The notes under the pieces were generated by a model. That model saw only the letters and a program-made list of their open reading frames with translations, was not told the DNA's origin and searched no databases. 64,000 bases of DNA from Octopus sinensis (lineage: Eukaryota), in NCBI RefSeq assembly GCF_006345805.1, contig NC_043022.1, positions 8,928,001 to 8,992,000 of the forward strand, in the 5' to 3' direction. The position numbers and the translations under genes are program-made. Position 1 is the first letter of the stretch. Every line of letters starts with the position of its first letter. Below are positions 1 through 64,000 of this stretch, piece by piece.

Positions 1-400
1 GAAGCCAGTCAAGGCAGCACTAGCCCATTTAAAAGTACCCTTGAATCATCGGACGATACGCTGCACTTGAGAAAACATATTGAGTCAAGTAAAATCAAAA
101 TCAAAAGCAAATCAAAATCGAAATCAAAATGGAAATTGTAGTTGTGGCCGATGTCAGTGCCGTCTGACTGGCACCCAAGCTGGTAACACATAATAAGCAC
201 CATTCAGGTGTGGGTCGATGCCAGTGCCACCTGACTGGCTCCTGTGCTGGTGGCACTTAAAAAGCACTATCCGAACATAATTGATGCCAATGCCGCCTGA
301 ATGGCTCGTATTCTGGTGGCACATAAAAGGCACCCACTACACTCTCAGTGGTTGGCGTTAGGAAGGGCTTCTAGTTGTAGAAACCTTGGTGATGATGATG
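1..400 (+). mobile_element. SINE family C (internal ~63-bp repeats, RTE-type tail), partial
   Basis: Three ~63-bp units (gatgccagtgccgcctgactggc...gtggcac...aaaaagcacc), then ggttggcgttaggaagggc..tagaaac and a (GAT)n tail; same family as 30655-31068. Confidence 0.75.
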
Positions 401-402
401 AA

Positions 403-435
<33 letters not shown>

Positions 436-449
436 TATACATATATATA

Positions 450-495
<46 letters not shown>

Positions 496-529
496 TACAT
501 ATACATATATATACATATATATATCTATA

Positions 530-1335
530 TCTATATATATATAAAACTGTAGTTGTGTGAGTGTCTGTCCCCTTCGATTTAGACTCCTAACTACTCCCAC
601 ATTTTGCGGTGCAGTTTAACCAAATTCGGGTATCTTATATTCGTGATTCATATCAAGCCCGTCTGGGTATTAGTGCGCGTCTACGATGAGTCTACGATTT
701 TAAAAATAATTTAACATCATTTTTTATTCCATTTTAATGCATATTTTTTCGTGTGTCGATGGCGGCGGAGTTGGCGTCCACGCTCAAACACCTGCACCTG
801 TGTTGCTTCTCCCCCTTCTTCCCTCCCTCGTGAAGCTGTGGGGAAGGGAGTGTAAGGAAATCAACATCGTAATGCGTTGTCAAGGAGACCAGCGTTCTTT
901 TAGAACAACGACTTCATGGCTTGAAGTCGCCAAAACAGAAATCGCTAAAAAAGCTGAAACAGATCCACAAAATTACCGCCACACAGGGCAGGTTTCCTGT
1001 GCAAACAATTTGCACAACCGAATGTTTTAGTTGTTGCACAAATCTTTATATATAAAAGTAAGGTTGTGTGTCTGTCTCCTACAATTTAGATTCCTAACTA
1101 CTCCCACATTTTGCGGTGCAGTTTAACCAAAACCGGGTATCTTATAGTCGTGATTCATATCGAGCCCTTCTGGGTATTAGCGCGCGTCTACGATGAGTCA
1201 ACGATTTAAAAAAAAATTACCATTTTTTATTCCATTTTTAATGCATTTTTTGCTATTTTTTTGCTATAACTCACTAAAAATGCTTATATAGTTATTTCCC
1301 TTACAAACCCGAGCAACGCCGGGCGATACTGGTAG
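530..1335 (+). mobile_element. Non-autonomous Helitron with two 5' ends (530 and 1043)
   Basis: 5' TCTATATATATATAAAA; second 5' end TCTTTATATATAAAA at 1043 repeating ~190 bp; 3' hairpin cccg-agcaacgc-cggg (1308-1323) then GTAG|T (CTAG variant). Confidence 0.7.
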
Positions 1336-1435
1336 TATATATATATATATATATACATGATACATACATATATATATATATGCATACATATATATATACA
1401 TGCATACATATATATATATACATACATATATATAT

Positions 1436-1494
<59 letters not shown>

Positions 1495-1619
1495 ATTTAC
1501 CACATGAACTACAATGAAAAAAATATGAGAAAGATATGGTATATAACTTTTCTTCTGCAGGGTTTTATTGAGACATAATTCATTTTTAAGAGTTATGCAA
1601 AAGTAAAAAGGTTGAGAAA

Positions 1620-2617
1620 TACTAGCCACCAGATTTATCTTTGCCTTTCATCCATTTGGGGGCCAATAAAGTAAGTGCCAGTCAAGCATTGGGATTGATC
1701 TAATCAACTAATGCCCTCCCACAAAATTGCTGGACTTGTGCCAAAATTTGAAACCATTATTATTGTTGTTGTTATTATTTTGGTTTGGCTCAGGTTCAGT
1801 CTTATTCTTGGTAGGGATTATGTGGGTAGCGGTTTACAACTTGTAACCTTAGGTATCCACAAGTTTTCAGCAGCCTTTCAAGTGCTTAGAACCCTCCTCA
1901 TAATCCTTGCTGTCTCTGAGAGACAAACTTTCTGTAGGAGCTCTACCGGGCATTTTATTCCAATCTCCTTCAGTAATTTGTCTATATTTTCACTTAGTGA
2001 CATTTCTTCCAATTCACTGTTCTAAGTTCTAATCCTTCTGAAGCTACCTTTGCCTTTTACCCTTATGGGATCCATAAAATAAGTACCAGTCAAGTACTGG
2101 GGTTGATGTAATCAACTAAACTAAAATTGCTGGCCTTGTACCAAAGTTTGAACCCATAATTATTATTGTTGTTACCATTATTAAGGTGGTGAGTTGGCAG
2201 AATTGTTAGTAAACTGGACAAAATTGCTTTGCAGTATTTCTTGTTTTTAGATTATGAGTCCAAATTCTGCTGAGGTTGACTTTGCCTTCAATTCTTTTAG
2301 GATTAATAAAATATATAGCAGTTGAGCACAGTAATCAACTAACCCACTTCTCCTTTCCCTTAAAAATTATTGGCTAACATTTGAAAGAATTATTATTGTT
2401 TCTGAGGCAGCAAACTAGCAGAATTATTAGCATTCTGGATGACTTGCTTAGCAGTATTTCACCCATCGTTGTGTTCTGAGTTCAAATTCTATCGAGGATG
2501 ACTTTACCGTTCACTCTTTTGGGGTTGATTGAATAAGTACCAGTTACACACTGGGGTCGATGTAATCAACTTAATCCCTTCCTCCAAATTTCAGGCCTTG
2601 TGCCTACAGTAGACAGG

Positions 2618-2661
<44 letters not shown>

Positions 2662-2850
2662 GGTGGTGAACTGGAACTTACATTCTGTGTTCAAATTCCA
2701 TCAAGGTCAACTTTGCTTTTCATCCCTTCAGGGTCGATGAAATAAGTACCAGTCATGCATTGCAGTTGATGTAATCCACTTGCCCCCCACCCCACCCAAA
2801 ATAAATTTCAGGCCTTGTGCCCATAGTAGAAAAGATTATTATTATTATTT
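1620..2850 (+). mobile_element. Head-to-tail array of ~6 SINE family B2 copies separated by (ATT)n
   Basis: Repeated ggcagaat..ttctgagttcaaattc..tttgcctttcatcc..aagtaccag..ggccttgtgcc, each followed by an attatt tail. Confidence 0.8.
1781..2000 (-). mobile_element. R4/Dong-like (RLE) LINE 3' end
   Basis: Minus 2000-1878 reads SLSENIDKLLKEIGIKCPVELLQKVCLSETARIMRRVLST*, resembling the LQKxxLLxTARILRxVL C-terminus of R4/Dong elements; ends in a (TAA)n-like tract. Confidence 0.75.
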
Positions 2851-3590
2851 ATCAGTGATTATAATTATTCTAATTTTTCTGGTTAGTCAGACATAGACTA
2901 CTCCAGGAATGTTTCAGTGTTATTCTGATTTCATCAGCCAGAGAAAGTCACTTGCTGCTCTATTTCCTAAAATACTGCTGAGAGAATCAGTTAGTAAATG
3001 TACAAAATTGTATACTAATTTCGTTTGGAAACCGAAAATCGTTTAGCAACTAAATATTTCAGAAATGTTACCAATATGATGAACAGCAGTTTAGCTAATA
3101 TTAAAATTCTGTAATGCAGCGTCAACAAATTTTTGTTTTCAATGATGTCAGCCTGCAAGTCATACATCTTCATCTGTGGCACTCCTAGTTAATTTTCTTG
3201 GAGAAATTTGAGAAATCCATTTCGTTTTATCAATCTTCCAAGTCTGTAATTGTTTCAAGTTGGAAGTTTGACAATCTTGCAGCACTCTTAGGCACATCTC
3301 AGTATGTGTGTATGGTTGTTATCAGTGTTTGTGTGTGTGTGTGTGTGCGAGAGAGAGAGAGAGTTAGAGAGAAAATGTGTGTAGAACTAGATTATAAATA
3401 ATAGCTAAGATACTTATATAAACATTATTAGATGGTATATCTTTGTAGAGATTATGTTGGAAATAAGTACCACTATGTGATCAGTCATCCTGCTAGAAAT
3501 AGCAGTCAACTCTCCCTTAAATTTCACCCTAGCGAGTCTATACAACAACAGAAACAACATGTGCATTGAAAATTAATAATAATAATAATA

Positions 3591-4672
3591 ATTTCATTTA
3601 TTGGCCACCAGAGCCAACATATAGGGGACAGTACAGTAAACGTGGACAGTGGGGTTTTACACAAAACAGCAAGTACACAATTAAAACAATAACATTCGCA
3701 CCAAAAGCAAATCATCTGGTGCGTGAAATATGCTCAATTTGAAAATCACTTTCAAATTCAATGTTTTGTGTTACAAGAGCCATCAGTTTCTCGTCCCTTC
3801 TTATTTGAGTATGAAGTTGAGTATTTTGTGTCAGTATTGTTTTATTTGTTTGCTTGACTGTAGTGGTGATGGTCTTGTTGTTTTGTATCTGTGTTTGCTG
3901 TGAGTGTGATATCTGCAGTTTTAGATGTTTGTGTGAGTGTCTGTTCTTGTGTCTGTTTAGGTTGTTTGTGTTTGGGGGATTCTAGTGATTTGATGGTGTT
4001 GGTTGTGTTGGTATTATTGGGGAGATGTTTGCATGGGTGGTGTCTGTATTTCTTATTGTGGGTGTTGTTATTCTTTATAGAGTTTTTTTTGTGTGCTTTC
4101 TTTTATATTTTTTGGGCCTTTTATGTTTTCTATCATTTTCACTACTGGAAGATGAGGGATCTGTGGCTGTAAGTGTGTCTGTCTGTGTCAATGTTTATAT
4201 TCTTATTTATGTGGGAGAGCTTTCCTCATTTCCCCCAGGGTGGGTGGTGTTTCGTTTGTTGTTGCTGGTGTTGGTTGTGATCCTTGCCCTGGCATAGGCA
4301 GCAGTGGAGGCCTTCGATCCCTTGTACTTTTTATCAATGCAGCCATTTGCCCTCAGTCATTATGTGCAATACTGTCCCGTTTTGGAGACAGATGTGGTCC
4401 AGGATTCTTTTAAAGTTTTCAGGCTTGATCTGGAGAAGTTCTCCAGATCCACCCTGGTAGTCCTCCCTGGCAGTCTTTGTCACCTCCATCGGGATGGTAT
4501 CTGACCCTTGCTTGTTTATGCATCCCAGAAGCCACCGCATGTCAAGTCCTGGTGGAATCCTGGGAATGCAGACATATGCTATTCTTTTTCCCATATGGGA
4601 TGGGTACATAAATGATCTTGCTGGTTTGGCAGGGGTCATTGAATGCTGAACCCAAAACAACACTGTTGCAAA
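3591..4672 (-). mobile_element. Decayed Tx1/L1-like element: ORF1 (gag-like) remnant plus 3' tail
   Basis: ORF 4663-4334 (PSHMGKRIAYVCIPRIPPGL...LHIMTEG) continues in frame past two stops to CCLCQGKDH (zinc-knuckle-like), then T/K/N-rich low complexity and a tail ctgtcccct..gtggccAATAAAtgaaat. Confidence 0.55.
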
Positions 4673-4739
4673 GTGAGCTTCTCATCCACACAGCCATGCC
4701 TACACCAATAAATCTAAATATATGTATTTAATATGGTAA

Positions 4740-5460
4740 TATATGAAAATATTATTGGGATATAAGTATGGTGTAATAACAACTTATGCTTCTGAGATGT
4801 AAAAAGGGAACAATAGAATTAAAAGAATTTCAGGTGTCTTCAGCAGATGTTGTCTAGGAACCATATTAAGAACTCTTGGTGTAATCTTCTATATATATAA
4901 ACGGCAAAATGTCTGTCTGTGTGTGTGTGCGTGCGTGTCCTTTATACAAATCCACAATTTTTCAGTTAGAGGGCTCGCACTTTCTATGGTCATTCAAAAC
5001 CATCCAAGGGTGGTCATGCACATCTTTACATTTCCCCAGTCACCCTGCAAAGCCATTAAAAAAATCAATAGAAGTGACTTTTTTGTGAAGTTTCTATCCA
5101 AAACCCAATCAAAATGCCCAAAACTTGATAAGCCAATTGAATGCCAGCTAGCTGTATGTGATTGGTTGGAGATTTGGACAGTACTCGCATGTATGTGCGC
5201 ATGCACGCAGCTGTATATGCATGCACTAGCACTATGACCCAGTGTTGCCGGGTCATAGTGCTAGTCCCATACTAAAATGCAGTCATGGTGAAAGTAGCCA
5301 GGCTAGCTAATCTACAAGATGCCATTACAATAAGATGGATGAAGATGCTTAGGTCATGTGCTACATATGCCCATGAGAGTCTTTCTCCATTTGGAGCATG
5401 AGACCTGGCTGTTGCCTGATGGATAAGGGCCTGGTCTGGCCTAAGAGCAACCCTTCTGAG
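4740..5460 (+). mobile_element. Highly decayed RTE LINE fragment split by a Helitron
   Basis: Remnant motifs TYASEM and VFSRCCLGTIL before the Helitron; NLQDAITIRWMKML and GHVLHMP after it. Confidence 0.5.
4885..5264 (+). mobile_element. Non-autonomous Helitron family 2
   Basis: A|TC 5' end, CTAG|T 3' end, terminal hairpin 5225-5265, no TSD; second copy at 35577-35911. Confidence 0.85.
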
Positions 5461-5619
5461 AAAAAATCACTCGTTACTTAATTCTCCAAGGGGAGTGGAA
5501 GATAACTAAAACTATTAACTAATGGTTGGCAGATTTTATCTCTAAACAAGAAACCAATATTTTGATTTCTTTGTAGAGATTCTTGTGTTGGAAGTCAATA
5601 CTATGACACTGTCAGCAGT

Positions 5620-5930
5620 CCAGTATGAATGCTAGAAGTCACCAATGACAGTCATGCAATCTCTGAAGAATTGACAATGCAATCAGCTTATAAGATTTTC
5701 TTGATATAACTGATATTTTTTTATTCTTAATGAAATGTGCATAAGATTATGTAACTAAATATTTTATGAAAGACCTCTCCAGTATGAATACTAATGATTA
5801 TTAATGAGTATTAAGCAATCTCTGAAGATTTGACAATGTAATCAGCTTATGAGATTTTTGTTATATAACTGATATTTTTTATTCTGTAAGATTATAAGAC
5901 TAAATATTTTGTCAACAGATTCTTATGTTT
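5620..5930. repeat. Diverged ~160-bp tandem duplication
   Basis: ccagtatgaat...gcaatctctgaaga..ttgacaatg.aatcagcttat..ataactgatattttt occurs twice, 160 bp apart. Confidence 0.75.
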
Positions 5931-6094
5931 GTTTTTGCTTTCTATATGTACTCTGTGACCTATCCAACCATACAAAACTTGGACTATAACATGAGTCCTT
6001 TTCAGAGTCTCCATTCAGGTGTACAGAAATAAACATGGAATAATAAATACTGGTTATTTGTGGTATATAGGATAAGGATAAAGATCTGTCTCAG

Positions 6095-6312
6095 CTCATA
6101 TAGACTCATAAGGGCTGGTTTCCTGATTTCCATGACATATATTTCCTCCTGGACAGGACACCAGTCCATCACAGGATTACTCATTTTTGCCAGCTGAGTG
6201 GACTAGAACAACATGAAATTGTTTTGCACAAAAACACAATGTGTCACATGGCCCAAGAACCGAAACCACAGACTTACGATCCTGAGCCCAACACTTTAAC
6301 CACTAAGCCATA
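6095..6312 (-). mobile_element. Old tRNA/CORE-type SINE
   Basis: Minus strand head tggcttagtggttaaagtgttgg, CORE-like gtccactcagctggcaaaaatgagt, then cctgtgatggactggtgtcctgtccagg; relatives at ~10264-10935 and ~30615-31250. Confidence 0.65.
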
Positions 6313-6699
6313 TGTCTTTCCTATTTGTGGTATAATTCAAATGTAAATTGAATTGTATAATGTCTGTGTGTATGTGTTTGAAGGGAAGAGAGTGAGAGAT
6401 AGACAAACAGACAGACAGGTTGTAGAAGCAAATTTTTTTTATTCCTAACTGAATTATGTGGATGTGAGCAGTAAGAGTGGCGACAAGTGTTGGTGCCATG
6501 AGATGCATCCAGCACACTCTGTGGAATGGTTGGTGATAGGAACATCATCTGACCCTAGAAAATAAGACCAATATTAACCATATACATGAGACATGTTCCT
6601 TTGACCTATCAACCTATCTAGGAGAAAAGTAGGATAAGTTTAGAGAGATGGTTTAGACATTGATTAGACCATACTTTAGCTTTAACAGAATGCTAAACA

Positions 6700-7020
6700 C
6701 ATGGATATTCATCCATCTGTCAGTCTGTCCATCGATCCATTTATCCATTCATCTATCCATATATCTATCCATGCATTCACCCATTCTTCTATCTATTTCA
6801 TTTACTCATCTATACATCCATCCATCTATCCATTACGTCATCTATTTATCTGTACATACATCCTTCCATCCATCCGACCATCTACCCATTCATCCATCTG
6901 TCCATCCACCCAACCCTACATGTGTTCATTCATTCATTTATTCATTCATTCATTCATCCATCTTTCCAATAATCCATCCGTCTATCCATCCATCCATCCA
7001 TCCATTCATCCATCCATACC
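6700..7020. repeat. Degenerate (CCAT/TCAT)n microsatellite
   Basis: Direct reading. Confidence 0.9.
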
Positions 7021-7488
7021 ACTTGAAGACATCAGAAAAGTATATGAGCTTCATATCGGAAATAGAAGGAAGTCTTTGAAGATATAGACAAAAACACAGT
7101 GATAGGCGCTTAGCTTTGAAATGATAATTTCCATAAAAATGTCAGTTTCTGGGAGCTTCTTTTAAAAATTTCAATAGCTTACAGAGCCAGAGCTGCTTCT
7201 CATAAACTGGAACTCCTTCACACACACATACTCATACACACACATATGTGCCTGTGTGTACATATAAATGTGTGTGTGTATATATATATATTATAGGGTA
7301 TCATTGATTTAATGATTTCTATCATTTATTGAATATACAAAGAAGCAAAAAAAGGGTAACTTACCCACCTACAAGCCTAACCCTACACATACACAAAACA
7401 AAACAAAAAAAAAAACAAATAAATAAGTGGGACTTTTAATTCTATGATCTAGTAATATATATCTTTACTATCATAATTGTCTCTCCTC

Positions 7489-7520
<32 letters not shown>

Positions 7521-7846
7521 TCCACTTTCTTTCTCTCTATCTCTCTCACTTTCAAAAGATTTTTTACCTGTAATGTGATTTTTGCATTATACTTTGAGAA
7601 GGAGGTGAAAAGACCAAAAAAAAAGCATTAAAGAAAAGAATAAAAAAAAAAATAAATGCAAAAAAAAAAAAACAAGAAAGATATTTCTTCTTTATTGGTA
7701 TAATTCAGTCTGTTGAATCAACTAATCTATATTGTCAGACCGACATTGCATTTCAATTTATAGAGACAGAAACTATATTTCATTCGCCTCTTTTTTTTCT
7801 CTTTTTTTTTTGACGTATATTTATTACTCTCAATTTAGGGAGGACA

Positions 7847-7898
<52 letters not shown>

Positions 7899-8146
7899 CT
7901 TTCTCTCTCACCTTCCCACATAACCCACCTAGCTATCTACTCTGCCTTGCTGCAAACTATAAAGAAAAAACAAAATGAAATAAAAGAAAGAAAAGGAAAG
8001 GAAAGAGACCTTTATGGAACATCTAAAAGATTTTTTGAAACTAGTGATTTTTTTTATTGATCATTAACATAAATTATATTCGTGTGTATATATGTATGAA
8101 TGAATATGTATGTATGTTATATATATATATATATATATATATATAG

Positions 8147-8193
<47 letters not shown>

Positions 8194-10020
8194 TATGTAT
8201 AATTATATACATACATATGCATACATATATGTATACACATATACAGATAGATTATTTATATGTATATATAAATATGTGTAAATAATATGGGCATACATAT
8301 ATACACATGTACACGTAGGTATATGTGTGTGCATGAGAGATGCACACATAAGTGTATGAATGTATATGTATATATATATATATATGTGTGTGTGAACATG
8401 TATATATACAAACTTATATAGATATATACACACATACGCCATATGCATTTATATAACTTATATATACCATATATATATATGTATGTATGTATGTATATAT
8501 ATATATATATATATAAATGTATAAGAGATGTGTGTGTGGTAAAAGAAAATTGGGCTTTTTGTTGGTATCAGTTTCTACTGGACAAATTTACACACACGCA
8601 TGGACACACAGACACACTCACACGCATTTAAAAAATAAATCAGTTTTTTTTTTTTCAATAAAGTAATATGATGGTTCTATCATTGTTAATTTAAGCCATC
8701 AAAATTTATTCTAAGAGTTCTCTGATAATATATATTCTTAGTTTCTCTTTTTATTCAATAATCCCCTAGACTAAAGTTGAAGTGAAACATTTCATAGACA
8801 ATGCGAGTGATTTCCATAGTTTTAGATTTCCAGTCAAGTCAGACTGCAAGGCCAAATATATTTGTGACAAGCACACAATATCTGTCTGTCTATCCCCATA
8901 GAAAGTGTTAGAAAATATATGTAATCTTGATTGTACCAAATGTTTATTATCTTTCCCAGCTACTTTTAATTCTTCTGCTTGTTTTTAACCAACTATAAAT
9001 CATGTGCAATATCTTAGCTGAGCAAGTGAATAAAAGAAAACAATCAAATAGTAGTTTTAATGTTACTTATTCCATAGAAAAACACTGATTAAAAATTCTG
9101 CAAATAAATATTGAATTGATAACTGACCAAAAGTCTTGATTGCAAATGATTTTAACGACTATAAATTTTTTAAAATGGTAATTTAATGTCTTATATAGAT
9201 TTCTGTAACTTCTGACTGATGAACTTTGAAAAGAATCCAATAGTTGGAAGCAATGTGACCACACACTGAGAAAACATCTATTGTCTGGCCAAAATGATGT
9301 TTGTCTGCTAAGATTTTGTAGTTTGATTTACTACAAACTTGAAAATCTGCTTACAATTTCTTTTTGGCACTTCTATCAGTAAATAGATATATATCAACTA
9401 CAAAGCTACTTAGGTTTAAGATATTTAATATAATAATAATAATAATAACAACAACAATATAACGATAATAAATAAATACATATATATATATATATAAAAG
9501 AAATATCAGCCAGACACAAATTCTGAGTACTTTGATAGAGAGAAAAGACCAAACTTAATTCATCTTATTCAAGTATATCAAATCATTTTGTATAGTTATA
9601 TTTCCTTTTATATTTTATTTTTTTATTTCTCTTCTTTTACTCTTAGATTTTTAGGAAATCTTTCAATCGTTTATGTAATATTACATTCTAATAGAGTAAT
9701 TAGAAATAACTTCATCACTTGAAGTAATTTAGATTTCTTACAGTGCCATCATCATCATCATCACCACCTTCATCATCATCATTGTCATTTAACATCTACT
9801 TTTCCATGCTTGCATGGGTCAGATGGAACTTCTTTTAGCAGATTTTCTACAGCCAGATGCCCTTCCTATCACCAACCCTCGCCTTCAAGTAAACTTATAT
9901 TTCCTCGTGGACAGATGGACAGACACATTTTTTACAGAACACTGGAAATTAACGACAATGCTTGTGTGATGGTGATGCTCATTTACAATCATCACATGAT
10001 GTCTAGGTAGGGGCAAATGC

Positions 10021-10057
<37 letters not shown>

Positions 10058-10341
10058 CATCTTCATTTAATATCACTGTTCCTTGCTAGCATAGAATAAT
10101 GAAAGTTAAATGATGATGATGATGATGATAAATACATATATGAGAGAATGAGTCCTCAACACCACATTAGTTGATAAATATTCATTATTTGTGGGTAGAC
10201 AAAGCTACCATTGGTTTCAAATTCAACTAAAACCAACTTTGCCTTTCATTCTTCCATCATCATCCTCTTGACATTACTGTCTTCAAGTTCTAGGACTCTT
10301 GGAGCTGGTTACCCAGTTTCCATGGTATATAAGCCACCAAG

Positions 10342-10744
10342 GTGAGCTGGCAGAATCGTTAGCACGCCAGACGAAATACTTAGCGGTATTTCGTCTGCCG
10401 CTACGTTCTGAGTTTAAATTCCACCAAGGTCGACTTTGCCTTTCATCCTTTCGAGGTCGATAAATTAAGTACCAGTTATGCACTGGGGTCGATGTAATCG
10501 ACTTAATCCATTTGTCCTTGTTTGTCCTCTCTGTGTTTAGCCCCTTGTGGGTAGTAAAGAAATAGGTATTTCATCTGCCGTTACGTTCTGAGTTCAAATT
10601 CCGCAGAGGTCGACTTCGCCTTTCATCCTTTCGGGGTCGATAAATTAAGTATCAGTTACACACTGGGGTCGATGTAATCGACTTAATCTGTTTGTCCTTG
10701 TTTGTCCTCTCTGTGTTTAGCCCCTTGTGGGTAGTATAGAAATA
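10342..10744 (+). mobile_element. SINE family B1 dimer with 18-bp TSD
   Basis: TSD ggtatataagccaccaag at 10324-10341 and 10745-10762; second unit starts at ggtatttc (10565); tail gtccttgtttgtcc..agccccttgtgggtagtaaagaaata. Confidence 0.9.
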
Positions 10745-11341
10745 GGTATATAAGCCACCAAGATCACAACATTTCCCTTGAATGGGACACCAGTCAGTTT
10801 AAGAGTTACTTACAGTTGAGTGAATTGGAGCAATGTGAAATGAAATGTTTTCCTCAAGAACACAACACACTGCCTGGTTCGGGAATTGATACCATGATCT
10901 TGCAATCCTGAGTGCATCACCATAACCATTAGCACTGATAAAATAAAGTAACTGTCCAAGAGAGAGCATTATTGGGAGCATTATTAAAGCATTGAATATA
11001 AAATACCTCTTGACATTTATTTTGGTTCTTTTTGTTCTGAGTTCTTGGATGGTCAGTTTAATCTGTCATCTAGTTTAACACTATCACCTGATCCTTAGTT
11101 GATTCATCAGGGTCTCCTCTGCTGCAAACAGATCTTGTGATTTGATTTGATTGATAGAAACCAAAACAAGCACTGCCAGCTCTGAAGAGTGCAGGGTTAC
11201 ATCCACTTGAACCACTAGTGTGAAACTAATAGGTAAGATTGGTTGTAATGGACATGTAATACTGTACACTTTGATTAATAAGTTTCATGATGCAAACAGG
11301 AAAATAGAACTTAAAGCATGAGTATATATATATTTTGTAAA

Positions 11342-11459
11342 TAATCAGCAGAAATTACAGAGTGACTCCATGGCCAAGAGTTTTGAGTGTTGGCACATTG
11401 ATAAGCACCAACACATGAAAGTTTTCATCTTTGAGTCACTCTGTAACTTCTGGCTATTA
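11342..11459. repeat. Foldback (palindromic) element, ~120 bp
   Basis: cagaaattacagagtgactc (11349-11368) pairs with gagtcactctgtaacttctg (11433-11452) at 19/20; inner stem gtgttgg/ccaacac. Confidence 0.75.
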
Positions 11460-11794
11460 ATAATATGTGTGCACATACACCAGAGCCACTAAACATAATA
11501 GGAAGAAAACCCAGTTTGAAATAGATCCATAGTGCCTGGTCGTGGGGAAATGTTATTTTTTTTATGAAACAGGTGAGGGCTGGGGATAGGAAGAGCATCT
11601 AATCATAGAAAATCTTTCTCAATAAACTTTGTGCAACCCATGCAAGCATGGAAAAGTGGGCATTAAAACTACGATGATGATTGTGTGTGTGCATGTGTGT
11701 GTACATATATATATATTATCATCATCATCGTTTAACATTCGTTAAACGATGATGATGATGATATATATATATGTACACACACATGCACATGTGT

Positions 11795-11866
<72 letters not shown>

Positions 11867-12284
11867 ATATATACACTTGGCAACACGACAACAGAAGTCT
11901 ATGTGACCCAGTGGCTCAAATGATGACAGAGGTCCAGAATTACTAACCTGAATAAACCACATCAAGATTTGAACACTCAAAATGCAAAATGCCACAATAA
12001 ATACAACAAAGTATTTTATTTGATCTTCTAGTAATTCTGCCAGTTCAATAGCTTTTTTTAGATGAGACTTAATTCTGGCTTGAGGTTGTACTATAACACC
12101 AACTACATATGAAACTATAACATCAATGGAGCTTTCCAGCCAGGGTTGAGGAAACTTTTTAGTATCAGGGACTTAATCTATAAATGTAGTAACCTGTTGA
12201 GGCATATCTGTGGTGAGGACAATAATAAATCTTTATATTACAGTTTCATAGGTATATATAGGCATTGGCATAGCTTATAGACAC

Positions 12285-12692
12285 AAGTGCAGCTGTGTGG
12301 TTGAAAAGTTTGCTCCCCAAATATGTGGTTTCAGGTTCAGTCCCACTGCATGGTACCTTTGGCAAGTGTTTTCTTATATAGTCCCAGGCCATTGAAAGCC
12401 TTGTAAGCAGATTTTGTAGACAGAAACTGAAAGAAGTCCATCATGTATATATGCATGTGTATGTTTGTATTTCTTGGTCTTGGCATCATGTGATTGTTGT
12501 AAATGGATGTCATTCATTTCCAGTATTCTGCAAAAACATGTCTGGCCTTGCCATGGGAAAATATTACCTTGCTTTGGACACAGGTAAGGGTTGGTGATAG
12601 GAACGGCATCTGGCTGTAGAAAAATCTGCCTCAATAAACTCCATCCAACCCATGCAAGCTTGGAAAAGAGGTCATTAAAATGGTGATGATGT
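12285..12692 (+). mobile_element. SINE family A2 (tRNA head + CORE-like segment + RTE-type tail)
   Basis: Same head/body as family A1 but ends in agggttggtgatagga..catc..gctgtagaaaa..aacccatgcaagc..(GAT)n; other copies ~22290-22680, ~28965-29350, ~34170-34785 (-), ~49670-50240 (-). Confidence 0.75.
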
Positions 12693-13077
12693 TGTACCCT
12701 ATAAAGGATAGATAAACCCAGAGTGGGTTCAATGACTATCTAGCAATAGCATAGGCCTTCAGAAATTCCAGGTTGTTGTCCATCATGTTGGAAGACCACT
12801 GGAAGTGAGGCACCCCTTAAATTTGTTAAAGTGTGTCTCTAAAACCCTCTTCAGACCTAGGCTATGCCTGCTCCAATAATCAGTGTTGACTTGATCAGTG
12901 AATCTTCTGTAACGGTCAGCAGTCAATGGCAAGATGAGCTGCTACAGATCATACTATCCCAACATGTTTATGCATGTAAGTGGGGCCCAGTTGTGAAATT
13001 ACATTCCCACTGAAACTCCAAACACTTGTTAGTCAGAGCCAGCTCAACCCATCCTAGCTAAATCCTGCCACAAGTAC

Positions 13078-13500
13078 ATCATCATCATCATTTAATGTCC
13101 GTTTTCCATGCTAGCATGGGTTGGACGGTTTTGACTGAGGGCTGGCAACCAGATGGCTGCACCAGGCTCCAGTCTTGATCTGGCAGAGTTTCTACAGCTG
13201 GATGCCCTTCCTAACACCAACCACTCTGATAGTGTAGTGGGTGCTTTTTACATGCCACCTGCACAGGGGCCAGTCAGGCGGAACTGGCAATGACCTCACA
13301 CGAATCTTTTTACACGTGCCACTGACACAGGTGCCAGTGAAGCGATGTTGGTAACGATCACGCTTGAATGGTGCCCTTTTACGTGCCACGGGTACAGAAG
13401 CCAGTTGGCTGCTCTGGGAACGATCACAACGATCACGCTCGGATGGTGTTCTTGGCACCCTACTAGCACAGGCATAAGTGCCGGAAAGGCGACACTGGTA
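13078..13500 (-). mobile_element. SINE family C
   Basis: (CAT)n then tttaatgtccgttttccatgctagcatgggttgg..ctacagctggatgcccttcc and internal repeats. Confidence 0.85.
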
Positions 13501-13707
13501 AGTAGTAATAATAGATTACTGTCGGGGCTGAAGTCATGAACCCATTTTTTTATACAGGTTTTTTAGAAACTTCCTCAGTTGTTTCAGATTTGAAGGTCAT
13601 TGAAATTTAGGTTTGCTGCAACCTTATCCTATGTGATGTTCTGGCTTTGAGAAATAGCTGCCAAAATTTCTCAAATTTTATGTCAACATTATTTCGAAAT
13701 AAAACAA

Positions 13708-14070
13708 TCATCATCATCATCATCATCATCATCGTCGTTTAACGTCCACTTTCCAGGCTACCATGGGTTGGACGGTTCAACTGGGGTCTGGGAATCCAGA
13801 AGGCTGCACCAGGCCCAGTCTGATCATGCAGTGTTTCTACAGCTGGTTGCCCTTCCTAATGCCAACCACCCCATGAGTGTAGTGGGTGCTTTTTACATGC
13901 CACCGGCACGGAGGCCAGACAAGGCTGGCAACAGCCACGATTGGGTCGTGCTTTTTACGTGCCACCGGCATGGAGGCCAGTCGGGGCGGCACTGGCAACA
14001 GCAACGTTCGGACAGTTCTCTTAAGTGCTACCAGCACTGGTATCACAACTACAATTTCCATTGATTTTGA
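13708..14070 (-). mobile_element. SINE family C
   Basis: Same tail and internal repeat units. Confidence 0.85.
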
Positions 14071-14134
14071 TCGATTTCAAATAATATATTTGATAAATAG
14101 AGTCCCAGAAGCAAATCTATTTCAGAAAGAGAGT

Positions 14135-14480
14135 TAGTCCCTGCTATACTCTCATGCACATTGGGCAGCAAGTTAACACCACAAGTTTCTGTTGGCTGTG
14201 GTTTTCTCTGCTTCTGGCATTGTGATATTGGCCTTTCTCTTGTTGGTTATGAATGTCCTGTGGTATGTACTCTTCAGACTTCCTCTCTCTCTTCCCCTCT
14301 GGTGGTGTCCACTTGAAATCTCTTTTAGCAGGGTGTTGTTCTGGTAACCAGAGTGTGTAACTTGCTAGTTTTTATCTTCATTCTGTGACATTTTTCACTA
14401 TGTCGTCTTGTGTTGGCTCTTTTAGGAATGTCTTCATTGGTTATGGGACCTTGCCAGTACATTCTCAGAATCTTAAACTC
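14135..14480 (-). mobile_element. RTE LINE 3' fragment (decayed)
   Basis: Minus remnants ILRMYWQGPITNEDI and PAKRDFKWTPPEGKRERG..TYHRTF resemble the RTE C-terminal WTPxGKRxRGRP motif. Confidence 0.65.
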
Positions 14481-15205
14481 ATCGATTCTGAGAGTACTTC
14501 AATATTTTATTTTAACTACTCAGCAACACCTTCTACCAGGTGCATTCCTTTGTCTTTGGTTTTTTTGCAGAGTTTCCTTTTTTATGAGGGAGGGGGTCAT
14601 ATGTAGCTTTAGATATAATATATCTATAACTTTAAAACAATTATGTATGTATTTTTTAAATTATAAATTGGGGAAAAAGGGGAAAAATGGTAAAAAGATA
14701 ACAAGAATTATGTAATGTAAAGCTGCAAAAAATTTTTTTGCAAGAATAAAGGAAAGAATAAAGACATTGTTCTTATTTTTCTTTACTTTTTTTTTGTCTT
14801 TTTGGCTAACATTGTAATCATTATTTTGAAATGATCACCTTTGTGTGAAACACCCAGATTGATTATATTTCGCTTTTTTCTCTTTCTTTTCTTTTGTTTA
14901 TCTTTTTTTTGTTAATTCTTTTTCCCGAATTTTTCATTTATTTCTTATTTTTATTTTATTTTATTTTATTTTTTTGCTGAATAAAAAATAACAAATGTAA
15001 GAAAAGAGTCATTTATATCAAATAGGTATTTAAATTGATTCTCAGCTATAGAACATAAAAGTTAATATATCAGATTAAAAGGTTAGGAATATTGAAATTC
15101 AATAGAGGAATAGTTCTAATTGATTGAATTATTGGAAGGCCTCTGTTCCAGATGAAGCTTAGAGATGAATCAAAACATAGACACGCATGTATGAAAATTC
15201 TATAC

Positions 15206-15265
<60 letters not shown>

Positions 15266-16542
15266 TACACAGAGGCACATATATAATTATATATGTATAT
15301 ATCTATAGACATATATGCATATGTATATACAAGTATGTATGCATATATATATATATATATTTATACATTTACATATATGTATACATGTGTGTACATTTCT
15401 TGTGTGTGTGTGTGTGTATACATATATATATATATATATATATATAATATGAAGATGTATACATGTATTTGTGTATGTGTGTGTGTTATAAATTGTGTAC
15501 TGCTAAAAGAAACAGCTCAGTGGTGCGATAAGTGGTAACATTTTACTAAAAGACGAGGAAATTTTTTTTTTTCTCAAATATAATTCAATGAGTGCAAATG
15601 AATAAAATAACAAAAGAAAGAACAAAAACAAAACAATAGAAATAAAAAAAAGCAAAGTAAAACAAAATAATTCCATTGTGAAGTGCTAACATTTTTTTCT
15701 TTCTTTCTTTTTTTGTTTCTTTGTTTAAACTTGTTTTATACCAAATAGATCAACTAAAAATTTAAAAAGAAAAATTATATAAAACAGAAATATATGTAAA
15801 GCGGGAAATATATATGTGTGTGTGTGTGTAGTATATACACATTTATACACTCACACACACTTGTAGAGAAATGATCAAAAAACTGAATTATAGAATTTAC
15901 CACCTTTTGTGTGTTGTTACATAATAACTGTGGTAATCACTGAGCTATAGATATTGTTGTTTATATCAATATTTGGAGTGCAAGGGAATTCTTCTCAAAA
16001 AACAAAACTGCATGCACATGTGTGTGTGTGAATACATACATACTCCTATATATATATTTTTGTGTTCATGTGTGTGTATGTTTGTATATATATGTATCAA
16101 ACAGGTAGATGTGTTGAAGGAGGGAAGGATACACAAAGACACGTAACAACTGAATGAGATAAAGGAAGACAAGGGGAAAAAAAATTGACATGCAAAATAG
16201 GAATATATTTTTTTTTACTCTTTTCATGCTTGAGACTTTGGTCATGATTTTAGGGTGGATTTCTTCATGCACACACACACACACCACACGCACACATGCA
16301 CACACACACACACCACACGCACACATACACACACACACACACAAATTTATATCTGAAACATGCTTAAAAGTGATGGCTATAAATCCAATATTTAGCTTAG
16401 GTTATCCAACATTATCTATCTTTATCTAATCATCCTTTCATCTGAAACTGTGCATAAAGTGGATGGAGACAGAAAGAGAAGTGAAAAAAATAAAAGAACC
16501 ATGAAAATCATCTTCATGTCATATCATCATGCATATATATAC

Positions 16543-16618
<76 letters not shown>

Positions 16619-16791
16619 TATATATATACACACACATGCACACACACACATCATATATATTATATATGAGAGTGTTTGGTGGAAGACGGTATAGATATAA
16701 ATGTCTCCCAACAAACATTCTCATATATGATAGATGTGTGTATTGGTATAGGAAACAATGCATAAATAATATGAATAGCATGTATACACAC

Positions 16792-16861
<70 letters not shown>

Positions 16862-17005
16862 TAGATGTGACACATGACCCAGTGTGCATCTATATACACT
16901 CATCTTAATCCCCCATAGGTAATATTTCTACATCAACGTTTGAAAGGGCAGAAATAAAATATCTCCAATGACATTTAAATTATGTATGTGCATGTACATA
17001 ATTTA

Positions 17006-17058
<53 letters not shown>

Positions 17059-17930
17059 TACATCTCCATCTGTATGTATGTGTATGTATATTACATACTA
17101 TATGTTTATATGTATATTACATACTATATGTTTATATATTTTTTATATATGTATATCATATGTATATATTATACATATTTTTTGTATATGTGCATTATAT
17201 ATATATATACATATATTTTATATATATATATTTATACATATATGTATAGTTATATATTTCGAATATATATACATTATATATGTATTTGTGTATTATATAT
17301 ATTATATATATATATATATATATTTGCATGTGTGTGTATATAGAGAGAGAAGGAGAGAGAGAGAGAGAGGCTGCTCTGTTCCATGTGGGTGGTTTTGCAA
17401 CAAACCAAAACAAACAAACAAAATTACTCAAAACCAATAAGGTTGAATTCTTTGCTTTCTTTTTTTATGTCAGCTGAAGAAGTTTACTATTTTTTGGTAA
17501 AGTTAATTTCACAAAACTTTTAAATGGCTGATAATCTACAGGATAAAGATCAAGAGAATTTTGGAGATGTGAAATTTGCTTGTTTTTTTTTGTTTTTTTT
17601 TTTTTGCTGTTGTTTTTCTTTTTCTGGCAGCTTCAGTACCACCTCCACTAACACAAAATTATGGTTTCCATAGATATTTGGAAAGATGATTGTGATAATG
17701 GAATATCATACTAGTTGAATGTATTGCAGAATTTTTTGTTGTTGTTATGGAATAAGTTTCATAGTCACACGGTTTCAAGTTCTATCTCTTGACATGTCAC
17801 TCTCAGTATGTATCTTCTACTGTAGTTTTGTGCCAACAAAAGTCTTGGGAGTGAAATTAATAAATGGAGACTACACTGAAGCTCATCGTGTGTATGTATG
17901 AATATTTACATTAGGCATGAATATTTACAT

Positions 17931-18072
17931 AGGCGCAGGAGTGGCTGTGTGGTAAGTAGCTTGTTTACCAACCACATAGTTCCGGGTTCAGTCCCACTGC
18001 GTGGCACCTTGGGCAAATGTCTTCTACTTGTGAGTGGATTTGGTAGACGGAAACTGAAAGAAGCCCGTCGTA

Positions 18073-18107
<35 letters not shown>

Positions 18108-18328
18108 GCGTGTGTTTGTGTGTCTGTGTTTGTCCCCCTAGCATTGCTTGACAACCGATGCTCGTGTGTTTATGTCCCCATTACTTAGTGGTTCGGCAAA
18201 AGAGACCGATAGAATAAGTACTGGGCTTACAAAAGAATAAGTCCTGGGGTCGAGTTGCTCGACTAAAGGCGGTGCTCCAGCATGGCCACAGTCAAATGAC
18301 TGAAACAAGTAAAAGAGAGAAAAGAGAG
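17931..18328 (+). mobile_element. SINE family A1 (tRNA head + CORE-like segment, (GTAAAAGA)n tail)
   Basis: ggagtggctgtgtggtaag..gggttcagtcccactgcgtggcaccttgggcaa..internal (TA)n..ggtgctccagcatggccacagtcaaatgactgaaacaagtaaaagag; resembles the published octopus tRNA/CORE SINEs. Confidence 0.9.
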
Positions 18329-18339
18329 CATGAAACCTA

Positions 18340-18591
18340 AAGCTGTGAGCTGGCAGAATCGTTAGCACACCAAACAAATTACTTAGCTTATTTCTTCCAG
18401 CTTTATGCTCTGAGTTCAAATTCCACTGAGGTTGAATTTGTCTTTCGTCCTTTCAAGGTCAATAAAATAAGTACCAGTTGAGTACTGGGGTCGATGTAAT
18501 CGGTTTAACCCCTCCCCTGAAATTGCTGGCTTTATGCCAAAATTGAAATCATTGTTATCATTATCATCATCATCATATTACTATTATTATT

Positions 18592-18626
<35 letters not shown>

Positions 18627-19130
18627 TAATATGGCAAGCTGGCAGAATTGTTAGCATGCTGAACAAAATGCTTAGTGGCATTTCGCCCATCGCTACATTC
18701 TGAGTTCAAATTCTGCTGAGGTTGACTTTACCTTTCATCCTTTCAGAGTCAATAAAATAAGTACCAGTTGAACACTGGGGTTGATATAATCGACTGCTCC
18801 CCTCCCCCCAAATTGCTGCTCATATGGTAAAATCTGAAACCATTATTATTATTATTATTATTATTAAGGCAGCAAGCTGGCGGAATCATTAGCCCACCAA
18901 GTGAAATGTTCAGCAGCATGTCGTCCACCTTTACATTCTGAGTTCAAACTCCACTGAGGTCGACTTTACCTTTCATCCTTTCAGGGTCAATAAATTAAGT
19001 ACCAGTGAAGCACTAGGGTCAATGTAATCAATTGGTTCCCTTACCCGAAATTTCAGGCCTTGTTCCTTTAGTAGAAATTATTATTGTTGTTGTTGATGTT
19101 GTTATCATCATCATCATCATCATCAACTAA
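18340..19130 (+). mobile_element. Three tandem SINE B2 copies separated by (ATT/CAT)n
   Basis: Heads near 18345, 18633 and 18868; a further copy at 19515-19725. Confidence 0.85.
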
Positions 19131-19719
19131 ATCATTCAAGGTGATACCCCAACACAGCTGCAGTCCAATGATTTTAAACAAGTAAAAGATAAAACATTTA
19201 GAAGGATTTAGTAAATAACTTTTTCTTTTGTTAAATTAAATTGTTATTTAGAATACAACTTATGAGATTCTTACATAAAACACTGGTGATGGAAGGTTTT
19301 TTATTTATTTTTTAATTTCTTTTATTTATAAAATGAACTCTTCGAAATGGAAGGTCTCTGGTGAGCTGATATCAAAAAGGTTCGTCAATCTAATTCAAGA
19401 TGTGCCTTATTGATTGATTCTTTATTGATATCGTTGGTTTTATAATGTCTATTACAAAGTTTCTTTAAGAAGAAAGTACGGCAAAACTCTATACATTATT
19501 ATTTTATTATTATTAAAGGCAGCAAGCTGGCAGAATCATTACTATGCTGGGCAAAATACTTAGTGGAATCTCACCTGTCACTACGTTCTGTGTTCAAATT
19601 CCACCAGGGTCAATTTTGCCTTTCATCTTTTTGGAGTCGATGAAATAAGTACCAGTGAAACACTGGGGTCACTAGTACCCTCCTACAAAATTTTAGGCCT
19701 TGTGATTGTAGTAGAAAGG

Positions 19720-19766
<47 letters not shown>

Positions 19767-19777
19767 CATTATTATTA

Positions 19778-19808
<31 letters not shown>

Positions 19809-22736
19809 GATTATAACCCCGTATACCTCCAAAATCAAATTTAAAATTATGTATTAGGCTGTCATGATACCCCCACCTCCACTTTTATTTAGAAAAAACA
19901 ATAATGCAATAAAGCTTTATTAATTTTTCGATTATTTATTTTTTATTGTATATCAATATATTTTATATGAAATATTAAAAACTAATATATTGTATTATAG
20001 TAGATTATCTGCACTTGCTGTAATTATGTAACACTATGTTATACAAGATATTTTAAGGCTTTTAGCCTTTCCCTGTCCAAAGAATTTTCATTAACTTTGC
20101 TCATTTTCAGATTTTTAGTTAGCCCTTGTTTTAGGCTTTCTGAGTTATATAAATCTTTTCTTTTCATCAGTCCCAAGTTACACTGGGGCTGAAAAAACAT
20201 TAGGAACGTATATCATACATAATAAATGTATATCACAAATGTATACACAGGACAAGCAAAGAGGTTTAGGAGAGGTTAGGCTTCAAAAATGAGATGTGTA
20301 TTTTACATGGCAATATATTGTAGATGGGTTGTAGGCAGAGAGAGGGATTCGTTATATTTTTAAGATTAGGTGAACATTAGAAGTGTCTGAGTATGTAGAA
20401 TATTGTTGTCATCATCATCAACATCATTATCATCATCATTTAATATTTGTTTTCCATGCCAGCATGGGTTGCACAATTTGATAAGATCCAGTGAGTCACA
20501 AGTCTGTATCAGGCTCCAGTATTGTCTTTGGTATGTTTTCTACAGCTGGATGTCCTTCCAGAACCAACCACCTTGTAGTGTGTAGCAACTGTTTTTTTTT
20601 CTTTGCTCTTTTTTATGCCTCCATCAGTAGTGAGGTTGTCAAGTCAGTTGCCAAACAGAAAAAAGAACAGAAAGGGTAAGAGTCCCACTGAAGGAGTACT
20701 TGGGAGAAGGTTATAGTTTTATGCCAGGAGCTGTGAGGCCAAATTATGATAGAGGAAAAAATGCGGGTATCTTTCCAGTGAGTAGGTCCATGGCTACTCC
20801 ACATTCTATTAGAGTGGGTAGTTGTAGTTGGAAAGATGGGGAAAATCGTAGTGATTGGATGCTGGAGCAAATACTCAAGGTACAGGTCAGCATCATACAA
20901 TCTTCTGTTGACTGTAATTTAAAATTAAGAGTCTACATTAATATATACTGCTGGAACCCTTGAATATTTCATGGAATTAAAGGTAAACCTATCGGGTTAT
21001 ATCTGAAAACTTTATATAAAAAACAGGAAAGTGTAGCCTGTGTTGTGTCTGTATAGAAAAACAGTCACTCATCTGCTACTCATTGGAAAGTGAAAGAAAT
21101 TGGAATACGATGATTACTTAATGCACTTTATATATACACTTTACATACTTTATGCACAATTTTATGGACTTAATACACAGCACTCATAAAATAAATATTC
21201 ACTCTTATTTTTCCATTTTCCCCATAAACAAAACAAAAATATCCCATACATATGATATAGCCTTTAGTTAAATTGCATGTATCTGCCATGCAAATAAGCA
21301 TGAATATTTCTCGGAATTGCACTTATGTGCATGCATTAAGTTATAGGTGACACAAAAAACTTAGTTCAATTTTAAAAAAGTACACTTTTCACTACCCACT
21401 CACTGCTGTCTCCATCATCACCATTTCCATCACCACCACCACCTCCACCATCTCCATCTCCATCACCACCACCACCATCATTATCATCTCTCTCTCTCTC
21501 TCTCTGCCTTTACCCTCACCATCAGAACATCACCCTTCTGCTAGAATTATATTTTTAACTCTCCTCTTCTACCTTCAACTAACTTTTTTAACCACATAAT
21601 AAATATTATATTCCCCTTACCGCATGTCATGGATGCTTCTCTCTTCCTCATTTTCTTTCTCCTCCTTCTTTCTCTTTATGTCTCACTTTTCACCATATCC
21701 CCTTTTTCTCTCTCCGTTTACTTTCTCCTCTCTTTCCCTTCAACTAATCATGTGTAAGCATTCCCTTCTACTGCACGTCATTGAAGCTTCTTGCTCCCTC
21801 TTTTCTTTCATTTTCTTTAATCACATGAAAATGTTACTGATGGGCTAAGTAATGCAATGACAAGCAGAATTATTACAAGATTGTTAGCTTCCATGTATTT
21901 ATGAATAGAGATATGCTTGCTATCTCATAGGATATATGTGAACTTAACTGAAATTTTTTAGAGGAAGGTTCAATGAACAAATGATTAAAATATGAGGCTT
22001 GTTATTCTCTAAAAAAAATATGAAGAACCAGTGTATGTAAATATGTATTTAAATATACATGTATATATATGTGTGTGTGTGTAGGTAGATAGATATACAT
22101 ATATATATATACACATTCATATATGTGTATGGTCATGCACAATACTTGCACTTACATGCATATATTTCCATACACAGACATAAATATATTGATATATATT
22201 TATATATATATATATATTGATGTACATAAACAAGTATAAGTATATACACACATACATGCATACATACATACACGCATATTCAGATATGCACATGACTGGT
22301 TATGGATACATACACATTTTTATATAGTCTCATTGTATGGAACCTTGGACAAGTGATTTCTTTTATAGCTCCTGGCCAACCAACGCTTTGTGAGTGAATT
22401 TGGTTGACAGAAAGTGAAAGAAGTCCATTGTGTATGTGTGTGTTTGTATATTGTGTACATGTGTGAGTGTGTGTGTATATTTGTATTTCCTTGTCTTTAC
22501 AGTGTGCGTTTGTTGTAAAAAGATTGTCAGTCACACAAGCAGTGTCATTCTTTTTCAATAACCTGTGAAAACATGTCTGGTCATGTTGAAATATTAACTT
22601 GCCTGGAAACAGATGAGGTTGGTGACAAGAATGGCATTGAAGTGTAGAAAATCTGCCTCATCAAATTGCCTCCGATTTTTGCACCATTCGTCACCTCATT
22701 TGAGTTATTTTACACTCACGCTACTTTCCAGCCAGT

Positions 22737-23145
22737 TACTCTTTACTCTTTTACTTGTTTCAGTCATTTGACTGCGACCATGCTGGAGCACCGCCTTTAG
22801 TCGAGCAAATCGACCCTGGGACTTATTCTTTGTAAGCCCAGTACTTATTCTATCGGTCTCTTTTGCTGAACCGCTAAGTGACGGGGATGTAAACACACCA
22901 GCATCGGTTGTCAAGCAATGCTAGGGGGACAAACACAGACACACAAACATACACACAAATACATATATATATATACATATATACGACAGGCTTCTTTCAG
23001 TTTCCGTCTACCAAATCTACTAACAAGGCATTGGTCAGCCCGAGGCTATAGCAGAAGACACTTGCCCAAGATGCCACACAGTGGGACTGAACTCGGAACC
23101 ATGTGGTTGGTAAACAAGCTACTTACCACACAGCCACTCCTGCGC
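22737..23145 (-). mobile_element. SINE family A1
   Basis: Near full-length reverse-complement match to the other A1 copies. Confidence 0.9.
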
Positions 23146-23399
23146 AAAAAGTTCTTGACTTTTTGATAATAAGTTCTATCTAATCAATTCCACTCATGTG
23201 ACAGATTCGGATTACTTCATGAAAACACTTGACCAAATTTAGTGGAATCAAATTTAGGGCTTCATTATTGCAAAACAAATTTCTTAACCATTTTAGTATA
23301 CATAGATATACACATGTGTATGTGTATGAGAACTATGCTAAAGGTACACGTATTTATGGAGTACTCAGCCACTGACTGAGTCCAAGTTAGTACTGTTTT

Positions 23400-23585
23400 T
23401 GATGTTTAGCCCCTGGTTAGCCTTGATCAAGCAGGCCTATGATCAACCCATCTTTCTCCATATCTAGGCCTACAGTGTCTAATGTGTTCATTTTATTAAA
23501 GACGTAGGCTATATGTGATTTGGAAGAGGTTTAACTGCCATTTCTAACAAATTGACAAATTGAGCAGCCATGTGTTGACTCTTTG
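23400..23585 (-). mobile_element. Old dispersed repeat family E
   Basis: tttagcccc..ccttgatcaagcag.cctatgatc..gtgattt..ctgccatttcta; similar pieces at ~32000-32190, ~42835-43040, ~29830-30000. Confidence 0.5.
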
Positions 23586-25234
23586 ATTCCTGCTAAAAAT
23601 TGTTTGTATAGCAGCTGCTCTATTTTGTTAGGCAAGGAAAATAGAAAAATATTCCTTTTATATATATATATATACGTACATACACACATACCTTTATACA
23701 AACACACACCTATATGTGTGTCTGTGTGTGTGTGTGTATATATATATACACACATATAGATGTGTATATATATGTGTGTGTGTGTGTTGTTCTTTGTAAT
23801 TCTGTTCTTGGTGAAGGTTTTTTAATTTTTTTTTAAAGGAAATTGCTTTTTGTATGTTGAAATATAATAGTGAGATTTTTATCTGGTAGTGTTTTAGAAT
23901 TATAAATTGACTGTTTTATTATCTCAATAATTCTGTAGTTATTGACTTATTAAGTTTAAAATTATTCTTTTTTTTTTCGATTGAAAAAATAAAATACTTT
24001 GAACCAAATCTACATATATATACACACACACACACATACATACATATAAGTATGTATATGTAGTAGATAGGTAGGGAGGGAGGAAGAAAGTTATTGGAAA
24101 ACTATGGACTTTTATAAATATATATATATATACAAGAAATAAATTACTTGTTTGTCTGATGTCCTAAGTGGTTCGGCAGAGAAGATAATACAACATAAAG
24201 TAAAAATCACTGATTGTTCTTAGCATTTTGTCATAGTGTTTTAAAATTCTAAAAGTTTAGATTTGTAAAAGGAGAGAAAAATGTTTGATGCACTTAACAT
24301 ATTAAGTCTTAATTTTAATATATATCATTAAGTTTTTTATTATTATTGCATGTAATAAAATGAAATAAGTAGTAGAAATATATCCAGATGATGTAGACAT
24401 TTATTTTATTTTAATTTGCATTTGGTGAATCGTTGCATCATTAATAACAGGTTTTCCGATGGATCAGTCATTAATTTATGGTATTTCTGATGCAAATACA
24501 TTCAAGGGATTCTCCATTTGAGATTTAGTTCTTGGGCTGAGCACGCATACATATGGTATGTACATGCTCCAACACATTTCTCACATGCACTCAAATGCAC
24601 CACACACACACACACACACATACTTAACACATCACACATGCATACATATGCACATACACACACACAAGCATACACACTCACACATAAATAGTAATGAAGT
24701 ATATACACCTGTGTACTAGCATGACATGCACACCTGCTTTGTAAGTGCAATTTTATCCACAAACCCCAAGAGCTGTCTTGTTTTAAACAAAAGAGCCTTG
24801 CCACTTCGTGACTGACTAAAAATTTGTAAAGAAAATAGCTTAAATTCCCGAGAAAAAAATATACATACGTTCATACATACAAAAGTTTAGCATTTAAGTA
24901 CACTTGTACATGTCTAGACATCTAACTGTATGTATGAGTATACATGCATAAAAAAAAACAGACCTGTGCAAGCACTGACTCTAAATACTTGCATATACAC
25001 ATTCATATATACACAACCACCATGCGGATGAAATTACAATGAAGGATCTTTGGATCTAGGTTAGAAACCAGCTCTTTCTTCATCAGCAAGAAATTTTGAA
25101 ATAAAATTATATTATAATGTATTTATATAGATACATCCATACTACAAGACATCTGAAACAAAGCATGGCTGAGCCTGGGTTCTTGGAGGGAGACTGCAAC
25201 TTCTTCATCCATGTGCTATAAACAATCATGATAT

Positions 25235-25610
25235 CATCATCATCACCATCCTTTAACGTCCGCTTTCCATGCTACCATGGATTGGACGATTTGACTGAGG
25301 ACTGGCGAACCAGATGGCTGTGCCAAGCTCCAATCTGATCTGGCAAAGTTTCTACAGCTGGATGCCCTTCCTAACGCCAACCACTCCAAGAGTGTAGTGG
25401 GTGCTTTTACGTGCCACCAGCACGAGGGCCAGTCAGGCGGTACTGGCAACAGCCACACTTGAAATGGTGTTTTTATGTGCCACCTGCACAGGAGTCAGTC
25501 GAGTGGCACTGGCAACGACCTCGCTCAAATGTTTTGTTCACATGACAGTAAGGCGACGCTGGTAACGATCACACTGAAATGGTGCTTTTTACATGCCCAC
25601 CGGCATGGAA
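25235..25610 (-). mobile_element. SINE family C
   Basis: Same tail and internal repeat units. Confidence 0.85.
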
Positions 25611-25784
25611 CAATAAAAATTTGCCAGACCCTCTTAAGATTTAAAGGAAAGTGAACAAAACAAGATGCTTTCCTTGACAAATATGCTACCAAATAGGTAG
25701 CCAGTCAAAATTTATTCTAAATTAAATAAAGTAAAAGAAAGGGGAAAAGAACATACATACACATGTACACACTCATACATGTAT

Positions 25785-26040
25785 CACAAAAAATGGAAGA
25801 ACGCACCTAATCAGATGATAACAACTAGAAGCCATCAAAGGTACTGTCAGAATATGTAAACCTTTCCAGAAGTCTAGCATGTAATAAGTGCATGTACACA
25901 TGTGTATACATGCAAATATATATTTGTATACATGAAGATCCTCACACATAGTGACATCCATACCTGTATCAATGCAGGCATGTAAACATATGTATGTACA
26001 AGCCAGTGTCCTAAAACACATGAATGCATGCATACATACT
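25785..26040 (+). mobile_element. RLE-type LINE 3' end remnant (same family as 62080-63100)
   Basis: KNGRTHLIR**QLEAIKGTVRICKPFQK parallels YLVRKLQVEAVKGTAMKCKTFKK at ~62240-62165 (-). Confidence 0.6.
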
Positions 26041-26059
26041 TATGTATATGAATGTGCAC

Positions 26060-26268
26060 TAGTACACCGGGGGAAATGCGTGGCCATATTTCGTCTGTCG
26101 ATACGTTCCGAGTTCAGATTCTGCCATGGTCAACTTTGCCTTTCATCCTTTCGGGGTCGATTAATTAAGTACCAGTTATGCACTGGGATCGATGTAATCC
26201 ACTTAATCCCTTTGTCTGTCCTTGTTTGTCCCCTCTGTGTTTAACCCCTTGTGGGTAGTAAAGAAATA
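26060..26268 (+). mobile_element. SINE family B1, 15-bp TSD
   Basis: TSD tatatgaatgtgcac at 26045-26059 and 26269-26283. Confidence 0.88.
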
Positions 26269-26372
26269 TATATGAATGTGCACACACACACACATATATA
26301 ATACACTTTCTCCATAGGTGAGAAATTCAAAAGGTAAATCTAGGAAAACATACATGTTTTTTCATACTCCCC

Positions 26373-26416
<44 letters not shown>

Positions 26417-26640
26417 TTTGAGAAGAGAAGCTAGAAATGTGCACACATCACAGTATTTGGCTGGTATAACAAAACACCTTTGCTTTTAATCCTATGTGAC
26501 TCTAGCGATGGTTGTGGTAGAATCACATCCAAAAGGCACGGTCTTCAAAGATGCAATTGTATTAATATTGATTTTATAAAACAATGGTTAGCCTGTTTCT
26601 TTCTACTAAGTTAAAACCTTTGGCCTATCATTAAAATGTA

Positions 26641-27054
26641 TACTCTTTTACTCTTTTACTTGTTTCAGTCATTTGACTTTGGCCATGCTGGAGCACCACC
26701 TTTTAGTCGAGCAAATCGACCCAAGGACTTATTCTTTGTAAGCCTAGTACTTATTCTATCGGATCTCTTTTGCCGAACCGCTAGGTTATGGGGATGTAAA
26801 CACACCAGCATCGGTTGCCAAGTGATGTTGGGGGGACAAACACACACAAACATATGCACATACACATACATATATGTATATACATATATACGACAGGCTT
26901 CTTTCAGTTTCCGTCTACCAAATCCACTCACAAGGCTTTGGTTGGCCCGAGACTCTAGTAGAAGACACTTGCCCAAGGTGCCACGCAGTGGGACTGAACC
27001 CGGAACCATGTGGTTGGTAAGCAAGCTACTTACCACACAGCCACTCCTATGCCT
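26641..27054 (-). mobile_element. SINE family A1 inserted in a CR1-group LINE remnant
   Basis: Full A1 body; LINE-like sequence continues on both sides. Confidence 0.88.
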
Positions 27055-27340
27055 ATCTTCATTTTTTATAAGTATTTCCATCATCATTGCTCTGATGAAC
27101 TTCCTGGTTTAATACCTTCCCTCATGACCTTTAAACATGTTACCTGCTTCTCTTCCAAGGCACATCATTTCCTTGTTGAGCTTCCTGTTACTCTAGGTCC
27201 TTTCCTCAAACTGCTGGTCTCTTGAACTCACTACCAGCATCTTGTTTTCCTCTGACCTTTGATATTCAGCTCTTTAAACTTTCTGACAAGCAACATCTTT
27301 TGAATTTGTGGGCCCCTTTTTTTACCTTCTTTATAGTCCC
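27055..27340 (+). mobile_element. CR1-group (Zenon-like) LINE 3' fragment
   Basis: FYKYFHHHCSDELPGLIP..H.FLVELP then, after a frameshift, FPQTAGLLNSLPASCFP..IQLFK. Confidence 0.7.
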
Positions 27341-27506
27341 ATATGCTACTGAAGCTTGAATCACTAGCATTTGGGACGATATTTTATATAAAAACTTTTT
27401 ATTATTTAGTTGGTATTTGGAATATAAACTGTACCTAAAAATCAAAACAACTTTTTCTGGAATATGATTTTATACCAAACAAGGCTTGAGACAACTATAG
27501 TATAAA

Positions 27507-28140
27507 GGATTACACAGAAAGGAGAAAAGGGGCCTACAGATTCAAAAGATGTTGATTGACAGAAAGTTTAAAGCACTAAATATCATAGACCAGAGGAAAA
27601 CAAAACGATGGTAGTGAGTTCCTGAGAGTATCAGTTCAAGGAAAGAAGCTGTTAGAATAAAAGAACTTAGGGTAAGAGGAAGCTCAGTAGAGAAACAGTG
27701 TGTCTGAGAAGAGAAGCATGTGATTCATGTGAAGGTGTGGAGGCACATGGCCTAGTGGTTAGAGCAGCGGACTCACAGTCGAGGGATCGCGGGTTCGAAT
27801 CTCAGACTGGGTGATGTGTGTGTTTATGAGCGAAACACCTAAGCTCCACACAGCTCCGGCAGAAGGTAATGGTGGAACTTCTGCTGATTCTTTTGCCACA
27901 ACTTTCTCTCACTCTTTCCTCCTGCATCTTGCAGCTCACCTGTGACGGACCGGCGTCCCGTCCAGGTGGGGAACCTATATGCCAAGAAACCGGGAAACCA
28001 GCCCTTGTGAGCCAGGTATGGCTCGAGAAGGAACAAACAAAAACAATAAACACGTGAAGGTCTTGACAGAAGGTACTAGACTGAGCAATAACCATGGAAA
28101 CACTTATACAAAAGGCACAGAGTTGATACATTTTGACAGG
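27507..28140 (-). mobile_element. Second copy of the same LINE fragment, opposite strand, interrupted by SINE D
   Basis: Reverse-complement similarity to 27060-27340 on both sides of the SINE. Confidence 0.7.
27737..28050 (+). mobile_element. tRNA-derived SINE family D
   Basis: A box TGGCCTAGTGG, B box GGTTCGAATC; TSD catgtgaaggt/cacgtgaaggt (27726-27736, 28051-28061); (CAAA)n tail. Confidence 0.9.
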
Positions 28141-28457
28141 GAGCCAAAGACTGTAACTTAGCAGAAAGAAGAGGACCCATCATGTCAATAACTCAATTCT
28201 GAATTCATTCATGCAAGTTTTATTGAATTTTGCTAAATTCCTTCAAATACTTGATTATTTTCTAAATTAATTGAAACACATGGGCAGTCTATTTGATTAG
28301 GAATAGGGTAGCAAATAGGTTTTAAACTGGTCTTTAAGGGGAATCAATACAAGAAGGATTTCTCAAATTATTATTTTATTTTTGATAATTTGAAAAGTCG
28401 TTATTTTGTTTCTATTCTGATATTAATGAAAAGGAAATGGCCACATAAGTTACTACA

Positions 28458-28700
28458 CTATCTTTTGCTGATATCCAAAAGATACTGGTAAAATATCCTT
28501 TTGCTGTCCAGAAAGTACTAAAATATCCTTTTACTGATATCAAAATGATAGTAAAATATCCACTGGCTGATATCTAAAAGATAGTAAAACATATTTTCAC
28601 TGCTATTGAAAAGTTACAAAAATATCCTTTCTTTTGATACCCAACTATTAATGAAACCTCATTTCATCGATATCCAAATATCTATCCAATATCTTCTTTT
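28458..28700. repeat. Degenerate ~33-bp minisatellite with palindromic unit
   Basis: Approximate unit aaaatatccttttgctgatatccaaaagatagt, ~6-7 copies. Confidence 0.75.
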
Positions 28701-29360
28701 TTCGTTGTTGATAAATTTGTATGAAAATAGATTCATTTTACAATATATTATTGATTTATCTTCTTGATTATGACCAATATCTGTTTTTGTAGAAGTGGTG
28801 GGGGTTTGTTGATTATAAATTTGGATTGAAACATGGACAGCCATGGATTGGTAGAATTGGTTGAATAAAAGACAAAATGCCTTGCAATAGTGGAATCCTC
28901 CCTGTTATGGAAACATTATGCTACATGGAAGTCAGAGGGAAAATATGTTTCATATTACAGAGGCACAGGCATGGATGTGTGATTGAGTAGCTTGTTTCCT
29001 AACCATGTGGGCTTGGGCAAGTGTCTTCTACTATAGCCTTGTGAAGGGATTGATAGACAGAAACTGAAAGAAGTCCTATAGGTGTGTGTGTGTGTGTGCA
29101 TGCGTGCGTGCATGTGTGTGTGTGTGTGTGTACCTTTGTCCTGACATTATGTGATGGTAGTAAACAAGCATCACTGTCATACAAGCAATGTCATTTGTTT
29201 CCAGTCATAGAAAAACATGGTCTTGGTCACTGTCAAGCATTAATTTGCTTGGAAACAGGTGAGGGTTGGCAACAGGAAAGTCATCCAGCTGCAAAAAGAT
29301 CTGCCTCAACAATTCCATCTGACTCATGCAATCATGGAAAAGTGGAAGTTATATGATACT

Positions 29361-29588
29361 TATTTCTTTATTGCCCACAAGGAGCATAGAGGGGACAAAC
29401 AAGGACAGACAAAGGGAATAAGTCGATTACATCAACCCCAGTGTGTGACTGGTACTTAATTAATCGACCCCGAAAGGATGAAAGGCAAAGTCGACCTCGG
29501 CAGAATTTGAACTCAGAACGTAACAGCAGACAAAATACCGCTAAGTATTTCACCCGGCGTGCTAACATTTCTGCCAGCTCGCTGCCTT
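29361..29588 (-). mobile_element. SINE family B1, full length
   Basis: TSD gttatatgatact/gttaaatgatact. Confidence 0.9.
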
Positions 29589-30316
29589 GTTAAATGATAC
29601 TGATGATGATAATTCTATGTTAAAGCAAAATCTTCAGGAATACAACACTTCCATGATGTGAAGGTGCTTATATTACATTCTGGGGAGATGTATTTTTCAT
29701 TTCATCCTTCTAGGGGTGGCAGGGGCACTAAAATAAGCACCAGTCAAGAGCTGAGATCAATTTAGTCAATCACACCCTTCCTTGGGGGTTAAGATACCAT
29801 GAAGGGAACCTCTTGAATCAACATGGTGGAGGCCTCTTGAGTCAATAAGGAAGCCTATCTTTGTTCCTTTGATTTGCTAGAAACAGCAACCCAATCTCTC
29901 TCAAATCAAATCCTACTGTCTTAAAAGAATGACAGAAAGACACATTAAATACTAGAGACATTGACAAGCTATGATTGAATAAACAACAGGATAGCCATTG
30001 CCTAAGTGAGGAAAAGAAATTATTGAATTGGAAGATTCATTTAGAGCATTGGATAAAATATATTGCTTATACTTTTGACCCCGTTTATGTTGTGAGCTCA
30101 AATTCTGCCCAGGACAGTTTTGTTTTCATCCTTCCAGGGTCAATTATTTAAAGTACCAGACAAATATTAGGGGTTCTATATAATCATCTATTCTCTCCCC
30201 ATTCAAAAATCTAGTCTTTTATCTGCATAAAGAAACTTGTTTTTTCAATAAATGTGCAGGGTGACAATTAGTTTGGCATGTAATTGTTCAGGGACTGTGT
30301 ATTGCAGATTTAGAGG

Positions 30317-30545
30317 TTAACATTTTAGCATTCAGATCTCTTTGTCAGATGTATTGCTTATTTATTCATATTGTTTTGAATTAATAACATGTAATTTTGT
30401 AGCTTTAAGATATCAATGGCATGTTTTGTATATTTTTAGAATGACATTGTTGGGTAGGTGCAAGAGTTTGGATCTGGGTAATTTTAACATAAAACAGGTA
30501 GCATATTTGGGCCAGATATGGCTGGATTAAATGCTAAAAGATTAA
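30317..30545 (-). mobile_element. TTAA-flanked (piggyBac-like) MITE family 1
   Basis: ttaa-cattttagcatt...aatgctaaaaga-ttaa; other copies 32477-32620 (partial), 35357-35576, 35913-36096. Confidence 0.7.
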
Positions 30546-30654
30546 TGTTCAACTGTTATCACATGTGAGATGGATCAAGATATCAGCTAAGATTATCGTC
30601 ATCATCATAATCGACACCTGGACATTACTGTCTCAAGTTCTAGGATTTATAAGG

Positions 30655-31068
30655 CTTGCACCTGGTTGGCACTTGTGCCCGTGCTAGTAGGGTGCCAAGA
30701 GCACCATCCGAGTGTGATCATTGCCAGACAGCCTACTGGCTTCCATGCCAGTGGCACGTAAAAGGACACCATTCGAGCGTGATCGTTACCAACGTCACCT
30801 TACTGGCACCTGTGCTGGTGGCATGTGTAAAAGGATTCAAGCAAGGTTGTTGCCAGTACCGCCTGACTGGCCCCCGTGCCAGTGGCACGTAAAAAGCACC
30901 CACTACACTCTTGGAGTGGTTGGTGTTAGGAAGGGCATCCAGCTGTAGAAACTCTGCCAAATCAAGGTTGGAGACTGGTGCAACCATCTAGTTCACCAGC
31001 CCTCAGTCAAAATCATCCAACCCATGCTAGCATGGAAAGCGGACGTTAAACGATGATGATGATGATGA
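30655..31068 (+). mobile_element. SINE family C
   Basis: Internal repeats then aggaagggcatccagctgtagaaac..catggaaagcggacgttaaacgatgatgat. Confidence 0.88.
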
Positions 31069-32623
31069 TAAGTGATTCAGATTTCAACATTTCTCCTAAA
31101 CAAGATTCCAGTCCCTCACAGGGTTATTCATTTACAGTTGAATGAACTGAAGCAATGTGAAATGATGTGTCTTGCTCAACATTCTGCCCAGTCCAGAAAT
31201 CAAAACCAAGATCTTGTGATCATAAATGCAACATCCTAACCACTGGACCACAAGAGTATCAAGAAGATCAATTTAATTAATTACAATCAAAACTTGTAGT
31301 CTTACGACTATACTAGAAATCAATATTTCATATTTTTGCTTTAAAGAAATCTACAACAAAATCAATAAGTCCTCTCCTCTCCTTTCTCCTTTAGAAGCTT
31401 TTAAAATTTAGTTCAGAGACATGGGTTTGGTGGTGGTTGCAGAGTGGGGTCTAAGACTGGTCACTGGAAGAAATTTGATCCAATACTGATCCAATATTTT
31501 TCTCTTTCAGTCAACTTACAGTCAGTATTTCCCAATATAATATTGATAATTTTCACTGTTTGTTGTTGCTGTTGTTATCATTACTGTTCCTGCTGCTGCT
31601 ATTGTTGTTGTTCCTGCTATTGTTGGTGTTGTTTGACCCATATATCAACCCTTATTGAATGGACTTATGGTCAACAATACAGGTGACAAACTGGCAGAAT
31701 CATTAGCATATAAGATGAAATGTCTAGCAGTATTTTTTCTGGCCACTCACATTCTGAGTACAAATCCTGCCATGGTCAACTTTGCCTTTCATCCCTTCAC
31801 AATCGAAAAATTAAAGCAGCAGCTAAGTGAAGTGGTGAGTTTAATATAACTGATCTGTCCTTTTCCATCAAAGGTGCTGGTATTGAATGCTACAACACTG
31901 GTGCCCTGCCCAGGAGAGTGTTACGATTTCAGTCACTTACATGCCATGAAAACTGGGTAACTTGCCTTATGAGTCCTAGGGTTAAAAAAATTTTTTTAGA
32001 TGGTCAACATTAGCATCCCAGCTTGACCATCTTGTCTTTTCCTATGTGCAGGAAACCTAAAATCATATTCTCCAATGTTACCTTCTATTTTTTGTTTGTT
32101 TTTTCAGTCATGGTTGGGTTAATTTTAAGGAAGATTTGGCTGTTATTTCATGCAGATCGAGTGATTACATAGAGGTTTCTTGATTGGCTGAGCCATACTC
32201 TTTCAATATAATAAGGTTTTTAACACAAGCACAAGACAAGAGAGTAGTTAATTATTCTGACCTTATTACTTGACTGGTATCATAGTTTATCAACCCCAAA
32301 AGGATTGAAAGACAAGGTTGACCTTGGAAAGATTTGAACTCAGAATATAAAGACCTGAAACAAATATTGCTGAGCATTTTCCCAATGCTGTAACAATTCT
32401 GGCAGCTGTTTTGTGTTCAAGTTCTTATATGGAAAAAGTTTGTTTTTCAAAATTTTCAAGTTGTTTCTGCTGATGTTTATCCCTTTAGCATTTAAACTGG
32501 CTATATCCAGCCCAAATATTATACTTGTTTTCTGGCCAGATCCAGCCTCTCACACCTATCCTACAATGTCATTCTAAAAGTATACATTCACATTATCAAA
32601 ACGTCAAATTTATGAGATAAATA

Positions 32624-32694
<71 letters not shown>

Positions 32695-32699
32695 ATGTA

Positions 32700-32928
32700 T
32701 CTATGTATGTGTGTGTGTGTATGTTTGTGTGTCTGTGTTTGTCCCCCCAACATTGCTTTGACAACAGATGCTGGTGCGTTCATGTCCCCGTAACTTAGCA
32801 GTTCGGCAAAAGAGACCTATAGAATAAGTACAAGGCTTACAAAGAATAAGTCCTGGGGTCGATTTGCTCGACTAAAGGCGGTGCTCCAGCATGGCTGCAG
32901 TCAAATGACTGAAACAAGTAAAAGAGTA
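32700..32928 (+). mobile_element. SINE A1 3' half
   Basis: Begins at the internal (TA)n/(TG)n tract and ends in gtaaaagag. Confidence 0.85.
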
Positions 32929-34497
32929 TAACTTTAAAAAGTGGCCATCTCTATCTCTTCAAATCCAGCAGCATTTTGCATAGAATTCTTAGTCCTCCAA
33001 AGTCATCTTGATATATAAGTCAACATGCCTTTTTGGGGCTGTAAGTTTCAGTCTAAATAATTCAACTTGTATGCCAGCAAATGATAGAAATAAATTGGTT
33101 CAAATAAGAGTTTGAACTCAAAACATTGTCTTAACTAACAAGTCAAAATGAAACTCAACCATCCAATCAGATTCACCCAATCTGTAAATCTGTAAACTAC
33201 TCCACTGTCTAGAGCTCCTCCACTGCTCCTATTTCCCAATATAAAATATTTAAATTATCTACAAACCTCCAATATAAAATTTTAATCTCATTGCTACAGT
33301 GCATACAATCAAAAGATTTTGACTTTTTCATCTTTTATGTTGGAAATTTGAGATTTTTCCAATATCTAAGAATAGGAATTATTTTACAGATGTAGAAACA
33401 ATACCCAATAGCATTTCTTGGTGTTTTCAACAAAGAAATGAAATCTAATTTATCATCATTAGCTTTTAATATTATTCTTTTTCATTCATATTATTTTGTA
33501 TGTGCGTATGTGCCTGTCTACATATATATATATATGAATGTGTGTGTGTCTCTCTTTCTCCATCTCTTCCTCTCTCTCTCTTTGTCTCTCTCTCTCTCCA
33601 TATACACACACATACACACTCTTATATATATGTATTTATCATGTGTGTGTGTTAATTTCTTTCATCATGCTAATCAAAAGTTCGGTCTGATATTCTTTAG
33701 TCTGGTCGAGTTTAGTTTAGTTTTATCTGTATTATACCAATACCCTCTCTATCTACCTATCTAACTATCTCTCCCCCACTTCTCTCTCACTCCAATTATC
33801 TCATTCAGTATTAGAAAAAACAAAAAAAAACAGATTATTTTTCCTTTTAACATTACTTGATTTGAAGTTGTACGTGTTAAAACAAAATTATCAGCATTAG
33901 CTGTATACATATTTCACTAAACATTATCTTTATCATGTCAAACAGCGAAAAATAGTTCTTTGACAAAATGTCCACTGATTTTTTTCTTTTTTTTTTTATA
34001 TTATTCTTATACAACAACAGAAATAGAAACAAACTGGCTATCTAACAACTGAGGCATACATGTTAATATGTCTGTGTGTGATATATATCACGCATGCGTG
34101 CACACACACACACACATATGAGTGTATATGTATATCTGTATATATCTCACACACGTGCACATATATACATCATCATTTTAATGTCCACTTTTTCATGCTT
34201 GCATAAGTTGGACACAGTTTATTAAAGCAGGATTTCTACAGCCCGTTGCCTTTTTTTTTTCTTGCCACTCCTTGCTTATTTCCAAATAAGGTATCTATTC
34301 CTTCATAGCTGGACTTGCTCTTGCAGAATATTGGAAATGAAGGAAATTGTATGACAGTGACATTCATTTCCAACAATCTCATGATGTCAAGTCAAAGAGA
34401 CACTCACTCACATGCACATATATATGTGATGAGATTCTTGTTGTCTCTATCAAGTTTTGATCAGCCAGGGGATATAGTAGAAGGTACTTGACCATGG

Positions 34498-34700
34498 GAC
34501 CAAAAGGTGGCAAGCTGGTATTTCGTCTGCCGTTACGTTCTGAGTTCAAATTCCACCGAGGTCAACTTTGCCTTTCATCCTTTCGGGGTCAATTAAATAA
34601 GTACCAGTTATGCACTGGGGTCAATATAATCGACTTAATCCGTTTGTCTGTCCTTGTTTGTCCCCTCTGTGTTTAGCCCCTTGTGGGTAGTAAAGAAATA
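34498..34700 (+). mobile_element. SINE family B1, 15-bp TSD
   Basis: TSD ggtacttgaccatgg at 34483-34497 and 34701-34715. Confidence 0.9.
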
Positions 34701-35576
34701 GGTACTTGACCATGGTGCTATGCACTGGGTTTGAACCTGAAACCATGTGGAACCAAACTTCTTAACTGCATTAGGCATGGCTGTATCATATACTGTATTT
34801 TTTTGGTCAACTATTGTGGTCAATTAAGACCAACCTAGCACTTTGTTCATTTGTCTATCCTCATGTAGGATCTGAAGTCAAATGCCCAATGGTGGCCACA
34901 TACTGGAAACACGATGAAATGCCCTGCTGTGTTAGTTGTAGCCTTCATTGACACACACTTCCACTTGGCTGAATTGTCTTACATTTTCCTAGGCATACAG
35001 ATGGATGAGTAGATAGAAATATAAGCATTTTACAAATGAAAGAAAAGAGCACTCAGCACATTGTGGCAGTTAAATATTTGTATTAACAGTTCCACTGTAA
35101 TCTTCATTATTAAAAGTTTCACAGATGCAAATGAAACAAGGCTGGTTGTTTTGATGTTTAAAACAAGCAAAGGAGGCAACTCCTATGGTTATCAGCTAAT
35201 CTAAATTGAAGAGGAATAAAGACAATGTAATGAGGACCAGGTCTTGTCTTTAAAGACAATGCACGAAAGCAACAGACATGTTTCAGTTTTGTTTAGTCTC
35301 ATCAATGGGACCAAATCTTGATATTATTGAAGTTGTTTGTTGTTGTTTTTTACATTTTAAGCCTTTGACATTCAAACCAGCAATATCCAGCTTAAGTATC
35401 CTACTTATTTTATGTCCAAACTATCCAGATCTGACCTTTCATACCTACTCAACAATTTCGTTCCAAAAATAAACCATAACATGATCGAAATCTTGAAGGT
35501 ATGAAATAATACATGATCAATAGAAAACAATGTGAATAAATAAGCATTACATTTGACAGTAACCTAAATTCTAAAA

Positions 35577-35911
35577 TCTCTATATATACAAACGGCAAAA
35601 TGTCAGTGTGTGTGTCCTTTATACAAATCCACAATTTTTCAGTTAGAGGGCTCACACTTTCTATGGTCATTCAAAACCGTCCAAGGGTGGTCGTGCACAT
35701 CTTTACATTCCCCATTGAAAAATCAATAGAAGTGAATTTTCTATCCAAAACCCAATCAAAATGCCCGAAACTTGATACGCCAATTGAATGCCAGCTAGCT
35801 GTATGTGATTGGTCAGAAATTTGGACAGTACTCGCGTGTATGTGTGCATGCACGCAGCTGTATATGCACGCACTAGCACTATGACCTGGCAACGCCGGGT
35901 CATGGTGCTAG
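35577..35911 (+). mobile_element. Non-autonomous Helitron family 2
   Basis: A|TC...CTAG|T ends; terminal hairpin 35872-35912; homologous to 4885-5264. Confidence 0.85.
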
Positions 35912-37426
35912 TGAATAATATTCTACTTGTTATATGTTCAAACACATCAGACACCTACCCTACAATGTCATTCTAAAAACAAATTATTATATCATTGAAA
36001 TCTCAAAGCTACAAAATAATGTATGATTAATTAAAAACAATGTGAATAAATAAGTATTGCATTTGACAGAGTAATCTATGAATGCTTTAGGGGTAAACAC
36101 CCTTTACTTTTTGTGTATTTAGTATACCAATACATCTCGGGGGTATTTTCCTCTCAGCCTTGTTGCTTATGTTCATAATCCACATCAAGTCTTTCCCATC
36201 TATTTCCTTTTACATTAATTAATCACTTTTCCATGTTGCCAAACTGATGAGATCCAACAAGTTTGAAACACAGATGTTGTTTTCACCAGTTCAGTTTTTA
36301 AGAACAAGATTCATAACTGGTTGTAATATCTTTGTTTTCTCAAAAAGCATGTGGAATAGTAATATTATCAGAGTAAGGTGGCAAGCTAGTGGAATTGTTA
36401 GTATGCCATTCCAAGTATTTACATCCAAGTTCAAATTCCACTGAATTCAACTTTGCATTTCATCCTTTGGGGGTTGATTTAATTAACTTAACCTCTCTCC
36501 CGAAATAGCTGGCCTTGTGCCAGAATTTGAAGCCAGTATTATCAGAGTGATCTCGATTTTTTAATATTTTCTTTAAATTTTAAACGAGTCTAGAGAGAGT
36601 ATTTATCTTCTAATTGCAAACATAATCTCAACTGGTCAAATTTTTTAACTCACCCTATTACAGATGTGAGAACCTTACATACATGTATTTAGCATGCAGA
36701 ACTCTCCTATAGCCTTTTTCTCTCATACTTTACCTCTCTCTACTCCTAATTCTCCTAGCATGAAGTTGCTACACACGTGCGCGTGCGCACGCACACACAC
36801 ACACACACACACTCACACACACACACACACAACAGCATGAGCAAATTTGGATTAGATGTTTCTACCATTTTCAGTCTTCATTTTGCTGCATCACTCATCC
36901 TTCCTCTTTCAGTTTCTGCCTACGAAATTCACTCACAAGGCTTTGGTCAGCCCAGGGCTACAGCAGGTACTGAACCCAAAACCATGTGGTTAGGAAGAAA
37001 ACTTCTTACCACACAGGAATACTTACACCTATAACTATCATAACACCAGGCATCAGTAAATCATGACAGTACACTCTTCTCCACTTTGTTACCTTACAAA
37101 ATTGCTATTGCATTTTCTCGGAGGCCTGTATAGGATTGACTGAAATCAGATCAGAAGTGGATTAAATGCTTTTTGATATTTAGTTACCTCCCTTTATTTT
37201 GTGAGTTCAAATCTTGCTTGGGTCAGATTTGACTTTCATGCTTACAAAATAAAGAACCAATCAAAAACTGGGCTTTATAGCCACAACAGTTCCCTTCTCC
37301 TTTCCCTTCCCTCAAAGTTGTGGCCCTGTCCTTCGGTTATGATTCAATTTAATTATATATACATACAGTATGTATACTGTTACATATATATATGTGTGTC
37401 TATGTGTGCATGTGTACACTTATGTA

Positions 37427-37457
<31 letters not shown>

Positions 37458-37565
37458 TATATATATATGGATGTATGTATGTGTATATATGAATGTGTAT
37501 GTATATATAATATGAAATATTTATATGTGTATGTGTCTATATATAAAGACACACACACATGCATG

Positions 37566-37607
<42 letters not shown>

Positions 37608-37751
37608 ATGTATGTATGTGTATATGTGTATATATGTATGTGCATGTGCTTGTATATATATATGGTATGAAATATTTATATGTTTGTCTATATATAAAGA
37701 CACACACACATGCATGTTATATATTTATTTATATATATACACACACATATC

Positions 37752-37782
<31 letters not shown>

Positions 37783-37795
37783 TTCTCTTCTGCAG

Positions 37796-37906
37796 GTCAA
37801 CAGAATAATACATCAGAATTTATTCAAAACTTTGATAATTTGAAAGAAAATGTGCGACTAGCAAGTAGCTGTGATTGGCAGAATATTGATGTTTCTCATT
37901 TCCAAG
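37796..37906 (+). CDS. Candidate internal coding exon (111 nt, phase 1-1), product unknown
   Basis: Acceptor tttatttctcttctgcag, donor AAG|gtattt, open frame (G)QQNNTSEFIQNFDNLKENVRLASSCDWQNIDVSHFQ; unique island between microsatellites. Confidence 0.5.
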
Positions 37907-37943
37907 GTATTTCAATCTACTTATCTTGTATTTTCATTATATG

Positions 37944-37978
<35 letters not shown>

Positions 37979-39021
37979 ATGCATATATGCGTACATACAT
38001 GTACATGTGTGTGTGCACTTATATTTCTATAACAGCTCATATATATATATGTGCTTGTATGTACAAGCATATATAGATGTGTGTTCATATACATGTGTGT
38101 ATGTATATGTAGACACACACATATATGTATATATGTGGTATATACGCATGCACATACATTATATACATAGATATATATATGTATATGTATATAATATATA
38201 TATGTTATATATACATATAACATATATATATACATAGATATATAAATGTATATGTATATAATATATATATGTTATATATACACATAACATATATATATAC
38301 GTATACATATATATATATATGTTATATATACATATAATATATTTATATATATATATATGTATACATACACACACACACACACACACACACATAGTTATTA
38401 GTCTTTTATGCTTATCTTTCGGTGATTTGTCTTTCAACTGTGCTTCAAAGTTAGTAGAGTTGGTTTTTTTTTATATTTTTGTCTTATTTTACTTTTCCAG
38501 TTTTTGTATCATCAGTCACTCATTTTTTTCCCTCTTCTTCACCTTTTCACCTTCAAATTTGTCATTTCTCTGCTGTTTTTTGGCTTTCGTTTTTTTTCGT
38601 CTTTTTTGTAATCCTCCACCGCCCCTGAGAAAATTTCTTCCCCAATTCACCCTCATCATTTATTCATTTATCTTCTTTTTTTTTAATATATTTTTTGTTT
38701 GTGTCTTCAAAGTAAATGTCATAGATTTCACACTGACATGGGCTTTTTTTCTTATATATAGGGGCTTTTTTTTATTATTATTATTATTTTATCTTCTTCA
38801 CCCTACTTTACTTTCCTCATGCAAATGGAGAGAGAAACAGAGAGAGAGAGAGAGAGTAAGAAAGAGGGAAAAAAAGATTTCTCATGACAAAACCCTTCTA
38901 AATCAAATATTGCTTAAAGATATTATTATATTATACAATGTTATTTTTATGATTTTTCCATTTTGTTTCTATTATTTTTTATAGTTTATATATTTTATTT
39001 TTATGTTTATATTTATTATTG

Positions 39022-39072
<51 letters not shown>

Positions 39073-39789
39073 TATTATTATTATTATTATTATCAATATT
39101 ATTATTATTATTTCTTTTGTGTTTTGTTTTTGGATGATGGGTAGGAAGAAATGTGAGGTGGGGCAGGTGGGGTGGATATGGTAGTTCAGTGGTTTGTGGC
39201 ACCATTGTTAAAGACACAAAGATTCTACTTAAAATATTCATATTTCAAAACACTGTACTTTGGATACAAATATATAAAATATATAACAAAAAAAATGGAA
39301 ATAAAATAAAGGTGAAAATTTTTTTTTTAAACTGTGATAGAAAATTCCTGATGTATTTTAGATAAAATAAATTAAAATTTTCCTCGGTCTTTTTATTTTT
39401 ATTTTTCATTTTTTTTGCAAATATAGTTTTATAATTTTATTTTGTTTTTTCTTTCAAAATCTAATTCCTTCTTACAGTATGTAGTATTTAATACTTGCAT
39501 ATAACTACACAATCTCTAACGTTTATGTAGACGTCATGTCTTTTACTAAGTATTTAGATAGTATATTTATTTAGATGTTAAGTATGGGTACTGACCACTA
39601 GGTCATGAGTTCAAACTTTTACTGCTACACACATTTTGGTGAGTGACTAAACAAAATACACGAAACACCGGGTAGTATCTAAAATTCTGGAATCCAAGAA
39701 ACTTTCTGCTTACAATCAGACCAACAACAGCTCTTTTATATTTTTGTATTCAGCCTAAACAAGGCAAAAGTTTTATACATCAGACTGGA

Positions 39790-40285
39790 GGAAGGAACCA
39801 GCATCCTTCAAAAGGGCTAAGTGATGCCTTATAAAGGGCTAATGATAAACATCTGAAGGGCTATATACAGCCTTTTGCATTGCAGGGTGCAGCTTTATGA
39901 ATTGCTGAATGTGGCCCACAAAAGGTCCAAGTGTAGGCCTCTTAAGAGGCTAAGAGTGCACTCATGAAGGGCTAAGTATGGCATAATGAAGGACTGTATG
40001 TGATCTTCTGTGGAACTGATAAATATACCATACTGAAGGGCTATGTGTAACCTTATGAAAGGTCAATTGTGCCCTTTTGAAGTCTAAGTATGACCTTCTG
40101 AAGATATAAGTGCAGCCTTATGAAAAGTTAAGTGTGACTTAATAAAGAGTTAAGTGTAACCTTATGAAGGGTTAGATGTAGCTTTATGAAGGGGTAAGTG
40201 TAGCCTTGTGAAGGCCAAAGTATGGCCCTCTGAAGCTCTAAATGTGAAATTCTGAAAAGTTCAGTGTGACCTTACTAAGGGTTAA
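39790..40285. repeat. Degenerate 22-bp minisatellite, ~21-22 copies
   Basis: Approximate consensus tgaagggctaagtgtagcctta. Confidence 0.85.
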
Positions 40286-40844
40286 CTGTTACAAAGGGTT
40301 CATGAAAACTGCACAATGTTATAATTGAAGATATTTTAGTTAATTTAATTTTATTAAAAGCTTAATATTTTCAACTAATTGCAAATTTTAGAAGCAGCTA
40401 TTTATATTTCTTTATCAATAATTGTAATTACTTTAAACAATGTAATTACAAAATTCTGGGAAATATGTGTTTAATTTTATTTAAAACTTAGAAATTTTAT
40501 ATTTAAAGTAAATGTGTTTAAGTATAGAAATTTGAAGAAATTTTGAAACCAAAGAAAATTAAAAAAGGAAATGGTTTGATGATGCACTTCAAAAACTCCA
40601 CCTTTTCTGTAATTTTTAAAAAATAATTATATTTTCGAAATAATAATAGGTTTAGTAATATGATTTTTTTAATGCAATCTTGTCAGATACCAGTTGACTT
40701 CAATGCAACTTTCTGACATAAAATGGTCCTTACTGCTACATTTATTTTGTCTCTCCTCATGTCAATGAAACTTATGGATGATATTCAATGATCTTTCCTT
40801 TATATGAAACACTGGTTTCTCTATCATTTACTTCTGATTTAAAA

Positions 40845-41495
40845 TAATGGTTTCAAATTTTGGCACAAGACCAGTAATTTCAGGAAAGGGCTAAGTTGAA
40901 TTACATCGACCCCAGTGACTAATTGTTATTTACTTCATTAGTTTCGATAGGATGAAAGCCAACCTCAGTGAAATTTGAACTTAGAACATCAAAACAGACA
41001 AAATAACCACTAAGCATTTTGTCTGGTGTGCTAACAATTCTGTGAGCTCGCTGCCTTATAAAAATGATATTAATTCTTTCTACTATAGGCACAAGGCCTG
41101 AAATTTTCTGGGAGGGGTATGGTCAATTAGATGAAGCCTAATGCTTAGCCAGTACTTACTTCATTGACATCAGCAGAACTTGAACTCAGTAAACACAGAT
41201 GGTTGAAATGCCACTAAGCATTCTGTCTGGTGTGCAAATGGTTCTGCTGGCTTACTGCCTTATATAATAATAATAATAATCATTATTTTTTTTAATGTTG
41301 GCACAAGGCCAGTAGTTTGGGTGAAGAAGAAGTAGTCAATTACATTAACCCTAGTACTTAAATCGTATTTTTCTTTATCAATCCTTGGAAGATGAAAGGC
41401 AAAGTTGACATCTTTGGCGTCTGAACTCAGAAGGAATGCTGTTCAGCATTTTGTCAGGCATGATAACATTTCTGTCAGTTCATCACCTAAATAAT
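40845..41495 (-). mobile_element. Three tandem old SINE B2 copies
   Basis: Repeated ggcacaag.cc..tacat..accc..gatgaaag..tgaactcag..agcatttt..ttctg. Confidence 0.75.
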
Positions 41496-41945
41496 AACAA
41501 GAAGAAGAAAAAGAGAGTCTATCCATAACTTTATGGTTGCATAGACAGCATTAAGAAAAGTATTGCTCCAATGTATGAGCTGAAGTAAGAATTGCTGTGT
41601 ATGAGAAGGGGAAGAGTAACTCAAACCCTATCCTTGATTTGTACTTAGTTTATTGAGCTCAAGAAGGATCAAAAGAAAAGTAAATTCTTGCAAGATTTGA
41701 ACCAAGAAGCACGAATGGTAGTAAGTAAATACTACTGACTCCACCAATTCTGCCAATGGTTGTTATCAATAATAATGATAATGACAAACTTATTCAAACA
41801 AATCACTCCCAGTACTAAATATTTGTTTTTGAAACCTAGTACTAACTCAATCAGTCTATTTTGCTGAACTGCCAAGTTACAGGGACATAAACATACTAAC
41901 ACCAGTTGTCAAGCAATGATGGGGACAAATAAACACACACACACA

Positions 41946-42363
41946 TACTCTTTACTCTTTTACTCTTTTACTTGTTTCAGTCATTTGACTGCGGCCATGC
42001 TGGAGCACCGCCTTTAGTCGAGCAAATCGACCCCGGGACTTATTCTTTGTAAGCCCAGTACTTATTCTATCGGTCTCTTTTGTTGAACCGCTAAGTAACG
42101 GGGACGTAAACACACCAGCATCGGTTGTCAAGCAATGCTAGGGGGACAAACACAGACACACAAACATATACACACACTTATATATATATACATACATACG
42201 ACAGGCTTCTTTCAGTTTCCGTCTACCAAATCCACTCACAAGGCATTGGTCGGCCCGGGGCTATAGCAGAAGACACTTGCCCAAGATGCCACGCAGTGGG
42301 ATTGAACCCAGAACCATGTGGTTGGTTAGCAAGCTACTTACCACACAGCCACTCCTGCGCCTA
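41946..42363 (-). mobile_element. SINE family A1 (young) nested in an older A copy
   Basis: Near-consensus A1; older A fragments on both sides. Confidence 0.9.
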
Positions 42364-43073
42364 TGTCAGGCTTCTTTCAGTTTCCGTCTACCAAATCCAC
42401 TCACAAGTCTTTGGCCAGCCTGAAGCTATAGTAAAAGATACTTGTCTAAGGTGCCATGCAGTGGGATTGAACCTGGAGGCAAACTTCTTACTACCTGGCC
42501 ACACCTACCCTTCTTACCACACAGTCATACCTGTACCTCTTACTGCACATGCACACATTTTCTGTGAATTATTCATTGATGTTCCACTATTCAAGGAGTT
42601 GGTTCATTATCCACAGACTAGTTAAACTGTGTGTGTTTGTCTGCCATCCCACCATTTGACAACTGCTGTTGGTTTCTTTGTGTCTTGATAAAGAATTTAA
42701 AGAACTAATTATTATTGAGTACTACCCAAAACTTCTGGATTTCAAACAGCAAACATTTTGACAAGAGATTTCACAATTAGAGTAACAGTGGCAGCTGCTG
42801 CTGCTGTTGTTTTTGTTGTTGCTCTTGTTTTTGTTTTTTAGCCTCTGGTGAACCACGATCAAGTTGAACTGAAATGTAATTTATTTTTCAAAACAATCTA
42901 TTTAGGACTACATTATCCAATATGTCCTTCTGCCTGCTTTTTTTTTTTATTCAATTTTGATTTATAGGCAGTCAAGTGTGATTTGAGGCAGATTTGTTTA
43001 CTCCTTCTAGCACGTCAAATGACAAAGTAAACACTCTCTTATATGTTTAGAATAGTTTGTATATTAGCTGCCT

Positions 43074-43317
43074 TTAACTCTTTACCTGTCATGTTTATCA
43101 CATTTGATAGACAGGACATATTTCCTTGGAGTCTTTACATCATATATGATACACATGCACAATTTTTTCCAACCACCAGAATAACCTGAGCCTTATGAAA
43201 GGAAAGTTTTATATTAGTCAAAATATGTTAACTAAAAGGGTTAACTAAAAGTCTGAAACCAAGCATGGACATTTATGACAAGCTTAAGGAAAACACTTTG
43301 AACAGGCAAAAGGTTAA
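43074..43317 (+). mobile_element. TTAA-flanked MITE family 3
   Basis: ttaactctttacctgt...acaggcaaaaggttaa terminal inverted repeats; second copy ~46491-46660. Confidence 0.6.
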
Positions 43318-43734
43318 GAAGCATGTTAGCTGAGGAAGCCAAAGAGTAAAAGCAGTTGATTGCGAGTTAACTTTCAAAATAATCTAATAAGATGCCTACA
43401 AAATGTCACCATTGAAACTCGAGACTGTAGTTTTATCAGCTGTATTAGAGTGACTTCATCACTCAGATTTTTTAGTTTTATCAGCTGTATTTTATGGGAG
43501 TGATTTCATCACTCAGATTTTTCTGTTTTTTGTTGTCATGACAACCAAAGGGTTTTTTATCTTGTTTCAGTCAGTGAACTGTGGCCATGCAATGGCACTA
43601 CCTTGAAAGATTTAGTCAAACAAATCAACACTAGTACTTATTCTATTGGCCACTTTTATCAAACTGCTAAATTATGGGGACATAAACAAACCAACATCAA
43701 TTGTCAAGCAGTGGTGAGAGACACACTCAAACAT

Positions 43735-43767
<33 letters not shown>

Positions 43768-44714
43768 CATATATATATGATAGGTTACTTTCAGTTTTCA
43801 TCTACCAAATCCACTCACAAAGCTTTGGTCAGCCCAGAGCTACAGCAGAAGATAATTGCCCAAGATGCTATGCAGTGGGACTGAACCCAAGACCACTTGA
43901 TTGGGAAGCAAGCTTCTTACTACACAGCCAGTATTCCTGGGAGGGTGATGAGTGTAGAGTCTCCAGGCGCCTTGTCCATAGTGTCCTCTCAGAAACAACC
44001 ATCATTAAACTTTTTGGCTGGATTCCCAAGTGTGATCATTCCAAAAATAAACCATAACAAACCCTGTGACTTGGCAGTTCAGCAAAATAGACTGATTGAG
44101 TTAGTACTAGGTTTCAAAAACAAATATTTAGTACTGGGGGTGATTTGTTTGAATAAGTTCTTCAAACAAATTATTATCATTATTATTAACAATTATTAAT
44201 TCTTCAAAAAAAATCATTATCATTATTATTGATAACAGCCATTAGCAGAATTGGTGGAGTCAGTAGTATTTACTTACTACCATTCATGCTTCTTGGTTCA
44301 AATCTTGCAAGAATTTACTTTTCTTTTGATCCTTCTTGAGCTCAATAAACTAAGTACAAATCAAGGATAGGGTTTGAGTTACTCTTCCCCTTCTCATACA
44401 CAGCAGTTTGGAGTGGTTATCTCCTTTTCCGTTACAGAAGCCAAATGGTGTACTTAAACATTTGTCTACAGTGAGAAATTTTTTCAGTGTCAAAATTCAA
44501 TGAATGGCTTTCATACAGATTCAAATATGCCCCAAGCATATTTGAACTGGTAATAACATTGCATTTATACACATCACTACTTAATGCTCTCAACCCATAA
44601 TAAGAAATAAGTATTAAGGTTGATGTGCTTGGCTAAAAACCTTTCAAAAGGGTGCTCTAGCATGGTCACAGTTCAATGACTTAAACAAGCAAACAATAAA
44701 AGGGAAAAGTTAGC

Positions 44715-45025
44715 ATCATCATCATCATTTAATGTCCGCTTTCCATGCTAGCATGGGTTGGACAAATGACTGAGGACTGGTGAACCAGATGGCTGCACCA
44801 TGCTTCAATCTTGATCTGGCAGAGTTTCTACAGCTGGATGCCCTTCCTAATGCCAACTGCTCCGAGAGTGTAGTGGGTGCTTTTTACGTGCCACCAGCAC
44901 GGGGTCAGTCAGGCTGCACTGGCAACAACCTCACTCGAATCTTTTACACATGCCACCGCCACAGGTGGCAGTAAGGCGATGCTGGTAATGATCACGCTCG
45001 ATTGGTGTCTTTTATGTGCCACCGA
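44715..45025 (-). mobile_element. SINE family C
   Basis: Same tail and internal repeat units. Confidence 0.85.
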
Positions 45026-45221
45026 TACAAAAGTAAAAGAGAACTATGTTGTTTCTGACCCTTTTTTTTTAGACCTATCATCAGGAAAAGATCATAACAG
45101 CCATTACATAGTCCTGTAGAAGGCCAGTGTGACTTATAGTTACACTGACCTTCTAGAAGAATTCATTTAGTATTGAGAGTTGGTCTGTAAGAAATTCTGC
45201 AAGAATTACTGCAGCAATAGT

Positions 45222-45636
45222 AGGCATAGGAGTGGCTGTGTGGTAAGTAGCTTGTTTACCAACCACATGGTTCCGGGTTCAGTCCCACTGCGTGGCACCT
45301 TGGGCAAGTATCTTCTACTATAGCCTTGGGCGGACCAAAGCCTTGTTAGTGGATTTGGTAGACAGAAACTGAAAGAAGCCCATTGTATATATGTATATAT
45401 ATATATATATGTGTATATGTTCGTGTGTCTGCGTTTGTCTCCCCAACATCGCTTGACAACCGATGCTGGTGTGTTTACAACCCCGTAACTTAGCGGTTCG
45501 GCAAAAGAGATCTGATAGAATAAGTACTAGGCTTACAAAGGATAAGTCCTGGGGTCGATTTGCTCAACTAAAGGCGGTGCTCCAGCATGGCCACAGTCAC
45601 ATGACTGAAACAAGTAAAAAGTAAAAAGTAAGTAAA
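45222..45636 (+). mobile_element. SINE family A1
   Basis: Full length, head to gtaaaaagtaa tail. Confidence 0.9.
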
Positions 45637-45774
45637 ATCCCGTAATCATGACTATACTCATGCTAGATTTCTATAAGAATTCATTTTACATCTGAAATCA
45701 GTCTACCAGAAGTTTTGTAAGAATTTTTCCAACAATGGAGAGAAGAGACATGCCTCACAATTTTCTACACTGTA

Positions 45775-45906
45775 TACCTTATTGCAGCCCCTATTTGCTC
45801 CATTTACTTCTCAAGATTTTTACTCACTGTTCCCAGGGCTCTGACATTATTGGTACTACTACCACCTTTTTCATCGACCACAACTGCTTAACCTCCCAAG
45901 CTAACC
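45775..45906 (-). mobile_element. R4/Dong-like LINE endonuclease-region fragment
   Basis: Minus: LAWEVKQLWSMKKVVVVPI, frameshift, ALGTVSKNLEK*MEQIGAAIR. Confidence 0.75.
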
Positions 45907-46128
45907 AGGATAAATTGATGGAGAAAGAAATGACAGAAAAATTTAAGGTAGAGTACTTGCACAGACTGAGACTGATCCTTAAGTCAAAATTAAACAGACG
46001 GAATAAGATTGAAGCTATCTACACCTGGGCAGTTTCACTCCTTAGGTATGGAGCAGGGGTAATTGCATGGACATTCGATGAGCTAAACAGCTTAGACGGA
46101 GAGTCAAGGGGGTTGCTAACTAGATATA
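45907..46128 (+). mobile_element. R4/Dong-like LINE RT-thumb fragment
   Basis: EYLHRLRLILKSKLNRRNKIEAIYTWAVSLLRYGAGVIAWTFDELNSLD, typical post-RT R4/Dong sequence. Confidence 0.85.
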
Positions 46129-48109
46129 TTATTATTATTTTACAGCAAAATATCCATCTGAAAATTTTATTGGCTCTGTTTAATTAGTGGGGTCGACAAA
46201 AAAATTCCTTTCAAATACATTCAGAGAAGTTTCTTGGTTTGGTTTCTTTCAGTGCAATCTTGCATTTGTTTGGCTTTCCATCTTTGATTCTGCATATTTC
46301 TAAGTCTTCTTTGTGTTTCTGTCTTCATTTCCTTGACATAAGGAATCAGATTGTTGTTGTTGTTGTCAAATTTAGCGTCACTCCTCTCTGCAATTAGTTT
46401 GTATAGTGTGTGATCATTTTCATCAAACCAATCAAATGGCTATACATTACTTGGGCTAAAATTTTCTGCTGCAGCACCAAGTACTGCTGATTTTACCATT
46501 TGCCTGCCATGTGTATCACATGTGACACACAGGACATATTTCCCTGACATCTGTGCCTGATATATGATACATATTCTCAATTTTTCTAGCACATTTTCAA
46601 GACAGTATAAAAACTCTCACAGTGTTTAGCCCAAAGTCAGTGCTGAACAGGCAAATCTATGATACCTTACAATCTGTTTTTTAATCTTTGTAATAACTCC
46701 AGACAACATTTTATATGTTGGAATTTTTTGAAGACAAGTGTAAGTATGATTGTGTGGATAAGAAACTTGCCTCCTAACCATGTGATCTTAGATTCAGCCC
46801 CATTGCACAGCACAGCACCTTGGATAAGTTTTCTGCTATAGCCCCAAAACAAACAGAAAATGCATGAAGCCTGTTTTGTGTGTGTGTGTGTGTGTGTGTA
46901 TACACACACACACTCACAAATATACACACATGACATGTGAAAAGTATCTACTCCACTCTGTAAAATGGTTGGTACTAGGAAGAGCATCTAGCCTTGAAAA
47001 CCATGCCAAAGTAGACATGACCACTTCTGGTGCCATGTAAAAGCACCCAGTCCACTCTGTAAAGCAGTAGGTTTTAGGAAGGGCACCCATCCATAAAAGC
47101 CAGGCCAAAACAGACAGTGGAACTTAGTGCAGTTCTCTAGCTTGCTACCTGCTGTCAAACCATACAACCCATACCAGCTTGGATTATGCACATTAAATGA
47201 TGAGGATGATGATGTGTGTGTGTATGTGTTTATGTGTAGCTTGTCTAGACATCATGTGATGAACATAAATGAGCATCATGATGATATAAAGTGATGTCAT
47301 TTGTTTATAATTTTCCATAAAAACATGTCTAGCTACAGGAAAATTACCTTCGTTGGCAACAGGGAGGACATCCATCTGGCTGTACAAAATCTGCCTTAAC
47401 CAAGTCCATCTGACCTATACCAATATGGAAAGGTGAACATTAAATGATTATATTGTTGAAACTATCTATTTCATAAACACCTCAGTTTGTAAACAATAAA
47501 TGCTAGCAATACATGTTAAAACAACTATTTCAAGCTCACACATTTCATTACATTTTTAGCTCTTTGTATCAGCTCCAAACAGGCAGACCTAAGATAGAAA
47601 GTGTTCCAGTCATGACCATACCATCGATTTTTCAGTGTTTATGCATACCCCAGACTATATATTTTTATCTTTTATCCGTTACCTTTTACTTGTTTCATTC
47701 ATTAGACTACTGTCATGCTGGGGCACTGCCTTAAAGAATTTTAGTCAAACAAATTGACTCCAGTACCTTTTTTTTTTCCTGTAAATCCTGGCCGTTATTC
47801 TATGGGGCTTTTCTGCTGAAATGCTATGTTACAAGGATGTAAATATTAAAAACACCAGTTGTTGTCAAGCAGTAAGGGCAGGAGAAAACACACACACACA
47901 GACACACAAACCATGCCGAAACTGACCTCACCTGTGCTTGTGCCTCGGAAAAAGCACTCAGTCCACCCTGCAGAGTGGATGGTATCAGGAAGGGTATCCA
48001 GCCATAAAAACCATGCTAAAACAGACAGCAAAGAATGGTGCAATCTTCTGCAAACAGTCCAACCCATACCAGCTTGGAAAGCAGAGATTAAATGACAATG
48101 AGGATATAT

Positions 48110-48172
<63 letters not shown>

Positions 48173-48204
48173 GGTACAACACACACACACACACATATAT
48201 ATAT

Positions 48205-48261
<57 letters not shown>

Positions 48262-49829
48262 TACACACACACACACAACAGGTTTCTTTGTTTACTTCAG
48301 TTCTGTCCACTGAATCCACTCACAAGGCTTTGGTTGACTTGATACTATAGAAGACACTTGCCTAAGGTGCCATGCAGTGGAACTGAACATGGAACCATGT
48401 TGTTGGGAAGCAAACGTCTTACCACACAGCCATACCTGCGCCTGTAATTACAGGGAGATTTGACAGCCATTCTTAGCAAAATCGGAGAACCGCATAGAGA
48501 GGCCATCGTTGGAGGTTGGCTGGCTGGTCACAGCAGAGCTCATGATTTACTGAGCTGAGATCAGATCCCCACCGCACAAGAGAGAGTAGATAAAATATTT
48601 ATTAGTACAAGAGACCTCTAGGAGGAGACACGGTGAATAGTTGAATAGTGTCTACATTTAATACTAGCAGTTTATTCACTTCCTATTGATAGGCAATGAA
48701 AAGGAAGAAAGAAAAAGAGAAGCAAGAAAATGAACAACTTTATCTTGACATGATCAACATATATTATTACTTCAAAAGGTTTTATTCAAATAAAACTATT
48801 TCAGTGTCTACCCTCTCTCTCTCTCTCTCTCTCTCTCTACAAAATGCAAAAACATTCAGACTTGAAATAAATAAATAAATAAAGACATAAAGAGTAAAAT
48901 AAATCTTTTAATTTTTCTCTTTTTTTTTCTTATAGTCACCGCATGCAGACTTCAATTTTTTTTTTTTACTGCCACCAATTTTATATACACACATATATAT
49001 ACATCATATATATCTATATGTACATGCACACATACATACATATATATACATATGTACACATAAATATATATATGTGCACATAGATATATGCATATATTTA
49101 TATATATGTATGTATATATATATTTATATATATAAATATATATATGCATACACAGACATGTATATATCTATATACATACGTATATGAGCGTTTTTGTATG
49201 TGTGTAATTTCATTGTATGTCATAAAAAGTTCAGTACTAGCTGACACATTTAAATCTATATAACCTTAACTTACCTCTAAGATATTGTACAGAACACAGA
49301 TGAAAATCTTTCTTCGTGTTTCAAATACAACCCAGGGAGAAATTTTTGAATTGGAAGAAAAAAGATAAATAAACAAACAAATAAATAACAAAAAAAAAAC
49401 AAAACAAAATCAACACTATATACTTGAATGGAAATGGTTTTTCAAATGTCCTCTCTTTCATTTTTTTTGTTAAAAAGAAAATATAAAACAAACTACATTT
49501 ATCGTGATCTTGTCAAGATTATGTTGCTACCTTGAAAGCATGAAAGGCAAAGGCGTAGTTAGTTTAAACTGCTGTCTTATTAATCTTCTGGGTTCAAATC
49601 CTTTCATAGAAATTTCATATTTTTCTGTGATAAAATTTACAAACAGTTCACATCATTATTGTTATCGCCATCATTGTTTTTAATGTCTAATTTTCCATGC
49701 TGTCATGGATCACATGGAATTTGTTGAGGCAGGTTTTCTACAGTTTGATGCTTTACCTGTTTCCAAGTAAGGTAATATTTCCCCATGACCAAACATGTTT
49801 TTCATGGATGTTTGGAAAGAAAGGGTACC

Positions 49830-50058
49830 TATTTTTTTTACTACCCACAAGGGGCTAAACACAGAAGGGACAAACAAGGACAGACAAACGGATTAAGTCG
49901 ATTACATTGACCCCACTGTATAACTGGTACTTATTTAATCGACTCCGAAAGGATGAAAGGCTAAGTCGACCTCGGTGGAATTTAAACTCAGAATGTATCG
50001 CCGACGAAATACGGCCATGCATTTCGCCCGGTGTGCTAACGTTTCTGCCAGCTCGCCT
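49830..50058 (-). mobile_element. SINE family B1
   Basis: Full body, inserted into an A2 copy. Confidence 0.88.
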
Positions 50059-51849
50059 GAAGTCACGAAAGGGAACAGTGTCACTTACACACACATGCAA
50101 TGGGCTTCTTTCAGTTCCCATCTACCCAATTCACTCGCAAAGCTTTGGTTTACTCAGGGCTAGTGAAGACACTTGCCCAAGGTACCATGCAGTGGGACTG
50201 AACATCAAGTGGTTGGAAAATAAACTTATCACACATCTTTGCCAATACCATATTCCCAAAGTATAATAAAAAATTTCTTCACTGTGAGCGAAAGACATTT
50301 AACATCTCATGCATAACACTTCATCAGAGAAAAAGGAAGAGTCTTGCTTTAAAGATAGAGATCTATGGTAAAGTCACATGTGCATGGTTTTGGTAAACAC
50401 ACATGTTTAGCCTCACTTTAGAAATTAGGAATTGTGAACATCTGTTGTTTACAGTAATGCTACATAAGAAGAAGAAAAGGATAAACATTTAGCAAGGACT
50501 GATTTAAAACAACTTTGGTAGTCCTTCCACTCCTCAAGGGGCTTTTCTCCCACTTAACTTCCAGAGACAGAAGAAGGAGAATTCAGTTAGTCTGAGGGAG
50601 AGACAATCAGTTGCAGGGATTGCCAAGAAAGTTGTGTGCGTGTGTGTGTGTGTGTGTGTGCGTGTGTGTGTGTGTGTGTGTTTGTGTGTGTGCAGATAGA
50701 TAGATATACACAAGCAAGCACATAGTTGCAGAAGGTGGAAAATATAGTACCAATATATTACTTATTAAAGCTGAAAAATAAATATATATAGATAGATTTT
50801 TATTTACATAACTATACATATATCTTTTTCATTATTACTAACAGAAGCAATATTAGTTCAAAATAGCCATCTGTGTATCATACTTGAAGCAGATACATTG
50901 TTAAGAATATGTGTTCCAAACATGATACATCCATAAGATATACTTTCTTGGAATGAATACCTCATTTTAAGAAGCTTACTTACATTGATGTATCTACATT
51001 AAGTATGATATACGGATTGCTATATACATTACATATGTGAGTGTGTATTTGATATTTTTATCTGTTTACTTCTGACATAGTCACCAGACTATAACCTTGC
51101 TGGGGCACAGCCTTCAGTGGTTTTAGTCAAACAGATTGGTAGCAGTACATATTCTTACATCTAGTACTTATTCTATCAGCCTATTTTCCTAGGGACAGAA
51201 ACAAACCGACATCAGTTGTCAAGCAGAAGAAGTACAAATACAAAAATATATATGCATATACATGCAAAGAAATACATATTTGTATATATATAAATATATA
51301 CAACAGTGTTCCATACATTTTCTGTCAACCAAATTCTCTCTTCAGGCATTGGTCAGCCTGGGGCTATGACAGGTGACACTAGCCCAAAGACGCCATGTAG
51401 CAGGGCTGAATCTGAAACCATTTGGTTATTTAGCAAGTGTCTTAACCATACAACTATGTCTGTGCTTATACAACATGTATGTGTGTGTGTGTGTGTGTGT
51501 ATGTGTGTAATAAATACACACACATACAGAAAAACACTTGTAAATGAACAATCTGTACACACACACACACACACTCACATACGCACACACACATACACAC
51601 ACACACGCACAGAGGCAGGCATTCGTGCAATCTCGTACAAATTTTTATATCCATGTATGTGAATGTGTGTGTTTTGGTCATGCATATGTACACCCTCATG
51701 TTCTCACACTCTCATATATATATATATGTGCATATATGTGTATGTATGTGTTAATATATGTATGTGCATATATATATATATACACACACACATACACATA
51801 AATGTGTATATGTGTGTGTATATATATGTGTGTGTGTGTGTATATATAT

Positions 51850-53685
<1,836 letters not shown>

Positions 53686-53727
53686 AAATTATATATAAAT
53701 TACATAAATATATATATATAGTAAATG

Positions 53728-53774
<47 letters not shown>

Positions 53775-54300
53775 CATAAGCATATATACATGGGTATGTA
53801 TGCATGCATGTGCAGGCAATGGCTATGTGGTTAGGAAATTTGCATTACATCCATGTGGATTTAGGTTCAACCCCACAGCACAGCACTTTGGTTAGTGTCT
53901 TCTTGTATAACCTTGACCCTACCAATGCCTTTTCAGTGAATTTAGTTGATAGAAGTTGTGTAGAGACCCGATGTGTATGTATGTATGTGTGTGTGTCTAT
54001 ATGTGTGTGCGTGTGCTTATATACATGTATGTTTGAGTGTTTGTGTATTTGAGTTTGTCACCCCTGCACCAGCACTTCACAACCAGTGTTGGTTTGTTTA
54101 TATCTGTGAGATTTCGATAGAATGAATACCAGACTTAAAGGTTCGTGTTGCTCCAGTCTACTCAGCTGTAAACAGACTTGCAATGGACCAGCACACTGTT
54201 CAGAGGGTCTGTTGGGTTTGATTTGTTTGACTAATCCTATAAGGTAGTGCTCTAGTTTGGCTGCTGTCTATCCAATGGCTAAAACAATAATAAGAGTATG

Positions 54301-54377
<77 letters not shown>

Positions 54378-55809
54378 ATATATATATGTATTGATTAATT
54401 CTATATGAAAATATTTAATTATATATACAAAGACACACACATACCTATACATATATATATATGTATAAACTCAGACATATAGAATATGTATGTATGTACA
54501 TATATATATATATATATGTACATACATGCATATACACATACATACATACATATATATATATAAATCATTCTATTTTATAAGCAAGTTGACTGTATTTATC
54601 CATTATAGTTTTCTTCCTTTTATTGTTTTTGGTGAATTTTATTTACATTTTTTTATTAATATTCTGATGAAATGCAAGAAGTGAACCAAATAATATTTTG
54701 AATAAAAATTATTTTAAAAGGTGATGAGATAAAGTGGTAGTGGTGGTGATAGTAGTAGTAGTAGTAGTAGTAGAAGAAGGAAGAGGAGGTGAAGGAGGTG
54801 GAGGAGTGTTGTTTGTTAACCCCAGGTCTTTCCTAATTGAGCCAACACCAGTCAAAGACACTATGAGTATCCAGATCTGAACTAAGAAAGAGACTCCAGT
54901 ATGGGTCACTCAACCAGCTAGAAGTATCAACCAAATCTCATACACTTCACAGCATATCATTTTAAAAATAAAAAAATCATTGGAGAGTGGAAACGTCAGT
55001 ACAATGTGTCTAAATAAAAGACAAAATGCTTACAAGTAGCTGTGACCATGATTTTGTATGTGTGTGTGTGTAGAAACTTAACAACTAGTGATTCTAAATA
55101 ATTTTTGATTTATAATTCACATATATGTATGTGTGCATATGTTTATCTATTGCTTTACTTGTTCAGTTATCCGACTATGGCCATGTTGGGGCACCACCTT
55201 CAGTGCTTATTCTATCGGTCTCCTTTACTGAACTGCCAAGTTACAGGGACATAAACACACCAACATTAATTGTCATGATGGTAGGGAGACAAACACAGAT
55301 ACACAAATACATATATGTATATGTACAACAGGTTTTTTTCAGTTTCTGTCTACCAAGTCCACACACAAAGCATTGGTCAGCCCAAGGCTACAGTAACAGA
55401 CACTTGCCCAAGGTGCCACACAGTGGGACTGAACCAGGAAACATGTGGTTGGGAAGCAAGATTCTTACCACACAGCCACTCCTGCACCTGTTGTTATAGG
55501 ATTCATTGTATTAAAAGATATAATTTATCAGAGAAATTTAATTACTAAATGGTGAGTATGGAAACTGGGTAACCAATATTTTGAGTCCTAGGAACTCAAG
55601 ACAGTAACGTCAAAGGGTGGTTGTTGTTGATGATGATGATGATGATGAAAACGATGACAACAATAGCTTCAGTGGGATTTGAACTCAAGATTCAAGAGCA
55701 GAAGCTGAAACAATCCAATGTTGATGAGGATATTGATGATAAAAAGGTTGAAAGATAGTTATTCTTGGCAGGATTTCAGCTCAGAAAGTGAAGAACCAGA
55801 ACAAACAAC

Positions 55810-56038
55810 TTAGCCCTTTTTGATACCAACTCTCCTGAGACCACCCCTAATTTTATAATACAAACTTCCTCATTTAAAGTAATTTAAATCAAAGCCTTCC
55901 ATCAAAATTCCATATTAATTTATATTCCAGAACCAGGTTAATTATGACAAAGTTATTTTATTTAACTCTTCCTTATCTTAAAAATGAATTTAAACAAAGG
56001 CAGTGTGTTTCAACAGAAACATAATAACAAATAGGTTC
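55810..56038 (+). mobile_element. TTAA-type MITE family 2 (decayed)
   Basis: ttagccctttttgatacc...taacaaataggtt; related pieces at ~19190-19382 (-) and ~28200-28322. Confidence 0.55.
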
Positions 56039-56294
56039 AGATATTTTCTTCCATGTTCTCGCTATTCTGCCTGTTCTTCCAGAGAAAAGCAAAATTTGGG
56101 CTGGTTGTTGCTTCTACGAGTTGACCCCAAGTTTATCTCATCTCCAGGGGAGTGGGGTTTATATAAATTGGAATATTGGTTATAGTTTAATTCATTTTTT
56201 TTAATGCTAAATAATTTTATCTGTATGTCTGCTTGTGTTCTGTGTGTGTGAGTGTGCATATGTATGAAAGTATGTAGGTATGTGTGTATATGTA

Positions 56295-56325
<31 letters not shown>

Positions 56326-57171
56326 ATACCTTTTGCTTATTCTTTTTTATTTTTATTTATTTTTATTGTATCTTCTCCAAAGTAATTTAAAATAAAAACT
56401 AAAAGAAAAAATATATATATATATAGTTTATTGTTATAGGATTTATTGTATTAAGAAATATAATTTATCAGAAAAATCTAATTACTAAATGGTGACTACG
56501 GACATATAATTATGCTTTTATTTTATTTTATGATATATTCATTTTTCTATTTTCTGATATAAAAAAATATTAATTTTTATTTTTTTAATATACACACACA
56601 CACACACATATCTGTGTGTATATGTGTATATATAGGTATGTGTGTGTGTGTGTGTATATATATATTTATATTTATATAAACGTTTTTTTCTTGTGGCTAC
56701 ACATATTCTAAAATCATCAATATCTTATCAAGTGTGCGGTAAAATTTATTTCATACAGAGATTCATACACACACACACACATACACACACACGAAATAAT
56801 TTATCTGTATATTAAAACAGTAGTCCATTCCTATCTTTTCAGTAACGCTAAGGGAAGTAACGCAAAGAGAATGAGAAGCATACAGTTAGGTTGTTTTAGT
56901 CATGCTAGTGGTGTTGATAATGGTGAAAGGAGAAAGATAGATAGACAGAGAGAGAAAGAGAGAGAGGGGGGAGTGGGAATAGGGGAATCAATGAAAAGAG
57001 AAAACATGAGGCAAATTGAGAAAAAGTAATGCAAAGCTGGGTAAGACTAAGAGTGGAAGCTAAAGTAAAGATGTGAGTGAAAGAGCAGAAAGTTGGTAGA
57101 TTCAAACACACAAAGAGAGGAGAAGGAAGAATATGTGTATGTATTTATGTATATATATGTATATGTGCATA

Positions 57172-57222
<51 letters not shown>

Positions 57223-57262
57223 AATGTGTACATGTGTATGTATATATGTGTATATGTATAAC

Positions 57263-57313
<51 letters not shown>

Positions 57314-57431
57314 TATCTATATATGTATAATATATATATATATGTACATGTATATGTATGTATGCATATATATGTGTGTATATATGTGTATGTATATATA
57401 TATTTATATATTTTTATATATATATATATAT

Positions 57432-57833
57432 TGGCTGCGTGGTTAGTAGCTTGCTAACCAACCACATGGTTCCAGGTTCAGTCCCACTGCGTGGCATCTT
57501 GGGCAAGTGTCTTCTGCTATAGCCCCGGGCCGACCAATGCCTTGTGAGTGGATTTGGTAGATGGAAACTGAAAGAAGCCTGTCGTATATATGTATATATA
57601 TATAAGTGTGTGTGTTTGTGTGTCTGTGTTTGTCCCCCTAGCATTGCTTGACAACCGATGCTGGTGTGTTTACGTCCCCGTCACTTAGCGGTTCGGCAAA
57701 AGAGACCGATAGAATAAGTACTGAGCTTACAAAGAATAAGTCCCGGGGTCGATTTGCTCGACTAAAGGCGGTGCTCTAGCATGGCCGCAGTCAAATGACT
57801 GAAACAAGTAAAAGAGTAAAAGAGAGTAAAGAG
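57432..57833 (+). mobile_element. SINE family A1
   Basis: Near-consensus copy. Confidence 0.9.
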
Positions 57834-57849
57834 TATTTATATATCTCTA

Positions 57850-58357
57850 TATATAAACTATTAAGGTGACTATTCGCAATTTAGAACCAATAGGCAACAA
57901 GTACAGTTATCACTAAAGTGATAGAGGGTGCTAGTAAGCACCAGCACTGCTAGAAATAGGAGTCAAAACAACCTTAACCATGTGAGAGAATTTTTCTAAT
58001 GGCTGACAAGGGAGACAGGCTCCCTCCCTAGGACAAGCGAGATGGAGTCATATCACCACTGATTTCAGATTTAATCAATTTTCATCAGTGACCCATTACT
58101 CCATTGCCGAGGGTTAAAGAATCTAAGTCACCTTGTCAGCCTTATATAGAACACCAGAGTAAACATTGACTGATTTCAAAAAATGGTGAAGTGAGAATTA
58201 TAAATTATTAAGGTGGTTATTTGCAATTTAGAACCAATAGAGAACAAGTATAGTTGTCACTAAAGTAACAGAGGATGATAGTAAGCACCAGCATTGCTTG
58301 AAATAAGAGTCAAAACAACTCTTAGCCATGTGAGAGCACTTTTCTAATGGCTGACAA
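57850..58357. repeat. Two diverged ~160-bp direct repeats (57850-58009, 58199-58357) flanking hammerhead 1
   Basis: tataaa.tattaaggtg..tatt.gcaatttagaaccaatag...tagtaagcaccagca...tttctaatggctgacaa occurs twice. Confidence 0.85.
58042..58096 (-). ncRNA. Type I hammerhead ribozyme motif (copy 1)
   Basis: AUGGGUCA CUGAUGA AAAUU-GAUUA-AAUCU GAA AUCA-GUGG-UGAU A/ UGACUCCAU: full core, stems I and III pair, stem II weak. Confidence 0.7.
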
Positions 58358-58365
58358 TATATATA

Positions 58366-58587
58366 TATTTCTTTATTACCCACAAGGGGCTAAACATAGA
58401 GAGGACAAACAAGGACAGACATATGGATTAAGTCGATTATATCGACCCCAGTGTTTAACTGGTACTTTATTTATCGACCCCGAAAGGATGAGAAGCAAAG
58501 TCAACCTCGGCGGAATTTGAACTCAGAACGTAACGACAGATGAAATACCGCTAAGCATTTCACCCGGTGTGCTAACGTTTCTGCCAG
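58366..58587 (-). mobile_element. SINE family B1 in a (TA)n site
   Basis: Full body flanked by atatatat. Confidence 0.88.
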
Positions 58588-58914
58588 ATATATATATTGA
58601 TATTTTGCTTAGGCATAGTGCTACTAATAGCATGGTGTTAGAACTCTAAATACATATGCTTCAGAATGAAGTGTTAGTCAAGTATAGAGCAGTAATAAGA
58701 AATTGGGATAAGAAAGGAATAAACAATTACATTACAAGCTTCATTAGTTTACAGCTGTTTGGGCTGTAAGGTGCAATGCATTCATAGTTGGATGCTTGAG
58801 TATTACTCTATAGCTTCATCAAAGCTCCATCTCCAGGAGGTGCTTCATAATTGTTCATTCCTTTGTGATTCTAATCTCTTATGTATGTGTGTGTGTGTGT
58901 TCTGGTTAACATAC

Positions 58915-58945
58915 CTGGCACCTTAGACCACTCGGCCATTCTGAC
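58915..58945 (-). pseudogene. tRNA-Leu 5' fragment (through the D arm, contains A box)
   Basis: GTCAGAATGGCCGAGTGGTCTAAGGTGCCAG is 29/31 identical to the animal tRNA-Leu(CAA) 5' sequence as I recall it; no anticodon or T arm follows. Confidence 0.75.
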
Positions 58946-58952
58946 AAGCAAG

Positions 58953-59007
58953 ATGGAGTCATATCAGCACTGATTTCAGATTTAATCAATTTTCATCAGT
59001 GACCCAT
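58953..59007 (-). ncRNA. Type I hammerhead ribozyme motif (copy 2)
   Basis: Identical to copy 1 except loop III is GUGC; 911 bp away, same strand. Confidence 0.7.
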
Positions 59008-59289
59008 TACAGTGACCCGGGGGTTAAAGAATCTAAGTGTGTGTGCGTTAGTGTGTACATATTATTAACCACATATTCTTTATGTATTTGCTTTGTTTAT
59101 TTTCCAGTGGCTGCAATAGCATGGTGGGAGTACATACACTCTCAGAGCACCAGGTTTTAAAACACCTCAGAGTCTCGGGCACGTGAGGTAACTCACTTTC
59201 AATCCCGTTTGGGAGTGATGGACACTGGCATTTCATGTGGTTGGTAAACAAGCTACTTACCACACAGCCACTAGTATTTCATTTTAGTA

Positions 59290-60075
59290 TTTCATTTCTC
59301 TTTGTTGGTCTGGTGGAAGGGGCAGAGCCCATGACTTTTGTAAGCCCAATGAGACTGATGCTGAGAAAAGTCTGCTTTAGCTGTTTCAAACTGCCTACAG
59401 GGAAGTAAGTTTTGAGCAGTGAGAGAGTTCTTGATAGCTGACATTCTGTGAAGGAAGGACTGAGTGGAGTGGATAATGTAGGGCAGGATTTTGTTAAGTT
59501 AAGTTAAGTTAATTTTTTGGCTCAAAAAGCAAAGAGCAAGGCCATGTAGGGGGACATGGAGTTATGTACAGGGAGGGTGTTCATGCAAAGAGTTCAGGCC
59601 ATTTCTGGTCAAGAGAGACTTTGAACTGAGCGGTCGTCGGCATCTTCACTATCTCGTCTGACAGCTTATTCCATGGATCCGCAACCCGGATGGAGAAAGC
59701 TCCTCTCCTTCGATTGAGATGAAATCGTCGCAGATAGAGCTTTTCGGAGTGATCCCGCAGCCGACGCTCTGGAGCAGGAGTGAAGAACAGCTCTTTCGAG
59801 AGGTTACGCTTTCCGCTTATGATGTTGTGAGCAAGAATGAGATCACCATGTCGTCGTCGTTTTTCTAGAGAATAAAGGTTGAGCGAGAGTGAATGGGTGA
59901 GGAAAGGACAGGCGATTGAGGTAGGAGTGCCTGTATGGAGGTGGCATGAGATTAGTCAGTCAACTTTGTGGTGCAGTAGAAAAAATCAGTAAGAAAGCAC
60001 AGCTCGTGTGAACCAGAAGATTGAACATATCTTTGAGTGACATTATACCAGTCAATTAAGTGACCTCTCTCTGGC
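59290..60075 (-). mobile_element. Old CR1-group (Zenon-like) LINE remnant hosting a younger CR1
   Basis: LMPPPYRHSYLNRLSFPHPFT on one side and IHSTQSFLHRMSAIKNSLTA on the other side of the insert. Confidence 0.55.
59493..59885 (-). mobile_element. Young 5'-truncated CR1 LINE
   Basis: Uninterrupted frame 59883-59581: LNLYSLEKRRRHGDLILAHNIISG..RDHSEKLY..FSIRVADPWNKLSDEIV..FKVSLDQKW..*; short 3' UTR and (TTAAC)n tail. Confidence 0.9.
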
Positions 60076-60379
60076 TAGTCAAATGATCTCTCTCTCTCTC
60101 CCTCCCTCTCTCATACACAAAAGATAGATTAATTTTAATTGCTTACTGATGTGACCAAATGACTGTGAAGTTCATTATGTAATATGCATTATATAATAGA
60201 CACAACTATATTATTGTTTCCATCCATGTCTTCATTCATGATATTTGATTTGTCATCCACAGATTATTGAAACAATTGTAAACCACAGAATAAATGTAAT
60301 ACCAGAAACACCATCCTTCGCATATTACATACATATACATATGTACATACACAGACATACACACACACACATGTATATA

Positions 60380-60439
<60 letters not shown>

Positions 60440-60454
60440 AATATATATATATAT

Positions 60455-60494
<40 letters not shown>

Positions 60495-60803
60495 CACACA
60501 AACACACATACACACACATATATATATGTGTAACACACAAACACACACACTTACTTGTAAATGATAAAGTTAATTATTTTATTGAATCTTCTCCAACTTC
60601 TTGATTATTTTCCAAATTCAAACAAATGAACTGTGTATTCCATTAGAAACATGATCTTGTTAAGATTTAAATTGTTTGTTCCAACCTCGTGCTATGAGAG
60701 CTATACCTATATATTTATGCAAGTGTGTGTGTAGATTGATAGAGATATAAACATACATATTTAGACATATCTTGATTTAAACAAATGTAATATATGTATA
60801 TAT

Positions 60804-60847
<44 letters not shown>

Positions 60848-60848
<1 letters not shown>

Positions 60849-61075
60849 GGAAAAGTTTACGAAAAAAAACAAAAGACTAAGACAGGTGGTGTACAAAACA
60901 AACAGATGTATTAGTATAACGCTCAGGAATAGAAAAAGTCTTTTACGCTTCGAGCCTATGCTCTTCTACAGAAAGGTACACAGAAAAAAACAAGGAGAGA
61001 AACAAGGAGAGAAAAAAAAGGAGAGAAAAAATGTGTGTAGTGGCTAACGATCTATTGTGACGTCTGACTCGGACA
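60848..61075 (-). mobile_element. Probable Penelope-like terminal fragment with degenerate minimal hammerhead
   Basis: Minus 60975-60940: CUUU CUGUAGA A GAGC-AUAG-GCUC GAAGCGU A AAAG; inserted in (TA)n. Confidence 0.45.
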
Positions 61076-62079
61076 AAAAAAAAAAAATGGAAATATATAT
61101 ATATATATATGATGATTGATTGATTGATTGATTGATTCTAGTTTCAGCTTATGAGCTGTGGCCATGCTGGGGCACCACCATTTGGTGTTGCTACTTGGTT
61201 TCACTTCACAAAAGCTTTCTAGCAACTGCCATTTGGTGCATGAGAGAGTTCGATGCAGCTGCCCTATATATATATATATTTAAAAGAAATTAGATAAATG
61301 ACAAGGGAATGAGAAATTATGTCCTAAACTTCATTAGCTTACAGCTGTTTCTGCTATAAGATGCAATGCATTGGTAGTTGAGTGCTAGTGTATCAAGCAA
61401 CCTTTCAGATTATAGCCCTTTCCAAGTTAAACTAAAATCTAATACTTGAAACCTTAAAATCTCTTAAAATAAGTTTGTATTTCTGGAGTTTGAATGATTG
61501 CCTGAGTACACACACCATGTTCTACTACCTTATACAACTATCATATTTCCTCAGGCATGAAACTAATAGCAGCTCACATTTAAATCCTGTGTAGATTAAA
61601 TGATATTTATCTCTTACTAGATGGAGAACTTTTTTTTTAGTTTATCCCACCTATAACTGAACAGTACACAATATGTATGTATGTATGTATGTATAGATAG
61701 ATAGATAGATAGATAGATACACACACACATACATACACACACACACATATATTCAGTTATTTTTTCGTTTGTCATTGAACTTTGGCCCTGCTGGAGCACT
61801 GCTGAAAAGTGCTTTAGTCAATCATTGTAATACTTAGTGCTTTTTTGTTCTTAAAGTCTGGTCCTTATTTTATTGATGGCTATTTGTCAAACTGTTAACT
61901 CATGGTATGTAAACACATGACACTGTTTTTCAAAATATGAAGTGCAAAGACTGACAACAAAACTAACATGTAAATATATGTACAATGTATGTGTGTGTGT
62001 GTGTGTGTTTGTGTCTATCTGTCTGTTTCAGTGTGTGTGTGTGTGTATCTGTGTCTGTACATATGCATGCATGAGCTCT

Positions 62080-63100
62080 TACGTGTGCATCTATATTAGA
62101 AGCTATGTACACCTGAGTGCTGGCATAGATGTCGTTACATATATGGATCCTATTACATACTGATTTTCTTGAATGTTTTACATTTCATGGCAGTACCTTT
62201 GACAGCTTCTACCTGTAATTTTCTGACTAGGTATTTCCTTCCTATTTTACTGAAACCTAACTTCCAAAGATTAGCAGTGAGCCATAAAGCCAAGTGCTCC
62301 AGGAATTATTGGTGGAAATCTAAATCTATTGTTTGGACAGAATATTACAGATTTCTCATCAGTTTGGCAAAGATGTTTTCTTTTTCATTGACCTTTAAAT
62401 CAGGTTGACATCTGCTGGGGAACTGATTTCAACTTTTGTGCACAGTGTCTTTTGTCAACCCCAGGTTGTTATGTCTGGTCTATTAGCTTTTATTTTATTG
62501 AAATCTTGAGAAGGATGTTCCATCAGTATGCTTTCTTATTATGTAAGGTTCTGCCCTCCACATTATTGTTACTTCTTAAATTTTCTCCCTGTGATTATCC
62601 TTTCAGCAAATTTCATTGTATAATGTACTATATTGTTTGTTCCTTCAAAAGCCATGCCTGGCTCAGAAGGGCTGGTTTCCCGGCTTCTTGGCGTATAGGT
62701 TCCCCACCTGGATGGGACACCGGTCCGTCACAGGAGGAAAGAGTGAGAGAAAGTTGTGGCGAAAGAATCAGCAGAAGTTTCGCCATTACCTTCTGCCAGA
62801 GTCGCGTGGAGCTTAGGTGTTTCGCTCATAAACACACACATCGGCTGGTCTGAGACTCGAACCTGCGATCCCTCGACCGCGAGTCCACTGCTCTAACCAC
62901 TAGGCCATGTGCCTCCACTATAATGTACTAGCCATTATATAATGTCTCCCTAGATAGAGAATATCATGACGACACCTTCAGGCAGCTACTGATGGTAAGG
63001 ATGACATCATGAATGTAATTTCATAGATCTGCATCAATTGTTACAACAGGTTTACTTGAATTTCTATCCCTTTTGTATATTTCCTGCCCTTGTATTGCAA
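62080..63100 (-). mobile_element. Decayed RLE-type (R4/Dong-like) LINE 3' region
   Basis: Remnants RHYIMASTLYNEIC, NKIKANRPDITTW, VEISSPADVN, NEKENIFAKLMRNL, PIIPGALG, LVRKLQVEAVKGT. Confidence 0.75.
62631..62918 (-). mobile_element. tRNA-derived SINE family D, 12-bp TSD
   Basis: TSD tataatgtacta at 62619-62630 and 62919-62930; homologous to 27737-28050 with a short internal deletion. Confidence 0.92.
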
Positions 63101-63203
63101 AAACAAAAATACGCTGCAAAGTGAGTGCTAATATCTTATTTATTAGTCTAAGATAGACTGCTCTATTTGTATCAATTATTGTCAAAAATTAATGAACAAA
63201 CAA

Positions 63204-63236
<33 letters not shown>

Positions 63237-63395
63237 TGTATGTATGTATGTATGTATGTATGTATGTATGTACGTACATACGTACATACATACCTACCTA
63301 CCTAGAATCTCCAGATTTTAACTAATTCTTTTTTTAAAATTTTAATGAAATGACACTTCATAATATATCTAATAGATAAGTTACAAGTTAAATCA

Positions 63396-63805
63396 TACTC
63401 TCTTTTACTCTTTTACTTGTTTCAGTCATTTGACTGTGGCCATGCTGGAGCACCGCCTTCAGTCGAGCAAATCGACCCTGGGACTTATTCTTTGTAAGCC
63501 CAGTACTTATTCTATCGGTTTCTTTTGCCGAACCGCTAAGTGACAGGGACGTAAACACACCAGCATCGGTTGTCAAGCGATGCTAGGGGGACAAACACAG
63601 ACACACAAACATACACACACACATATATATATATATACATATATACAACAGGCTTTTTTCAGTTTCCATCTACCAAATCCACTCACAAGGCATTGGTAGG
63701 CCCGAGGCTATAGCAGAAGACACTCGCCCAAGGTGCCACGCAGTGGGACTGAACCTGGAACCATGTGGTTGGTAAGCCAGCTACTTATCACTTACCACAC
63801 AGCCT
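63396..63805 (-). mobile_element. SINE family A1
   Basis: Near-consensus copy. Confidence 0.9.
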
Positions 63806-64000
63806 CTTCATGCTGAAGATTTTAAAACAAAAGAATGAAATAATGCTACACATGACAAGCACCAACCAGAAATTTTGAGAACTTCGTAACAAAAGAATAA
63901 TATGTGTACACTCTGCATCTTCTTCCCTGTGTTCCTTAATTTCAAAATGAAATTCACAATCACACCTCATGTTGTGATGGGATGATTTTTTCCCCTTGTA

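Follow-up and report, generated by a model that had tools for sequence, protein, structure and literature searches.

We hold with good confidence that the two hammerhead motifs on the minus strand of the window, a 64,000-nt stretch of the Octopus sinensis genome (NC_043022.1, positions 8,928,001 to 8,992,000), are decayed copies of a repeat of about 347 bp, here called family A, which was likely mobilised by the proteins of Penelope-like elements (PLEs). The upstream hammerhead is likely a local copy, and the 911-nt distance between the two is accidental in this reading. A wider reading is put forward tentatively, at somewhat less than an even chance. Family A would be a cephalopod retrozyme, for which a PLE reverse transcriptase (RT) was primed from nicked (TA)n DNA at a fixed site of a circle of about 347 nt, with the religated cut site read through, possibly for two or more turns, and with PLE-like inversions and one-sided tails left behind. 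Its genomic copies would then document a step missing so far from the retrozyme cycle. Family A would be one of many unannotated hammerhead families, with possibly tens of thousands of motifs.

The hammerhead pair and the interval between its members

The window was scanned with a descriptor covering the core, helix I and helix III, with no demand on helix II, and exactly two matches were obtained, with CUGAUGA starting at 58999 and 58088 (Table 1). The two 55-mers differ in loop III only (GUGC upstream and GUGG downstream), both carry the cleavage triplet AUA, and their predicted cuts are spaced 911 nt apart. The first-pass annotation had described two co-oriented, core-intact type I hammerheads with the same positions, triplet, cuts and sole difference, and all of these were reproduced. 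Both copies have every core position (C3U4G5A6N7G8A9, G12A13A14, A15.1-U16.1, H17) and an open helix I. A stable helix II, usually closed by G10.1-C11.1, was absent from both; four of its five pairs form, around an A.C mismatch, and the hairpin was calculated at +4.6 kcal/mol, in agreement with the weak stem II noted earlier.

A stricter descriptor, in which four consecutive helix II pairs were needed, rejected both window copies. The Rfam check proposed in the first-pass annotation gave no hammerhead in the window at the gathering threshold, and when six loci, divided equally between families A and B, were searched at E values up to 5, no hammerhead was present among the 150 of 159 matches listed. 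The output of repeat finders on this region was dominated by microsatellites. Judged by their relatives, the window hammerheads are real and not chance motifs, since they are members of a dispersed family in which all three helices are paired in the better-preserved copies.

Table 1. Features in and around the 911-nt interval (window coordinates)
Feature	Position	Strand	Remarks
Upstream type I hammerhead	58953..59007	-	intact core; A.C mismatch in helix II; predicted cut 58962/58961; a competing hairpin is predicted
Downstream type I hammerhead	58042..58096	-	intact core; A.C mismatch in helix II; GUGG in loop III; predicted cut 58051/58050
Isolated 96-bp family A fragment	58943..59038	-	unit positions 230-326; after (CA)n tract; likely local copy of downstream element
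Presumed tRNA-Leu-like repeat, 5' fragment, 49 nt	58898..58946	-	joined to family A fragment over 3-nt GTC overlap
Inverted piece of family B remnant	58848..58882	+	matches 58695-58729; read as its 5' inversion
Family B remnant	58590..58829	-	long helix II hammerhead, core broken; 3' end at (TA)n
High-copy SINE-like repeat, 230 bp	58358..58587	-	set in (TA)n that separates family B from family A; many window matches; labelled SINE B1 in the first-pass annotation
Family A insertion, 506 bp, 1.45 units	57852..58357	-	stops at the family's fixed 3' end, 57852, before TA-rich tract
TATA-like box	58141..58149	-	upstream of downstream hammerhead; TATAAG well kept in alignment A1

As shown in Table 1, the 911-nt interval is a nest of four to five pieces, largely unrelated repeats. 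On the minus strand, it runs from 5' to 3' through the rest of the upstream family A fragment, the 49 nt that we take to be tRNA-Leu-like, (CA)n, the family B remnant with its inverted piece and the SINE-like repeat in (TA)n, and it closes with 307 nt from the start of the family A insertion. The core of the family B remnant is broken by U at C3 (58822) and C at G12 (58761), and inversions similar to that at 58848-58882 are present in several family B loci. A CCAAT-like motif (ATTGG) begins at 58238, and together with the TATA-like box it could represent a promoter. No ORF with RT and GIY-YIG domains, such as an autonomous PLE has between its pseudo-LTRs, was found between or beside the window hammerheads.

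On this composition, the interval is read as an accidental nest produced by unrelated insertions and a likely local duplication, rather than as an element, since it is made up of a tRNA-like scrap, a broken family B remnant and a SINE, and its upstream hammerhead is only a 96-bp fragment. The 911-nt releasable unit proposed in the first-pass annotation was therefore not borne out: the real period is 347-348 bp, and the junction of the hammerhead fragment with the tRNA-like piece occurs in the window only, being absent from the other loci among 40 scored matches.

The two window copies are 95.7% identical over their common stretch, while the best other copy reaches 90% and the mean pair 81%. 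Moreover, they have seven departures from the column majority in common, whereas any of 51 other copies has at most five in common with either. Given this identity and these common departures, the upstream fragment is likely a local copy of the downstream element, made after decay began, and a recent local common origin would account for the near-identity of the pair. The copying route may have been either templated repair or chimeric retro-insertion.

Some further observations were made in the window. The family A fragment meets the apparent first base of the tRNA-Leu-like sequence in the window (58946-58898, minus strand) and at a second locus (L169:1503-1600), and ARAGORN called no tRNA in the window or at L169. 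By analogy, this join resembles the chimeras of RT template switching and may have arisen in that way. A 124-aa frame near the hammerheads (59581-59955, minus strand), without a Pfam match, resembles the C-terminus of a CR1-type LINE ORF. An exact 300-bp direct duplication (52395-52694 and 53310-53609) lies inside a long (TA)n region; it is possibly an assembly artefact or a recent duplication.

Anatomy, conservation and folding of family A

When genome loci were mapped onto the window, family A was found to be a dispersed, non-coding repeat with a unit of 347-348 bp, and no ORF of at least 110 aa lies over the unit in the window. Used as a query against the genome, the downstream motif matched 207 first-look candidates, of which 40 were scored, at 84-92% identity; the neighbouring 208 bp, used likewise, matched 1262 first-look candidates. 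From 105 fetched loci, 74 non-redundant ones were retained, the window included. Since the loci were chosen by similarity to parts of the unit, the proportions among them are biased: a segment ends at unit position 149-165 in 49 of the 74 loci and enters a microsatellite in 40 of these 49, a head-to-head inverted piece is present in 19 of the 74, and more than one contiguous unit in 33 of the 74. The longest contiguous run is 797 bp. The 5' ends are variable, and several inverted pairs have their outer ends at 154-159 on one side and at 107-121 on the other. Of 79 rows, counted by eye, 40 continue beyond the 3' end point into the next unit at a constant junction, one has a deletion there and 38 leave the family. 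A fixed-end segment that reaches past the cut site, about 200 nt upstream, is present in 32 loci, and one that stops short of it in 18.

Family A thus shows the features of a retrozyme unit, which is non-coding, 150-400 nt long, with one hammerhead per unit and head-to-tail junctions. It also shows the insertion anatomy of the PLE type, namely a fixed 3' end, 5' truncation, an inverted 5' piece, partial tandems and microsatellite targets. The 1.45 units in the window hold one hammerhead, and two consecutive units with complete hammerheads were found at 1 of the 74 loci. This locus (L037:1200-1996, minus strand; G000:C8:93327889-93331089) is the only sampled copy of more than two units with two in-register, core-intact hammerheads, which are 345 bp apart. 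Separately, many 5' ends were seen near the base of an 11-bp helix enclosing the hammerhead domain (unit positions 341-17). This base is possibly an RT stall site, and the selection of loci may contribute to the pattern.

Contigs from three presumed RNA runs and one unclassified run were aligned to 57800-59150 at 85% likeness. In the presumed RNA runs, the summed depth was about 0-32 for family A bins versus 1e5-1e6 for the SINE, a comparison in which strand, ends and level are not resolvable and which counts neither for nor against expression of the family. Two low-depth contigs, which carry no information on strand or ends, closely match this locus (58094-58297 and 58877-59103). Among the 15 contig joints listed, with 444 more beyond them, none linked the two cut sites.

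The conservation of the core was evaluated in loci not chosen via the hammerhead. Departures were found in 18 of 333 core cells, compared with 31 expected from base-matched non-CpG sites (Poisson P 0.008, a test that counts related copies as independent cells), which corresponds to 5.4% against 9.7% at the other non-CpG sites of the same loci. Helix II showed 16 departures where 25 were expected, and helices I and III showed no deficit relative to the background. In addition, the 15 lineage-level polymorphic non-CpG sites comprised two in loop II, 13 outside the ribozyme and none in the core or the helices. The core of family A therefore appears modestly conserved, and the hammerhead reading withstood the conservation check by which the first-pass annotation had proposed to challenge it. 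The collection of genome copies that it had also called for yielded the family, while the covariation part of that check turned out weak. RNAalifold returned no consensus structure from 33 copies; the named hammerhead structure was 86.8% paired, with 19 to 85 of 500 shuffles reaching the observed measures, and the one lineage-level pair change was not significant (Fisher P 0.47). The core departures and the polymorphic sites agree with selection having acted on source elements and with neutral decay once copies had been inserted, whereas the structure and covariation results speak against it.

The core is intact in 27 of the 55 family A copies that span it, so the two intact cores of the window need neither selection nor function. 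Helix II reads AGAUU/AAUCU, with all five pairs and an A-U closure, in 31 of 55 copies. Both window copies carry a G-to-A change that is found in 4 of 65 others; it removes the only G-C pair of helix II, for which the hairpin would otherwise be at -1.8 kcal/mol. In loop III, 15 of 55 copies have the palindrome GCGC, and 18 of 55 have GTGC or GCAC, to which it would decay at CpG. Helix III alone was calculated at about 0 kcal/mol as a hairpin and at -7 to -18.5 kcal/mol as an intermolecular duplex, and its palindromic form suggests dimeric cleavage.

In terms of the cost of the hammerhead fold, the window copies ranked 21 and 25 of 30 core-intact copies; nearest-neighbour energies penalise every hammerhead fold, and the ranking alone is informative. 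When the upstream copy was folded within 87 nt of context, the minimum free energy structure was the CACUGAU/AUCAGUG hairpin, with a helix I probability of 0.02 that is not meaningful as an absolute value. This competing hairpin had been named in the first-pass annotation as a threat to activity, and its predicted dominance speaks, in silico, against the upstream ribozyme. Both window hammerheads are likely weak or dead according to these models, and would cleave poorly or not at all. As circles, 17 of 18 natural units folded more stably than their shuffles, with dinucleotide z scores of -0.2 to -5.9 for all 18.

Penelope-like elements and a proposed route of insertion

The genome contains 5029 GIY-YIG candidates, and ORFs of 780-781 aa with RVT_1 and GIY-YIG domains are present, indicating autonomous endonuclease-positive (EN+) PLEs in the same genome as family A. 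In seven of the eight PLE loci examined, a U3-A8 hammerhead variant is followed after about 100 nt by a fixed 3' end at which (TA)n begins, a layout as in family A. Termini resembling family A, or similarity beyond TA repeats, were found in none of 30 GIY-YIG loci and 10 extended loci from the 5029 candidates. Since no sampled PLE shares sequence with family A, the PLE partner is proposed from anatomy. Craig et al. (2021, PMC8557442) describe as hallmarks of PLEs that they form partial tandems and carry an inverted, 5'-truncated piece as well as a tail of 30-40 bp on one side, and the unequal outer ends of the family A inverted pairs recall this one-sided tail. Apart from this, a young PLE family was noticed at nine loci (L118-L125 and L127, e.g. 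G000:C1:207474000-207482000), with 98-99% identity among several copies, intact 781-aa RT and GIY-YIG ORFs and the U3-A8 variant, again some 100 nt ahead of a fixed 3' end at (TA)n.

The following route is proposed. Source tandem copies would be transcribed from an internal TATA-like promoter (box at 58149). Two hammerheads would pair via a 12-nt palindromic helix III and monomers of about 347 nt would be cut out, their ends held by an extended helix I, so that ligation to circles would be possible. Such circularisation would resemble that of retrozymes (PMC7229834), and the dimer-dependent metazoan hammerheads described in PMC4209133 have a helix III pattern as in family A. Next, microsatellite DNA of the (TA)n or (CA)n type would be nicked by a PLE endonuclease. 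Priming by the RT would always take place at a single position, some 200 nt on the 3' side of the cut, and from 0.2 to more than 2 units would be copied. The inserted window copies would subsequently have decayed neutrally.

Copies that cross the cut site require a circle, an uncut multimer or template jumping. A circular template is modestly favoured, with a probability approaching an even chance; the same family and the same PLE mobilisation with an uncleaved linear multimer as template, or with jumping between linear monomers, is a serious possibility at about one third. The instability of helix III in a monomer would leave many transcripts uncut, and one of nine Xenopus retrozyme dimers was reported to cleave in vitro (bioRxiv 10.64898/2026.07.22.740005), both of which speak for a linear template. 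However, the conservation of the core implies that cleavage mattered in the source lineages, and no long source arrays were found among the 74 loci, where no run exceeds the 797 bp given above. Family A might instead be the pseudo-LTR (pLTR) of an autonomous PLE outside the sample, with copies that are 5'-truncated partial tandems and not a free-standing retrozyme. PLE pLTRs bear type I hammerheads with a palindromic helix III, mostly as truncated singles or inverted pairs (PMC4209133), and the TATA-like and CCAAT-like motifs as well as the 3'-end anatomy agree with such an origin. We consider it unlikely, given that in the 40 rows where the unit continues it is followed by itself, with a constant junction, that the hammerhead-selected loci have no common extension into coding sequence, and that the sampled PLE loci do not match the unit.

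It is highly improbable that both window hammerheads cut a read-through transcript of the minus strand and so release a functional 911-nt RNA or circle. The two cores are intact and co-oriented, and the two helix III segments could form a heteroduplex, modelled at -11.1 kcal/mol, through which some cleavage of a chance transcript may occur. Nevertheless, the interval is a patchwork of unrelated repeats with a junction not found elsewhere among the loci scored, both copies carry the helix II lesion that few other copies have (4 of 65), the upstream copy is predicted to misfold, and with 27 of 55 core-spanning copies intact, two intact cores call for no selection. The window hammerheads are accordingly best regarded, as stated at the outset, as decayed family A copies at an accidental distance.

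Known systems and other hammerhead families

Family A adds to a known kind, that of the non-LTR retrozyme or non-autonomous PLE derivative, and it is best filed as a retrozyme-like, non-LTR, non-autonomous PLE derivative. The first-pass annotation had assigned the pair to retrozyme- or PLE-type hammerheads, which was right as to the kind and wrong as to the unit, the period being 347-348 bp and not 911 nt. Like the metazoan non-LTR retrozymes described by Cervera and de la Pena (2020, PMC7229834), family A has a non-coding unit that falls within the 170-400-nt range, with a GC content of 37-42%; each unit carries a single type I hammerhead, units are joined head to tail, and PLEs co-exist with them. 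In contrast to the retrozymes described there, most of its copies are dispersed, comprise 0.2-1.5 units, share a fixed 3' end and show inversions at the 5' side, and long tandem arrays are not the rule; its helix II has an A-U closing pair where G10.1-C11.1 is usual; and it is known here from genomic copies, whereas expression as linear and circular monomeric RNA belongs to the definition of a retrozyme. The main text of that paper does not mention cephalopods. No description of cephalopod hammerhead repeats was listed by the literature searches, and Repbase, Dfam or paper supplements may hold family A.

For the copying of animal retrozymes into DNA, there are so far proposals. In one of them, PLEs have been called strong candidates for this role (PMC7229834), which is supported by co-occurrence and homology in the study of Li, Clavereau and Pollet (2026, bioRxiv 10.64898/2026.07.22.740005), covering 31 vertebrates, 3 insects and 1 anthozoan. 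The retrozyme-PLE relation proposed in that study is the same as here, and dispersed monomers are common there too. Its argument rests on co-occurrence and pLTR homology, whereas ours rests on insertion anatomy, with no pLTR homology found in the loci sampled. By its definition of an active element, as two consecutive units that each hold a complete hammerhead, the window falls outside and L037 inside. With the pseudo-LTRs of EN+ PLEs (Cervera and de la Pena 2014, PMC4209133; PMC8557442), family A shares the palindromic helix III, partial tandems, the inverted 5'-truncated piece, the one-sided tail and microsatellite targets, as these are described there. It differs from them in having no attached RT or GIY-YIG ORF, and from minimal PLE hammerheads in its longer helix III (4 bp and a 4-nt loop) and more extended helix I. 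The PLE hypothesis becomes testable with family A, since a retrozyme-sized unit shows PLE insertion anatomy, the priming site can be mapped, and intact PLE ORFs are present in the genome. This specific hammerhead pair is ordinary repeat debris; the family holds some value.

Family B gave 1668 first-look candidates at about 80% identity, and its core is intact in 7 of 20 aligned copies. It is characterised by a long helix II, a palindromic helix III, 5' inversions and a 3' end at (TA)n. A further 19 distinct hammerhead motifs, belonging to neither family A nor family B, were found in 436 kb of fetched loci, 4 of them in PLE loci that had been selected for, compared with none or one in each of five shuffles. 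This suggests that there are many hammerhead families genome-wide. Hammerhead pairs are common in this genome, and Rfam missed the copies tested. A third hammerhead-like family was observed in the window at 5640-5885 (plus strand), with a core start at 5663 and part of another unit at 5815-5885; its search gave 79 candidates in the genome. Finally, unrelated hammerheads with a palindromic helix III were seen in the unselected flanks of ten loci (L011, L020, L027, L043, L047, L100, L120, L122, L126 and L127), several of them in inverted pairs.
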